From NCBI RefSeq assembly GCF_046119375.1, contig NW_027362765.1:199330001-199394000 (forward strand): a DNA stretch of 64,000 nt, read 5' to 3'. The notes under the pieces were generated by a model, which saw nothing but the letters and a program-made list of their open reading frames with translations, was not told the origin of the DNA and did not search any database. The translations under genes and the position numbers were made by a program. This stretch comes from Phyllobates terribilis. Its lineage: Eukaryota. This document shows, one piece after another, positions 1-64,000 of this stretch (positions within the stretch are counted from its first letter, which is position 1; each line of letters opens with the position of its first letter).

Positions 1-498
1 GACAGCTTCTCAAAAAATCAGATCGGCAACTTTTTTCTTGGACGCATTAGAAAACCATAAAGATTTGAAGTGATGCATGTCTACAAACCATAATTCTGAT
101 ATGAAGACATTATTTGCATTCACTGGAACTCTAAAATGATAATCTAAATAACTTGTATGAGTTTCCCCGGCTTCCAAAAGAATCAGACGCAACTAATTTT
201 TTTTTTTTTTTTACGGTCAGGAAAAAAGTGCACTGTTTTCACCGACTGTCCAGGAATTTGGGGATGGTTGGCAACCCTGCTGGTCGGGCCGAGCACAGTC
301 CATATTTTATGGGTGTGAATTCACATGTCACATTCAAATCATATTTTAACAAAGCTGCATATTACAACAATTTGTGAGCAGACCCTAATAGCGTTATGAC
401 AATCGCTTAGATATGAAAAGGGTCCTGTGTTGTAATTAAGTGTTTTCCAATTAGTGCTCATTATGGTCAAATTGTCTACCTACGTGAATGGACCTTTA

Positions 499-956
499 GG
501 CCACGAATATTTGGTGACTTTTTTACCTCAGTATCTGTAAGCCAAATATAGGAGTGGGTGATAAATGCAGAATAGGGCGGCACGGTGGCTCAGTGGTTAG
601 CACTGTTGCTTTGCAGCACTGGGGTCCTGGGTTCAAATTCCACCAAGGACAACATCTGCAAGGAGTTTATATGTTCTCCCCGTGTTTGCATGGGTTTCCT
701 GCATGTTCTCCGGTTTCCTCCCACACTCCAAAGACATACTGATAGGGAATCTAGATTGTGTGCCCCGATGGGGACAGTGACAATAATGTATGTAAAGCGC
801 TGCAGAATATGTTAGCGCTATATAAAAATAAAGATTATTATTAGAATTGGTGACTTGTTTCTATTCTACTTTTCCTCTGATTGTTCCCCTCCTATATTTG
901 GCTTACAAATACTGAGGTAAAAAAAGTCACCAAATACTCAACGTGTGAACGTGGCC
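499..956. mobile_element. PIF/Harbinger-type MITE interrupted by a SINE
   Basis: Inverted termini GGCCAC...GTGGCC, long internal inverted arms (about 506-555 vs 888-938) and TTA on both flanks. Confidence 0.7.
574..842 (+). mobile_element. tRNA-derived SINE
   Basis: A box (TGGCTCAGTGG), B box (GGTTCAAAT), conserved body, (ATT)n tail, AGAAT at 569-573 and 843-847 as target-site duplication (TSD). Confidence 0.85.
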
Positions 957-2290
957 TTAGGGTTGCCCGACATGATGCCAGAAAGTTGACAATTGAAGTT
1001 TTGAACACATAGCGTCGAGTCATTTTGCGTACGGGGTTATGGATTGGCCAACAGTTGCTTCACCAAATACAGGGGTCATACAAGGCACACAAAAAGCTGC
1101 TGCATTGTGTCCTAGTTATTACCATAAAACCTTACTTGAAGCGACTGAATGCCAACTTTCCATTGGAGTAACAGTTGTCGTCATTGTGGTTATCAAGTGC
1201 CATTAACCAGTCGTCTTATGAGAACGTGAGGTAAAATCTGAGGATGATTAGTAGGTACGCGGCTTGTGGTACCGTTGTATCGTCACCTTCCAGCTCTTAT
1301 GCTGGACGTATTTCATTATACTCTCGCCCACAGCAATACTTGGGTATTCACATCATGAAGAAACTCCTTATTATGGGCTACACGTCCTGCGCTCCAGAAG
1401 ACTAAGAATCCTAGACCAGGATGAAAAGCTGTTTGTCAGAGGGTCCAGACTTTCCTCCGTTCAGCGCCAACTACTGTGAGCCTCTCTATAAGGGTTTTTT
1501 CACAACACATTAAAGCTTTTTTTTTTTTTTTTTTTTTTCTACATTTTACTTTTTATTCGGGTCTGTTCATCATATGGGCCAGGAGTATTTTCCAGCGGGT
1601 ACACACCAAATGTGACATGAGTAGCCCCCAACTCCTCCCCTGTATAACGTTAATCTCCGTGTTGTGCTTATATAGGTATGGTTGTGCAGCAGAGGGCTAC
1701 AAGGGGCGCATATAGGGTTAATATATCAAAGGGAAAGAATGTAAAAAAAAATCAAAGGATAAGCACAACTATGTGGATACATACCAATCCAGATCACTTG
1801 CTGCGATGTCCTGGTCCTTGGGATGAAGGTCTCTTTCATTGCCCCCATAAAGTATGATGCCAACAAAAGTGCCCCCCAAACGCAGTATGACACCCCCATG
1901 GTGAATTCTTCCACATTAGCCTCCACATACACAGTATAATGACCTTACTGTACCCCACCTCAACTCCTGATGCAAAGTATGGTGACCTCAACACAGTAAG
2001 ATCCCCCAACTGTGACCAACACACCGCCCTCCATTCAGTATAATTGGCCTACATACAGTATAATGGCCCCCACACTGTATAATGGCCTGCACTAGCCCTC
2101 CAAACAGTATAATGGCCACCACACAGTATGATGGACCCCACACAAACCTTCATGCTGTATAATTGCTTGCATAAAGTATAATGGCCCCCCACATAGCCCT
2201 CCAAATATTATAATGGCAATCCATAACCCTCCATATAGCATAATGCGCTCCCTATAGTCCTCCATACAATATAATGCACTCCTCATGGTC

Positions 2291-2470
2291 CTTCACAGGG
2301 TATAATGCACACTCCAAAAGGGTAAATTGCACACCTTCACAGGGTAAAATGCACACCCCAACAGGGTATATTGTACACCCCCACAGGGTAAAATGCACAC
2401 CCGACAGGGTGAAATGCACACCCCCACAGGGTAAAATGCACACCCTCACAGGGTAAAATGCACACACACA
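2291..2470. repeat. 21-22 bp minisatellite (CACCCCCACAGGGTAAAATGCA-like), about 8 copies
   Basis: Directly visible tandem units, preceded by degenerate related units from about 1840. Confidence 0.85.
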
Positions 2471-2721
2471 TATAGTATAATGCAGGCACAGTTCTCCAGT
2501 ATTATGGGCGCCACGTACTCACTGATTTTAAAATAAATACTTACCTCTCCTCCCAGTTCCCCGCTCCCACCTCCATCATTACTTTCGGCATCAGCTGATA
2601 CAGTTGAACGTGAAGAGGGGGCAGTGCTAGCTGGCCGGAGGAGGGAGGGCCCGGTGTGGGTGCTGACACCAGGGCCCCCCTGGCTCACGGGCCCCATGGC
2701 AGTCACGTGGCCTGCCACCAT

Positions 2722-2911
2722 TGGCGGTACGCCATTGGTCCTGGGGTAAAATCCCACCATGATCAGTATCTGCGAGGAGTTTGTACGTTCTCCCCGTGTT
2801 TGCGTGGGTTTCCTCCGGGTTCTCCGGTTTCCTCCCACACTCCAAAGATATACTGATAGGGAATGTAGATTGTGAGCCCCGATGGGGACAGCACTGATCA
2901 TGCATGTACTG
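2722..2911 (+). mobile_element. SINE body, split by the LTR element; tail resumes at 7680-7726
   Basis: Same body as 574-842. The tail after 7679 matches the tail of the copy at 43416-43673. Confidence 0.8.
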
Positions 2912-4124
2912 TGACGCGCCCCCTGGGCCAGTGTTGTTAGGGGGATACCCGGAGCCGGATCAGATGGGGGTTGTAGTCTCCGAGTGGCGGTGACCCGGTC
3001 CGTGCCCAGGGTGTCAAGCTCAGTGTGTGGCAGTCCTACAGATGTTGCTGGATGTTCTTTCGTGTCGACTACGCCACCCGTTGATTTGCGGTCAATACGG
3101 CCGCCGCTGCAGCAGGGTCCGCTGAGGCTGGTGGTGTGTGTGCAGCTTCTGGTGGTATAACCCCCAACGGGAGGGGTATAGCCTCAGGGGGTCAGTTGTG
3201 GAGGATGGTGGTGGTGAAGGTGCAGGATGAATCAGCAAGAAGACTCAGAGTCGGGCTGTGCAGTTCAGGGTTTTTACTTACTGCTGTTGTTCTGGTCACT
3301 CCGGCCTTGAGTGACCGCCCGAGCCGTGCTGCGTCCACCAGGTCCTGGACTCGGCCAACCCCCAGGTGATTCTGGAGCGTGGTCCTGAGCTCCCTCTCTG
3401 ACTTGTCCTTCTCTCTGGCCTTCCCCACCAGGGATCCACCTATGTCCGGCTCCCTCGGGCCTCTTGTTGGTAAAACCCTTGTCTCTGGGTTCCCTGACCC
3501 TATTCTTGGTTTGCCTTCCGGGTGGATTTAGTGGGTGGTCATGGCAGATCCTGCCCACGACCTCCGGTCTCTGGCTAAGGATTAGGGCCCTCCACCAGCT
3601 TGGGATCCGGTACCCTTGTGCCAACTCTTCACCCTCTGGTCTAATTTTGGGTTCTTGGAGTTCCCTCTTCTCCCCCTCTGGGTCCTTCTTTTCTCCTCTC
3701 TCTCACTTGGCCTTGGAGCTGGCTGAGCTGCTCTGCTCCTCTGACTCAACTCTGACAGACTGACCAAACCTCTACAAAAGACCCTGTTCTAAGATGGTTC
3801 CCACCTTATATACTCCCTCTATGTGTGAGCTCAGGTGACCAGCACCCAATGAGCTCCTAGCATTACCCAGACTGCTCCCCCTATCTGCCCCTACACTACT
3901 GGGATGTTCCACCCCCCTCCCACTCCAGCCAGGGACAGACACTGTCGTACCTGCACATTTCTCTAGTGGGAGTACCATTGGTCTGTCCCCCGGAAATGGG
4001 ATGTGTGTAGTGCATGCAGCCTACTGAGCTCAGTTCCACACTCCATCCTTACCCGGGAGTGGAATATCACACCTCTGGCTGAGGTGCAATACCCCTGTAG
4101 CAGCCGAATCCTCACGGTGCTACA
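2912..4124 (-). repeat. 3' LTR
   Basis: Direct repeat of 6462-7674 (offset 3550), about 5 substitutions noticed. TATATAA at 3806-3812 and AGTAAA at 3273-3278 on minus. Confidence 0.95.
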
Positions 4125-4135
4125 TTCCCCCCTGG
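4125..4135 (-). other. Polypurine tract
   Basis: CCAGGGGGGAA immediately before the TG of the 3' LTR. Confidence 0.8.
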
Positions 4136-4534
4136 TAAATCACAGCACGTCCTCGGGCTGTAAGAGAATAAACATCCAAAACACACAATTTTTTCATAAA
4201 ACATAAACATATAAAACAATATATATATCAGCATAAACTTTTCATAAATAACATTCTTGTTAACACTCTTGTTCCTCCGGCCACGGTGCAACTTGTGTAA
4301 AGTGCGACAGTCTCTTCAAGAAAAACAACAGTTTCCTATAAAACCGGTAGGGGGCGCCTTAGAAAGCGCAACTATATACAGGGGGAATATGGCCGCTCTC
4401 AGTCCTCGGCCAGGTAATGGGAATAGGGACACACGGGTTAACAGTTCACTCTTGTCCCAACGGGGACATATTTAAAGCAGCAACAGTTCACTTTTCCCCC
4501 GATGGGTAACTATTTACAGTCTCTTTACCGTACT

Positions 4535-6436
4535 TTAACGACGGCGTCCTCCTGCTCCTTCTTTATCTTCAGACCCGTTCGAGTCCTCTTGCTCCTCCTC
4601 ACACCGCAGCTCCTCCTCCGTCAGGCGATGCACATGGAGGGCGTAGGGTCCTTTGGCACATTTGTGCCGGGTGAACGTGACCTCGTCCCCTACGTACAGG
4701 TCACGACCTCTGTGTCCCTCCGGCAGATGGCTTTCTACGTCTCTGCGGGTTACAAAGACGTCGCCGGGGGTATGATGGTCTCTTATGAAGCCCCACCCAT
4801 GCTGCAGGTTGAATTTAATCACAGTCCCGGTGGTACGGGGACCATGAGCTGCACGGGGGTTCCTCCTGGTCCGGCTCTTCTGCCCTGCGCTCTGTTCTTG
4901 CAGCCGCTGCTCTCGGACCCGCCTCTCTCTCCGTTCTCGCTCGAAGTCTGCCAACTGCTGGCGGCAGCACTCCACACGCTCTGCTGCGGCTGCCCGCGTT
5001 TCTTGAGTGAACCCCATGAGATCTCCTCCGGTGGGGTCCCACTCGAACTGCGCCTCTTCCAGCGGGAGCGGGGTTCTCCTGACGGGCTTCGGAACCGGAA
5101 TCAGGGGCTCACCTAGGGGTCTTTCTTTCCGGAGTCGGGGATGGTGAAACTCCGGTGGCCACACAAAGGGCTGGCCATCCGGGCACGTATGCTGGGCGAA
5201 CAGGTCCTCACCCAGGTGCGGTACTTTAGGTGTTATGGGCGCTGTGGTGGTAGCGGCGCCCGGGTTGACCAGGCCTTGCGACCAGGCTTGGGGCACGCTA
5301 AAGGAAAAGGGCACCGTAAGAACGGCGGCGCCCGTGGTTACTCGGCCCTGCGACCAGGCTGGTGGCTCCTCGGAGGTAGGGGGCGCTGTTGGAATGGCGG
5401 CGCCCGGGTGTACTAGGCCTTGCGACCAGGCCGATGGTATTTCCTGCTTCGCCGTGCTCAGGGTCGAGGCGTATGACGTCACAGGGGTCGCGGCCGCGGC
5501 TTCTACTTGAGGCCTAGTCCGGCACGGTGACGATGCAGCGACGGGCATGGCAGGGGGAACTTCGGGCTCTGCGACGGGGAGCTGGGGCAGGCACGCGGTT
5601 TCCCAGCTCGGGGTAGAGACGTCCCCTTTACCTGCCTCCATTCGTTCAGCTCCCTTCTCGGCGCCGTCTCCGGCCTTGAGTCCTCCTGCACCATCCTCAG
5701 AGGCGGTCTGTCTCCTCGTCTCGGGTGGCGTGCTCCGCTGACGGGTTTCGGTCCGCTGAACCATCTCTCGGCTCCACTCCGCCAACGTCTCTCGCTGCAC
5801 CCGGGCCATCCTCCGTGCGAGGCCCTCCAGCGCAGTCTGTGCACACTCCCGGTCTCGGGGGAGCTGTGCCAGGACCTCCACTAGGCCTAGTGGGGTTGTG
5901 GCTTGTAGCAGGCTCCTGACCACTGGGTCGGTGCTGCCTGACTCTCCCTCCATCTCCGGGTAGGCTTTCTCAGGACTCCTCTCCAGACTTCTTGTCTCCG
6001 GGTGCGCTCTCTCCAGACTGCTCCAGGCTGCACCCATCTTTGCTCTCTTGTTCTGTCTCCGCCCACATTGAAGGTGGTCCCGGGGCAACTTTGTGATTGT
6101 CAGTTCCAGGGGCAGTTCTCTCACGCTGATGGACACTTCCAGCATCACAGTCTCTGTTGGTGGGCGCGGTTTCCGCTTTTGGCGCCATTCTTCGACCTGG
6201 CCCACGATGGGAGGTGGCCTCTTGCCACCCTCTGGCACGCCCATAATGGCGTCCGCTCTTCCAAGGCGGGAAATCTTTGGAAATGGCGGGAAAAAGCTGC
6301 AAATGGCGGACAACCGGCGGGAAACGACCTGTGATGGAGTCCGTTGGCGGGGACCCTCCAGAACCGGCGGGAGACTTCTTTTTGAGGTAACGGTGAACTT
6401 TTCTTCAGGCACGCAGTACCCGGTTGTTGCGGGCAC
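4535..6436 (-). CDS. Retroelement ORF (633 codons from GTG; first ATG 6244, strong-context ATG 6037) with a C-terminal cold-shock domain
   Basis: Intact ORF: helical N-terminal part, Pro/Ala-rich repeats, charged coiled-coil, then GTVIKFNLQHGWGFI..DVFV..DLYVGDEVTF..GPYALHV (CSD, about 4622-4834) and an acidic tail. Confidence 0.8.
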   Translation of the reverse strand: MPATTGYCVPEEKFTVTSKRSLPPVLEGPRQRTPSQVVSRRLSAICSFFPPFPKISRLGRADAIMGVPEGGKRPPPIVGQVEEWRQKRKPRPPTETVMLEVSISVRELPLELTITKLPRDHLQCGRRQNKRAKMGAAWSSLERAHPETRSLERSPEKAYPEMEGESGSTDPVVRSLLQATTPLGLVEVLAQLPRDRECAQTALEGLARRMARVQRETLAEWSREMVQRTETRQRSTPPETRRQTASEDGAGGLKAGDGAEKGAERMEAGKGDVSTPSWETACLPQLPVAEPEVPPAMPVAASSPCRTRPQVEAAAATPVTSYASTLSTAKQEIPSAWSQGLVHPGAAIPTAPPTSEEPPAWSQGRVTTGAAVLTVPFSFSVPQAWSQGLVNPGAATTTAPITPKVPHLGEDLFAQHTCPDGQPFVWPPEFHHPRLRKERPLGEPLIPVPKPVRRTPLPLEEAQFEWDPTGGDLMGFTQETRAAAAERVECCRQQLADFERERRERRVREQRLQEQSAGQKSRTRRNPRAAHGPRTTGTVIKFNLQHGWGFIRDHHTPGDVFVTRRDVESHLPEGHRGRDLYVGDEVTFTRHKCAKGPYALHVHRLTEEELRCEEEQEDSNGSEDKEGAGGRRR

Positions 6437-6439
6437 GTT

Positions 6440-6457
6440 ATCCTGCCGACTACGCCA
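6440..6457 (-). other. Primer binding site for tRNA-Ser
   Basis: TGGCGTAGTCGGCAGGAT is an 18-nt complement of the vertebrate tRNA-Ser(AGA/TGA) 3' end including CCA, 4 nt downstream of the 5' LTR. Confidence 0.92.
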
Positions 6458-6461
6458 AAGT

Positions 6462-7674
6462 TGACGCGCCCCCTGGGCCAGTGTTGTTTGGGGGATACCC
6501 GGAGCCGGATCAGATGGGGGTTGTAGTCTCCGAGTGGCGGTGACCCGGTCCGTGCCCAGGGTGTCAAGCTCAGTGTGTGGCAGTCCTACAGATGTTGCTG
6601 GATGTTCTTTAGTGTCGACTACGCCACCCGTTGATTTGCGGTCAATACGGCCGCCGCTGCAGCAGGGTCCGCTGAGGCTGGTGGTGTGTGTGCAGCTTCT
6701 GGTGGTATAACCCCCAACGGGAGGGGTATAGCCTCAGGGGGTCAGTTGTGGAGGATGGTGGTGGTGAAGGTGCAGGATGAATCAGCAAGAAGACTCAGAG
6801 TCGGGCTGTGCAGTTCAGGGTTTTTACTTACTGCTGTTGTTCTGGTCACTCCGGCCTTGAGTGACCGCCCGAGCCGTGCTGCGTCCACCAGGTCCTGGAC
6901 TCGGCCAACCCCCAGGTGATTCTGGAGCGTGGTCCTGAGCTCCCTCTCTGACTTGTCCTTCTCTCTGGCCTTCCCCACCAGGGATCCACCTATGTCCGGC
7001 TCCCTCGGGCCTCTTGTTGGTAAAACCCTTGTCTCTGGGTTCCCTGACCCTATTCTTGGTTTGCCTTCCGGGTGGATTTAGTGGGTGGTCGTGGCAGATC
7101 CTGCCCACGACCTCCGGTCTCTGGCTAAGGATTAGGGCCCTCCACCAGCTTGGGATCCGGTACCCTTGTGCCAACTCTTCACCCTCTGGTCTAATTTTGG
7201 GTTCTTGGAGTTCCCTCTTCTCCCCCTCTGGGTCCTTCTTTTCTCCTCTCTCTCACTTGGCCTTGGAGCTGGCTGAGCTGCTCTGCTCCTCTGACTCAAC
7301 TCTGACAGACTGACCAAACCTCTACAAAAGACCCTGTTCTAAGATGGTTCCCACCTTATATACTCCCTCTATGTGTGAGCTCAGGTGACCAGCACCCAAT
7401 GAGCTCCTAGCATTACCCAGACTGCTCCCCCTATCTGCCCCTACACTACTGGGATGTTCCACCCCCCTCCCACTTCAGCCAGGGACAGACACTGTCGTAC
7501 CTGCACATTTCTCTAGTGGGAGTACCATTGGTCTGTCCCCCGGAAATGGGATGTGTGTAGTGCATGCAGCCTACTGAGCTCAGTTCCACACTCCATCCTT
7601 ACCCGGGAGTGGAATATCACACCTCTGGCTGAGGTGCAATACCCCTGTAGCAGCCGAATCCTCAGGGTGCTACA
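6462..7674 (-). repeat. 5' LTR
   Basis: Direct repeat of 2912-4124, followed on minus by the PBS. Confidence 0.95.
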
Positions 7675-7904
7675 TACTGCACTGTGGAAATTAAAGGTGC
7701 TGTATAAGCAATGCATAATAAATAATATGTCAGTGCAAAGAAGAAGATGCATTAGTTGCCCATAGCAACCAATCAGATTGCAGATTTCATTATAGTGGCT
7801 GTGAACAATAAGGGGTGATAGGGTGCCATGAGCAACAGCTCCCCTTTTCCTTAGCGCCACTTTGCTAAGTGTCCAGCAGCACTGCCCTATGACGAGCCCT
7901 GGTG

Positions 7905-8000
7905 CAGGGGTGGGTGGTCCCCAATCAGTGCACAGCACCCTGCGGCACAGGTGGGGTGGGCCTTTAAATCCCGTCCAGTTGTGCTCAGCTCCCGCCTCCC
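7905..8000 (+). promoter_or_regulatory. Candidate Pol II promoter, possibly for GYG2
   Basis: GGGTGGG boxes, CCAAT at 7921, TTTAAA at 7963-7968, pyrimidine-rich Inr-like tract, then a GC/CpG-rich region to about 8340. No transcript evidence. Confidence 0.35.
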
Positions 8001-9577
8001 TGTCCGTCTCCTTGACTGTGCCCTTCCTGCAGCTCCACGCCGAGACGTCAGGGACCGGGGGAAGCGAGTGTGGCCGTGCCCTCCACGAATCCTGACGGCA
8101 AGGGCAGCTGGAGGACTCCTCACTGACAAGGTCTCCAGGGCTAATGGCGCCGAGGGTCCGTGCAATGCGGCCCCTCCGTACACCAGCGCTCTGCATCCTG
8201 AGGGTCGTCCCCCTCCATAGCCTCATAGGGGTCTGCAGCCACCATGGCACATGGAGATCTACATGGATCACACTGCACAGAGCCGGGGCTGCAGGTGGCA
8301 CAGGGCGAGGGGTGGGCGCTGCTACAGCCGGAGGGAGGACATAAGGCTTTTCTGGGGGGATTTGCTGAAATTGGAAGGGTGTTTGCTTAGATTTATTTCG
8401 CACAAGTCGTTCTGTAAATGAACTCTTTCCTGCGGTGGTGAATTTTCTATTTTGTTTTTCAGGGGTTTTTTATACCTGTTTTCCCAGAGGCATAACCCTA
8501 TGAGGGCTTGTTTTGTATGACACCATTCTAGATACCATGTAATACCCTGAAAAATGGGGAGAACAAAAAAATTCCAAAAGGGGTGAAGTGGTGGGTAGAA
8601 AAAACTACTTTTTGGGGTTCATCTTTACAGCCTTTATTATGTGGGAAAAAAATGTATGTTTTTTCCTCTTAGGTCATTGCAGTGATAGATAAGAGATTTT
8701 AAGTGGTTGTTGGAGGAAAAATTCAGCAGTATAAAACAGCAGGCATATGCAGTACCAGGAACTTACTCCAGTCAGGGTATGGAGTGAGATTTCTGGCATA
8801 TGGAAGACCACAGCTTCTCGCAAATTAAACAAGCTACGCCGTCCCGCCCAAGATCCTCCCATTTTAACGTAGCTGAGTTGAGCCAAGAAATTCTTGGCTT
8901 TTTCAAAGCTTTTATGCCACTTTTTGGGTGTATAAGTCTTGATGAATCGAGGCCCATAGCAATGTATTTCTGTGCCAGTTTTGTGCAGATTGCTCCAGCT
9001 GTTTCCTGTCCAGCAGAGGTGTAACTTGACACTCATGGGCTCCCACTTACAATGTGGTGTTTCTTCTGTGGCAGTGGGGTCTTGGATCCTCATAGAATAT
9101 GGGTACAACTAACACTGACTCTTTAGCTACACTCCTGCCTGCTATTGATCCTTATGGTTGCAAACAGTGAATGGAGATGTGGGCAACTATGGAGAAATGG
9201 CTCAAACATACGTTGTCACCAGGTGATTTGTTGGTGGTCCAGCAGTTGGGGCCCCCACTAATCTGTACAACTTTAGTCCTAGCTTGTGGCGAAGTCCTTA
9301 GACGTGAAGGCGTATTAGGATATGTCCACACACCATCCATTTTCAGAGTAATTGTGCTGCTATTGCTCTGGTTTCTGCTGTAAATACAGAAGATTAAATC
9401 CCCGGCACTAGTCACTGCGGCTCTTCTCTGGAGAAGATTGATACGATTTCATAAATCTCACCCCCTCGCTCGCTACTGTGATGGGTAGCAGATGTATGGA
9501 TGTACCCTTACGGAAACTGACAGGTGCTTGTCCTGCTGGAGACTTGCCCCTTTTAAGGGAATGCTGCCATTCATTCA

Positions 9578-10071
9578 TTAAAGGGGTTGTCTGGTACTTT
9601 TAAAAAAAAATAAATAAATAAATAATAATTTTATTTTTTTTTAATGATAAATAGAAGCTTCTTTTTAATTACCTTGCGCTGCTGATACTGCCTGTGAGCG
9701 GCGATATTGGTGTCAACACGTGACCCCCGGCTGCAGCCGGCGCTGACGTCATGACAAGTTGCAGCTGGGGGTCCCACTTCCGCGTTCCACTGGTGGCTGC
9801 TGAGTTGTGGGCTGGGTTATTCCCCTGCATCGCGCACGGTGGATGCTGGGTGTGACGTGGGGGAATAACCCAGCAGCCACCGTGGGGACCCCAGCGCTGA
9901 GTGACGCCTCACTTGTCGTGACGTGAGCGTGGGGTCACGTGTTGCCTGTGAGTGACCACCGATAGTGCCGCTCACAGGCAGTATCTGCAGCGCAAGGTTA
10001 TTAGAAAGAAGCTTGTATTTATCATTAAAACACACTGGCATTTTTTTAAAAGTACCAGACAACCCCTTTAA
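9578..10071. mobile_element. TTAA-flanked palindromic MITE (Kolobok/T2-like)
   Basis: TTAA-AGGGGTTGTC...GACAACCCCT-TTAA with long inverted arms. Confidence 0.8.
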
Positions 10072-10452
10072 CCTCTATGGAGGTGTGTGTGTGTGTGTGG
10101 CGCATAGACAATGCGGAGACAGGTTGGCAGACAATCGGGGTGACCGGCTGGAAGTGCATATATGAATACTCCCTATCAATAATATGATATATCTACCAAG
10201 CACACCAGCCCTGAAATGCCACGTGTGTGACTCGGGCTATGGCCCAGTATATGCCTCCTTTCTCACTCTCCCTCTGTTAACTGATTTACAGAAAGGAATG
10301 TGACAACTGTCATGTGACCTATTAATCATTAATGCTTTAACCCTTGTATGACCATTTATTTTTTTTGTTATGGTTTTAGAAGCAAGACTGATCTCCTATG
10401 TTGCCCGGTGGACTATAGATTTCTGCAGATACGGATTCATAGGCTCTTCAGC

Positions 10453-10459
10453 ATGCCTG
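10453..10459 (+). CDS. GYG2: GYG2 first coding exon (ATG CCT G; exon 10380-10459)
   Basis: 7-nt coding end followed by GTAAGT, acceptor TTTTAG at 10379, phase fits the next exon. Confidence 0.75.
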
Positions 10460-13400
10460 GTAAGTGTCAGCACAAGGCTCTAGTGTGGTGCTGGGAGTCT
10501 GTGGGACTGAGGGATGTATGATCAGGTTGGGTGTACATGTGCAGATTTTGGCCCCAGTCACGTCCTCCCAATAAGTCATTAGTGAGCCGTGGGTGTGAGC
10601 TGCCATATTTTACTAGGATAGGAACCATGTGTACAGAAAACAAACTGATTCCATCAGAGCAAATAAATCCTGGGCTGTTCACAATGTTGCTCATTAACAT
10701 CAGGTTTCCTGGACCTTTTTGTGTCTGCTCGGGGTACAGAGTATGACAGTCAGATCACCAGATGAGGGGATGCAGTGCAGACATTCTGACACTGTACTAC
10801 ACAAGTGTATTCATTACCTTCTCTATATAGAAGACAGACACTCAAAATTACAATGAAATGGTCTGCTAGGGGGCTTGGCTTGCAACAGAGTAGTGTTCTT
10901 AAAGGGAATCTGTCAGCAGGTTTTTGCTGTTATCTGAGCTACATGATGTAGGGGCAAATGGTCTTATTCCAGGGATGTCACTTACTAGACTGCTTTATAG
11001 TTTTGATAGAATCCCTGTTCTCTGCTGTAGATATAGCGGTGGCCAGAATGCTGAACTCTGTATAAACCCCACCCCCCCACCACCAATCCACACCACTGAT
11101 TGGCAGCTTTCTGTGTACACTGCATTGTCAGCAAGCTGGACTGACTGGCATGTGACACCTAGTCCTGCATTGATGATCTCCTGTTGATAAAACACTGATT
11201 GTATTGAATCTACAGCAAGCTTCTGAGCAAATGACATATTTCTGAAATCGGGGTATCTGCGCTTACATTATGGTGCTCTGGGATTAACTAACAAAAACCT
11301 GCTGACAAATTCCCTGTAACCCCTTCACCCCTGGGTCATTTTCTGTTTTTGTGCTTTCGTTTTTTGAATCCCCTTCTTCTCAGAGCCATAACTTTTATTT
11401 TTTTATTTTTCTGTCAATACGGCCATATGAGGGCTTGTATTTTTGCTGGACAAGTTGTAGTTTTGAACGACACCATTTGGTTTTACCATATCGTGTACTG
11501 TGAGGTGAAGTTGCAAAAAAGTGCAAATTTTTTCCTTTTTTTTTTTTTTTTTTTTTTATATACAATGTTCACTAAATGCTAAAACTGACCTGCCATTATG
11601 ATTCTCCAGGTCATTACAAGTTTGTAGGTGCCAAACATGTATAGGTTTTTTGGGATCTGAGTGAGGGCTTATTTTTTGCTTGCAGAGCTGATGTTTTTTA
11701 TAACCATTTTGGGGTAGATACGATATTTTAATTTCTCGTTATTGCAATGCTGCGGCGACCAGAAAACTGAATTCTGGCGTTTTTTGATTATTTTTCTCGT
11801 TACACCGTTTACTAAATATATACTCTATTCTATTACACTCATAGCCTCCTGGCAATGACATCTGCAGGGGTCTCCTGCAGACCCTGGGTTGTCATTCCAA
11901 CCAATCGGCAACCCACGGTCATGGGACAGATGCATTGGACTTATGACATACATCCACCGCAGCCATGTTAAATGCTGCGGGTGGATCGCGATTTTACCTA
12001 CGGCTGTTAGGGGCACATGACAGCTGATCAGCTGTCATGTCCCCGGAAAGGTGCAGGCTCATCGCTGGAGACCGCACCAAAGGGAGAGACCCGATATGTG
12101 CGGCACATGTCAGAAAGGGGTTAATAAAGTGGTCTTTTGGTGATATTTCACCATTGTACAGACTAAAGCCCACCAGGATGGGGCAAGCATGGTATTCTTA
12201 TTTAATAGATAAAGCAGAATAATTCAACTCGCAGTCCAAAAGAGCACTTGCTGCTCAAAACGTGTCGAAAGATGCCGCCTGTATTCTTCTTTTTTTTTTT
12301 TTTTTTTGTTAAACACACAATCTTAATCTTTGCTTCATGTAACTTGGAAAATAAAGTGCACTTTTTTGGACTCTGAGCTTGATTTTTCTGCTTTCTCTAT
12401 TGGATGTTGCGCCCTCCCCAGGTGCTCCAGAAGTGTGGAACTGCAGGCAGTGAGCTGGATTTACTTCTGTGACTTATTGTTATTAATGTACCACTCTAGT
12501 GATAGTGCTTCTAATCCAAATTTCCTGCCCATAATCTTATACTCTCTTGCTGGCGTCTTCACCTTTTTATCGGTGCTGCTCTGTTCCCATGGCAGACCTC
12601 AACTTCTGACCACCGGAAGTCAGAAATAACGATCGCCAGCTCTCAATGAAGTCTGGGCACCAGAACAAGGCTCTCAAACTTGCATTGAATGGTGACCTCT
12701 AGCTCGCTCCAGCAAACACCTGAAGTGATCTGAGAGGTCACAAACTGCTGGAGACTGATTGGAGCAGCAGTGATAGAAGGTGAAGATGGTGGCGGGTATG
12801 TATAAGACTAAGTGTATGGAACATGGATTATAAGCACCACTCCAGCAGTAAAATTAAAAAAATAAAAAATCGCTGGAGTAGTGCTTTCAAGGGTTTTGTT
12901 TTCATCTTCCAGTTACCGACCAAGCCTTTGTGACCCTTTGCACAAATGACACATACTGTCAAGGTGCATTGGTGTTGGGGAAATCATTAAGGAATCATGA
13001 AACATCCCGCAAGCTGGTAGTAATGATTACATCTCCAGTCTCCGGTCGTATGAGGTAAGACCAGGCATAGATTAAGGCTATTCCTAGACTTTTCTTTTTT
13101 TTTGCTCACGTGTTTTAAAAAAAAAAAAAAAACTCTCTCAGGAAGAACACATTGCCGCTTTAAACCCTCTCGAGTTTCTCCGGTTGATCTAGTTACTAAC
13201 AACTTCTGTTTTAATTGCTACATGCTAGAAAGTTTGTTGGTCTAGGCTTGCACTGATCAGAGACCTTTTATCTTTAAAGGGAATCTGTCCTCCCTGGGAG
13301 ATATGAGACCTCTACTATGGCCATACAGGGTATAGGAAAGTAAATCTATACTTGCCTGTATGGCCCATAGTAGAGGTCTGCTTGCAGAGAAGTGTTTTTA

Positions 13401-16400
13401 TCCACTCTGTTTTCCACAGGCTTGGTGTCCCCCGGATGCCAAGAAATCCTCACCTGTTTATTATTCCCTGAAATCCCTGCCTATATGCTTAGTTACCATA
13501 TCCCTCCCCTGCTCATCACAGGGCCCTGTGACATGCAGGGGTGGGGGGGATATGCTAAAGCCCCTGGACGCCAAGCATGTGAAAACAGTTTTTATAAAAA
13601 CGCATTTCTCTGCAAGCAGACCTCTAATATGGGCTATATAGGCATGTATAGATTTACTTTTCTATAACCTGTATGCCCATATTAGAGGTCTCCCAGGGGT
13701 TGACACATTCCCTTTAATAGAGAACTCTGGGCAGAACATATCACTGCGTCACTCCTAATGCAGGGCCTGAGTGAGGTGGTGCTTGACATGGGGAAGGATG
13801 GAGGGTGGGCCAAAATGCCATACGGAATCTTGGTACCCCTTCAGACCCTGCAGTAGACATGATACTATATATTAGCTGTGCCTTTAAGTGTTCTCCAACA
13901 TTGAATACTAAACGGCACTACTCAGTTTCCATATATACGTCTTTTTTTAAGGGCAATTCTCAGCAAAGTTTTTGATGAAGTTTTGGAGGTGGACACTCTA
14001 GACAGTGCAGATCTGGTGCGGCTGTCCTTACTCAAACGTCCAGAACTTGGAGTAACCTTCACCAAAATTCAGTGTTGGACCCTTACCCAGTATACAAAGT
14101 GTGTGTACATGGATGCAGACACAATCGTAAGTGCACTTCTATTTCCTGTAATATGTTGTGTCCACAAAGTCTAGCCATAGATAACATACTTCAACTCTTT
14201 TTAAAGTTTTTTATTTTTTATAAATTATAATAGATTTACATTTTTCTGGCAGAAAAACCCACCACTTGCACCAATGGGCTGTTTTTAATACTTGTTGGGT
14301 TTCAGAAGATGGAACAATACTGTTGAGTATAAGACTATGTATGACACTATGTTGTATGTTTGTTACAGGCTCTTCGTAATATCGATGAATTATTCGATCG
14401 GGAAGAATTTTCAGCAGCTCCTGATTCTGGTTGGCCTGACTGCTTTAATAGTGGGGTGTTTGTCTTTAGACCTTCACTTGACACTTTTGGACGTCTTTTA
14501 CAGTATGCAGAAGACAATGGCAGCTTTGATGGTAAGGTAATATTCAATATAGGGATATCTTGTAGCTCTTCCAATACTGGTCAAGAAATTCCAGAACTTT
14601 AAGTTCATGCCATGTAGTTTAAAGAAAAAGTCTGGATGACAACCAACATGGTGTCTGTCACAGCTTTATGCCTTGACAGATGTTCGGTCTACCTGTATGT
14701 AAAGCGGTGGAACTGGCTCATGTTTCTCCATATTTCTTGCAGGTGGTGACCAGGGCCTGCTTAACAGTTTCTTTAGCAACTGGGCGACATCAGACATCAG
14801 CAAACATTTGCCTTTCATCTATAACTTGAGCATTAGTTCTATATACACTTATATACCGGCATTTAAACAGTAAGTACCAGTGATCCAGCTGAATGTAACC
14901 GGGCTTCGTTTAGCAGGTATAACGGAGCTGAGTTATATGGCACAAGTAGTGCTGATATCTCAATGTTTGTTTGTTTTTTTAACCTGGAGTTTCACGTAGA
15001 CCCTTTTAGACTTGTATAACCACTACATAAAATAAATTCTGCTCTTCTACACCTGCTCAGGACTGAATTTAGGAGTGCATAGGGATATCAAATGTTACAT
15101 GACAATTGGAAACATGTGAACTGATCCTGTTCTAAGTCATTGTTTCTTATTTCTGTACAAGTAAAACTTCTATAGAATCTGTAACACCATGCCAGGGCCG
15201 GTATGTCACTCTCCACAAGTAGAAACGTTACCCCTTAGACCTCAGTCCCGAGCCTCTCACCTTGCCAAATCGGATCTGATATTTTGCACTGATGAGGGGC
15301 AATACCCCAAAACAGTGTCTGCAAATTGAAGTTCTGATTTGGCTAGTCTAAGTCCTATTGCAAGGCTCGTTAAAGGGTTGATAGTGACTTGTAGGATCGC
15401 TGCTTCCAACAAGTGGCGCTATAGCGTTCTGGTGCAAACTGCCTCTTCAGAGAGGAAGAGGACTAGAAGTCCAGTAATCTTCAGAAATGCCAGATAATTG
15501 CATAATTTGAGATTATTCAAGATTTTGACATGACTGAGTGAGAGGCATGTGACTTTAGACAGTATTAAAGGGGTTGTCTAGGATTATAAAAACATGGCTG
15601 CCTTGTTTCAAAAAAAAATAGCGTCACACCTTTCTGCGAGTGGTATTGGAGCTCTTTCACTCACATCAATGGATCTGTTCAGCAGCACCAGACATAACCT
15701 GTAGATGGTGCTGTCTTTGGAAGGAGGCAACAATGTTTTGTTTTTTTATTCTGGAAGACCACTTTAAATATATAGTCATCTACAAGTGGTTATAGTTTAA
15801 TATATTTACTTAAATAACCAGGGTTTACTCCAGTCAATCAACTTCTGACAGGTAAAGTGAATAATTTCATTATCCCATGACTATGGCACCTGTCGAGCGG
15901 TGGTCACATAAGGTTCGTTAATATGTCTGAGTGCAAGGACTAGTCTGTGTGGTCCGAAACCACAGGAGAGCTACTGTAGCACATATTGGCAAACGTTATT
16001 GCTGGCTATGATGGTAAGAACACACTATCACAGATGCAGTGTGTCAACAGATGAGTCGGAGTGCCCATGCTGCTTCCACCACTGAAGGCAACTTACTATG
16101 GGCATGTGAGCATCGTAACTGAGCGATGAAGCAATTGGTGCCCTGGTGGTGTCACCTGCCCACGGGTGGGATGGCTGCCCTATGCACGGAGGACAGCAGG
16201 CAGTCAGAGGCTGTGATGCTCTGGGAAATCTTTTGGTCCTGGCATTCATGTAGCTGTTACTTTGATATTTGTCATAACTTGGGTACAGACCAGGTACACT
16301 CCTTCATGGTAGCAACATACCATAATGGCATTGTCCTTTTTCAGAAGCCTATTTGCCACACTACATAAGCTATTCAGGAATAGTTGGAGGAACATTACCT

Positions 16401-19400
16401 AAAGTTTAATGATTTGGCATCCAGATCTCAGTATGATCATCTTTGGGATGTCCAATAAGCAAAACAGATCCATAGGGGCCACACCTCACAACTTACAGAA
16501 CTTCAAGAATCTGCTAACATTTTGGTGCAGATAGATGTGTGGCATCAATGTTCCAATGGCACAGGAGGATCTCTCAATATTGGGTCACCTCAATATCTTA
16601 TTGAAATATTACTTGTATGTAATAAAGGAATGAAGTATAATATCTGCACATCTCTCTTACAGGTTTGGATCAGAGGCAAAGGTTGTTCATTTTATAGGTA
16701 CCCCAAAGCCTTGGAATTGTAAATATAACCCGCAAACAAAATGGATTGTAGAAGAGGAAGCACTAAATGGAGATCAGCACCTTTTATTCCTTATCCACTG
16801 GTGGGAAACTTACATTTCTGACATTTTACCTTTATTAAAGGAAGAGGAGTTTAACACCACAGATGAGGTAAATCTAGGAGTCTGAGTTTGGACACTTTTT
16901 CTACCATCCGTTGGCATTTTAGAGATGTTATCTAAAATTGTCAGATTTATTGATATGCTAAGTTTTTGTTTTAAATTTCCTCCAGCATCAATGTGGAAAA
17001 ATAGAACTTCAGATGAAAAATGAGAATCCGTCATCTGACTGCTCCGAGGGAGCTCATTCTGCCGATCCTGGGACCCCTGTAAGTATCTGCTGTTTGTTAC
17101 TCATTGAATTGTTTGGATTTTTCTAGCACTGTATATATGCATGAAACAGAACTGGGATAGCTGTGGGAAAAGTTTACAAATATTTTGGTAAATTCTCCCT
17201 CAAGAATTTCCTTTTGTTTTTCTTAAGCACGCCCCCAAGTATGAGCAAGGTAATACAAAGGTGACACATTTATGAAAAATGATGCAGTGGTCAGTTCTGC
17301 TGAATTATGGACACACGCATCAAAGGGGCTAGAGTAGTTCCACCCTTTCTCATGTGGAAAAAGTCACTTTGTGTTTTAAAACTTAAATTCTGTAGGAACA
17401 CTGATAGGGCACCAGTGTCTTTAGAGGTCCCACCAGAGTTACACCAGTGTCTTAGAGGTCAATTTATTTGAAATATTATGGTAGCAATGCCTACAGCGGG
17501 ATTCAGGACCCTCATATCGGTTTGTCTACTTGTAACATTGGTAAAAGTCCCCCATAGTACTGTAAATGTATTTGCCCAGTCCCATTCATGGTAGAAAATG
17601 ACAATTTATGCAGAAATCTTCTTTAATGCTCAGAATGAACGCGCTTTGTGGTTTCAATTACCTTGTATGGTAGTGTCAGTAATGGCATCCTCGTAACTTA
17701 CAGCTATGGAAAACGTAAAATTCGCCGTAGATTGCAGGCAGTAGTCCACTGTCAATTGGTTCGCTGGGTAACTTGTGCATCACACTATTGTAATGTACCC
17801 AAAATGTTTCTGAACTTTATTAGGGAACGGTCTACAATCCTCCTAATGTATTAAAAGGGGGTTATCTGAAATATCTTGCCATAAACTGCACCTCTCCTTC
17901 TCGTAGTCGGTTTCTGGTATCTTGGCTCAGTCACTGAATGCTTACCGGTTGAAGGTAACTTTTCAGAATAGGTGGTCATTTCTGACTTTTATGACTTGAA
18001 TCCTGTACGCTTTTTCTTTTTTCTCCTTCTAGCACTGCAGTCTCTAAACTTGTATCTTGTGTTTTTTTTTTTTTTGTTTTTTTTAACTCTGTAATACATT
18101 GTAAAGATAACTTTTGAGAACAGGGTTATGTATCTAACTGCTGTCTTTCTAGCAAACCAGTAGTAATTCTGAGCAGCGTGCACTTGATGACAGTCTTCAA
18201 GGTCAAGACCTACTCCCCTCTCAACTCTGCCCTGAGCCTGTAACTCAAGACTCCTTCCATATGGTATTTCCACTGGCTCTCCTCCATCACCTGCTTCTTC
18301 TACGCTATTCCTATATATAATTTTAACTTCCTTCTGCTTTCAGAATTGCCTAGAAATTAAAATGAAGGTGTCTTAGTATTTGGCCTTCTCCATGTAATCT
18401 GCTGCTCTCTCCATTGTAATTGTAACTTATTACTTTTTGCAGTAACACCATGGAATAAAATATTTTCAGATTCAACTTTATTATCCTGCTCCCTAAAGGG
18501 GTAATCCCATCTAGAAAAGGAGAGGCGGGGGAAGGTTCTGACTTGAAAACGGGACAGATGTCCCTCTTTGGCATTTCTTCTGCATGTCAGCTCTGTCACC
18601 TCCTGTGCGGAGAATTGGGACACTGCTCCATTCAGAGGATTATGGGTTGCCAGATTATTATGTGGGGGAAAATCTCTATTAAATATGGCAAGGGTCCTGG
18701 CATTAGACCTCCATCAATGAGGAGGTGATCCTATAACAGTTATATGCCATCACTTCCTATAATGGCACACTGTGGTGAAATTACATTAACTTCTGGTCTT
18801 CACAGTATCCAATCTTTAGTGCCTCCCTTATTATAAGCTATTGTCTGTTTTTAGGCAAAACTCTCTCAAATGCATAAAAATCAAGTCCTATCAGTTAATC
18901 TACAGCAGATGTGCTGATGGAATAATATATAAATGTTTTATTTCTGGTGTTATTGATTAGTGCTGCATGCATTTAGAACTGGTAACGGGGGTGTATAATT
19001 CTAGAAAACTGACCTCTATTCTACTGATGCTTTATAATACTCTTAATGATATTTTATTCTGTAGGAAAACTCATCTTTCTAAAGAAATCTGTATTATGGT
19101 TAGTCAATATGGCAGGTTTATTTGTCTACACATGCATTTAGTGATTCTATGGACCTTTGCATCCATTCATGAAGTATACACCCCCTTATATAAGGAAAGA
19201 TTATTATTTTTTTGTAATCCTTTTTTCTTTTAGTGAATTATCACATTGTTCAGCAATCAATATCAATCATTTATATCAGATTAATGTCTAGAATGATACT
19301 ACGTTACCCTCACAGTGCCTAAAGTAGTGTTCACACTTTTGGTCATAGCGACTTCCAGCCTTTGCTGTACAAAACGTACATCAAATTTGAGGTATAGAAA

Positions 19401-20392
19401 AAGGACATGACATGAATAGGGATTTATAAGAGATCTTAAATTTTACCAATTGGTCTTTATTCCCTCATCCAAGTAAATGGATCTGATATTGTATTTTTAA
19501 AAAAAAAAAATAAAAAAAAAAATCCCCATTGAAAAGGGGCTTTTGTTTTAAGAGGTGGCTGTATAGAAGACTTTCTAATCTCGTACAACCTTTTTAATGA
19601 AAGTGGTGGCAGGGGATTGTTTAAAATACATTGTCTATTACTTTGAAATGTGTTGAAGGGGTTATTCAGGACTTTGGTGGATTTTGGCTATGGGACTAAG
19701 AACTTGTCTGCATGTTCTGCCTTGCAACGATGTGTTCCACCTCAGATCTGTCATGAACCGCATCTACCGGCAATTTTTTAGCTTCAGGTGATGTCACGTC
19801 GACATTCTTCTCTTCTCGGATCCTTTTCTTCCGCTCTGGGGTGTCAGTGCTGATTTGCCTATAGGTAGTGGGGAGCCAGCTGTCCATCAGCATGACTGCA
19901 GTAGTGACTCCCTGTCAACAGAGCAGACTAAGTGAAAGAGCTGCTCTGTTGTGAGGTGACTGCTGCAGCCAATATTAGTAGACAACCTCTTTAAGCCAGA
20001 TTCCAGCCCCTGCTTTTGACTATGGATCCACCTTTCAGTAATAGTTGGCTCCAGGGGCTGTAGTATTAGATTTTTAAACAGAACATAGTGCTGGACATCT
20101 TTTTGAAAGCCATTTGTACCAGAAATGGCAAATTTACTTCAGGATTTTCTGCACAAAACATACATTTGAGAATAGAGTATAGGCACAATGGTGGAATTGT
20201 CAGGAATTTGAACCCCATTTCACATAGTTCCTTGAATAACTGCATTGTAAAAGTTAGACTGACGCTCCTCCTTTGACACTGGAGGAAGACTCAGAAATCT
20301 GAGGCTGCTGAACATGTGAGCTTACTGCTATAGTATCCCCAACATGAGCAAATTGTATCGAGGACCCACAATAGGAAATGTCCATTCCCCCC

Positions 20393-20423
<31 letters not shown>

Positions 20424-20626
20424 AAAAGAAAAATTCTTTTTTAATGATTATTGGTTTTATTTAGGCTCACCTTTCCAAGTCTGTTTCGGAATTATCCATC
20501 CAAGAAGCTGAAGAAGCACTAAGAACTGAGGAAGAACGTAGGAAATGGGAAGAAGGGCACATCGATTACATGGGGAAATATTCTTTTGACAATATCCAAA
20601 AGAAGCTGGATCGATTTCTACAGTGA
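10453..20626 (+). CDS. GYG2: Glycogenin-2; spliced CDS of 8 exons, 1074 nt, 357 aa
   Basis: join(10453-10459,12913-13054,13952-14126,14369-14531,14743-14869,16663-16867,16986-17078,20465-20626), all GT-AG and in phase. Motifs AFVTL, DAD, FNSG, GGDQG, IYTY, HFIG..KPW. C-terminus [17 protein letters not shown] is GYG2-type rather than GYG1-type. Confidence 0.92.
10899..11319. mobile_element. TTAA-flanked MITE (Kolobok/T2-like); related copy at 40785-41176
   Basis: AAGGGAATCTGTCAGCAGG...CCTGCTGACAAATTCCCT inverted termini. Confidence 0.7.
11317..12124. mobile_element. piggyBac-like non-autonomous DNA transposon; related copy at 39732-40719 with a nested MITE at 40070-40303
   Basis: (T)TAA-CCCCTT...AAGGGG-TTAA ends and a body shared with 39732-40719 and 8440-8680. 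Confidence 0.7.
12913..13054 (+). CDS. GYG2: GYG2 coding exon 2
   Basis: [40 protein letters not shown], 142 nt, AG/GT. Confidence 0.95.
13274..13717. mobile_element. TTAA-flanked palindromic MITE
   Basis: AGGGAATCTGTC...GACACATTCCCT ends with internal inverted arms. Confidence 0.7.
13952..14126 (+). CDS. GYG2: GYG2 coding exon 3
   Basis: [41 protein letters not shown], 175 nt. Confidence 0.95.
14369..14531 (+). CDS. GYG2: GYG2 coding exon 4
   Basis: [38 protein letters not shown], 163 nt. Confidence 0.95.
14743..14869 (+). CDS. GYG2: GYG2 coding exon 5
   Basis: [31 protein letters not shown], with the autoglucosylation Tyr position retained, 127 nt. Confidence 0.95.
15283..15325 (+). ncRNA. 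Minimal type I hammerhead ribozyme with mutated core, within a roughly 300-bp repeat (about 15181-15478)
   Basis: TTTGCA-CTGATGA-GGGG-CAATA-CCCC-AAAAC-AGT-GTC-TGCAAA: stems I and II, CUGAUGA box and GUC triplet present; GAAA reads AAAA. Confidence 0.75.
16663..16867 (+). CDS. GYG2: GYG2 coding exon 6
   Basis: [33 protein letters not shown]. Confidence 0.92.
16986..17078 (+). CDS. GYG2: GYG2 coding exon 7 (variable linker)
   Basis: Strong polypyrimidine acceptor and GTAAGT donor, 93 nt, open in phase 0. Confidence 0.7.
20387..20427. repeat. Poly-C (27) followed by poly-A (14) tract
   Basis: Directly visible. Confidence 0.85.
20465..20626 (+). CDS. GYG2: GYG2 last coding exon
   Basis: [32 protein letters not shown], the glycogen-synthase-binding tail. 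Confidence 0.95.
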   Translation, partial: AHLSKSVSELSIQEAEEALRTEEERRKWEEGHIDYMGKYSFDNIQKKLDRFLQ

Positions 20627-21710
20627 CTTCTCTTCCATTACCTCTAGAAGGGTGCTGATGTTTTTCATTATTTATTGTGCAGTGGCAGGATTATGTCTTT
20701 GATTTACTTGCATTTTTGCCAATTAAATTGGGATAAAATATTTTGTATTAAGTCTCCATTACTATATAAAACTGTAGAAAATTATACGGTTAGCCAAGCC
20801 TTCGCTCATAGTTCATCACTAATCCAGCCCTGAAAGGCTTATGTTAGGGCAGCTGTCAGAATCCACTCCATAAAATGAAGAATCGTCTAAACCACATGAG
20901 TACAATTACTGTACTAATCAACAATTCACCGGAAACATCAACCATATAGATAGTAGGATGAATGCCAAAAAATGGACAGACTAGATAATTGAAAAATCAT
21001 AAAACTACAATGATGTAGCCATAACCTTATGGATAGCCAGAGTCTGCATTAGATGAGAGCATTACCCATACAGATCATTCCCCAAGTGACAACACATATA
21101 AAAAGCATGGGTGCATAAGGGAGGGTTGATGTATTTGTATAATTTATCAACTGTCGGTGTGCTAAACTCAACACATTTCCCCCTTTTCTAGGTTCATTAA
21201 GAGTATATAAAGCGCTGAAGTTATCTTGAGATATGGGTGGGATGATACCAGAAGTCACCGCATGGCACATGGAGATGATATTCTCCATAATTGCGGATAT
21301 AGGCTGTGGAATACGCCCTGCTAGTATACTCACGTAGCGGAAGTAAAGGAGACCTGCGTGTGCTTCAATATGCGTTCAACCGCAGGCGCATGCGTAAATC
21401 TATTGCACATGACCCTGAAACGACATTGTACCAGCCTGATGGTAAAAATATATTGTTCCCCATCAAGATGAAATAAAACTAATGGAAATTATCCTAAAAT
21501 AAGGATTCTGATATGAGCAGAAACACCAGTTGGGGTCAATGTATTAAAGCTGGATTTCATAATCAACTAATCCAGAAGGGCAAAATACACTTAAAATGCA
21601 ATTGTTCATTCAGATCGTTAGCAGCAATGGAATACATACAATGAATCCACTTGGTCTACTTCTGTGTGTTTTAAAAAAATTATATATAATTTTTTTTTTT
21701 TAAATCACAA

Positions 21711-23790
21711 TTTGCCTTCCATGACACGGGTTAAAAGCCCCTCCCCACTGTCTGTTTTCCTGTCCCCTTTGGGGTATGGAGAGGTCCTGCAGTGCTGTCC
21801 AGCCAGCAGGGCAGCATTGTGCAAAAGACATACTTGCTGGGCGTCGGTCGGGGTGCGCCCTCCTCCCTCGATGCTACTCCCGTTTGGTACTGTCCCGGTC
21901 TTCTTGCGCCCCATTGAGGGTAAAGCAGGCCAGGTGATCTTCATGCCAGAGGCCTGTCTCAGCTCTCCAGCATCTCCCCCTTCCTCCGGCGGTCTGAGCG
22001 TGCGCACAGGAAGTGATTGTCATCGCAAGGCAGACTTTCTAAGCAGAAAGGACGTCTAGCCCGAAGAATGGAGCCTAAATCAGGTGTTCCAGTCACTAGT
22101 AGCAAAGTGGGGTCTTCCCGAAGTGGACCTGTTTGCCAGTTGCCTAAACGCAAAGGTTCCTCTATTCTTTTTGTTGGACAGAAGGGACAATGCCATGGAA
22201 TTGGATGCATTAGCTCATCCCTGGCATTTCAAACTGGTTTGAGTTTCCTCCAATCCCGCTACTGTCAAAGAATTATCCAGAGCATCCGGTTAGAGAAAGT
22301 TACCGCAATTCTAATGGAACCTCTATGGCCCAAAAGGCCTTGGTTCGGAGGCATCGCAGATCTTTGCCTGGACGGTCTGGTGATGTTTCCACAACTCAAC
22401 AACCTTCTCACAGGGACCCCTATTTCATCCAAATCCTCAGTGGCTGAACCTTGCAGCTTGGTTACTGAAGCTGAGATCCTAAAATCCAAAGGTCTTTCAG
22501 AAAAAGTGGTAAGGACTCTTCAACAGAGTAGGAAACAAGTAACCAATGCAATATACAGAATCATTTTCTATCCTGGTATGCTCTGGATACTCCTGATCCC
22601 TTGTACCCTAACATAGCTCGAATCCTTGATTTTCTTCAGAGTGGATTAGAGTTGGGTCTTAAACCTAGGGCTGAAATCCGCACTTTAAGAGTACTAAGTG
22701 TGGTGTTTGATCAAGATCTGGCCTATCTCAGATGGATCAATAGATTCATGATGTCGGCATTCAGACTTCACCCAAGAATTAAGATTCATATCCCAACCTG
22801 GTATCTAAATGTGGTACTCAAGAGTATAACTCTCTCTCCATTCGAACCTCTATCACCATACAGTCTCTCTCTCACAAGACAGCCTTTTTAGTAGCCATCT
22901 CCTCGGCTCAGAGTGCAAGAACTACAGGCTCTCTCCATCAGAGAACCTTACATGACTGTGTCCAAGGATAGAATCACACTGACTGGACCCTTCATTTCTC
23001 CCAAAGGTGGTTTCAGATTTCCATCGTTCCAAGGAAGTCATCCTTTCCTTGTTCTACCAGAACCCTTCTAATTCAAAGGAAGCAGAGTTCCATCTTCTAG
23101 ATGTCCGCAGAGTCGTTCTTATCTTCAAAAAACTGAATCCTGGAGACTAGATCACAACCTCTTTATCCAGCACTCAGGGCACAACAGAGGAATAAAGGCA
23201 GCCAAATCCACTGTAGCAAACTGGATCAAGAAAGCCATCAGCGGAGCCTACATCAACCAACAGCTAGATCCTCCAATAGTCCTGAAGGCACAGTCTACCA
23301 GGTCTACATCAGCTTTCTGGGCCGAGAAAGCGGGCGTATCTTTAAAGTAGATTTGTAGGGCAACTACATGGTCTTCCCTTTACGCATTCTCTAAACATTA
23401 TAGATTAGATCTGCCATCCAATAAGGATTTAGCCTTTCGTAGGAAAGTCATCCAAGCTATTGTCCCTCCCTAATGTAATATCGTTGGTATTCCTCCAATG
23501 CTGTCGTGGAAAGCGTATTGAGAAAATAGAATTAGTCCTTACCGGTAATTTGTTTTGTAGGAGCCTTCCATGACATAACAAATTTCCCTCCCTATGTGGT
23601 TCTTGGATTTCCATATAAAGTGTCAGGTAACCATTTTTCCAGGTGATCTTGGTAAACACTGGGGATTGACGGTGAGGAGGGGCTTTTAACCTCTGTGTTC
23701 CTGTCCCCCAATATGGCGTGGACGACATCCTCCAATGCGGTCGTGGAAGGCTCCTAGAAAACAAATTACTGGTAAGGACTAATTCTATTT
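21711..23790 (+). mobile_element. Internally deleted DIRS1-type (tyrosine recombinase) retrotransposon
   Basis: RNaseH/MT-like and YR remnants (FLQSGLELGL, FEPL, FLVAISSA..VQELQAL, HSTR-like, HYRLDL), inverted termini and an internal complementary region at about 23503-23560. Confidence 0.85.
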
Positions 23791-25924
23791 CCCCCCTCTG
23801 AGTGAGGGAGTTACAACTTCTTCAATAATACGTGAAAACATTTAAGGGGGCCCCCACCCCACCATGTACTTCTCTAATGCGCTTTGAGAGAAGGGGTCTA
23901 CCTGGCATGTTGGAAAATTCCCCAAGTGATCCCCAATTCTCTTCCTTATTTTGGTTATGCCAATATAATCTACAGGGCGAGAACATTTTAAAGGGAGAAA
24001 CTACAACGGCCATTTTGCAATTTGTGAAATGCTTACTCTTATACACTTGTTTTGTGGTGATGCTTCCAGTGGTTTTGAAAGTGTCAATGTATTGACAGTA
24101 TGAACAGCCACCACATCTGAAAGTACCTAAATTTCTTTTGTCCAACCAGGTGCCTGCCCTTTTAAGTGTTTAAGCACTATGGAACAATTGGTCGCTAATT
24201 GACCTTTTTCTGATCGTGATTGCTGGTGTAGGAGGCAGGTCAAAAATGTCCAGGTCTGTGTTGAGAGCCCCAGTGTTTTGAGAACGTTCCTCACCTCTGA
24301 AGCTTGATCATAAAATGTACCGATAATTCTGAAGAAAGTCCCACTCATCAGTCTTTATATTACGTCTACGTTTCCATAGAGTCAGCGTATAAAAATGCAT
24401 AATTCAGGACTTGAGGGTATCCCCTCTAAAGTAACCTATTTTTCAGTTGTCACTAGTTATGAGCGAGCATACTCACAAGTACTCGCCTGAGCATCTGAGT
24501 ACTCGAGATGCTAGGAGCTCATCGAGTAATTGCGAGATGCTCAGGCGGATGCTCGGGTCCCCTCCCTGCATGTTTGGCGCTCTTTAGAGCGCCAATGAAC
24601 ATGCAGGGATTGCCTGCCACTCACTGTAATGCCGCAGCCATGGTTCAGCGGTTTCTCAAATCCTACCTGGAGCAGCCGGATCTGCTTGTTAAAGTACACC
24701 GCCTGTGTACCCATTTTAGAAAGTCGCCTACAGCTTCCGCCGCCCTTGCCGTGTTTCAGCAGCGTTTGCAGCTTACGGCTCACAAACTGGTGTGTGATGT
24801 CCCCACGCGTTGGAACTCTACACTGCAAATGTTGTGAAGGCTTTGTGAGTAGAAGAGGGTAGTTGTTGAGTACCAGCATCAATAAGGCTGTCGGTATTCA
24901 GTTCAGACTCCACACAAGACCTCAGGAGTGGACATGAATGTCAGGCATAAGTACCATCCTCCAAAACTTTGAGGACTCCACCAAGATGGTGAGCGGCGAT
25001 GACGCCATAATTAGCATCACCATCCCGCTTCTCTATCTTCTGAAATGCTCTCTGCTCACAATCAAAGAGGATGCATTTGCAGGCGGAGCACGAAGAGATG
25101 GAGCAAGGAACCATACAGGGTGATTACACACAGCCCAGCCTCATCTCATCCCAACGTGGATTGTGTGACAATGAGGAAGAGGAGGAGGAAGAACAGGAGC
25201 TAGTTTCATGCGCTATAGACTGTACTACCTGCACAACTGTCATACCGTCTGTTCAGCGTGGATGGCCAAAGGACAGAGAGGAGGAGGAGGGGAGCATGGT
25301 CAGTCATCCTCTTGGTGAGGACGCAGAAGTGTTGCCTGTTAGCAGTCTGGCACGCATGGCTGAGTTTATGTTACGCTGCCTTTCCCAGGACCCTCGCGTT
25401 CTTAAAATTTTGGGTGATAGTCAGTATTGGTTAGTGACAATTCTAGACCCACGTTACAAGGCGAACGTTAGATCTCTTATTCCTGAGGAAGACAGGTCTA
25501 CAAAAATGGGGCAGTACCAGAAGGCCCTATTATAAAAATTCCCATCTGAAAACGCTGGAAGCAGAGGTCACAGTTCGTTGGACAACCAAGGAGTACAGGC
25601 GAGAGAGACACAACTTCAATCCAGCAGAGGCAGGGGAACACTGTCAAAGTTCTGGGAGAATTTTCTCAGCCCCTCCCATCGCACAATCCCTGAGGCTCGG
25701 GGTACCCTCACAAGGAGTGCAAACTTTGGGAAGATGCTGAGGGAGTACCTTGCCAACCGTATGAACGTCTTCCGTGATTCCTCTGTGCCTTATAATTATT
25801 GAGTATCCAAGCTGAATACGTGGAATGAACTGGCTCTCTACGCCTTGGAGGTCCTGGCCTGCCCTGTCGCCAGCGTTTTATCAGAGCGGGTTTTTAGTGC
25901 CGCTGGTGGAATTATAACTGATAA

Positions 25925-27990
25925 GAAAAAAAGCAGCCAAGTAAAGAAAAACGAGTGGCCATCATTACTTTAAGAAATGAAAGTCAGTCAGTCCGTAGAA
26001 TTGGGCAAACTTTGAATTTGTCCCCAAGTGCAGTTGCAAAAACCATCAAGCGCTACAAAGAAACTGGCTCACATGAGGACCGCCCCAGGAAAGGAAGACC
26101 AAGAGTCACCTCTGCTTCTGAGGATAAGTTTATCCGAGTCACCAGCCTCAGAAATCGCAGGTTAACAGCAGCTCATATTAGAGACCAGGTCAATGCCACA
26201 CAGAGTTCAAGCAGCAGACACATCTCTACAACAACTGTTAAGAGGAGACTTTGAGCAGCAGGCCTTCATGGTAAAATAGCTGCTAGGAAACCACTGCTAA
26301 GGACAGGCAACAAGCAGAAAAGACTTGTTTGGGCTAAAGAACACAAGGAATGGACATTAGACCAGTGGAAATCTGTGCTTTGGTCTGATGAGTCCAAATT
26401 TGAGATTTTTATTTTCCAACCACCGTGTTTTTGTCGCTCCGTGAACATGATTTGCAACTGTTTGACAGATTTAATACATGTGAGGAATGCTGGAAAAACA
26501 GGCATTCGTCACATGTATTAAATCTGTCAAACAGTCGCAAATCATGTTCACGGAGCGACGAAAACTTAAAGCCCGAGCATTCTATAAATACTCGGTGCTC
26601 GGCCGAGTATACTTGGCGAAAGGGTTAACCGAACATATTCGCTCATCACTAGGTGCTACGCCAGATGACCTGGCCTCCACAGTCACCAGACCTGAACCCA
26701 ATCGAGATGGTTTGGGGTGAGCTGGACCGCACAGTGAAGGCAAAAGGGCCAACAAGTGCTAAGCATCTCTGGGAACTCCTTCAAGATTGTTGGAAGACCA
26801 TTTCCGGTGACTACCTCTTGAAGCTCATCAAGAGAATGCCAAGAGTGTGCAAAGCAGTCATCAAAGCAAAAGGTGGCTACTTTGAAGAACCTAGAATATA
26901 AGACATATTTTCAATTGTTTCACACTTTTTTGTTAAGTATATAATTCCACATGTGTAATTCATAGTTTTGATGCCTTGTTAGATAGGGGAAAGGGGAAGT
27001 AGGAGAAGTGTGGATATATAGAAATATTCACTGCAGCGATCAGCTGTTTGAGCCGGGCACGCTGAGCACATGTGCGGGGAGTGAGACAGGGGACATCAGA
27101 TTGTCCCTCACCCCAGTGATTAGCTGTTCAGCCAGGCACGCTGAACATTAGTGCGATCATTAGTACCTGACATGTGAGGAGTCGTTCGGCTCAGCGGACT
27201 GCTCCTCAGTGCTATAAGATATATGATCACTTGGCAGTGAGGCTTTCCTCCTGCCAATGATTTCAAATGGTGCCGGCTCAGCTATAACCAGTACTAATAC
27301 ATACACAGTGCATTCTATTACGGATAACTGCGGTATTGGGCAGAGTTAGTGATGATAGTTGACATCTATCACTGCCATAATATCACTAACCGCTAGACAA
27401 ATGTCAGCTCATCTTTATATGATAACCAGGGGGTGAACAGTTGTGCCCCAAGACAGATTTATACATGACAGTGAAATATTTTGCCATGATAGCAACTAAT
27501 TTTTCCAATTTAATTGGATTTGTATAACTGCTCCACCTGATATTCACATCGAGGCTATTCCAATATATGGGGATATCATGCACACATAACCTCGGTCCTA
27601 TATTGGAGGGACTGGACTGAGGTGTCCCAAATTTTCCCTACACTGCATCTAGCCAGATTTATTAGTGGGTACCATCTTCATATTCCAATAGATGGTTACC
27701 TTATATGCATCTATAGATGCATGAGAAATTTTGTACTTAAAGGATTTTAATAAATTAATAAAGGCTATGAATTTTAAATATTTCTATATAGCCACACTTC
27801 TCCTATTTCCCCTTTCCCCTATCTAACATGACTATTTTGGTGGTGTACACCTGTGGATATAGATCTGATGAGAATAGACCATCTCTTTGACTTAGTTTTG
27901 ATGCCTTCAGTGTGAATGTACAATTTTCAAAGTCATGAAAATACAGAAAAATCTTTAAATGAGGTGTGTCCAAACTTTTGGTCTGTGCTG
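25925..27990 (+). mobile_element. Broken Tc1 transposon (5' end lost, catalytic middle replaced, 3' UTR interrupted)
   Basis: HTH region GRPRVTS..TTVKRRL, WSDESKFE, WPPQSPDLNPIE..GGYFEE, and a right TIR ending CTG-TA at 27990. Confidence 0.85.
26977..27828. mobile_element. Unclassified 852-bp element with about 55-bp inverted termini (TGTTAG...CTAACA)
   Basis: Inverted match of 26977-27030 with about 27775-27828. TAGTTTTGATGCCT is duplicated at 26963-26976 and 27893-27906. Confidence 0.55.
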
Positions 27991-28775
27991 TATATTCCCA
28001 TGCACCTCTTCACACCCACACATGGGTATACACTTCCTGATTTGGGCTATTTGCTCTTGTCCTCCTCCTTCTCCTCATCCTCAACCACCATATCACCAGG
28101 GTGACCGTGGTCCGTGATGCAGCACCCACATAATTTTTTTAAAGGGTGTTTATGATGCCCGTAAAAAAAATTTTTATACAGTATGTTCATGTATACCCCC
28201 CAGGGGTAAATGTTTGTCAGACCATAAACTTAGTGCATGGGCATTACAAGTATAGGAGACCCGCTCCTTTCTAATGGGAACATTTTTTATGGGGCCCTCC
28301 TCCACGTCTCTTCCAAGGGGCATTGGAGTGCCTCCCAATTTTTGGCAGCCCTTGCATTCACTGCATAGGCAAACACAATGGGAGACCCACTTCCTAATAA
28401 TGGGAAAAAAAATTCAGGAGGCCCTCCTCTACATCTCTCTCTTCCAAGGGGCATTGGAGTACCTCCAAATTTATGGCAACCCTTGCATTCACTTCATAGG
28501 CAAACACAATGGGAGACCCACTTCCTAATAATGGGAACATTGTTTTCAGGAGGCCCTCCTCTAAGTCTCTTCAAAGGGGTATTGGGGTGCGTCCAAATTT
28601 TCAAAGTGGTATTGGGATGCGTCCAAATTTTGGGCAGCCCTGCCACTCACTGCATACGCAATAACAGTATAGGAGACCCACTATTTAGTAATGGGAACAA
28701 TAAAACATAGCCGGCTGATGGCTCTCTAAGAATAGTGAGGGCCGACTGCTGGCCCTTTAAGAATAGTAAAGGCCG

Positions 28776-29765
28776 GCCTATTTGAATACAAATAGATCTG
28801 ATGTTAGATTTTATACTTAAAAACAGAGGAACAAAAGGGGCAATATCTGAAGTGTATAGAGACCTGCTGCACGCCTTTCTTGGAGGACACCCTATCAAAG
28901 CTAGAAGGAAGTGGGAGACAGACTTGGGAGAGATAAATGACGATAGGTGGGAGTCTATTCTAGAATATATACCCAAGTTATCCATGAGTGAGCCTGGGAG
29001 AATGTCACAGCTGTATGTGATCCATAGGGCATATAGAACCCCTGATATGTTATTTAAAGCAGGGTTGAAGTGTAACTCCGACTGCCCAAGGTGCTCGCAA
29101 TCTCAGGCAGACATACTGCATATGCTTTGGCATTGTCCTAGATTGTCCTCCCTTTGGATCGTAGTGTTGAACCGTATTGGAATGGTGTATAGGTGTATTG
29201 TCACTAGGGACCCACTGACATGTATATTAGGGTACGTTGAGGAAATAAAAACAGACAACATGACCAAAATAGCAATTGCGAGATTATTGTTTATTGCCAG
29301 AAAATTGATTGCAAAATATTGGATTAGAGAGGAGCCCCCGTCCAGACGCGAATTCATTGCCCAAACGAACTATATAATTCAACTTGAAAAAAGTATTTAC
29401 ACCAAGAGGAATAAGCAGGAATACTTCCATAAATTATGGCAGCCATGGTTGGATAGGATTAATTAGAGTACATTTATATATACTACTGTAGAGTAAAACT
29501 CTTGGTAAACTGCATGGCAGAGTGGAGAGGGAAGAAGGAAAGGGAGTAAGGGAAGGAAAGAAAAGGGGTAACGTAGGGAAGGGAAGGAAAGAGGGGGGGG
29601 GAATAAAATAAAAAAAAAAGAGAGAAAGAAAGGTCTCCATGGGGGGGAGGTGGGGTGGTAATGGAAGGGGGGGGAACTTACTGTAATATTGTAAAACGAG
29701 TATTGTCATGTAATATCTGTTCCAAGTTTTGTTATGTTTAATAAAAACTTATCTGATTAAAAAAA
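28776..29765 (+). mobile_element. 5'-truncated L1 LINE (ORF2 C-terminus to 29466, G-rich 3' UTR, poly-A)
   Basis: CPRC..HMLWHC zinc knuckle, KLWQPW end, AATAAA plus A-tail, 17-bp TSD AAGAATAGTAAAGGCCG (28759-28775 and 29766-29782). Confidence 0.92.
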
Positions 29766-29819
29766 AAGAATAGTAAAGGCCGCCTGATGGCCCTATAAAA
29801 ATAGGCTTTGTGACTTTCA

Positions 29820-30660
29820 GGCTATGTGCCCACGATGCAGAAATGAAGCAGAAAATTTCTGCAGCATTTCTGCATCTCCCTGGCAGAAAAAACGCATGCA
29901 GATTGTACATGCGGATTGTACATGCAGATTGTATATGCGGATTGTACATGTGGATTGTACATGCGTTTTTCCTGCCAAATACATGCGGATGTGAAGCGTT
30001 CTTCACATGCGTTTCCGCAAGCGGGTTGATTTATATAGGCATGGATTTATATAGTGTGACCTTAAAGAATGGTAAAAAATAAAAATAATAATCTATACTT
30101 ACCTTCCGATGGCCCGTGCAGTCTTGCTGCGCTCCTGTTCTGGCTGCCAGCTGATCGCGGGACACTGTACTGAAGGGCCTGCCGTCACATGACTGTGACG
30201 TCAGCGCAGGTCCTACAGTCCAACGCGATGTGTCGGCAAAAGAGGAGAAGCGCTGCAGCGGCCGTCAGAAGGTAAATATAATCTTTATTTTTTATTTTAT
30301 TCTTTTTTTCACAGGTACAATGGTATCCAGGTCTGGATGAGAGTCTTCTCTCCTCCAGAACTGGGTACCATCCGCACATTGAAACTCATATAATCCGTGT
30401 GTACAAATGTACTGACACGGATTATATGCGTCTCAATGCAAGTCAATGGCGGCGATTACGCTGCGTGTCCGCAAAATTAATGGACATGCTGCGGATTTTT
30501 GAGCGCAGCATAAACACTGTGGAAAAATCCGCAGCATGGGCATTGACAGTGCGGCTTGTCATTGAGGACCATGGGCGGATTACCAAGCATTTTTGAGGCG
30601 TTTACGCTGCGGAAATTCCGCAGCGTGAACGCTTGAAAAACGCATAATGGGCACATACCC
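29820..30660. mobile_element. Harbinger-type MITE (family also at 36144, 37110 and 54218)
   Basis: GGCTATGTGCCC...GGGCACATACCC with 3-bp TSD TCA. Confidence 0.8.
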
Positions 30661-31269
30661 TCAGAGTCCCTCCTTCATAAATGAAACACGATGTGTCTGA
30701 TCATGTCTGACACACCACATGGCCAGATAAGGTTGTAAAATGTTAAAATGACATTTCCCGGTGAATGCATTTGTCACGGTTGAAAGCAATGCAAAAGTGC
30801 AAAAACGCATCAAAAACACTACGTGTGAACATAGCCCAAGGTGTGAAGGAGCATTTTTGTTTTTGGTTATTTATTTTTCTTTATATACAAGTCATTACAC
30901 TGGAAAGGATGTTCCTTAATATATTTCCCAGGAAAATCCATTTTGGTTTTGTTTTTGTATGTTTTATTGGGAGTCCGTAAAAGTGGCGAAATACCTCTGA
31001 CAACGTTGTTGACAGAAGTGACCTGGGAGTCAGAAATACTTCCAGGGGTCTTCCTCATGCTGTTCCCATGTCATTTGAGCACTGTTCCCATCAATTTGGG
31101 CAATTTTTAGGCCCTCTGCAGATCGCCGGGGGAGCCGCCTGAAAAATGCTCGAGTTTCCCATAGACTTACATTGGGCTCATTGTTTGGGTCGAGCACCCG
31201 AGTATTCCAATGTGCTCGACCCGAGGATAGAGCACCCGAGCATTCTAGTTGTCACACCTGTTAGTAATA

Positions 31270-32851
31270 CACTGTGTTCCAAATTATTATGCAAAAAGTG
31301 TTTCGGAGTGATAAGGTAAGAATTTTTTTGTTTGTCAGTTAAACTCATTGATGGTGATGTGTGTCAGGGCTCTTTATATCACTGTAAGCAATTGCAGACA
31401 CCTGTGCTAATTAGTTTGGCAGGTGTGTCCAATGAAAGGCAAGACTACTTAAGAAGGCTGTCCCACATTATTAAGCAGCCTACATTTTCTGCCAAAATGG
31501 GAAAGAAAAGGGATGTGTCGGCTGCTGAGAAGCAACAAATTGTGGAGTGTTTAGGTCAAGGCATGACTACAATCAACATTGCCAAGACAATTCATCGTGA
31601 TCATCGCACAATCAAGAAGTATGTAGCTGATTCACAGTACACACGTGTGCGTGCTGATAAGGGAAAATTGAGGACTCTTTCCTACAGGCAATTACGTCAG
31701 GTTAAAAGAGCAGCAGCAAAAAAGCCTTGTCATAGCAGCAGACAAGTTTTTGAAGCTGCTGGTGCCTCCAACGTCCCCCGAACAACAAGATGCAGGGTCC
31801 TTCAGAGGTTTGCAGCTGTGCGTAAGCCATCCTGTCAACCTCCTCTATCCACTGCACACAAGCAGAAACGGCTCCAGTAGGCCAAACAATATATGAAGAC
31901 TGACTTCAAAACTGTTTTGTTCACCGATGAGTGCCGTGCAATGCTCGAAGGTCCAGATGGATGGAGTGGAGGATGGCTGGTTGATGGACACCACATGCAA
32001 ACACGGCTACGGCGCCAACAAGGAGGAGGTGGAGTAATGTTTTGGGCTGGAATCATGGGGAGAGAGATTGTCGGCCCCTTTAGGATCCCTGAAGGGGTAA
32101 AGATGAACTCCATAATGTATGTTGAGTTTCTCAAACAGCACTTCCTGCCATGGTTCAAGAAGAAGAACCGTGCATTCCGCAGCAAGATCATTTTCATGCA
32201 TGATAATGCCCCGTCTCATGCTGCACATAACACATCTGCATCTCTGGCTGCTATGGGCATAAAAGGGGACAAACTTATGGTGTGGCCCCCATGCTCCCCT
32301 GACCTCAACCCCATTGAGAACCTCTGGAGCATCATCAAAAGGAGTGTCTATGATGGCGGGAAGCAGTTCACATCTAAGCAACAGCTCTGGGAGGGTATTC
32401 TGTCCTCATGCAAAACAATTGCAGCAGAAACCATCCAAAACCTGACAAATTCAATGGATTAGAGAGTTCAGAAGCTCCTTTCGAACAAGGGGTCCTATGT
32501 GCAAATGTAACATCAGCTAGAATAAAGTTTTGAGTTGAAAACTGTTTGATTTCAGTTTGTAATAACCTGCTAATGCTTCTAATTTCAAAAATGACCATTT
32601 TTTGTTCTTTATTAAAATGAAAAGGTTGAAAACTCTGCTGTGCATAATAATTTGGAACATGCATTTTGAGTGCAGTTTGAGTGTTTTATTTTTTTTTTTA
32701 AATATACTGTTATCATGGGCAGTTTGTACAAAAACCTTTCAATTGTACTCTAATAGTTATTTGACTGGAAAATTACAATGACTGCAATTCATATAGGTAA
32801 TTTGGGAAAATCTGAGAAAATATTACTTGCATAATAATTTGGAACACAGTG
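31270..32851 (+). mobile_element. Full-length Tc1-like transposon, DD37E (TRT-type); transposase pseudogene 31497-32510
   Basis: TIRs CACTGTGTTCCAAATTATTATGCA, TA TSD, FTDE / HDNA / NPIE with 37 residues between the second D and E, and two premature TAG stops (31878, 32460). Confidence 0.9.
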
Positions 32852-33087
32852 TAGATTGCAGGAGAGTAAAAATTGTGTTTGACACGAAAATGTTGTCCTT
32901 TTCTCAAACGGGGGGAAGGGGTTCACTATCCCACTGAAGAAAATTGTTTGTGAAAGTGGGTTTCCTAAAGACTTGTCTGTAGTTGTCCCCCCCCCCTCCA
33001 TATCGTTTTCAATGGTAATATAAAAAAAAAAAATCAATTTCTCGGATTTATCGCAGAAGTAAACCTCAGGCTTAGTGTATTAACATT

Positions 33088-33767
33088 TTAAAGAGAACCT
33101 GTCAACAGGATTTAGCCCTATAAACTAAAGGCATGGCCATAATGGCGCTGTGATGTTGATTTATCTGGTACCTTATGTGAAGGGATTCGATCAGTAGCTG
33201 TTGAATGTGTCTTGTGTGCTTTGCTGAACATGATGGCAGGGTTTTGTTTTGATTCTCTGCACCCTCCACCAGCCTCTGCTTCTTGTACAGGTCACTGATT
33301 ATTCAGTGACCTGCCTTTTTTTTTTTTTTTTAATTCTATGCTGCCGCCATCATTGTGTGAGCCTGCGTCTTGTGTGCATGACTTCAATAACATGGTGCTG
33401 GAGGCGGCGCATGCGCAGATCTACATTTCGGCTCAGGACGCAGACTCACTGCGCACGCGCTGCCCACATAAAGATGGCGGCGGCGCAAAATTTTAAAAAG
33501 TAGGTTAGTCACTAAATAAGTGGTGACCTGTACAAGAAGCAGAGGCTGGTGGGGGGGGGGGGGGGCAAAGAACCAGAAGAAGACCTTGACCACACGTCCT
33601 GCCCCAAAACACACAAGATGTAATTTTATGAAAACTTCATAAGGGGAGTATTCAACAGCCGCTCATCAGATCCCTTCACATCAGGTACCAGATTAATCTG
33701 CATCACCGTGCCATTATGGCCATGCCTTTAGTTTATAGGGCTAAATCCTACTGACAGGTTCTGTTAA
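33088..33767. mobile_element. TTAA-flanked palindromic MITE
   Basis: AGAGAACCTGTCA...TGACAGGTTCT ends with long inverted arms. Confidence 0.75.
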
Positions 33768-34060
33768 AGTATTGTACAAATCTGTTAAAGGAATTGATAT
33801 GACCGACCCACAGTATCAGGACATCATCAATGTATTGTCCCCAAAAGAGGCTGTGAGATGTTCACCAGGAGGCCTTTGGGCCGGCCTTTAAGGGGATCTA
33901 ATTCCTTTTGCTGGGGCATAAAAAACGGAGTCGTGGGGAATTTTGGAAATATAAAGGCCATTTTTTTTTTTGATATGAGATGTGAGTCAAGGGCCGTTTT
34001 CAATATTATCCCCAATTCTCTAGTATATGGCTCCAAAAGGTCCTTCCGTAAAATCATATA

Positions 34061-35677
34061 CACTACCGTTCAAAAGTTTGGGGTAATTTAGAAATTTCAT
34101 TATTTTTGAAAGAAAAGCACATTTTTTTTCAATGAATCTAACATTAAATGAATCAGAAATACACTCTATACATTGTTAATGTGGTAAATGACTATTCTAG
34201 CTGCAAACGTCGTATTTTTATTCCAATATCTACATAGGTGTATAGAGGCCCATTTCCAACAACCATCACTCCAGTGTTTTAATGGTACATTGTGTTTGCT
34301 AACTGTGTAAGAAGGCTAATGGATGTTTAGAAAACCCTAGAAAACCCTTGCACAAGTATGTTAGCCCAGCTGAAAACGGTTTGGCTGATTTGAGAAGCTA
34401 TAAAATTGACCTTCCTTTGAGCTAGTTAAGAATCTGGAGCATTACATTTGTTTGTTCTATGAAACTCTCAAAATGGCCAGAAAAAGAGAACTTTCATGTG
34501 AAACTCGACAGTCTATTCTTGTTCTTAGAAATGAAGGTTAATCCATGCGAGAAATTGCAAGAAACTGAAGATTTCCTGCAACGGTGTGTACTACTCCCTT
34601 CAGAGGAGAGCACAAACAGGCTCTAACCAGAGTAGAAAGAGAAGTGGGAGGCCCCGCTGCACAACTGAGCAACAAGACAAGTACATTAGAGTCTCTAGTT
34701 TGAGAAATCGATGCCTCACAGCTCCTCAACTGGCAGCTTCATTAAATAGTACATGCAAAACGCCAGTGTCAAAGTCTACAGTGAAGAGGCGACTCCGGGA
34801 CGCTGGCGTTCAGGGCAAAGTGGCAAAGAAAAAGCCATATCTGAGACTGGCTAATAAAAGGAAAAGATTAATATGGGCAAAAGAACACAGACATTGGACA
34901 GAGGAAGATTGGAAAAATGTTTTATGGACAGAAGAATCAAAGTTTGAGGTGTTTGGATCACACAGAAAAACATTTGTGAGATGCAGAACAACTGAAAAGA
35001 TGCTGGAAGAGTGCCTGACGCCATCTCTCAAGCATGGTGGAGGTAATGTGATGGTGTGGGGTTTCTTTGGTGCTGATAAAGTGGGAGATTTGTACAAGGT
35101 AAATGGGATTTTGAATAAGGAAGGCTATCACTCAATTTTGCAACGCCATGCCATACCCTGTGGACAGCGCTTGATTGGAGCCAATTTCATCCTACAACAG
35201 GACAATGACCCTAAGCACACCTCCAAATTATGCATGAACTATTTAGGGAAGAAGCAGGCAGCTGGTATTCTATCTGTAATGGAGAGGCCAGCGCAGTCAC
35301 CAGATCTCAACCCCATTGAGCTGTTGTGGGAGCAGCTTGACCATATGGTACGCAAAAAGTGCCCATCAAGCCAATCTAACTTGTGGGAGGGGCTTCAGGA
35401 AGCATGGGGGGAAATTTCTCAAGATTACCTCAGCAAATTAACAGCTAGAATGCCAAAGGTCTGCAATGCTGTAATTGCTGCAAAGGAAGCATTCTTTGAC
35501 GAAAGCAAAATTTGAAGGAGAAAATTATTCTTTCTAATAAAAATCATTATTTCTAACCTTGTCAATGTCTGGACTATATTTTCTAATCATTTTGCAACTC
35601 ATTTGATAAATAAAACTATGAGTTTTCATGGAAAACACAAAATTGTCTGGGTGACCCCAAACTTTTGAATGGTAGTG
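34061..35677 (+). mobile_element. Full-length Tc1-like transposon, DD38E (Intruder-type); transposase pseudogene 34473-35515
   Basis: TIRs CACTACCGTTCAAAAGTTTGGGGT, TA TSD, QDND..NPIE spacing of 38, first catalytic D mutated (WTEE), and a 5' stop plus frameshift. Confidence 0.9.
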
Positions 35678-36143
35678 TAGGTCTGGTCATCAACTAAAAT
35701 ATTAGGAGGTTTTTATATGCCAGATGGTCCATTAGAACAAGGTTCTCTCCTTTATTGGAGGCTTTAAAAACCAATTTAGCATTATTAGCCAGCACATCAA
35801 GCCCCCTTCTCTCTTGTGGATGTAAGTTTGATACATAACCCCTGTTAGATCTACTAATCTTGAGATCCTCAGTCACTAATTTAGTTAAGATATCAATACT
35901 GGTAATGTCAGAATTTGGGGGCATCCTACTGCTTACAGGTCTCGAATCAGTGAATGGTCCAAGCCTCGGTTCTGATATTCTCCAGAAGGCAAGTTAATAA
36001 TCTAACATTAGGCAAATCTGCCACATATTTCCCTGAGATGGCACATTCCACCCTATCATGTTTCTTGAAGAATTTCTTCCATTTTAAATTTCGAGAAAAT
36101 AAATTCACATCCTTTATCCAATCAAAATGCTGAACATGAGTAA

Positions 36144-37008
36144 GGGTATGTGCACACGATGCAGAAATGAAGCAGAAAATTTCTGCATCATTTCTGCATC
36201 TCCCTGGCAGAAAAAACGCATGCAGATTGTGCATGCGTTTTTCCTGCAGAATACATGCGGATCCACATGCAGATTCACATGCGTTTCCGCATGCAGATTG
36301 ACAAGCGCTTTCCAGGCGATTTTAGCATCACCTGGAAAGTGCTTGATAACTAGGTCACACTATATAAATCCATGCAAACAGCATGGATTTATACAGTGTG
36401 AACCGAGAGAGTGTATATACTTACCTCTGATGGCCCGCGCTGTCCTGCTCACTCCGTTCTCCCGGCTGCCGGCAACTTTGAATTGAAAGACCTGCCGACG
36501 TCAGCGTCACGTGACCCGTCACATGACTCTGACGTCACCGCAGGTCCTACAACTCACTGCAAGTGCCGGGAACCAAGTGGGAGCGCTGCGCGGGCCGACA
36601 GAAGGTAAGAATACATTTATTTTTTATTTTATTCTTCTTTTACAGCTTTTTTAATGGTACCTGGGTGTGGATGAGACTCTCCTCTCCTCCACACCCGGGT
36701 ACCATCCGCACATTAGAACGCACCAATTACGCAAGTACAAATGCTGTCTTGCGGAATTGGCGCGTTCTAATGCAAGTCAATGGCGGCGAAATCGCCGCGT
36801 TTCCGCAAAATTAATTGACATGCTGCGGATTTTTGACCGCAGCGTTAACGCTGCGGAAAAATCCGCATCATGGGCACAGCACATGCGGATTTCCATTGGG
36901 GAACATTGCTGCCCTTCTACCATGCGTTTTTCATGCGTTTCCGCGGCGTTTACGCAACTGCAAAAACGCCGCGGAAACGCATGAAATACGCATCGTGTGA
37001 ACACAGCC
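36144..37008. mobile_element. Harbinger-type MITE, copy 1
   Basis: GGGTATGTGCACACG...CGTGTGAACACAGCC with TAA TSD. Confidence 0.85.
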
Positions 37009-37109
37009 TAAGACTGTCCAAGTCGAAAAGCATCTGTTTGTCTAGAAGGTTTTTCTTTGGTGTGCCAAGCATGTCATTTTAATCTATATCCAATAAATGT
37101 GAAGTTTAA

Positions 37110-38218
37110 GGGTATGTGCACACGATGCAGAAATGAAGCAGAAAATTTCTGCATCATTTCTGCATCTCCCTGGCAGAAAAAACGCATGCAGATTGTGCAT
37201 GCGTTTTTCCTGCAGAATACATGCGGATCCACATGCAGATTCACATGCGTTTCCGCATGCAGATTGACAAGCGCTTTCCAGGCGATGTTAGCATCACCTG
37301 GAAAGTGCTTGATAACTAGGTCACACTGTATAAATCCATGCAAACAGCATGGATTTATACAGTGTGAACCGAGAGAGTGTATATACTTACCTCTGATGGC
37401 CCGCGCTGTCCTGCTCACTCCGTTCTCCCGGCTGCCGGCAACTTTGAATTGAAAGACCTGCCGACGTCAGCGTCACGTGACCCGTCACATGACTCTGACG
37501 TCACCGCAGGTCCTACAACTCACTGCAAGTGCCGGGAACCAAGCGGGAGCGCAGCGCGGGCCGACAGATGGTAAGAATACATTTATTTTTTATTTTATTC
37601 TTCTTTTTACAGCTTTTTCAATGGTACCTGGGTGTGGAGGAGACTCTCCTCTCCTCCACACCCGGGTACCATCCGCACATTAGAACGCACCAATTACGCA
37701 AGTACAAATGCTGTCTTGCGGAATTGGCGCGTTCTAATGCAAGTCAATGGCGGCGAAATCGCCGCGTTTCCGCAAAATTAATTGACATGCTGCGGATTTT
37801 TGACCGCAGCGTTAACGCTGCGGAAAAATCCGCATCATGGGCACAGCACATGCGGATTTCCATTGGGGAACATTGCTGCCCTTCTACCATGCGTTTTTCA
37901 TGCGTTTCCGCGGCGTTTACGCAACTGCAAAAACGCCGCGGAAACGCATGAAATACGCATCGTGTGAACACAGCCTTAGGCTGTTTGCATGGATTTATAC
38001 AGTGTGACCTAGTTATCAAGCACTTTCCAGGTGATGCTAACATCGCCTGGAAAGCGCTTGTCAATCTGCATGCGGAAACGCATGTGAATCTGCATGTGGA
38101 TCCGCATGTATTCTGCAGGAAAAACGCATGCACAATCTGCATGCGTTTTTTCTGCCAGGGAGATGCAGAAATGATGCAGAAATTTTCTGCTTCATTTCTG
38201 CATCGTGTGCACATACCC
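37110..38218. mobile_element. Harbinger-type MITE copy 2 (37110-37975) plus an inverted partial copy (37979-38218)
   Basis: Near-identical to 36144-37008 (offset 966). 37985-38218 is the reverse complement of about 37110-37345. Confidence 0.85.
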
Positions 38219-38231
38219 TTAAAGCTTTATT

Positions 38232-38377
38232 CTTAGAAACAACGCTGGAGATTTATTCATAATTTTTAGGGTTATGTAGGCCCCCTTGGGGTGTGTGAAT
38301 TCCTTAGAAACAACGCTGGAGATTTATTCATAATTTTTAGGGTTATGTAGGCCCCCTTGGGGTGTGTGAATTCCTTA
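38232..38377. repeat. 71-bp tandem duplication
   Basis: Two identical units starting at 38232 and 38303. Confidence 0.9.
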
Positions 38378-38429
38378 ATTTGTTCCCTACCATCATGGAG
38401 GGTATCTACTAATATTGTAATTTTGTAAA

Positions 38430-38432
<3 letters not shown>

Positions 38433-38461
<29 letters not shown>
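38433..38461. repeat. (AT)n microsatellite
   Basis: Directly visible. Confidence 0.9.
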
Positions 38462-38466
<5 letters not shown>

Positions 38467-41400
38467 TAGATTTTACCTATTGTGGTTTTAACGGATCTCA
38501 TAAAATGTGCTTGATGCATAGCAGCGTCAAAACCTCATTGTTGGGCACATGTTCCGTCTCTTAACCGCTTCAGGATTTGAAAACCCTAAAGCAGTTAAGA
38601 GGTGACCTGTACATAACACGGGCGGCTTCTGCTTGCTTTCCATACTTGAAAGTATGGAGTAAAAAATGATGGCAGCAGAATAGCCGCTATAATATTTGAA
38701 AACATGCTGGCAAAGCCACTTCAAGAAAATGACCGCTGCTTCACCTTATAAAAAGACAGTGGGTGCATCGGCATCTAAAAGACGTCATGTGAACATACCC
38801 CGATGTGGGATATATTAGTTGCTAGGTATAAACTGCTTGGCAGCCAGGCTATCAGCACAGTGTTAGTACAGGTTTCAAACAAAGTAAAGGAAAGAGCAGC
38901 TTGGCAGTCCTACCATACCGTCACCACTTTAGTTTATCAAACATCTTTCTAAAAAAAAGTATGATTTGTCTATATCTTATAAGAAATGGGAATCATAATA
39001 TATTCAGATTTTTCATGTTATTGAGCTAGTCTGTGCATTAGGATTTACACTGCTTATGTTGTGTTGACTATAGTTGATAGATTAATTATTTGTCATACCT
39101 GAGCATGGAGAAGCCAGATTGGCAGTTGTTGGGGTGTAAGGGAGAGCTCTGGATTTCTGCCACAACGTGAAGAACTTTATTTTGAGATTAACATTGTTAC
39201 AGGTAACACCACATACAATGGACAAAACATGTATAGAAGGGATTATAAATGTATCCATTCACAGTACAAATACATATCTACACATCTACAATTATGGTCC
39301 AGTCTGTAATAAACAATGCTTCTGCTTGCACCGAAACAGAATCTAAAAATATAATTATGGAATTACATTTAACATAATTTGCCACATTTAACAATATTTC
39401 ACTTTTACATGAAAATTTCAGAAAGTGTTTAATACTTTTCTTTTGTCTTCTAATGTCAAATGCTTTTTGTGAAATTCAGAATTCTGTAGGCTTTCTGTTA
39501 CCTGTTGAGCGCTGAGCATTGAGGGAGCTTAGGACCGTTACGCAGCCCCAGTATATTCTTGGTGAATATATAAGATACACTATAGATCTTTACAAAGGAT
39601 CATATTATTATACCAAGTCACTGGTATGGTGAGACCTCTATTGCTTTTGGCTACTAAAAGCTTCCTCCATTAAAACGTAAAGCACTCCTATGAAGATTTT
39701 TTTTTTGTAATGTGCATGTAGTGTGAATGTATTAACCCCTTTACCACCTTGGTTTTTCAGTTTTCCTTTTTTGCTCCCTGTCTTCCCAGAGCCATAACTT
39801 TTTTTATTTTTCGGTCGATGTGGCCATGTGAGGGGCTTGTTTTTTTGCCGGACAAATTGTACTTTTGAACGACACCATTGGTTTTACCATATCATGTACT
39901 AGAAAACAGGAAAAAAATTCAAAGTGTGGTGAAATTGCAAAAAAAAAAGCAATTCCACAATTGTTTTTTATTTACCACGTTCACTAAATGCTAAAAGTGA
40001 CCTGCCATTATGATTCCCCAGGCCATTACGAGTCTGTAGATACCAAACATGTATAGGTTCTTTTTTTATTTAAAGGGGTTGTCCACTACTCATACATTGA
40101 TGCCCTATCAATGTATGATCGACCGGGGTCCCGCACGCGGCACCCCCGCCGATCAGCTGTTATCGGTGCCGCCGGGCGGAAGTGCTCACCTGCGGGGCTC
40201 CGCCATCAAGTGGTAGTGGCCGCCGCGGTGTACTGCAGATCCACCTCCCATTCACCTCCTGCGGATAGGGCATCAATGTAAAAGTAGTGGACAACTTCTT
40301 TAAGGGGTGAATAAAGTATCCAAAGTTTGCAAAAAAAAAAAAGTGTCACCATTTTCCGAGACCCATAGCGTCTGGGCTCTGTGGCCAGGTGAGGTCTTAT
40401 GTTTAGGGCACCGAGCTGACGTTTTTATTGATACCTTTTTGGGGTTAATATGATCTTTTGACCGCTTGTTATGGCGATATTAAATGTGTATATTTGATTT
40501 TTTTTGGGGAGGGGGGCAAAAGGGGGTGATATGAACTTTTTATATTTTTTAATTTATTTTATATTTTTAAAAACTTTTTTTTTTTTTTCTTTTCATATGC
40601 TTCAATTGTCTCGCCTATGCCACACACAGCAGGGCTACAGCAGCAATTGACATGTTAACAGCCGTGTCAGGGACACGACATATGACGTAAATGTACACTG
40701 TATGTCATGAAGGCGTTAATCTGATGTGTATGGGGGACTAAAAAGTTGACTCAACTTCTCGATAAGAGGAACCAGAAGTAAATATTAAAGGAAATCTGTC
40801 AGCAGGTTTTTGCTATATATTATCTGAAGCAGGAGATAGGGGCTGAAACACTGAATTCAGCAATATGTTACTTATTACTTATTTACTTACAATGAAGGCT
40901 TTATCACCAAGAGACTATAACTGCTCTGACAGTGCTTGCTAGACTGGCCACGCCCCCTCCTCTGATAAGCAGCTCACTGTCAATAGACAATGTACACAAA
41001 AGCTGTGGTATGGGCAAGGTTAGTTTTCTGTGCTCTGCTACATCTAAGAACTCTGTCCACAACTGCTGCACCCAGTAAACTAAGTGATACATTGTTGGAA
41101 TCAGGGTCTCTTTTTCTATATTTTACTGCTTTCAGATGAGGTAGCAAAAAAGTGACTGGTGACAGATTCCCTTTAATTTTAAACTGTAAGGGAACAATTT
41201 GATTTTTGAGCTATATTTATTTGGTGCTAGTTTTATGGTCTTTACCATGGGTGTTGTTCACAGGATTCTCTGGGGGCATGACTTAAGGCTGCTCTGCATA
41301 ATTATGCCGCAAGTAACACCCCATTGTTAAAGACTATAAAATTTAGCAATAAAAAGGCCCATATCTTTGGAATCATATGGCGGATAAAAAAAAAGAATGT

Positions 41401-41873
41401 TACCCAGAGGAGCAGCGGGAATAAAATAAGTGCAAGAACTGACCACTTTTGACCTGGTGACATCAAGTCCTCTTTAAATACAATCAATTTTCCAAACTAA
41501 ATTCAGATAAAGATTTTATCCCCTCTAAGTAAACTGAATTAAGGTGATGAGAAAACAGCTGCAAACCTTTTAGTAGGTTTAGCAGGGGGCAGTCTGTCTT
41601 TAGTAATTATAAGGGAGTTTGGCAAATGACACTGATTATGGGATAACTCCTTTAATGCAAGGTCAATGTCAGAGGCCTCAGGTTTTCAGTTCTTCAGGTA
41701 TAAGATTTAAGGGTCAAAGTTATACCAAGAAATCTAGGTGTCCAATTTGTTGTAATGTAGCCACATTTGGTGGCAGTGTATAGATATACAATATGGAGTG
41801 TTCGCCTCTCATTCAGCAGCTTAGGGCACCATGACTGAAATAAGTCCTTGATATGGCAAATGACCATCTTCAA

Positions 41874-42608
41874 CTAGACCGTGTAGGTGACAGGAAAGTC
41901 TATGTCAATGGCTGACAGGTGGGACTGAGAGGAATATGAGGGAGGGATGTAATTCTGCATATTTGGGATATGGGAGTAGAGGGGCTGCCAGTAAGCGGAG
42001 GTCAGGGATTTACAGTTACAGTACCACGCAAACAATAACCCTGCAGTGAAGAACATCCCCCCAGCACTGCCAATGGCAACAAAGACTGAAATGTCATAGG
42101 TGAAATATGGGCCATATTTGCTGTTTAGGATATTGTTATAAAATATGACCCAGGCGGATGGAGTGATACTCATAGTACCTGCTAAACAAAACAGCATGCC
42201 AGCCACAAGATGGCAGCCGGCGCTGTTGACAAGACACTTGACAAGCTTCAGACTTGGAACTGTAGAGCTGAATGTGGTGTTGCATATTCCTGTCAGACAC
42301 AAGATAAGGGCGGCAGCTCCTGTCAGGATACTGAAGGGGAGAGCAAACTGCAGGACACGGATATCCAGCTGGTCCACACTGGCGTACCACTCCGTGTCAT
42401 AGATCATACATTCCCTGCTCCACTCCAGCCGAGTGCACTTCACCCAGAGTCCTATACTGACCGTCAGGTTCTTCTCATTCCTGTTAAATGTGTACAGTTT
42501 CATCAGCCTCCACTGAGGCAGAAGAGTGGCAGCAAAGAGGCCAGAAATGGAGGCCGTCCCACAAACAAAAGCGAATAAAGTCACTGCGTGCACCTCCTGG
42601 CAGCCCAT
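41874..42608 (-). CDS. CLDN12: Claudin-12 family tight-junction protein, 244 aa, single coding exon
   Basis: MGCQEVHA.., [51 protein letters not shown] match claudin-12. Splice acceptor TTTTTTTTGCAG ends 17 nt upstream of the ATG. Orthologue versus paralogue is unresolved. Confidence 0.9.
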
Positions 42609-43415
42609 TGTGAGCAGGTTGAAGACTGCAAAAAAAACGCAAAGAATTTTTATTAGCTTTTGTAAAACTATTATGTCCAATTTTGATATTTAAAATAAAT
42701 ATGTATTATTCATAGATGAGGAATAGTGATAGATTTTAAAAAAAGAAGTGCGCTATATTTAAAATAAAAAAGTGCAAAAGAAGTCCTTTGTGATATTAAA
42801 GCTCAGCCTTATTTACTTCAATGGACCAGATCTGCAAAACCATTTTTTGTTCTATACTGCACAACTTATTTAACATAGGAGGTCCTTTGGATGTTGCAGC
42901 CATTTTGATCATAAACTAAAAGAAAAGTAAGACTGTTTAAAATGGGTGTTCCAAGTATCACAACTTCTCACCTATCCCAGGATAGGTGATAAGGGTCTAA
43001 TCACTGGGATCTCCACTGGTCATAATAATGGACAGCGCTCATCTATCTCCATCTCCATCAGCCTCAAGGAATGGGGGCACCATACATGTGTTGTCATATG
43101 GGTAGATAATAAGTTTTGATTTTTGGCAAACCCTTTTACAAGGTTTGACAAGAAGTCAGTAACATGATGTATGAATATTGCCCCCAAAAATCAGCTGTAA
43201 TCTGTGAGGGAAACTGATGACAAAGATCAAGTTCCCCGCACCACCCTGTCAGGGGTATTAAGTTCTTATTGAAATCAAAGTGGAAGAACAGGCTAAGAAA
43301 TGTAACAACATTGGTTTTGGACATAATTAAAGCTTATACCACAGGATATGAAATAAATGACACATAGGTGTGACTCCTACCTCTGTAGATCAAATGTTAG
43401 GCTGGATTCACACAT

Positions 43416-43673
43416 TTTATTTATTTATTTTACTCCCTTATATAGCGCCATTAATTCCACAGCACGTTACATACATTGTCATTGCTGTCCCCATTGGGGC
43501 TCACAATCTAGATTCCCTATCAGTATGTCTTTGGAGTGTGGGAGGAAACCGGAGGAAACCCACACAAACACGGGGAGAACATACAAACTCCTTTCAGATG
43601 ATGTCCTTGGTGGAATTTGAACCCAGGACCCCAGCGCTGCAAGGCTGCAGTGCTAACCACTGAGCCACCACGC
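43416..43673 (-). mobile_element. tRNA-derived SINE
   Basis: Reverse complement of the 574-842 family with A and B boxes and tail. Confidence 0.85.
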
Positions 43674-44652
43674 ACATCCATGTTTCCAAATATGGACTGC
43701 AATGTACGGACATATATGAGGAAATTGAGTTCAGGTCAGGAGACCCGCAGCCAGTACGCACTCGGACAGTGAACACAAGATGTGTGAAACCTACCTTAGA
43801 GTATGTGAACATGACTTTTTTTTCCAAGCGGAAGATGCATCAGGAAAAGCTGGCGTTTTTTTCCTGAAGCTTCTTTTTTTTAAAGTTTTTTTGGTTGTTT
43901 CCTGAGGCCTTTTTTGACATTTTTGACTGGTGGAGTTTTTGTTTTTTTTCCATTGTTTTTGGTGTGCCTTTTTTACTGGTGTTTTACGAGCGTTTTTTTT
44001 TGTTTTTTTGTTTTTTTACACTCCATTCAATGTTGAAGAAACCGCTAATGATTTTTGAAGCAAAAATGTTGGCTAAAAAAGACGCCCAGGCATTTTTTGA
44101 ACATTACCATGGACATCTAAAGTAAGGTATAGCGCGTCTTCTGAGCCTGAAGGGTCAGCTTACTTTTTTTAACCACTTGACATCTTTGGAAACCTGTAGC
44201 AATTAAAAGATCCTCAAAAGACTGACGATATGAACGGCAAGTCGTTTTTACACACAAACGCATATGTTCATTCTTTTGAGCGTTTAGTTAACGTTTTTTC
44301 AGGCGGTTTTTGTAGTAGAATCTACTTGAACAAGATGTTGTCTTTACACACCCTCAGGTTGTGGATATTTTGGGGTTGGTCCTCAGCCTTGTGAAATGAC
44401 GATAAAAGCGATTAACACATGGAATGACACAAAACTACAAAGCAGAATGAAGTAGCCCAGTCTTCCGCCATCACTTCCGTAATTGGCTACCTCGTTACTT
44501 TTGTTTATACCTTTCGAAGCCTAAAGCTGATGAAGAATATACCACTAAACATGACGTGACTGACATTGAAGAATCAGAATATTTAGATGGAAAAAAATAT
44601 AGAAAATATAAGACACAGAATAAAGCAACATCAGTAAGGGTGTAAGACTCAC

Positions 44653-45084
44653 CTTCTCAGGCTCGCAGTTCCTTCAGGCAATGCACATCCCCGAACAAGA
44701 AGCAGTCAGGTCTTTTCACAGCTCCCGCTCTTATCAGACACAATATAACGTTTCCAACATTATAGGATTCAGCCTGTGCTCCAGTATTCCCACTGCGTGT
44801 GCGTAATCACTGCTCTTCTAGGGGGGGTCTGCGGTGTAATAATAGCTCTGCAGTGCTGCAAGACCCAGATGTGACTTCACGCATGCTGTACACTGCTACA
44901 TCATTTCATATAGGAACATGAATGCCAGCAGGCACCTGCCACCCACACAGTACAGACTGGAGAGCTGCTCCACTAGGTTGCACTGCACATGCCCAGCATC
45001 CTCACCGGAGCATGATGGGATGGCAGTCTGCCTATAACCTGCAAGATGCAATCACATTCTCCAAGACTGCAAATCCCAGCATGC
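44653..45084 (-). promoter_or_regulatory. Candidate non-coding first exon and promoter region of the claudin gene
   Basis: AAG|GTGAGT donor at 44653 on minus, and a ZNF143-like GACTGCAAATCCCAGCATGC at 45065-45084. Weak support. Confidence 0.3.
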
Positions 45085-47910
45085 TCTCTTCTACAGCATC
45101 TGCTTAGGACGGTTCTTACAGCTGCAGAGACTATTAGCAGAGATGCTGAAATAGTGGGGGAAGCTGGTGTTGAGACAAATCTGCACACAGGGCGGCTTCT
45201 CTGTAGACACACTTACATTGAGTTACTTCTAGGATTAACATCCTTGTAACATTGCCGAAAATTCAAGTACTACGATACCTGTTATGTCAGAAAACGGTAC
45301 CAATAACCAAACTGGACGTTCATGACACTCTACTAATAAAGAGTATTTTAAGTTACGTTTTTTGTTTTTTCTTATTAGATAAATTTAGAAAAAAAAAATA
45401 GTTTTCAGGTCCTTGGTCCAGCAGCCAGTTCAGTACTTTGTGACCATTAGACAAGAGCCCTGCAAACCATGTCCTACCTGCTGTCATCCGCGATGCCTCT
45501 TCTTGATTAGCCGGCCTGACACAATATTGCACCAATCCAGCTAATTAAACGAAGAGCCGGTAATGCCAGCAGGTTGGAGACGGCTCACAAGGCTCCCGTC
45601 CTGTGGCCACAAAATACTGACCTCGTCGATGGACCAAGGTCCTGGAAATCGGTTCACTTATCTCTACTCTTTAATAAAGGCTCCGAAAAATCCCTATGCA
45701 CCAAATCTCTGTCAAAAAGTGATTTTTTTTCCTCAAATGTTTTTCCATGTCAGATTTTCCTGCCTGAAAAATCTGCATAAAAAACACTGATTGAATACTG
45801 AAGGGCTGCAGCCAATCAGTGGCCACTGGTTGACTGCAGCTTTTACGTAACCACCAGAAATCGCAGCACTGACATCTCATGAACAGCATAGCTACGGGAG
45901 TAAAGTATGAATCGTTTTTATTTTATGATAGGCACTGGAGCCATTAAGGGGTTGACCACAGCCTCTTAGTTGTCTAATGAGAGGTTGTCAGGTAGGCATG
46001 ATAGTAAACAGTGTACCTGACATTTACTAGCAGGGTTGGGGACCACCGTAGATCCACAGAGACCTGCTCTGGCCTGCTGAACTAAGAGTGCCAAGTTGTT
46101 ACTATCCACTCCCTGGTGGCTGCTGGACAAAAAGAACGTCTTGATCAAAACGGTGACCTTTCAGTAAAAAAGAAGTATTATGTGTTATAGTGACCTGCGG
46201 TGTATGACTGTGCCTGCAGTGAAAATAATTTGTGATGAGACGGTGTAGGTAACTGGAGCCTGTTCCAAAAGCCAAGACAGCGAGGAAGACTGTGGTCTGC
46301 ATCGGAAGTTCTACTGGAAGGAAGTACATCAAGTTCTTGCAGCACCTGCATCTGTGAACGAGAAACTTCGGACTGTTCATAGTATGATATACTGCTAACT
46401 ATTCTACGTTACCTGCCCTAAATCCAAGCTGAAGGACCTTTCGTTTCCAACTGTAAATTGATAAGAGACTTTCAATCGCACCATCTCATCCATGCAGCCA
46501 TATCATGGCTTTATTTTGTACGAAGTAGTAAGCATGCCACCATTCTCCAGCATGGTGTCTTCTCTTTGTTTTGGACCTATTCCTGGATTTCTCATAATTA
46601 CTGATGCAAAATACTGACCAAAATATGCAATCGTGATAGAGGCCTGAAGCTGCATTAACAATATATCAAGTCACCAACAAACGATTGGTGGTTTGAGAAT
46701 TCGGTACGAGCACTGGAGGATTACAATTATCAGACGTATGCCATCATCTTTGTAAAGCAAGTTTAATTGTAGCAGCAATGTACTAGAAGAGGATGAAGAC
46801 TTACATCGGGCAACTTCACAAAACTATCATGGTAAATGTGAACTTTAACTTGTAATCGACGACAAATGCTTTTATTATTAATCATTTTGTGCTTTTACAC
46901 TAGCCAATAATGGAGTTAATTTTTAGGGTACCGCTTGAGCTTGGGCTGGTGTTTTTCCCTTAATGTTTTTAAAGTTTGTGCTTTTAAATGGGCTAACTGC
47001 TAGAAATGTGTTAAAATAATAAATTAACCATTGCTAACCAAATACTCTTTCCACTATGGTGGTCCCAGCCCGTCCTTCAGTATCCCAAATGCACAGGACC
47101 GCTGCAGCCAATTACTGGACAGCAAAATGTAGGGACCACCAGAGCAGCACCTTATCTTTCCACATAGCAGCCAGCCCAGCAATCCAGTACATTGGGCTAC
47201 ATAGTGACTAAGGTGAAGATATAATTCACAATCAGAGAGCACAGTTCTAATTCTAATTAGCAGAACTTGGGCACGATACTGTCCAGCCACATCTCTGCAA
47301 CTTTACCACTTGGCGTTCACTAATGTCTTTTCCAAGCCCAAATTCAGATTACACAGGACATTGCAGGGGCACATCAGTTTTTCTAAGATAATAAGGAGCC
47401 ATGACTTACTGCGGTTTCATATAGTTAATTTTTTTCACTTCATATTAAAATAACGAAAATTACATCACTTAAAAGGATTCACTTTAGGCAACAAAAGGTC
47501 TTCAAAAAAAGAAAAAATATATATACAGCAAGGCCTCATTCAGACATCAGTGGTTTTTCACATAGTTAAAAAAAATGGTACTGGTGTCATCAGTGATTTT
47601 CATGGATGGATAAATGAATCGCACAGCTTCTCCTATCTTTTGCTCTGCTAATCATGGACAGCACAATGACTGCACGTGGATACCATTCACGTGCTTCCCC
47701 ACAGACTTGTATGGGTACTTTTCATCCATGTCTCCGTGAATTTTGCATGGCGACACGGTCCACAAGAAAACAAACACATGAACAGCCGTATGGACTATAA
47801 CTGATATGTTCTATGAAAAACATGGATAAAACACGTACATGCAACACGGATGTCTGATTGTGGCCAAAGACTGCAAATATTCATTTTATGAATATTCCTT
47901 TTACATTTTT

Positions 47911-48355
47911 TTAAGTGTAAAATTGTACTGTCGCTTTATTTTAGGATGGGTTAAATATGTGAATGAAAAAGCCATGCATATGCATGGCCATCTCTCAATT
48001 CATTTACCGCCTGGATGTTGTGGCCAAGTGGAGCGGCAGTGTGGGGACCGGCGTTCTTAAAATACGTGCAGCTCACAGAGGTGAGACTCACATCTATCGG
48101 GTATTTATGGCATACACTATTAACATGGTGTGAACGAAATATGCTTTTTAGAACACATTTGTGCCACATCTTCCTTTCTTCCCTACTTTTATTTTTTACA
48201 CACTAAATGGACTGTTAGGACACCTACAGGACCTTTTTTTTACATCCCATTCTAAATCCATAGGCATTAATATGGAATTGGTCCCCAGGTGCAGCTATTA
48301 CAGCTTCCACTCTTCTGGAAAGGCTTTCTCCAAGATCTTGGAGGTGTCTGTGGGA
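47911..48355 (+). repeat. About 445-bp dispersed direct repeat of 49605-50056
   Basis: Offset 1694, high but imperfect identity. Confidence 0.9.
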
Positions 48356-48655
48356 TGTCTGATTGTGGCCAAAGACAATAAATATTCAATAAAAGCCTGA
48401 AACATGATACAGAAAATGTCCACCAGCTCTGTCCAAGAGAACTTTAATTTTGTACACATTTTTAAGTGAAAGGTATGGAATTTTCTTCTCTTCAGAAATT
48501 TGCAGTAACAGTTTTGTCTAAAGTAGCATCGGCCTCCATTAAGTAAATTTACTTTAGTGGTCCATATAGTTTAATACTCACCTATACATTGACAAGATGT
48601 TTCTGCACTTCTCATTCAGTTTTATTACTTGTTTTATATCCTGGGTAAACAGCAA

Positions 48656-49112
48656 TTAAAGAAGTTGTCCACTACTTGGACATCTCCTTCTCATACCCCA
48701 CGCTTGCCCGCGATACAATATAAAAGCTTATACTCACCCCCCTGTGCCGGCGCCATTCCAGTGGTGTGTCAGAAGAAACACCGTGGTTGCTGTGACACGT
48801 GAGCCAGGCGCCCAATCAGCACTGGCGTCACTGTCTTCGCCTTCGTATGAATTGAACATGAACAGGAAGTCAGAGATCAGCTGCAGCCAGGACTTCCTTT
48901 TCATTTCGACAGAATGCGGAGACAGTGACGCCAGCGCTGATTGGGCGCCTGGCTCACATGTCATAACAGACGCATGAGAGCCCCAGGACCGCGAGTGCAG
49001 ACACCGATAGGACAGCGCCGGCATGGGAGAAGAGTATAAGCTTTTTTTATTTTATTGGGGCCAAACATTTAGATCAAGAAGCGGTTGTCCTAGTAGTGGA
49101 CAACCCCTTTAA
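48656..49112. mobile_element. TTAA-flanked palindromic MITE
   Basis: GTTGTCCACTACT...AGTAGTGGACAAC termini. Confidence 0.8.
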
Positions 49113-49892
49113 TTAGCGGAATAATAACAGGCCAGCCTGTTTGTCCAGTCCATGATAATCATTGTAGTCTGTGAACCTTACTATGGTAAAGTATATACTG
49201 CTATTAGAGGGAACCAATCAGGGGTAAATCAGGGTTTCATCCCTGGCAGAATGTAGAGGTCCACGTATTGAACGTCATCTGGGCAGGGCTGTAGAGGGGA
49301 CTAGTCATGGTCTGCTCACTATTAGCATGACAAGCTGGCTTGAACGATGTCCCGCTACGTTGTGACTTAGCACGCTCACTCCTCCTTAACTGATACCCCA
49401 ACCAGCATGTGAATAGCAAGGAGACCATTACTAGCCCTCACTCGGGCACCACCCGGATGACTAGTGAGTATTATACAGCAGTATTGTAAGGTCTTCATCT
49501 TCATCCTACTAAAATTGCTGATTACTGCAAAGGTATACATGAGCTCTATGGCATTCTGCCTTGGTTCAATAACCATATTTTTTCTGACAGTTTCCCTTTA
49601 CAGTTTAAGTGTAAAATTGTACTGTCACTTTATTTTAGGATGGGTTAAGTATGTGAATGAAAAAGCCATGCATATGCATGGCCATCTCTCAATTCATTTA
49701 CCGCCTGGATGTTGTGGCCAAGTGGAGCGGCAGTGTGGGGTCCTGCATTCTTAAAATATGTGCAGCTCCCAGAAGTGAGACTCACATCTATCAGGTATTT
49801 ATGGCATACACTATTAACATGGTATGAACAAAATATGCTTTTTAGAACACATTTGTGCCACATCTTTCTTGCTTCCCTACTTTTATTTTTTA

Positions 49893-51510
49893 TACACTAA
49901 ATGGACAGTTAGGATACCTACAGGACCTTTTTTTTTTTTTTTTAACATCCTATTCTAAATCCATAGGCATTAATATGGAATTGGTCCCCATGTGCGGCTA
50001 TTACAGCTTCCACTCTTCTGGGAAGGCTTTCTCCAAGATTTTGAAGGTGTCTGTGGGAATTTTTGCCCATTCATCCAGAAGAACATTTGTGAGTTCAGAT
50101 ACTGAGATGTTGGATAAGAGGTCCTGTTGCACAGTCTCTGTTTAGTTCGTTACAAAGGCTTTGGATGGGGTTGAAGTCAAGCTTTTGTGTGGGCCAGTCA
50201 AATTCTTCTACATCAAGCACACCCAACCATGCCTTAACCATGAGTTACATTATGGGTTGAATTAGATGGACTTGTATCTTCTTTCAATCTTAAAACTATG
50301 AAATAGAAAATAGGCTGTCCCAAATAGTTCTCATAAAGCTTGAAGCAATGGTATACTGAAGAATTAAGATTTTCCTTCTCTAGAACTAAGGGGCCTAAGC
50401 CAATCCTCTACAAACAACCTTATGTTATTATCCCTCCTCCACCAAACTTTAGTTACTGACATTTGTGAAACTCATTAGTTTATCAGACTTCCAGTTCAGT
50501 GGTGATGTACTGTACACCACTCCATCTGATGCTTGGTATTTTCCTTGGTGATGTAAGGCTTCAGTGTAGATGTTTAGCCATGGAACCCCATACCATGATG
50601 CTGCCAGCAGACAGTTTTTATGCAGATGTTAAAAGGGACTGTAGCACAACATAACTGTTCAAACCACGTACAGGTGCTTGGTGCACCCTTTCAGTGGCCA
50701 GACATTTAAGTGCACCTTTCCACTTACTTGTTTTCCATCTCTCTCTGACAGCTCTGGCTTTATAGAGCCAAAGAACAGGCAATCAAAGTAGGAGGGGTTG
50801 AGATAGAGGGAAAATAAGTATGGAGGAAGGTGCATTAAACTCTTTAGACTATGACTAAGGGCACTTTGTCGGCCAGAAACGAGTCAGTCTGTTACTCATG
50901 GCAAACAGCTCTTACATCTTTTTAAAGGAATTCTCATAATGAAGATTTGATATTTTAAGCAAAGTGGATGTGCTATTCTCCCTTTCTAAATCTATATTAG
51001 GTGGGAAGGTGCACTTAACTTTTTAGCCACACCAAGAGAGCATGGAGCATTCGTGCTTGATATGAACCATCATCTTGTGTCGAGATCTCCCTTTAATGTC
51101 AGAAGAGGTTTTGAGCTCTGCAGTTATTGAGTCAGCAGGGATTTGCCACATTTCTCACACTATGCGCCATAGCACTTGGCAAACCAGCTATAACTTTAGG
51201 TGGTCTGCTAATTTCTAACTGTGGGTACTAAACGCTTCTACTTTTCAATAAAACCACTCACAGTTGATTGTGGAATATTTACCAGAGAAGAAAGTTCACA
51301 AACTGACTTGTCACAATGGTGGCATCTTATTACTGAAGCATGGTAAAACTCACTGAGCTCTTTAAAACGAGCCATTTTTGTTCAGGTTGCTAAAGGCAGA
51401 CTGCATGGCCAGGGTCTGGATTTTATAGACCTTTGGCAATAGGACCGAATGAAAAACACAAATTCAATGATTAAGACGTGTTGTCCCAATATATTCATCC
51501 CTATTGTGTC
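49893..51510 (-). mobile_element. Old degenerate Tc1 remnant with a nested MITE (about 50630-51095)
   Basis: Tc1-like terminal sequences and recognisable transposase-like tracts. No ORF remains. Confidence 0.5.
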
Positions 51511-52304
51511 TGTGATCTGAAATTAGCATTTTATTTTCTGCATCCATCCACAACTATAATGAAGAAGTAGGTCAATGTCCTACATGAGTTCCATTATTTT
51601 GAAGTGACCATGTGCTCCCCCCCCCCAGCCCCCCAAAGGTGGATCAATAATATCTGTTTAATAGCATTTCCACTCTATTTGTTCATAACAACTCGAGGCC
51701 GGAGAAGAAAATATTACTCAATATAATTTAGCCAGTTCTTCTAATGTAACACTTCTTAATTGTGATGATTGAGTTAAAACTTGAGACTGTCACATTTCTT
51801 GGCTAGTAAATAACGGCTGTCAATTATACAATCGATTTCACAAAGTGTACAAAGTCGTTGGCCTATAGTGTAAGACCAAAGCGAACCTTCACCCTCTATC
51901 TGATTCAGGTTTAAATAATCTTTTGTCTACATTTTACAAAAATTCTACATTTAGTTTTACACTTTAAGCGATGACTCAATTTTGCATTCTATGAAATGGC
52001 AAGTAAATGTAGAAGTCAAATGGCTGCTGTAACTAATGGCTAGACGTATATAGGGCATAAATGAGTATTGGAAAATGTTTACAAAGGTCCAATTGCCAGT
52101 ACTTTAGCGACAAAGAAACCATTATTATCATGGGATCCATGTCCAGGGTTTAACATCTACCTGTACTGGAATATAAATTGGGCTGTGAAGCAACATGGCA
52201 CATTATTATAATGTTTATCATACAGCGAGAAGATATAGCAAGACCATGATACAAAGGTTGGCCACCAAGTAGAAGATCAGCAAGAGCAATGCTTGATCGT
52301 TTTT

Positions 52305-53021
52305 CTAAATGTGGACTCTCTGATGGGCAACAAGGTGGGAGCTGTGATTAAATGTTTTTCCGCATGTAACACAAGCATAAGGCTTCTCTCCTGAATGTGC
52401 CCTCTGATGAATGACCAGATTTGAGCGGTGAGTGAAGCTTTTTCCACAGTCAGTACAGTCATAAGGTCTTTCTCCTGTATGAACCCTCTGGTGGGTCACC
52501 AAGTTGGAGCTGATGCTGAATTTTTTCCCACACTCTCCACAGCTGTAAGGCCTTTCTCCTGTGTGCACCCGCTGGTGGGTCACCGCGTTTGAGCTAGTAC
52601 TGAAGCTCTTCCCGCAATCCATACACATGTAGGGTCTGGACCCAGTGTGAACTCGGAAGTGAGTTACCAAATTGGATTTCTGGGCAAAACTCTTCTGACA
52701 CATAGCGCATGTGTAAGGTTTGTTTTTTTCAATGGCCTGACCTTGAAGGTCACAATCAAAGTTATCTACTTCATTTTTCACTTTGGCTTTTCCCGATGAT
52801 GGCTTTGTTCGACCATTTCTTTGACTACTTAATAGTGGACAACCTTGTGCTTCTTTTGTTTTACCTGAGAGGTTTTGGGTTACATTCTGATCTTTTGTCT
52901 TTTTACTGTCAGACTTAAGATTTGTGGTTCCGTTGGATTTAGTCACTTTGGATGAACTTCTTATCTTCTTTGATTTAGACTTCCCCCAGTTCATTTGGGT
53001 CTCATAATCAGATGCTTCCAT
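52305..53021 (-). CDS. C2H2 zinc-finger protein with 5 fingers (XlCOF/XlCGF-like), 238 aa
   Basis: Five CxxC-x12-HxxxH units with TGERPY/SGEKPY linkers and a Lys-rich N-terminus. Splice acceptor at 53077 with in-frame stops before the ATG. Confidence 0.88.
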
Positions 53022-54217
53022 TTTTTATGACCAGTGGAAATGAGAGATCCAATGTCATCCAGCAAAGATTCCTAAGACTGAAAAACAGGAGACAGAAGAT
53101 AAGAAGCAGTCAACAATACTAATGAGATGAAGTCTATGAAGCTCTGTGCACTGCAGGGCTGTAGTTTCTGTTATAAATGGTGCTCGATCATTACACATCG
53201 GCAGCTGCGACTTTTAACGATATCCATCTTTTAGCATGGGGCACCATTTTAAAAGATGGAATATTCAACACAGATGTGAACACAACCTTAAATGTATTAT
53301 TCCCCCATGTAAAACAGGCCATACAAGCTCTAAAAGAACAAACATTTTACAAATATAATGTATATTTCATAGAAGTGAAATGTCAGAATTTGTTAGGGGG
53401 AATCTAAAAACCGATTTACATTGGCCAATTAACAACAGTTCTTATATTTTATCAGTCCATTGTAAAAGGGCCTTTAGACTCCCCGAACAAATTCTTACCA
53501 TTGACCGATAGGGAATTTACATCATATTTGTAAAATCGTGGTGCAGACATGCCGCCAATCAGCCGACAAGAGAGCAAAAAGCTCGTTCTTCAGTTAATCG
53601 TTGTCGACATCACATTGCTCAGTGATAACAAGGGATGTGCTGCCGAATAGCAGCATGCTGTATGGAGAAGAATGATGATATTAATGATACGCACACTGTT
53701 GCATCGACCATTAAAGAATTTCTGATTAACCTGTATATAGTTGATTGGCGCTTATTAATGGTCAGATATCGACCCGGGTAAATGTGCCATCAGGCTGTGT
53801 TCAAATCATGTTCTATGTATGCAAAGGGAGAGCTCCAGGTGCATGATCTGTATGTGTTGAAAGGGTCACATGAACCAACATTTCCTGACCAAGTAATGGT
53901 TGGTCAGCATTTGTTTTACTGTATAGATTAACATAGCAGACTAAACTGCTCTATTCAGAGCATCCAGTAGGAAAATATAGAGCACTTTTTCTCCATGGCA
54001 CCCCATTGGCGACGTACGCCCTGAGAAAAACTACAGATATTTACCTCTGACATAATGCTCTAATGTGAACAGAACAACGACCTCTCCCGTTCTTACTCTG
54101 AACTGATGGCTCACTCACCAGGTGGGAAGGGGACTCTCAGTCCTCACGCAGGTCCGGTTCTGTATCTGACATTCATGGCTTAACCTACGCTATAAATTGT
54201 TGGGATTAGCAATTCAA

Positions 54218-55125
54218 GGCTATGTGCCCACGATGCAGAAACGCTCCAGCTTTTTTCCTGAGCGTTTCTGCATCTCCCTGGCAGAAAAAAAACGCATGCG
54301 GATTGTACATGCGGATTGTACATGCGTTTTTCCTGCCAGGGACAAGCGGATGTGAAGCGTTCTTCACTTGCATTTCCACATGCGGGTTGGCAAGCACTTT
54401 CCAAGCGATTTTAGCATCACTTGGAAAGTGCTTGTCAACTTGGTCACACTATATAAATCCATGCAAACGGGATGGATTTATATAGTGTGACCGAAAGAAT
54501 GGTAAAAAATAAATATATACTTACCTTCTGATGGCCCCCGGAGTCCTTGTCTTGGCTTGCCGGCAGCTCGCGGTAGATTTAAGGACCTGCCGACGTCAGT
54601 GGTCACGTGACCCGTCACATGACATCAGCGCAGGCCCTTTAGTCTACCGCGAGCTGCTGGCAAGCCAAGGACTNNNNNNNNNNNNNNNNNNNNNNNNNNN
54701 NNNNNNNNNNNNNNNNNNNNNNNNNNNNNNNNNNNNNNNNNNNNNNNNNNNNNNNNNNNNNNNNNNNNNNNNNNNNNNNNNNNNNNNNNNNNNNNNNNNN
54801 NNNNNNNNNNNNNNGAGGAGCCTCTCCTCCAGACCTGGGTACCATCCGCTTATTGAAACGCTTGGATTCCGCATGTACAGATGCAGTGATGCGGAATCCA
54901 AGCGTTCCAATGAAAATCAATGGCGGCGAAAACGTAGCACTTCCGCAAAATAATTGGTAGTGCTGATTTTTTTCTGCAATGATAATCCGCAGCAGAAATT
55001 TCCGCAGCATGTGCACAGCACATGCGGATTATCATTGGGGAACATGGCAGACCTGCTACCAAGCGTTTCTGCAGCGGAATTGCTGCTGCGGAAACGCTTA
55101 GAAAACACATAGTGGGCACACAGCC
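54218..55125. mobile_element. Harbinger-type MITE spanning an assembly gap
   Basis: GGCTATGTGCCCAC...GTGGGCACACAGCC, body shared with 29820-30660. Confidence 0.8.
54674..54814. other. Assembly gap (141 N)
   Basis: Run of N. Confidence 0.98.
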
Positions 55126-55856
55126 TAAAGGGGTTTTTGTATTAAGGTTATTAGAGAAGCAGTGATTGGACAGCTACACTCACTGTAAGGCTATGTTCAC
55201 ACATGTTGGGGTTTTCAGCGTTTATTGCTGCAGATTTTTATGCAGATTTTCAGCTGCGTTTTGCAGTACCAGCAAAGTCTATGAGAAACCAGAATTCTCT
55301 GGTCACACATCATGTTTTGTTTTTTTTTTGTTGCGTATTTTGTGCCTTGGTTGGGTTTTGGAAAATAGAGCATGTCACTTCTTTCAGCATTTTTTTACCT
55401 ATAGGAAGTAATCGGTGGTGAAAAAACGCACCAAAATTTGCATCAGCGTTTTTAATGGTAAAATATAATTTTTTTTCTCCACAGAACTGTATGTACATGC
55501 ATAAATAGAGACAGGAGGACAATGAAAAAAAACGCATCAAAAAACACATTTTTGACGCAGCTGATTTCCTGGAGATTTGTGATGCTGAGAAACACAACAT
55601 ATGTGAACATAGCCTAAGGCATGTTCACAGTATTTGGTCAGTATTTTACATCAGTATTGGTAAAGAAAATTCAGGAGGTGAAATACTTTTCCTCTGACTG
55701 TTCCATCCCTGATTTTGACTTATAAATACTGATGTAAAATACTGAACGTGTCCCAAAGCCAAGTTCACACAAACATATTTTCGATCCAAGTGCTGTCCAT
55801 GTAAAAACTGACATCCCTACGACCAATTTTACACAATCAGGCTCTTCAGATGAGCA

Positions 55857-55892
<36 letters not shown>

Positions 55893-57045
55893 AGCCAACT
55901 CTGTGTGTGGGGGGAGAGATAAATGAAAATCGGAACAAGCATTCGTTTTTTTCCATATGTCAGATGAGACTTGCCTATTCAAGGCTATGGATGTGCAAAC
56001 AAAAAAACAACATATGATCAGCCGTATAGCATCCCATTTTTACAGCTACATTGCAATTCATTGGAACTGCTTTATAGACCCACAAATTTCTGCAATAAAT
56101 CGGACACATATGGATATGCCCTATAGAAAGTTCTACACACAGTGGATTTACAAATCTGGGGCAAAAAGCAAAGGCAAATTCAGTCATGGAACTCACCCGA
56201 TGCATTTCAAGGGTTAAAAAGTTGACATGTTGCGGACTGGAAACCAGTACCACATGTCAATGTTTTGCATGGATTTGACTAGGTATGTTTGACTAGTGAT
56301 TTTGACTCCTTACGCCGCACTGTATAAGGGTCTCCTCTAATATGTATAAATAAATATAATAAATGTCACATATACGGGGGTCCGCCAGCTGGGTGCTCAG
56401 TGCTGAGAACAAAGACAGGAAGATCATTGCACCGGCTGTCATTGAGCTCAATGGGAGTTATTGAAATGTCTGGGGAGGAGTAGGATAGTCAGAGCTTGAG
56501 GAAAGTTGGGTGCCTACCACCAGCCCCCACTTAGCTTTCCCTTATATACGGGTGATATAAGACCAGTTCTGGATTGTCCACCGTATGAAGCCACATTTGT
56601 ATCGTCCGATCACCACCATAGACGAGACATCAGTGTGGAGGAGGGGTGGGGGTACAGAGGAGATGTAGAACTGTCAGTAAATAAGGTTATTTATTTATTT
56701 TGGGGGGTACAATATTGCCATACTCTCAGTGGACCCCTTTGATGCCCATATCAATATAACACCCCACTACTGATTGTGCCCATCCCCCACATTCTAATTA
56801 CTGCACAGCCTGCCCACACTGACCATTACCACCGTCCTGCTATACTCAGTGCAGGGACATAAGATGGAGGAGACAGCGAGCACAATGGCCACCCAGCCCA
56901 GCAGCTGCACACACGCCGGCATCTCCCTGTCCCATGTCCACCTCCAGGATGACAGTCCTACCTGCCGCTCAGGAACCAGCCTTTTGTGTATGCGCTCACA
57001 TAGCAGAAGGACTGAAGCTGCCAATTAGAAGGCTGGCCGCGCAAG

Positions 57046-57220
57046 GCATTCTGGGACGCGTAGTCTTTTCGTTCCTGAAAATCAGAGATGAGGACTACAA
57101 CTACCAGACGTCTGAGGAAATGGGAGAAAGGGGATGGATGAGGTGCAGCCAATCAGAGAGCGCCGCCTCCTTCACGTTCACGATACGCTGCGCTAATAAA
57201 ACTCTGCTGCCACCTAGTGG
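57046..57220 (-). promoter_or_regulatory. Housekeeping-type promoter, probably of the ZNF gene: ZNF143/SBS motifs, CCAAT box and CTCF site
   Basis: GACTACGCGTCCCAGAATGC (57046-57065, minus), GGACTACAACTACCAGA (57092-57108), CCAAT (57149), CCACTAGGTGGCAG (57207-57220, minus), and a CAG|GTAGGA donor near 56963. Confidence 0.6.
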
Positions 57221-57520
57221 TGAGTTGTCATCTATGCTCTGCAGACAGAAGCAGTACAGGAGGGGAGGGGATTAGTGTTTGCAGCCATGGGGCTTACTTT
57301 GTGGCTGCAGTTTGATGTTCTAATGTTACATGGCAACAAAATGCTGCCTGTAAGACAATGCGGTAATGTTATACTACAAGCTGCATATTGTGACACGTTT
57401 TCACAATTTTGGTGTTTTTTGGGTCCCTGGAGGTTCCCCCAACACACAGCATGTGTAGCATTTATTTAGTGTTAGCATAGGCTTATTTATAAGCAATGTA
57501 AATATATGAGGGCAACAGAA

Positions 57521-57763
57521 CTTGGGGTCCTGGGTTCAAATCCCACCAAGGACAATATCTGCAAGGAGTTTGTATGTTCTCCCCGTATTTGTGTGGGTTT
57601 TCTCCGGGTTCTCCGGTTTCCTCCCACACTCCAAAGACATACTGATAGGGAATCTAGATTGTGAGCCCCAATGGGGACAGTGATGATAATGTCTGTAAGT
57701 TGTCTGAATTGTAAAGCGCTGCGGAATATGTTGGCGCTATATAAATAAAAAGATTATTATTAT
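57521..57763 (+). mobile_element. 5'-truncated SINE
   Basis: B box, body and (ATT)n tail of the same family. Confidence 0.85.
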
Positions 57764-57795
57764 GGGATAAGTGGGGATAACATGCTGATTGCCGG

Positions 57796-58811
57796 TGACG
57801 TGCCCCCTGGGTCGTGCGTGTAGGGGAATACCCGGAGCCGGGTCTCTGTGTAATGCTGGGGGTTGTAGTCTCCGTGGCAGTGACCCGGTCCCGTGGCTCA
57901 GGGTGGTCAAACCAGTGGCGGATCTGTTTCTTTGGTTTTGTAATGTTTGAATGTCCGACTACGCCACCTGTGGATTGCAGTCACTGAGAACCGCCGCTGC
58001 GGGGCAGACCGCTGAGGCTGATGTTGTGTGCGCAGCAGAGGGTAGTATAACTCCCCACGGGAGGAGTATAGCCTCAGGGCAGCGTCTATAGATGGTGTGG
58101 GTTGTGGTGCGTGGGCGCCGCAGAAATGACTCAGAGTCCGTGCAGTGCAGTTCAGGGTCTTTACTGTTGGTAATGAAGAAGGCCCTGCCGGGAGTACTGG
58201 CTAACATTAGAGGCCTGGTCAGTCTGTGAGCGAACAAGAGTCCCCCTGGCCAGGTGGAGGTGTAGGCCTTCCCGTCTGACTGCACTCTTCCTGGCTACCC
58301 TGCTGTAGTCGTGTAGTAGCCCACGTCCCTGAGTGTACCGTGTGGTGCTCACCCGTATGGCTGGTGACTTGGGGCCTTTGGTTCCTTCTGCTCCTCGATG
58401 GCGGTGCCGTTCCCTTGCGTGTGACTGAGCCTCCGGGCTTTCTATGGCCCCAGGACCAGAAATCCCCTGCCAGGTGGTTTCTGCTGCTGAATGTAGATAT
58501 CCTCACAGCCTCGAACTCCAGTGTCCGGTTCTCTGCGTCTTTCTGCCAGGACGAGCTCTGCTGCTCCAGTCCCTGGTCTTCAGCTCCTGGCTCCTACAGA
58601 GCTCTTTGCTGCTGCTCTGTCCCTTCCTCTGGAACTAGACTCAACTACCTAACCCCGCCCCAGATCCAGTTTATAAAGGGCAGGTCCCTCCCCTCCCTGG
58701 ACTGGGGCAGGAGGTGTGGCATGCAATAATGCTCCTGACCAGGAAAACCCATGCTCGCTCTCAGACATGGTATTTCTACCACTGTGGCTACCAGACCCTT
58801 GGGGTGCCACA
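57796..58811 (-). repeat. 3' LTR, related in U5 to the LTRs of 2912-7674
   Basis: Shared blocks TGACG.GCCCCCTGGG, GGGGGTTGTAGTCTCCG, CGACTACGCCACC, CTGAGGCT..AGCCTCAG, GACTCAGAGTC and CAGTTCAGGG..TTTACT. Confidence 0.88.
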
Positions 58812-59649
58812 TTCCCCCCTAGTAAATTTTAGTACTCCGGGACTAAACACATTTTATGAAAGCATACATAACAGGGTATAAACAATAACACAACAACATA
58901 TGTACAAGAAGTTTAGTTTTTATAGGTCACAGCGCTTCCGTAACCAGGTGTCCATGTCACCCAAGATGTATTTTGAGGGACCCGTCCCAAACCCTCCACG
59001 TAGGCCCTGGGGTGGCTACAGGGCATCGATGATCCTGCGTTGGACCACGTCTTCAGCCACCTCCACGGGTTTTTGTTCTGTGGTCTGGCACAAAAGGACA
59101 CTTAACAGGTGCAACTATTTACAAGGTACAGTTCCGGTTATTCATTGTCCATAACCTGTTAGTCCATAAACCCTGTCGGGTAACTAGAGAAACAGAATTA
59201 GTATTCAGGTAACAAACATGAAACATTTCAACAGTGGCAATATACAGGTATATATATCACATTTAAATTCTCCAGCGAGCGGGCATTTGACCTCTAGTGC
59301 TCCTGGTGGACCTACGTAACACACTATCTGGTGGTGTACTTTCTGGGTCCCCTGTTTGTACCCCTTGTGTAGTGAGCTCGCTAGTGTCTGCACTACAGGT
59401 ATTTGGAGATGTTATGGGCAGACTGGGCAGCTTTCTGCGTACTCTTTGGCTTACCACAGGCACGGCAGGCTCACTACTAGCAGAGGGTTGATTCTCCTGG
59501 GCTGCTGGTATGGAATCTTCTGCCTCCGGGGCCGGTTGCTCTCCCAACACTACTTGCTCTTCTGTAGGCCCTTGAGGGGCTGGCTGGAGAAAGGTTAGGA
59601 CGGGTATCACAATAGCGTTGTTAATTTGTGTCCAGGACCGGGGAAATTC

Positions 59650-62600
59650 TCAGAGTACTATACTGAGCATTTCTTCCCTTTCCTCTGCAGGTTTAGGGCT
59701 ATCTTGGTCTTCATCAGTGCTTTGCAGCTGCTCGGGACACTTCTTCAGGTGGTCTCTGCAGACAGTGGCTGTGGTCTCTCCTCCATCCTTACTGATAACG
59801 CATACTTTCGGATTTTCATGGCTTGATGGCAGTACTGTGTACGGTTCCTTCTCCCACTGGTCATCCAACTTATGGAGCCGCCTCTTCCTCTTCAAGACCT
59901 GCTCTCCAGGTGCCAGAGGAGCAGCGGGAGCATGCTGGTTATAAGTCCTCTCTTGCCTTTCTCTTGCTTGAGACAGACTTCTCTCAACACTCTCCTGCAC
60001 TTTCCTGTACTGCTGCTGCCGTTCTGTATCCCAGTCTGCCTCTGGCGAGGTGTCCTCGGGCGCCAGGACTCCCATATCCAGGTCAATAGGCAGCTTACCA
60101 GGTCTTGCTCTCATTAGGTAAGCCGGGGTGCAGTTGGTGGAATTTACTGGGATGTGGTTATACAAGTCCACCAGATCAGGCAGTTTCTCAGGCCACAGAC
60201 TGCGTTCTTCCAGGGGCAACGTTTTCAGCAAGTCTATCACCACCTGGTTCATCTTCTCGCATAATCCGTTGGTTTGGGGGTGATAGAGCGTTGTCCTTAT
60301 CTTCTTGCAGCCATACAGGTTGCAGAACTCCTGGAAGACCTCCGCTTCGAAGGCTGGACCTTGGTCAGTCAACACTTGCTCGAGATACCCGTGTGGACGG
60401 CAGAAGTGCTGCTGGAAGGCTCTAGCTGCTGTCTGAGCTGTTAAGTCCTTGACAGGGACCACCACCAGGAACCGGGAGTAGTGGTCTAAGATGGTGAGGG
60501 TGTAGACGTACCCGGATCTACTTGGAGCCAGCTTCACATGGTCCAGGGCTACCAGTTCTAGTGGCTGCTTGGTGATGATGGACTGCAGAGGAGTCTTCTG
60601 GCTGGCACGGTCCTTTCTTCTCGGGTTGCACAGGCCGCAGTCTCTGCACCATCTCTCAATGGCCCTTCTCATGCCTACCCAGAAGAACTGTTCACGCAAC
60701 AGGAACTCCAACTTCTTCCATCGAAAGTGCCCTGCCCCGTCGTGGTATGCCTCCAGGACCATAGCCGCATCTCGTCTCAGGACCACTACCTGCCAGGTCA
60801 GCTCATGTGTCCGGGAGTTGACAATTCTCCGGCACAGCTTCCCCTTGTAGAGAAACAGTTTACTCTTCTCCTTCCACATCTGTTTAGTTTCTTCCGGAGC
60901 GTCTGGGTCAAGGCGGGCATCAGCCTGTGTCAGCATCTCTTTTACCAGGTGGACGGCTGGGTCACTGTCTTGCGTCTCTGCCCAGCTGTGGTGGGGTAAG
61001 GGATGGAACGTGGCAGAGTGCCTGTCCCTTACACGGTGGGAACACTGGGTAATCCCACGACAGTGGAACGCAGGGAGTTCAATCTCTTCCAGTTCTTCTG
61101 GATCCTCCCCTCCGTCCGGCAAGTTCGGCATCCTGGACAGGGCGTCTGCGTTGGCATTTGTGCGTCCCGCCCGGTATTTGATGGTGAACTCATAGTTGGA
61201 TAGACGGGCCATCCATCTCTGCTCCAGGGCACCAAGTTTTGCAGTTTCCAGGTGTGTCAACGGGTTGTTGTCCGTGTACACGGTGAACTTGGAAGAGGCA
61301 AGGTAATGTTTAAAGCGCTCTGTCACTGCACATACCACCGCGAGGAACTCTAGCTTGAAGGAGCTGTAATTTTCAGGATTCCTTTCTGTGGGCCGGAGCT
61401 TCCTGCTAGCATAAGCGATTACCCGTTCTCTGCCCTGTTGGATCTGGGACAGCACCGCCCCTAGCCCGATGTTGCTCGCGTCTGTGTGGAGAATAAAAGG
61501 CTGGCCGTAATCAGGGTACGCCTGGATTTCATCCCCCGTGAGGGCCATCTTCAGCTGGCAGAAAGACTCATCCTCCAGCTTGTCCCATTTGAAGGGCGGC
61601 TTCTGGTTTTTGGCCTTCCTGGACTGGCCTATCAGGAGGTCCTGCATAGGGGCTGCCATTTTGATGAACCCGGAGATGAATCTTCGGTAGTGGCCTACCA
61701 ACCCGAGGAACTGCCGCACTTCCTTTATGCTGGAGGGTCTTGGCCAGTCCTTAATCACTGTGATCTTATCAGGGTCTGGAGCTACTCCGTCAGCACTCAC
61801 CACGTGTCCCAGGTACTGTACCTTTGGCTTCAGTATATGACACTTGGAGGGTTTCACCTTTAGGCCGTAGCCTGCCAGGGCGTCAAACACTTCTGCCAGG
61901 TGTCTGATCTTATCAGGGTCTGTAGCTACTCCGTCAGCACTCACCACGTGTCCCAGGTACTGTACCTTTGGCTTCAGTAGATGACACTTGGAGGGTTTCA
62001 CCTTTAGGCCGTAGCCTGCCAGGGCATCAAACACTTCTGCCAGGTGTCTCAGATGGTCCTCGTATGTTTTGGAACACACGATGACATCTTCCAGGTATAG
62101 CAGGACCGTCTCGAAATTCCTGTGCCCCAGGCAGCACTCCATCAACCGCTGGAAGGTCCCTGGTGCGTTGCAGAGCCCAAACGGCATACAGTTGAATTCG
62201 CTGAGACCCATTGGGGTGGTGAACGCGGTCTTCTTCTTGTCGGCCTCTGCTACAGGAACCTGCCAGTACCCGCTAGTAACATCCAAAGTGGAGAAGAAGT
62301 TAGCAGATTTTAATGCAGCTAAAGATTCCTCTATCCTTGGTAACGGGTACGCATCTTTGTGTGTAATACGGTTGACCTTCCTGTAGTCTACACACATTCT
62401 CATGGTGCCATCTTTCTTTTTCACAAGAACTAGTGGAGCTGCCCAGGGGCTACAGCTGTCCCTGATTACCCCAGCCTCCTTCATTTCTCGCAACATTCCC
62501 TTGGCATTCTGATAGTGTGTAGGGGGTACAGGTCGGTATCTTTCCTTTATGGGTGGATGGTCTCCCGTGGGGATGTGATGTTCTACCCCCTTTACTTGCC

Positions 62601-62697
62601 CAAAGTCTAGCGGGTGTTTGCTAAAAACTCTTTCGTACTCCTCAACCACCCGGTAGACTCCCTGTTTGTGGTGTGAGGGAGTGGAGTCGGTGCCCAC
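59650..62697 (-). pseudogene. Gypsy pol (RT, RNase H, integrase); upstream protease-region piece at 62710-63427 and IN tail at 59263-59610
   Basis: SPWAAP, RMCVDYR, MPFGL, YLED (mutated YxDD), DAS, TDNNPL, HHCC zinc finger, LTDQG..E. Stops or frameshifts lie on both sides. Confidence 0.9.
61762..62049. repeat. 144-bp in-frame tandem duplication in RT
   Basis: Two 48-aa units RHLAEVFD..DPDKI, with 3 differences noticed. Confidence 0.92.
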
Positions 62698-63427
62698 ATG
62701 CAGTTTCTGTCACCAGTCCTCCATTTGTTTCTTGGAGCCGTTACCCTCCTCTGGTTGAGATGGAGGCAAGGGTTCCACGGCCTTTCCAGAGTTTTGGTTA
62801 ACGGTGAACAATTTGGCTAAAGTGGCATACCGGGGCAAGTATACTTCTCTTTCCCCAATGTTTAGGATGCAGACGGGTACCCTCCCATGGCGTACATCGA
62901 CCACCCCCCGTGCTGTCAAAATGGTGGGCCTACTGTCTGAGTAGACGGGTTCTACCATGGCTTGGTAGTCCCTTCCTCTTAACCCGATTGCAGTCCGGCA
63001 CCAGATCATCATCTCACTTTTTGGGGGCATGGCGATAGGGAACGGGTCACTCATCCTTACACTACCAATCTCACCACCAGACAGTTCTACCTCTTGCCTT
63101 TTCATCAGGGCTCTGATCTCTTTTTGTAGGACACGCTGCTGGGTGGAGCTGGCGTTCACCGCAACCTGCTGTAATATGAAAATTATCTCTGCAAGACAAT
63201 ATTCAATAAAATTAGTACCCAAGGTTATCTTAGGGTGGCTTTCACGACGGTCAATGTCCACAATAATTAGTCCTTGCGCTGGCAGTTCAACTTTACCAAT
63301 TTTGATGGTCACCTCTTTGAATCCCACCTGCGGTACGGGCTAACCATTGCTGGCGATGATGCTCAAATCGTCATCTGGGTAGCGGGTAATATCCGAGTCA
63401 TTCCAGTACCGCTTAAAAAGCACATAC

Positions 63428-64000
63428 TGTTATGTTCTGCTACCAAAGCTAAGGAAAGAGAGGAGATCTGTCCCTACTATAAGACTCAGCTGAATCCCTA
63501 CGATGTAACAGGGAACCTGATCCTGCGATCAGACCTGCTAAAGTCCTAATCTAGTCTGTACGGAGACCTATAGATGTGAGGAGGGAATCCCTACAAGTAC
63601 TAAGGACTGGGAGGAATATGGGACACCTCCTAACAGAAATAGTAGCAGACAGACGAACAAACAAAATAGATAGAACATAGAGGTCCGTAGACCAAGCAAA
63701 CTAACAGAGTTAGATACAGAGCACAGGCTAGCTAGAAAGTAGATATACAATGAAGTCCAGCAAAGCCAGAAGGGCGGAGCAGGATTAAATAGGCCAACAA
63801 GGTCATGTGACCAGCAAAGGAAAAAAAACCTAACAGCAAGGTTCTAACAGTACCCCCCCTTCTAAGAGGATCCTCCGGATCCCCTAGGACCAGGCTTATC
63901 AGGAAATCTCCTGTGAAACGCTCTGATAAGTCTGGACGCGGAAACATCATCTGACCTCACCCAAGAGTTATCCTCGGGTCCGAAACCTTTCCAGGCCACA
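63428..64000 (-). mobile_element. Chromovirus (Gypsy) 3' end: 422-bp LTR 63428-63849, PPT, chromodomain C-terminus 63862-63999
   Basis: TGTTAG...TAACA LTR, G-rich PPT at 63850-63861, VAWKGFGPEDNSWV..RLIRAFH chromodomain. Confidence 0.85.

Follow-up and report, generated by a model that had tools for sequence, protein, structure and literature searches.

How an LTR element picks a single primer tRNA out of a pool that is mostly charged and loads it, and how its RNA is shared out between translation and packaging, are to our knowledge open questions. The stretch of DNA analysed here (hereafter the window) comprises 64,000 nucleotides of the Phyllobates terribilis genome (NCBI RefSeq assembly GCF_046119375.1, contig NW_027362765.1, positions 199,330,001 to 199,394,000). 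A preliminary description of the window found two interleaved helices in the U5 region of its LTRs and proposed that they present a Y-box-type RNA motif to cold-shock domain (CSD) proteins. Here, we ask what this U5 structure consists of, how widely it is shared and what it most probably does.

Two related Ser-primed retrotransposons in the window

The window contains a non-autonomous LTR element and part of a gag-pol element of the same clade, with the following features.

2912..7674, − strand: non-autonomous LTR element, recognized by its paired LTRs and target duplication
6440..6457, − strand: 18-nt true primer-binding site (PBS) for tRNA-Ser(AGA/UGA), recognized by its match to host tRNA-Ser genes
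3273..3278 (also 6823-6828 and 58160-58165), − strand: AGTAAA, putative and likely polyA signal
4535..6733, − strand: open frame of 732 codons, counted stop to stop, whose C-terminal part holds a CSD (residues 635-702)
57796..58811, − strand: 3' LTR of the gag-pol element (family 2)
59650..62709, − strand: pol frame (RT, RNase H, integrase), within which 144 nt are duplicated

The sense strand of the non-autonomous element is the − strand. Its LTRs are 1213 bp each with 5 mismatches between them, and a 5-bp target duplication flanks the element at 2907-2911 and 7675-7679. Since the helices are placed by the AGTAAA at 3273-3278, a TATA-like box at 3806-3812 in the LTR and the PBS at 6440-6457, the region that holds S1 and S2 (see below) can be assigned to U5. 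The 5' LTR of the family 2 element lies just beyond the window edge, with a U5 97% identical to that of the 3' copy. This element is interrupted upstream by another insertion (about 63410-64000), and the duplication in its pol frame is in tandem (61761-62048).

Members of the clade have paired LTRs with TG..CA ends, a 5-bp target duplication and a tRNA-Ser PBS, and the gag-pol elements encode gag followed by protease-RT-RNase H-integrase. By this domain order and the PNMA-type gag of a clade relative (Pfam E 5.6e-6), we assign the clade to the Ty3/Gypsy LTR retrotransposons, and within Gypsy it may correspond to the Mag clade. Exact PBS matches numbered 69,769 across the 10.6 Gb of genome searched, compared to 0 for the control. 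The database relatives returned for the element proteins came from poison frogs only (79% and 65% identity). The two LTRs of the window had been presented as diverged families that for the most part do not align. They are indeed distinct, but as subfamilies of one clade (RT 89-96% identical), and the whole of U5 aligns between them (384 columns, 72%).

First-look candidates in a Pfam search of the genome for the CSD (window domain 4535-4830) numbered 33,380; of the 150 that were scored, most had no stop in the domain, and many lay within frames of 700-800 codons. In most CSD elements (for example L033, L036, L092 and L102), the long frame crosses the LTR end and the PBS in frame, and in many of them an AUG stands 24 nt ahead of the PBS, within the LTR, where the window copy has CUG (6462-6484). 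Retrotransposon-borne CSD proteins were not evident among the papers listed by one literature search. Six strong intron-free CSD matches stand in tandem at G000:C1:734437889-734449260 and are unlike the element-borne ones.

A predicted five-helix RNA module in U5

S1, S2 and the inner hairpin of the preliminary description were found at their described places in all three window copies, but the module that contains them runs further 3', to 3066, 6616 and 57955. At about 128 nt, it is a predicted multi-pseudoknot RNA of five covarying helices (S1, P2, S3, S2 and S4).

6616..6743, − strand: U5 module of the 5' LTR, the copy that would be in the genomic RNA leader
3066..3193, − strand: U5 module of the 3' LTR, downstream of the likely polyA signal
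57955..58083, − strand: U5 module, family 2 copy
3122..3187, − strand: helix S1, 3180-3187 with 3122-3129, and 2 further pairs past a bulged base
3160..3177, − strand: inner stem P2, 3173-3177 with 3160-3164, 8-nt loop
3077..3171, − strand: pseudoknot helix S3, 7 bp, loop 3165-3171 with 3077-3083
3106..3146, − strand: helix S2, 3141-3146 with 3106-3111, whose loop 3130-3140 ends in CAYC
3088..3104, − strand: hairpin S4, one base past the S2 3' arm

Helix positions in the 5' LTR are those of the 3' LTR plus 3550. In family 2, S1 is formed by 58070-58077/58012-58019, and S3 has one C-A mismatch. S3 joins the 8-nt loop of the inner hairpin to a strand about 90 nt downstream and leaves one crossing base, which is the usual geometry of an H-type pseudoknot.

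Copies for the covariation analysis were found through the PBS alone and not through the motif, as the first 90 of the 69,769 loci, at one end of contig C1. Of these 90 loci, 88 carried the module, and in the remaining two U5 is interrupted by other sequence. The pairing exceeds chance: among 81 distinct copies, 96.8% of cells were paired, compared to 31-53% in slid controls, and 12 of the 36 pairs had changed on both sides, a number reached by 1 of 500 shuffles. No shuffle (0/500) reached the paired fraction, cells or covariation score of these copies; further pair types were no more numerous than in shuffled data (500/500). Since the 81 copies are related to each other, we turned to branches that split off earlier. 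In a second group (49,632 matches to a 16-nt pattern), other letters form the same fold, and the resulting deep set (n = 98) combined 41 sequences from the first set with 57 new ones, after 4 of 61 new sequences were dropped as duplicates or for length. In this set, S1, P2 and S3 were 98.1% paired, with 10 of 21 pairs doubly changed (6/500 shuffles). S2 and S4 were scored per sequence because MAFFT misaligned both; by this scoring, S2 has at least 5 bp in 93/98 and S4 at least 4 bp in 85/98, with S4 wholly replaced in one branch. Two variable S3 pairs show about four changes each on a flank-based tree.

Some details of the preliminary description need adjustment. S2 is a covarying helix, but the pair cited as its compensatory change is terminal and the least strict of the helix (AU 57, GC 12, GU 5, unpaired 7). 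The 10-nt spacer is kept in 74/81 copies, while the loop given as 11 nt ranges from 9 to 13 nt and has 11 nt in 35/81. Folding of single sequences does not recover the fold (z −0.5 to +0.5), as expected because of its pseudoknots, and the support for the fold is entirely comparative. Rfam covariance models gave 7 matches, all far below gathering (best E 0.65), and 0 in 8 further loci. We also considered HDV-like, hammerhead, hairpin and twister ribozymes, whose core motifs were not found on inspection and which gave no Rfam match.

An internal second primer-binding site abuts S3

The base that follows S3 begins a stretch complementary to the 3' end of the primer tRNA, and a partial complement of this stretch lies further downstream in U5.

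3066..3076, − strand: internal second PBS, 11 nt, abutting S3, recognized as the complement of the tRNA-Ser 3' end
3027..3035, − strand: partial complement of the internal site, which can fold back on it

By complementarity, the eleven bases of the site cover precisely the acceptor 3' strand, the discriminator and the CCA of this genome's tRNA-Ser(AGA) and (UGA) genes. In the 5' LTR copy, the site occupies 6616-6626 and starts 169 nt upstream of the PBS, and in the family 2 copy it is 12 nt long (57955-57966). Across the clade, its length is 10-13 nt, its first base follows S3 with zero spacer, and it lies 143-190 nt upstream of the true PBS. The AGA-type site agrees with the host tRNA 3' end in 95-100% of 88 copies at positions 1-10, in 89% at position 11 and in 34% at position 12, and in CGA-primed elements the match extends to position 13. 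A match that ends at 10-13 nt thus corresponds to the acceptor strand plus NCCA, not to an entire copy of the PBS. Identity among the 88 copies is 0.98 in the site compared to 0.45 in the unaligned spacer just behind it, and S3 is intact (7/7 pairs) in 84/88 AGA/UGA-primed and 21/28 CGA-primed elements. The preliminary description was therefore partial, since it missed S3, S4 and the tRNA-complementary site, the last of which carries the strongest signal.

Under a folding model that leaves out modifications and stacking, the internal site binds the cognate tRNA at −12.2 kcal/mol and the other isodecoder at −5.6 kcal/mol, and the full PBS binds the tRNA at −20.1 kcal/mol. In the window family, the fold-back on the site reaches −12.1 kcal/mol in the same model, equal to cognate tRNA binding; the complement at 3027-3035 is not conserved where CGA is the primer type.

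At L366, L369, L373, L375 and L380, the true PBS is duplicated in tandem at a distance of about 33 nt. Short-U5 versions of the site in this genome (100 matches) were set aside, as they look like deletions or tandem PBS copies. A decoy for Argonaute-loaded 3' tRNA fragments is disfavoured because the site lacks most of the PBS positions expected to pair with the seed of such an 18-nt fragment.

The site changes with the primer tRNA

Part of the clade carries a second PBS type (8,117 matches) that is complementary to the tRNA-Ser(CGA) gene of the genome, and the primers of both types are thus tRNA-Ser genes found in this genome. The AGA/UGA-type and CGA-type PBSs differ at six adjacent bases, and the two types of internal site differ likewise. 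When the internal site was located from S3 and the shared UGGC only, without the discriminating bases, its type equalled that of the PBS in 88/90 AGA/UGA-primed and 28/30 CGA-primed elements; four of the 120 sampled elements were unanchored and none was discordant. In another AGA-primed lineage, which carries a CSD and has an LTR that groups among the CGA type, the internal site is of the AGA type in 6/7 elements, with a 2-nt insertion in one. Genome-wide, a search in the direction of a CGA-type site before an AGA-type PBS gave 4 elements. By their junctions, all 4 look like chimeras of two lineages, each distinct: L507-L510 join a CGA-type LTR to the leader of the AGA-primed CSD lineage, which suggests that both lineages are co-packaged.

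On a flank tree with a weak backbone (114 sequences, 11 loci skipped), primer and site change 3 times each by parsimony. The RT tree nests AGA gag-pol elements among CGA ones, with one switch among gag-pol elements. Given the weak backbone and likely recombination, 1-3 switch events is the honest range.

Our first candidate for the tRNA(CGA) was rejected as a retrocopy of a tRNA end, with the gene found at 1 of 9 loci. The other 8 of these 9 matches to the tRNA-Ser(CGA) 3' arm (L498 and L500-L506) are 25-50-nt tRNA-end copies, most of which end in CCA and some of which are joined to element leader sequence; they are likely products of read-through of the primer. A third primer type was also considered and dropped, as the 30 loci read from 2,439 matches were point variants, 29 of them with no PBS behind. 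The bulged base past the S1 3' arm (window 3121, column 78 of alignment A2) tracks primer type as well, being C in 49/55 AGA-type and A or U in 43/43 CGA-type sequences, which could reflect a tRNA contact or shared descent. In the remaining U5 (window 2912-3065), there are more recurring inverted repeats and a second partial PBS complement that seems to change with primer type.

A helix and site recur in distant families

A metagenome scan for the PBS gave at least 115 loci, 50 with an LTR-like end (a few of them probably by chance) and 65 others. Among the matches listed, an internal copy of 10-12 nt was present 37-86 nt upstream of the PBS in 6/50 loci with an LTR-like end, representing 4 families, compared to 0/65 of the others. 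In all 4 families, the site is immediately preceded by the end of a helix (8, 7, 7 and 6 bp), and the sequences of these helices differ from family to family. Against the background, a helix end of this kind was seen at 1.7%, 4.3% and 10.6% of positions, and 0/49 true PBSs have an abutting helix of more than 4 bp. As far as the loci extend into gag, the gags of these families share about 24-25% identity with those of the window clade, and for one family all named relatives among the 120 matches listed are teleost fish.

S1, S2 and S4 are absent from the four distant families, a search of 39 metagenome loci with our covariance model gave no full match, and the RT tree, built on the loci analysed here only, does not resolve these families as relatives of the window clade. 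Judged by what these sequences share, helix plus site is the widest-shared core, and the S1/S2 pseudoknot would be a clade-specific scaffold around it. The internal site was absent from 23/30 loci found through other LTR ends, mostly short-U5 families, and most metagenome families and other Ser-primed clades in this genome do not have it. Since those other Ser-primed clades lack the site, it is not needed for Ser priming as such. Viral contigs contained 20 PBS-pattern matches and no related RT locus.

A proposed dock for the primer tRNA

We propose, with a probability of about one half, that the U5 module docks the 3' end of primer tRNA-Ser and so captures and holds the primer near the true PBS, ready for reverse transcription. 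This reading draws on the five covarying helices, the tRNA match, the joint switch of site and PBS, and the layout common to four distant families. The free NCCA of the tRNA would serve as a toehold that nucleates on the internal site, the site would then displace the tRNA's own identical 5' acceptor strand, and the new duplex would stack on S3 to form a continuous P2-S3-tRNA helix. Since the tRNA bases that pair with the site also pair with the PBS, the site would hold either a second tRNA or the primer before its hand-off to the stronger 18-nt PBS, which the modelled energies (−20.1 versus −12.2 kcal/mol) predict to be downhill. S3 would stand directly in the path of reverse transcriptase and may thus hinder priming from the wrong site. 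Several points weigh against a primer dock: the fold-back partner in the window family competes at equal model energy, the switches are few (3 by parsimony, possibly 1-2 given recombination), other uses of a bound tRNA fit the same evidence, and the distant families are without S1, S2 and S4, with their kinship to the clade unsupported.

Among those other uses, the bound tRNA could gate a switch, locking S3 and the pseudoknot, blocking scanning and moving the RNA from translation to packaging, possibly while reading charging. We consider this unlikely, although an alternative fold-back on the site exists and the 1170-nt leader is AUG-poor (1.6 AUGs compared to 9.6 expected, 39 elements), which fits scanning across the module. 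The distant families have a plain hairpin only. In an extended form, the leader would be a eukaryotic T-box-like sensor that captures the free 3' end of one specific host tRNA on its pseudoknot-stacked dock, selects the uncharged form able to prime and switches the RNA from translation to packaging and reverse transcription, an analogy to which we likewise assign a low probability. T-boxes, according to the part of PMC7583486 available to us, all present UGG (as UGGN) at a helix edge and stack coaxially with the tRNA, and the UGGN of the module directly adjoins a helix. However, the module has no Stem I or specifier codon, 7-nt bulge, helix A2 or steric G-U; it pairs over 10-13 bp and not 4, its helix partner lies upstream, it belongs to a eukaryotic mobile element, and it has no Rfam match. 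No specifier codon tracks the anticodon, in that no column set within the 128-nt module follows the Ser-codon switch as a T-box specifier would, and the position equivalent to the T-box steric sensor varies in base (U 41, A 39, G 18 of 98). The module may thus work partly like a T-box discriminator without being one. A non-AUG IRES starting at the module was rejected, as it keeps no constant frame relative to gag or the CSD ORF; the start codon of gag is an AUG that lies some 350-520 nt past the PBS.

The site might act as an intramolecular decoy, soaking up U5 partners that hide the PBS and following the PBS through those shared partners. The partial complements in AGA-primed U5 agree with this, with a mean best helix of 6.0 bp to their own PBS compared to 4.5 bp to the other, as does the window-copy fold-back of −12.1 kcal/mol. 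In CGA-primed elements, however, the best partner forms 5.1 bp with its own site and 6.2 bp with the other despite the 13-nt tRNA match, and the zero-spacer helix in five unrelated sequence contexts is left unexplained, which makes a decoy quite improbable. The 3' end of minus-strand DNA is identical in sequence to that of the tRNA, and the site could be its acceptor, aiding the second strand transfer, or a site of occasional stray priming that repeatedly rewrites the sequence. Either would predict the same joint switch and explain the change of a six-base block, and chimeric and tandem-PBS copies exist. Yet the match ends at 10-13 nt, at points specific to the subfamily, unlike an 18-nt templated copy, and U-G wobbles in P2, which are found at subfamily level in 13 and 17 of the 81 copies, point to a fold of the sense-strand RNA. 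In the established scheme of reverse transcription, that RNA is mostly degraded by the stage of second strand transfer. We therefore give this explanation very little weight. A neutral relic of an old PBS duplication in a generally structured U5 would agree with the PBS duplications that occur in single copies, but is scarcely credible for a site with an identity of 0.98 against 0.45 behind it, which switches with the primer and recurs against a helix in distant families.

The preliminary description had inferred a structured cis-element in U5, and this part is supported; its pairing with a Y-box or CSD protein is not the best reading. The motifs are as it cited them, AACAUC for FRGY and CAUC/CACC for YB-1, in the portion of PMC3458536 available to us. 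CAYC is found in 79/81 and 94/98 loops, standing at the 3' end of a loop predicted to be single-stranded, compared to 13-29% of background 11-nt windows, but AACAUC is found in only 12/81 and 12/98. CSD elements have the module in 17/17 cases; however, it is also in 4 elements with neither CSD nor gag-pol and in 38/39 gag-pol elements, none of which has a CSD match within 7 kb, so that the expected co-occurrence with CSD frames does not hold. A second non-autonomous Ser-primed family (L394:6419-7807, − strand) has a CSD-like domain, 36% identical to that of the window (Pfam E 7e-4, below the curated cut-off), and neither the module nor its internal site. As a YB-1/FRGY2 site, CAYC is a short degenerate motif in a loop of variable length that leaves most of the conserved module, including S3 and the tRNA site, unaccounted for, and it could be structural, for example by pairing with the invariant GGUG at the junction of S3 and site. 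It is most improbable that the fold mainly serves to offer a Y-box motif to the CSD protein of the element or to Y-box proteins of the host, although secondary binding at the loop, including by a CSD protein acting in trans, is possible.

Discussion

Pairing between element and tRNA outside a single PBS has a precedent in LTR retrotransposons. In the available part of PMC5371799, Ty1 and Ty3 are described with a bipartite PBS, whose segments pair with different parts of one tRNA and jointly form one PBS. The module differs in having a full 18-nt PBS and a site for the same 3' end, which must compete or require two tRNAs. Mutants of the Ty1 5' pseudoknot are impaired in reverse transcription, according to the accessible part of PMC3681743, and set a precedent for such a role of a pseudoknot that lies in the 5' region of the RNA of an LTR retrotransposon. 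Ty1 belongs to another element group, that part of the paper describes no second site for a tRNA 3' end, and the five helices of the module lie wholly in U5. The module also resembles retroviral U5 in being a structured region next to the PBS that may tune initiation. In retroviruses, U5 stems and primer activation signals either lie beside the true PBS or pair with the T-arm. The module helix, on the other hand, adjoins a duplicate of the PBS that lies 143-190 nt upstream of the true one.

A search of the full-text literature, which excluded subscription papers, repeat-database entries and supplements, returned no description of this module. On comparative grounds, we regard it as a real and apparently undescribed structured RNA with a second primer-tRNA site, whose function we infer. 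It offers a compact, testable, RNA-only handle on primer loading and on the division of one RNA between translation and packaging. Evolution has already made the specificity swap, between two tRNA-Ser isodecoders, and a single genome provides copies by the tens of thousands. Should tRNA binding be confirmed, the module would represent a new family of structured RNAs and a eukaryotic parallel to the stacking geometry of T-boxes.

Follow-up and report, generated by a model that had tools for sequence, protein, structure and literature searches.

The question raised by this locus is whether an LTR retrotransposon that lacks pol, and whose only open reading frame ends in a cold-shock domain (CSD), belongs to a genuine mobile family and, if so, what its protein does. 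The usual view is that non-autonomous LTR elements are either non-coding or encode Gag only. The element occupies 4,763 bp on the minus strand of the window, i.e. the whole 64,000-nt stretch of DNA that was analysed, and the LTRs, PBS, PPT and TSD for which the initial annotation had called it complete are all present, at the positions listed below (the helper is the autonomous family described further on).

6462..7674, minus strand: 5' LTR, 1,213 bp, TGT...TCA
7356-7362, minus strand: putative TATA box in the 5' LTR (U3)
6823-6828, minus strand: AGTAAA, putative poly(A)-like signal in the 5' LTR
2912..4124, minus strand: 3' LTR, 1,213 bp, with 5 mismatches relative to the 5' LTR (0.41%)
7675..7679 and 2907..2911, no strand: TSD copies, TACTG, 5 bp, flanking both LTRs
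6440..6457, minus strand: PBS of 18 nt, separated from the LTR by 4 nt; it matches the tRNA-Ser 3' end by complementarity, and the helper has an identical PBS
4125..4133, minus strand: PPT AGGGGGGAA, same as the helper PPT

The divergence between the LTRs corresponds to an insertion age of ∼0.8 Myr at a rate of 2.5e-9, the figure applied to a dendrobatid genome in the relevant section of bioRxiv 10.1101/2023.11.06.565769. The 5-bp TSD is atypical: among 34 sampled copies with both ends, the TSD is 4 bp in 30 and 5 bp in one, and three have none. Transcription would be expected to proceed from the U3 TATA box. With regard to priming, longer copies of the primer tRNA that include the CCA were found at two other satellite-type loci, one of them extending to a TGA anticodon, and these are in line with a tRNA-Ser primer. 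Searches for the source of the primer retrieved no intact tRNA-Ser gene, and Rfam and ARAGORN returned nothing meaningful from the element. CCHC, protease and RT motifs, none of which had been seen in the initial annotation, are absent from all six frames of the internal region. Contigs of four sequencing runs, two of which may be RNA, span the entire element, although this does not count as evidence of expression; a run with a second organism code contains it too and was left out of account. In short, the element has the attributes of a non-autonomous LTR retrotransposon, namely TG...CA LTRs, a PBS, a PPT and a TSD, neither RT nor integrase, and a partner with shared cis signals.

The leader and the single protein that follows it have the features set out here.

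6245..7332, minus strand: predicted 5' leader (R-U5-PBS-leader), 1,088 nt, with 0 ATG against 12.4 expected
4535..6244, minus strand: the only ORF, with a length of 569 aa when read from an ATG with strong Kozak context; not Gag
5732..5851, minus strand: predicted N-terminal helix (aa 196-235), partly confident; the remainder of this 400-aa region is predicted to be disordered, with no other helix of even partial confidence
5237..5431, minus strand: three repeats at 72-bp spacing with an AWSQG motif, within a Pro/Ala/Thr/Ser-rich linker
4832..5044, minus strand: aa 465-535, comprising a conserved WD.TG.DLMGF motif and a long helix at aa 481-525; dN/dS 0.11-0.23
4622..4831, minus strand: CSD, aa 536-605, with RNP1 GWGFI, RNP2 VFVT and a loop of Y-box length; dN/dS 0.07-0.14
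4538..4621, minus strand: acidic-then-basic short tail, weakly constrained, dN/dS 0.43-1.0

The ORF was originally reported to comprise 633 codons, and the frame is indeed open from 4535 to 6436; however, that count takes as its first codon a GTG immediately after the PBS, and the protein is likely to start at the ATG at 6244, with a length of 569 rather than 633 residues. This start is favoured, albeit indirectly, because the leader is free of ATGs, the context of the ATG is kept (ATTATGG in 27 of 28 copies), the DAIM motif is retained in distant subfamilies and the codons upstream of the ATG are weakly constrained (dN/dS 0.73). Leaders were counted from 30 bases past the TATA box to ATG 6244, the position from which translation would proceed; in the 28 of 40 sampled copies where both of these landmarks were found, they contain 65 ATGs compared with 366 expected. 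The same leaders have 487 instances of CAT, the reverse word, and U3 contains 89 ATGs against 137 expected. Word-based protein searches gave P0002 as the sole match.

That the ORF ends in a real, Y-box-like CSD, as initially proposed, was upheld by profile and structural comparison alike. The Pfam CSD family (PF00313), which is the sole family matched by the ORF, matches aa 536-603 with an E-value of 2.8e-8 and a score of 33.9 bits, above the cut-off of 27 bits, and phmmer searches with the ORF match Csp and YB-1 structures. An AlphaFold model of aa 465-611, for which 23 natural sequences were used as input, has a pLDDT of 86.5 and consists of a helix of 45 residues that leads into a beta barrel; the best Foldseek matches of the model are CspA, CspE and YB-1, with a target TM of up to 0.90. 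The predicted structure is that of a true CSD fold, a five-stranded OB barrel. The ESM Atlas returned bacterial CSD clusters only, below 0.9. A profile of element CSDs scores YBX1/2 highest, at 52-54 bits, compared with 40.5 bits or less for bacterial Csp, 24 for CARHSP1 and ∼18 for Lin28 and CSDE1.

The Trp and His of YB-1 are replaced, as had been noted at the outset, the corresponding residues being K541 and T563. Conversely, F550 and F561 are kept in 15 lineage representatives, position 598 is aromatic in all 15, and position 548 is W or Y in 11 of them, several arginines being kept also. Reading of m5C by Y-box proteins goes through the Trp. Given K541 and T563 in place of Trp and His, RNA binding by the element protein may be weaker or different, and both its specificity and its reading of m5C probably differ from those of YB-1.

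The autonomous partner suggested in the initial annotation was found in the form of a Ty3/gypsy family, here termed the helper, which has the same LTR ends, PBS and PPT. It possesses ∼1-kb LTRs and a 5.9-kb interior encoding PR-RT-RH-IN and a PNMA-like Gag with a CCHC knuckle, the Gag scoring below the Pfam cut-off. Helper and satellite have in common the start and end of the LTR, its 3' third (70-81% identity over the 3' ∼370 bp of the element's LTR), the PBS plus ∼60 nt, the PPT and a 4-bp TSD, and there is little similarity beyond those cis signals. A partial copy lies in the same window.

57796..63427, minus strand: partial helper copy, with 3' LTR at 57796-58811 and a pol frame at 59650-62709 (83% identical to the L167 pol at the amino-acid level)

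Based on these shared signals, the satellite is likely to depend for its copying on this related Ty3/gypsy helper. The autonomous elements at the junction sites described below yielded no CSD. The top 30 PNMA-family loci have no listed PBS within 1.5 kb, and the helper was not found by this route. In the order and sizes of PR-RT-RH-IN the helper is close to Barthez1, described in the pertinent part of PMC11117352 as 7.9 kb in length with an LTR of ∼1.1 kb, a Gag of 355 aa and a Pol of 1,394 aa, the likeness being one of size and domains only. A predicted complex between the helper Gag and the 569-aa protein, modelled without alignments and with an uncertain partner fold, scored 0.00, which counts neither for nor against an interaction.

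The abundance of the family was estimated across the 10.57-Gb genome, in which each of the best 150 scored CSD matches shows 100% identity. The RNP1 codon pattern has 15,844 matches genome-wide (control, 3), corresponding to at least 15,844 copies of the element family, and the LTR-end/PBS junction, which is common to satellite and helper, has 31,864 (control, 0). The first 60 consecutive junction sites, half of which were classed from their first 1.5 kb only, comprise 40 of CSD type (three of them internally deleted and without a full CSD), 19 autonomous and one other, such that the satellite outnumbers the helper by ∼2:1; extrapolation from these sites gives ∼21,000 satellite copies. A further sample of 40 motif sites was taken from the start of contig C1, previously retrieved copies being skipped, and the ORF is intact in 28 of these copies, one of which starts with GTG. 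Gag or pol similarity was seen in none of 36 testable satellite interiors, and all 16 further copies that were compared can be aligned over the full length of the internal region of the window's element. LTR pairs in sampled copies are 99.0-100% identical, yet the nearest sampled neighbour of a copy differs at 4-67 of 423 nt, and this combination points to many source copies. Two CSD-deleted derivatives have young LTR pairs (99.6% for L161 and 99.1% for L169), so the CSD may not be strictly required. The family is real, abundant, recently active and old, and consists of coding satellite LTR retrotransposons.

Older subfamilies, in which the CSD is 53-66% identical, have the same plan, and lineage C has a different PBS. 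Lineage B is likewise pol-less but has LTRs and protein flanks that are unrelated, a CSD that is 40% identical, and another candidate helper.

The neutral decay that the initial annotation had weighed against a function for the domain was not seen. Pairwise dN/dS among natural copies, at dS values from 0.6 to above 2, is 0.07-0.14 for the CSD, 0.11-0.23 for the helix before it, 0.22-0.33 for aa 401-464, 0.28-0.60 for the N-terminal helix (0.28 for aa 161-232) and 0.4-1.0 for the rest. All-pair averages of this kind are drawn from non-independent pairs; eight disjoint pairs, computed separately, gave 0.07 for the CSD, 0.11 for the coil/helix before it and 0.5-0.7 for the N-terminus and linker. 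Variants private to one copy were also compared with shared variants, in a small sample (57 copies) that was selected by intact motif or junction and derives almost entirely from a single contig arm. The ratio of non-synonymous to synonymous changes (N/S) falls from 1.88 (private) to 0.21 (shared) in the CSD (p 8e-9) and from 2.17 to 0.50 in the preceding helix (p 1e-5; 56/57 copies for each). The neutral expectation is 2.5-3.2, and the private value for the CSD falls under it. The CSD of lineage B is under the same selection signature, with N/S of 3.43 for private and 0.34 for shared variants (p 6e-10; 23/30 copies), while shared variants in the helper RT number 3 N to 58 S (14/15 copies).

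Judged from these sequences, the CSD and the helix that precedes it are under strong purifying selection, copies with descendants have retained a working CSD, and many copies act as sources. The breakpoints in 12 of 12 broken copies are all different, with no break shared. Since shared variants have been purged, private ones lie nearer to neutrality and all 12 breaks are distinct, it is suggested that the protein helps the copy that encodes it; such a cis pattern is expected if the protein of an element that borrows everything else favours the RNA from which it was made. Selection of this kind indicates that the protein matters as opposed to which step it serves.

The interpretation that we favour, with a probability of roughly 0.55, is that of a satellite LTR element which the helper likely copies and which has a single gene, for a CSD protein distinct from Gag; this protein likely binds the element's own RNA and would protect it until packaging by the helper Gag. 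The genomic RNA would be translated once into the 569-aa protein, which would bind that RNA via the CSD, probably oligomerising via the helix, with the resultant protective mRNP then being packaged by the helper Gag. A coat of this kind, similar to that provided by YB-1 or FRGY2, could feasibly stabilise or mask the RNA in the germline and let satellite RNA outcompete that of the helper. LINE-1 ORF1p acts on its own RNA, and by analogy the CSD protein may prefer the RNA that encodes it. ORF1p also consists of a disordered N-terminus, a coiled coil and an RNA-binding domain, a layout like that of the element protein, although its RNA-binding domain is an RRM and LINE-1 is an autonomous non-LTR element; no homology is claimed. 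As to host proteins of this family, YB-1 supports the production of HIV, MLV and MMTV via the viral RNA, according to the relevant part of PMC6040738.

The same cis-selection pattern would be predicted if the protein served as a cis-acting counter-defence, shielding element RNA from piRNA/PIWI cleavage or other host surveillance. The very high and recent copy number would suit such a role, as would the abundance of Gypsy transcripts in poison-frog ova described in part of PMC6278860, but the CSD is conserved as opposed to fast-evolving, as it would be in an arms race, and we regard this explanation as unlikely. Somewhat more doubtful still is a trans-acting accessory factor serving helper and satellite alike, or an adaptor to the helper Gag or integrase. 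A shared product would let broken copies ride along, yet the 12 broken copies have no break in common and shared variants are purged. These observations tell against a trans role despite the fact that both families are abundant and of recent age, that the relationship could be mutualistic, in the manner of the pair Cereba and Quinta in wheat, that the second conserved helix might serve for interaction with a partner, and that YB-1 associates with retroviral integrase complexes (as covered in part of PMC6040738).

The position of the ORF directly after the PBS, which is that of gag, and the location of the RNA-binding domain at its C-terminal end are what would be expected of a highly diverged Gag of the TR-GAG type, with the CSD in place of a CCHC nucleocapsid. 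However, no capsid family was detected in the first 400 aa in any of 23 aligned sequences, hhalign of the ORF against the helper Gag returned a probability of 0.2%, and BLAST revealed no similarity between the two. In addition, the N-terminal 400 aa are predicted to be disordered apart from one helix (pLDDT 39.6, a low-confidence model that is weak evidence alone), and in lineage B unrelated flanks surround the same domain. The diverged-Gag explanation is thus largely refuted, and the earlier idea that the CSD may replace nucleocapsid is not supported either, there being no detectable Gag homology in the ORF and the helper Gag having a CCHC knuckle of its own. Finally, the existence of deleted derivatives and the weak constraint on the N-terminal part might suggest a passenger CSD, or a frame held open only to avoid nonsense-mediated decay, but this is very improbable, as avoidance of decay would not purge amino-acid changes, and dN/dS is as low as 0.07-0.14 in two lineages.

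Returning to the CSD protein itself, several observations bear on the source of its domain. Lineage B aligns gap-free to YB-1 over 69 aa, and the loop after RNP2 is 19-20 aa long, as in Y-box proteins, compared with 12-17 in most others. Host YBX genes carry an intron in the CSD region (exons at L309, L310 and L315), whereas the element has none, and the CSD was likely captured from a Y-box mRNA. YB-1 and YBX2/FRGY2 share with the element the CSD fold, RNP1 and RNP2, the loop length and an Ala/Pro-rich upstream region. Conversely, identity is only ∼33%, the element has a long helix directly before the CSD, and the KWFN and VFVH motifs and the long alternating basic/acidic C-terminal domain of Y-box proteins are absent from it. 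In a CSD tree of 67 rows and 78 columns, with no full vertebrate YBX row, all 21 element-type CSDs group together as a single clade (99/99) subtended by a long branch; the tree assigns this clade neither a sister nor a place inside the Y-box group and does not identify the donor, and it is profile similarity that points to Y-box. Eight relic CSDs classed as element-type by the tree only (L080-minus, L199, L256, L257, L263, L092, L311 and L316, with L311 outside the clade) have no LTR/PBS context that could be found around them.

An HMM search of 1.84 billion representatives gave best single-domain matches in Phyllobates terribilis, Ranitomeya variabilis, R. imitator and Anomaloglossus baeobatrachus, all of them uncharacterised proteins; with P. 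terribilis not counted as independent, homologues are present in three further dendrobatoid species. As repeats are masked in most cases, little weight attaches to the lack of matches in other frogs. We tentatively envisage a distinct class of coding satellites that arose by a single capture of a Y-box CSD in or before the dendrobatoid ancestor, with gag and pol either lost or never had, followed by radiation onto various helpers and primer tRNAs and, by means of an RNA coat made of the element's private counterpart to the mRNA-masking protein of oocytes, with which it would outcompete the helper, expansion to ∼1% of the genome; as a complete sequence of events this is possible, if short of an even chance.

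The earlier remark that the CSD is not familiar as a standard domain of LTR elements needs to be qualified, for its capture by bird ERVs is in print: part of PMC12287698 describes 46 bird ERVs that carry CSDs as a result of several captures, which the authors consider to be possibly adaptive. These, like the element, are LTR retroelements with a captured host CSD. They are, however, retroviruses found via RT, in which the CSD is an extra at varying positions, whereas the present element has no gene besides that for the CSD protein, would depend on a Ty3/gypsy helper and is envisaged to stem from one capture with subsequent radiation; the portion of PMC12287698 concerned reports neither a selection test nor a pol-less satellite. 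Among coding non-autonomous LTR elements, those treated in the sections concerned of PMC13570524 and PMC11302176 retain Gag. TR-GAG and RLG_Quinta/RLG_Cereba, from the same sections, resemble the element in being non-autonomous and long-lived, with one kept ORF and with LTR motifs, PBS and PPT in common with a partner; their ORF is a Gag derived from that partner, whereas the element ORF, which is unrelated to the Gag of its partner, includes an RNA-binding domain of host type. TRIM, LARD, Cassandra, Helenus and Ajax are also long-lived and trans-mobilised, with changes of primer tRNA between lineages (parts of PMC10886601 and PMC13570524), but all of these are non-coding, as PMC10886601 also states for the TRIM type, in contrast to the present element, whose ORF is under selection and intact in 28 of the 40 sampled copies. 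The literature search turned up no account of a satellite with a CSD protein as its only product, Repbase and Dfam lying outside the search and possibly holding an unlabelled entry, and the relevant portions of four papers on frog transposable elements (PMC4131045, PMC6278860, PMC12822217 and bioRxiv 10.1101/2023.11.06.565769) contain no mention of cold-shock domains that we could find.

An element without pol or gag, which maintains a selected host-type RNA-binding gene and is more numerous than its helper, points to a contested step in LTR replication, be it RNA stability, masking or hand-over to Gag. Selection on the CSD is close to the level seen in essential genes. Given that natural copies number in the thousands, a cis preference is testable by population genetics alone. 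The family is also the best-replicated case in which to ask why retroelements such as the bird ERVs repeatedly capture CSDs. With respect to the genome gigantism of poison frogs, junction and motif counts place an estimated 76-100 Mb of DNA, or somewhat less where arrays share LTRs, in satellite elements that annotation by Pol homology would miss.

Cold-shock domain (CSD) sequences other than that of the window's element were located in the P. terribilis genome as follows.
L258-L307, e.g. G000:C1:1059878300-1059883000: lineage B, a pol-less CSD element
L086, L088, L218-L237 and L244-L254: lineage C, older CSD elements
G000:C4:791483657-791520223: three low-copy intronless CSD relics (L080, L199, L238), within 40 kb
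G000:C1:734436000-734450800: intronless, partly duplicated CSDE1/UNR retrocopy (L096, L097)
G000:C3:249519474-249519647: single intronless CSD-like frame (L311/L363)

Lineage B, the junction of which returned 506 matches, has LTRs of ∼1,030 bp that are unrelated to those of the window's element, an interior of 2.6 kb without pol and, in most cases, 4-bp TSDs, and it uses the same PBS as the window's element. The CSD within its single ORF is 40% identical to that of the window's element, and the protein flanks around the domain are unrelated between the two. A second autonomous family, with a pol showing 41-57% identity in aligned blocks to that of the first helper, has the last LTR bases and PBS in common with lineage B at three of four sites checked. 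The PBS of lineage C is also of the tRNA-Ser type, yet differs from that of the window's element, and some short lineage C derivatives carry an ATG immediately 5' of the CSD, giving a protein of ∼100-135 aa that comprises barely more than the domain itself.

The three clustered relics retain the RNP2 His and are positioned basally in the element clade, and may derive either from an old lineage or from a copy that became domesticated. The CSDE1/UNR retrocopy contains long open frames; the exon-split gene is located at C2:702.79-702.81 Mb. The L311/L363 frame, around which no LTR context was found, retains KWFN and falls outside the element clade.

A SINE-like repeat holds the window's element in its tail and resumes on either side (window 2737-2906 and 7680-7730); a related copy of this repeat is present at 570-840. 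Both LTRs additionally contain an incomplete PBS-like word, the complement of GTCGACTACGCCA (6632-6619 and 3082-3069). dS is ∼4-fold lower at aa 1-160 of the ORF (∼0.2) than in the CSD (∼0.87; comparison with aa 401-605), suggesting either RNA-level constraint, i.e. a packaging signal, or recombination between subfamilies.

Head-to-tail LTR-INT-LTR-INT-LTR arrays with common LTRs were found in both the window-element lineage and lineage B (L063, L064, L069, L260, L262, L268). At L369 and L370 the LTR-adjoining sequence does not stop at the 18-nt PBS but duplicates more of the primer tRNA, CCA included, a pattern with 28 matches across the whole genome. At 6 of 40 loci (L159, L160, L173-L176), helper and satellite-element insertions reside in 37-bp and ∼110-bp satellite DNA arrays.

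Other features in the window were as follows.
28786-29466 (+): zf-RVT LINE fragment
34535-35515 (+): Tc1-type transposase
52305-53024 (-): C2H2 zinc-finger array
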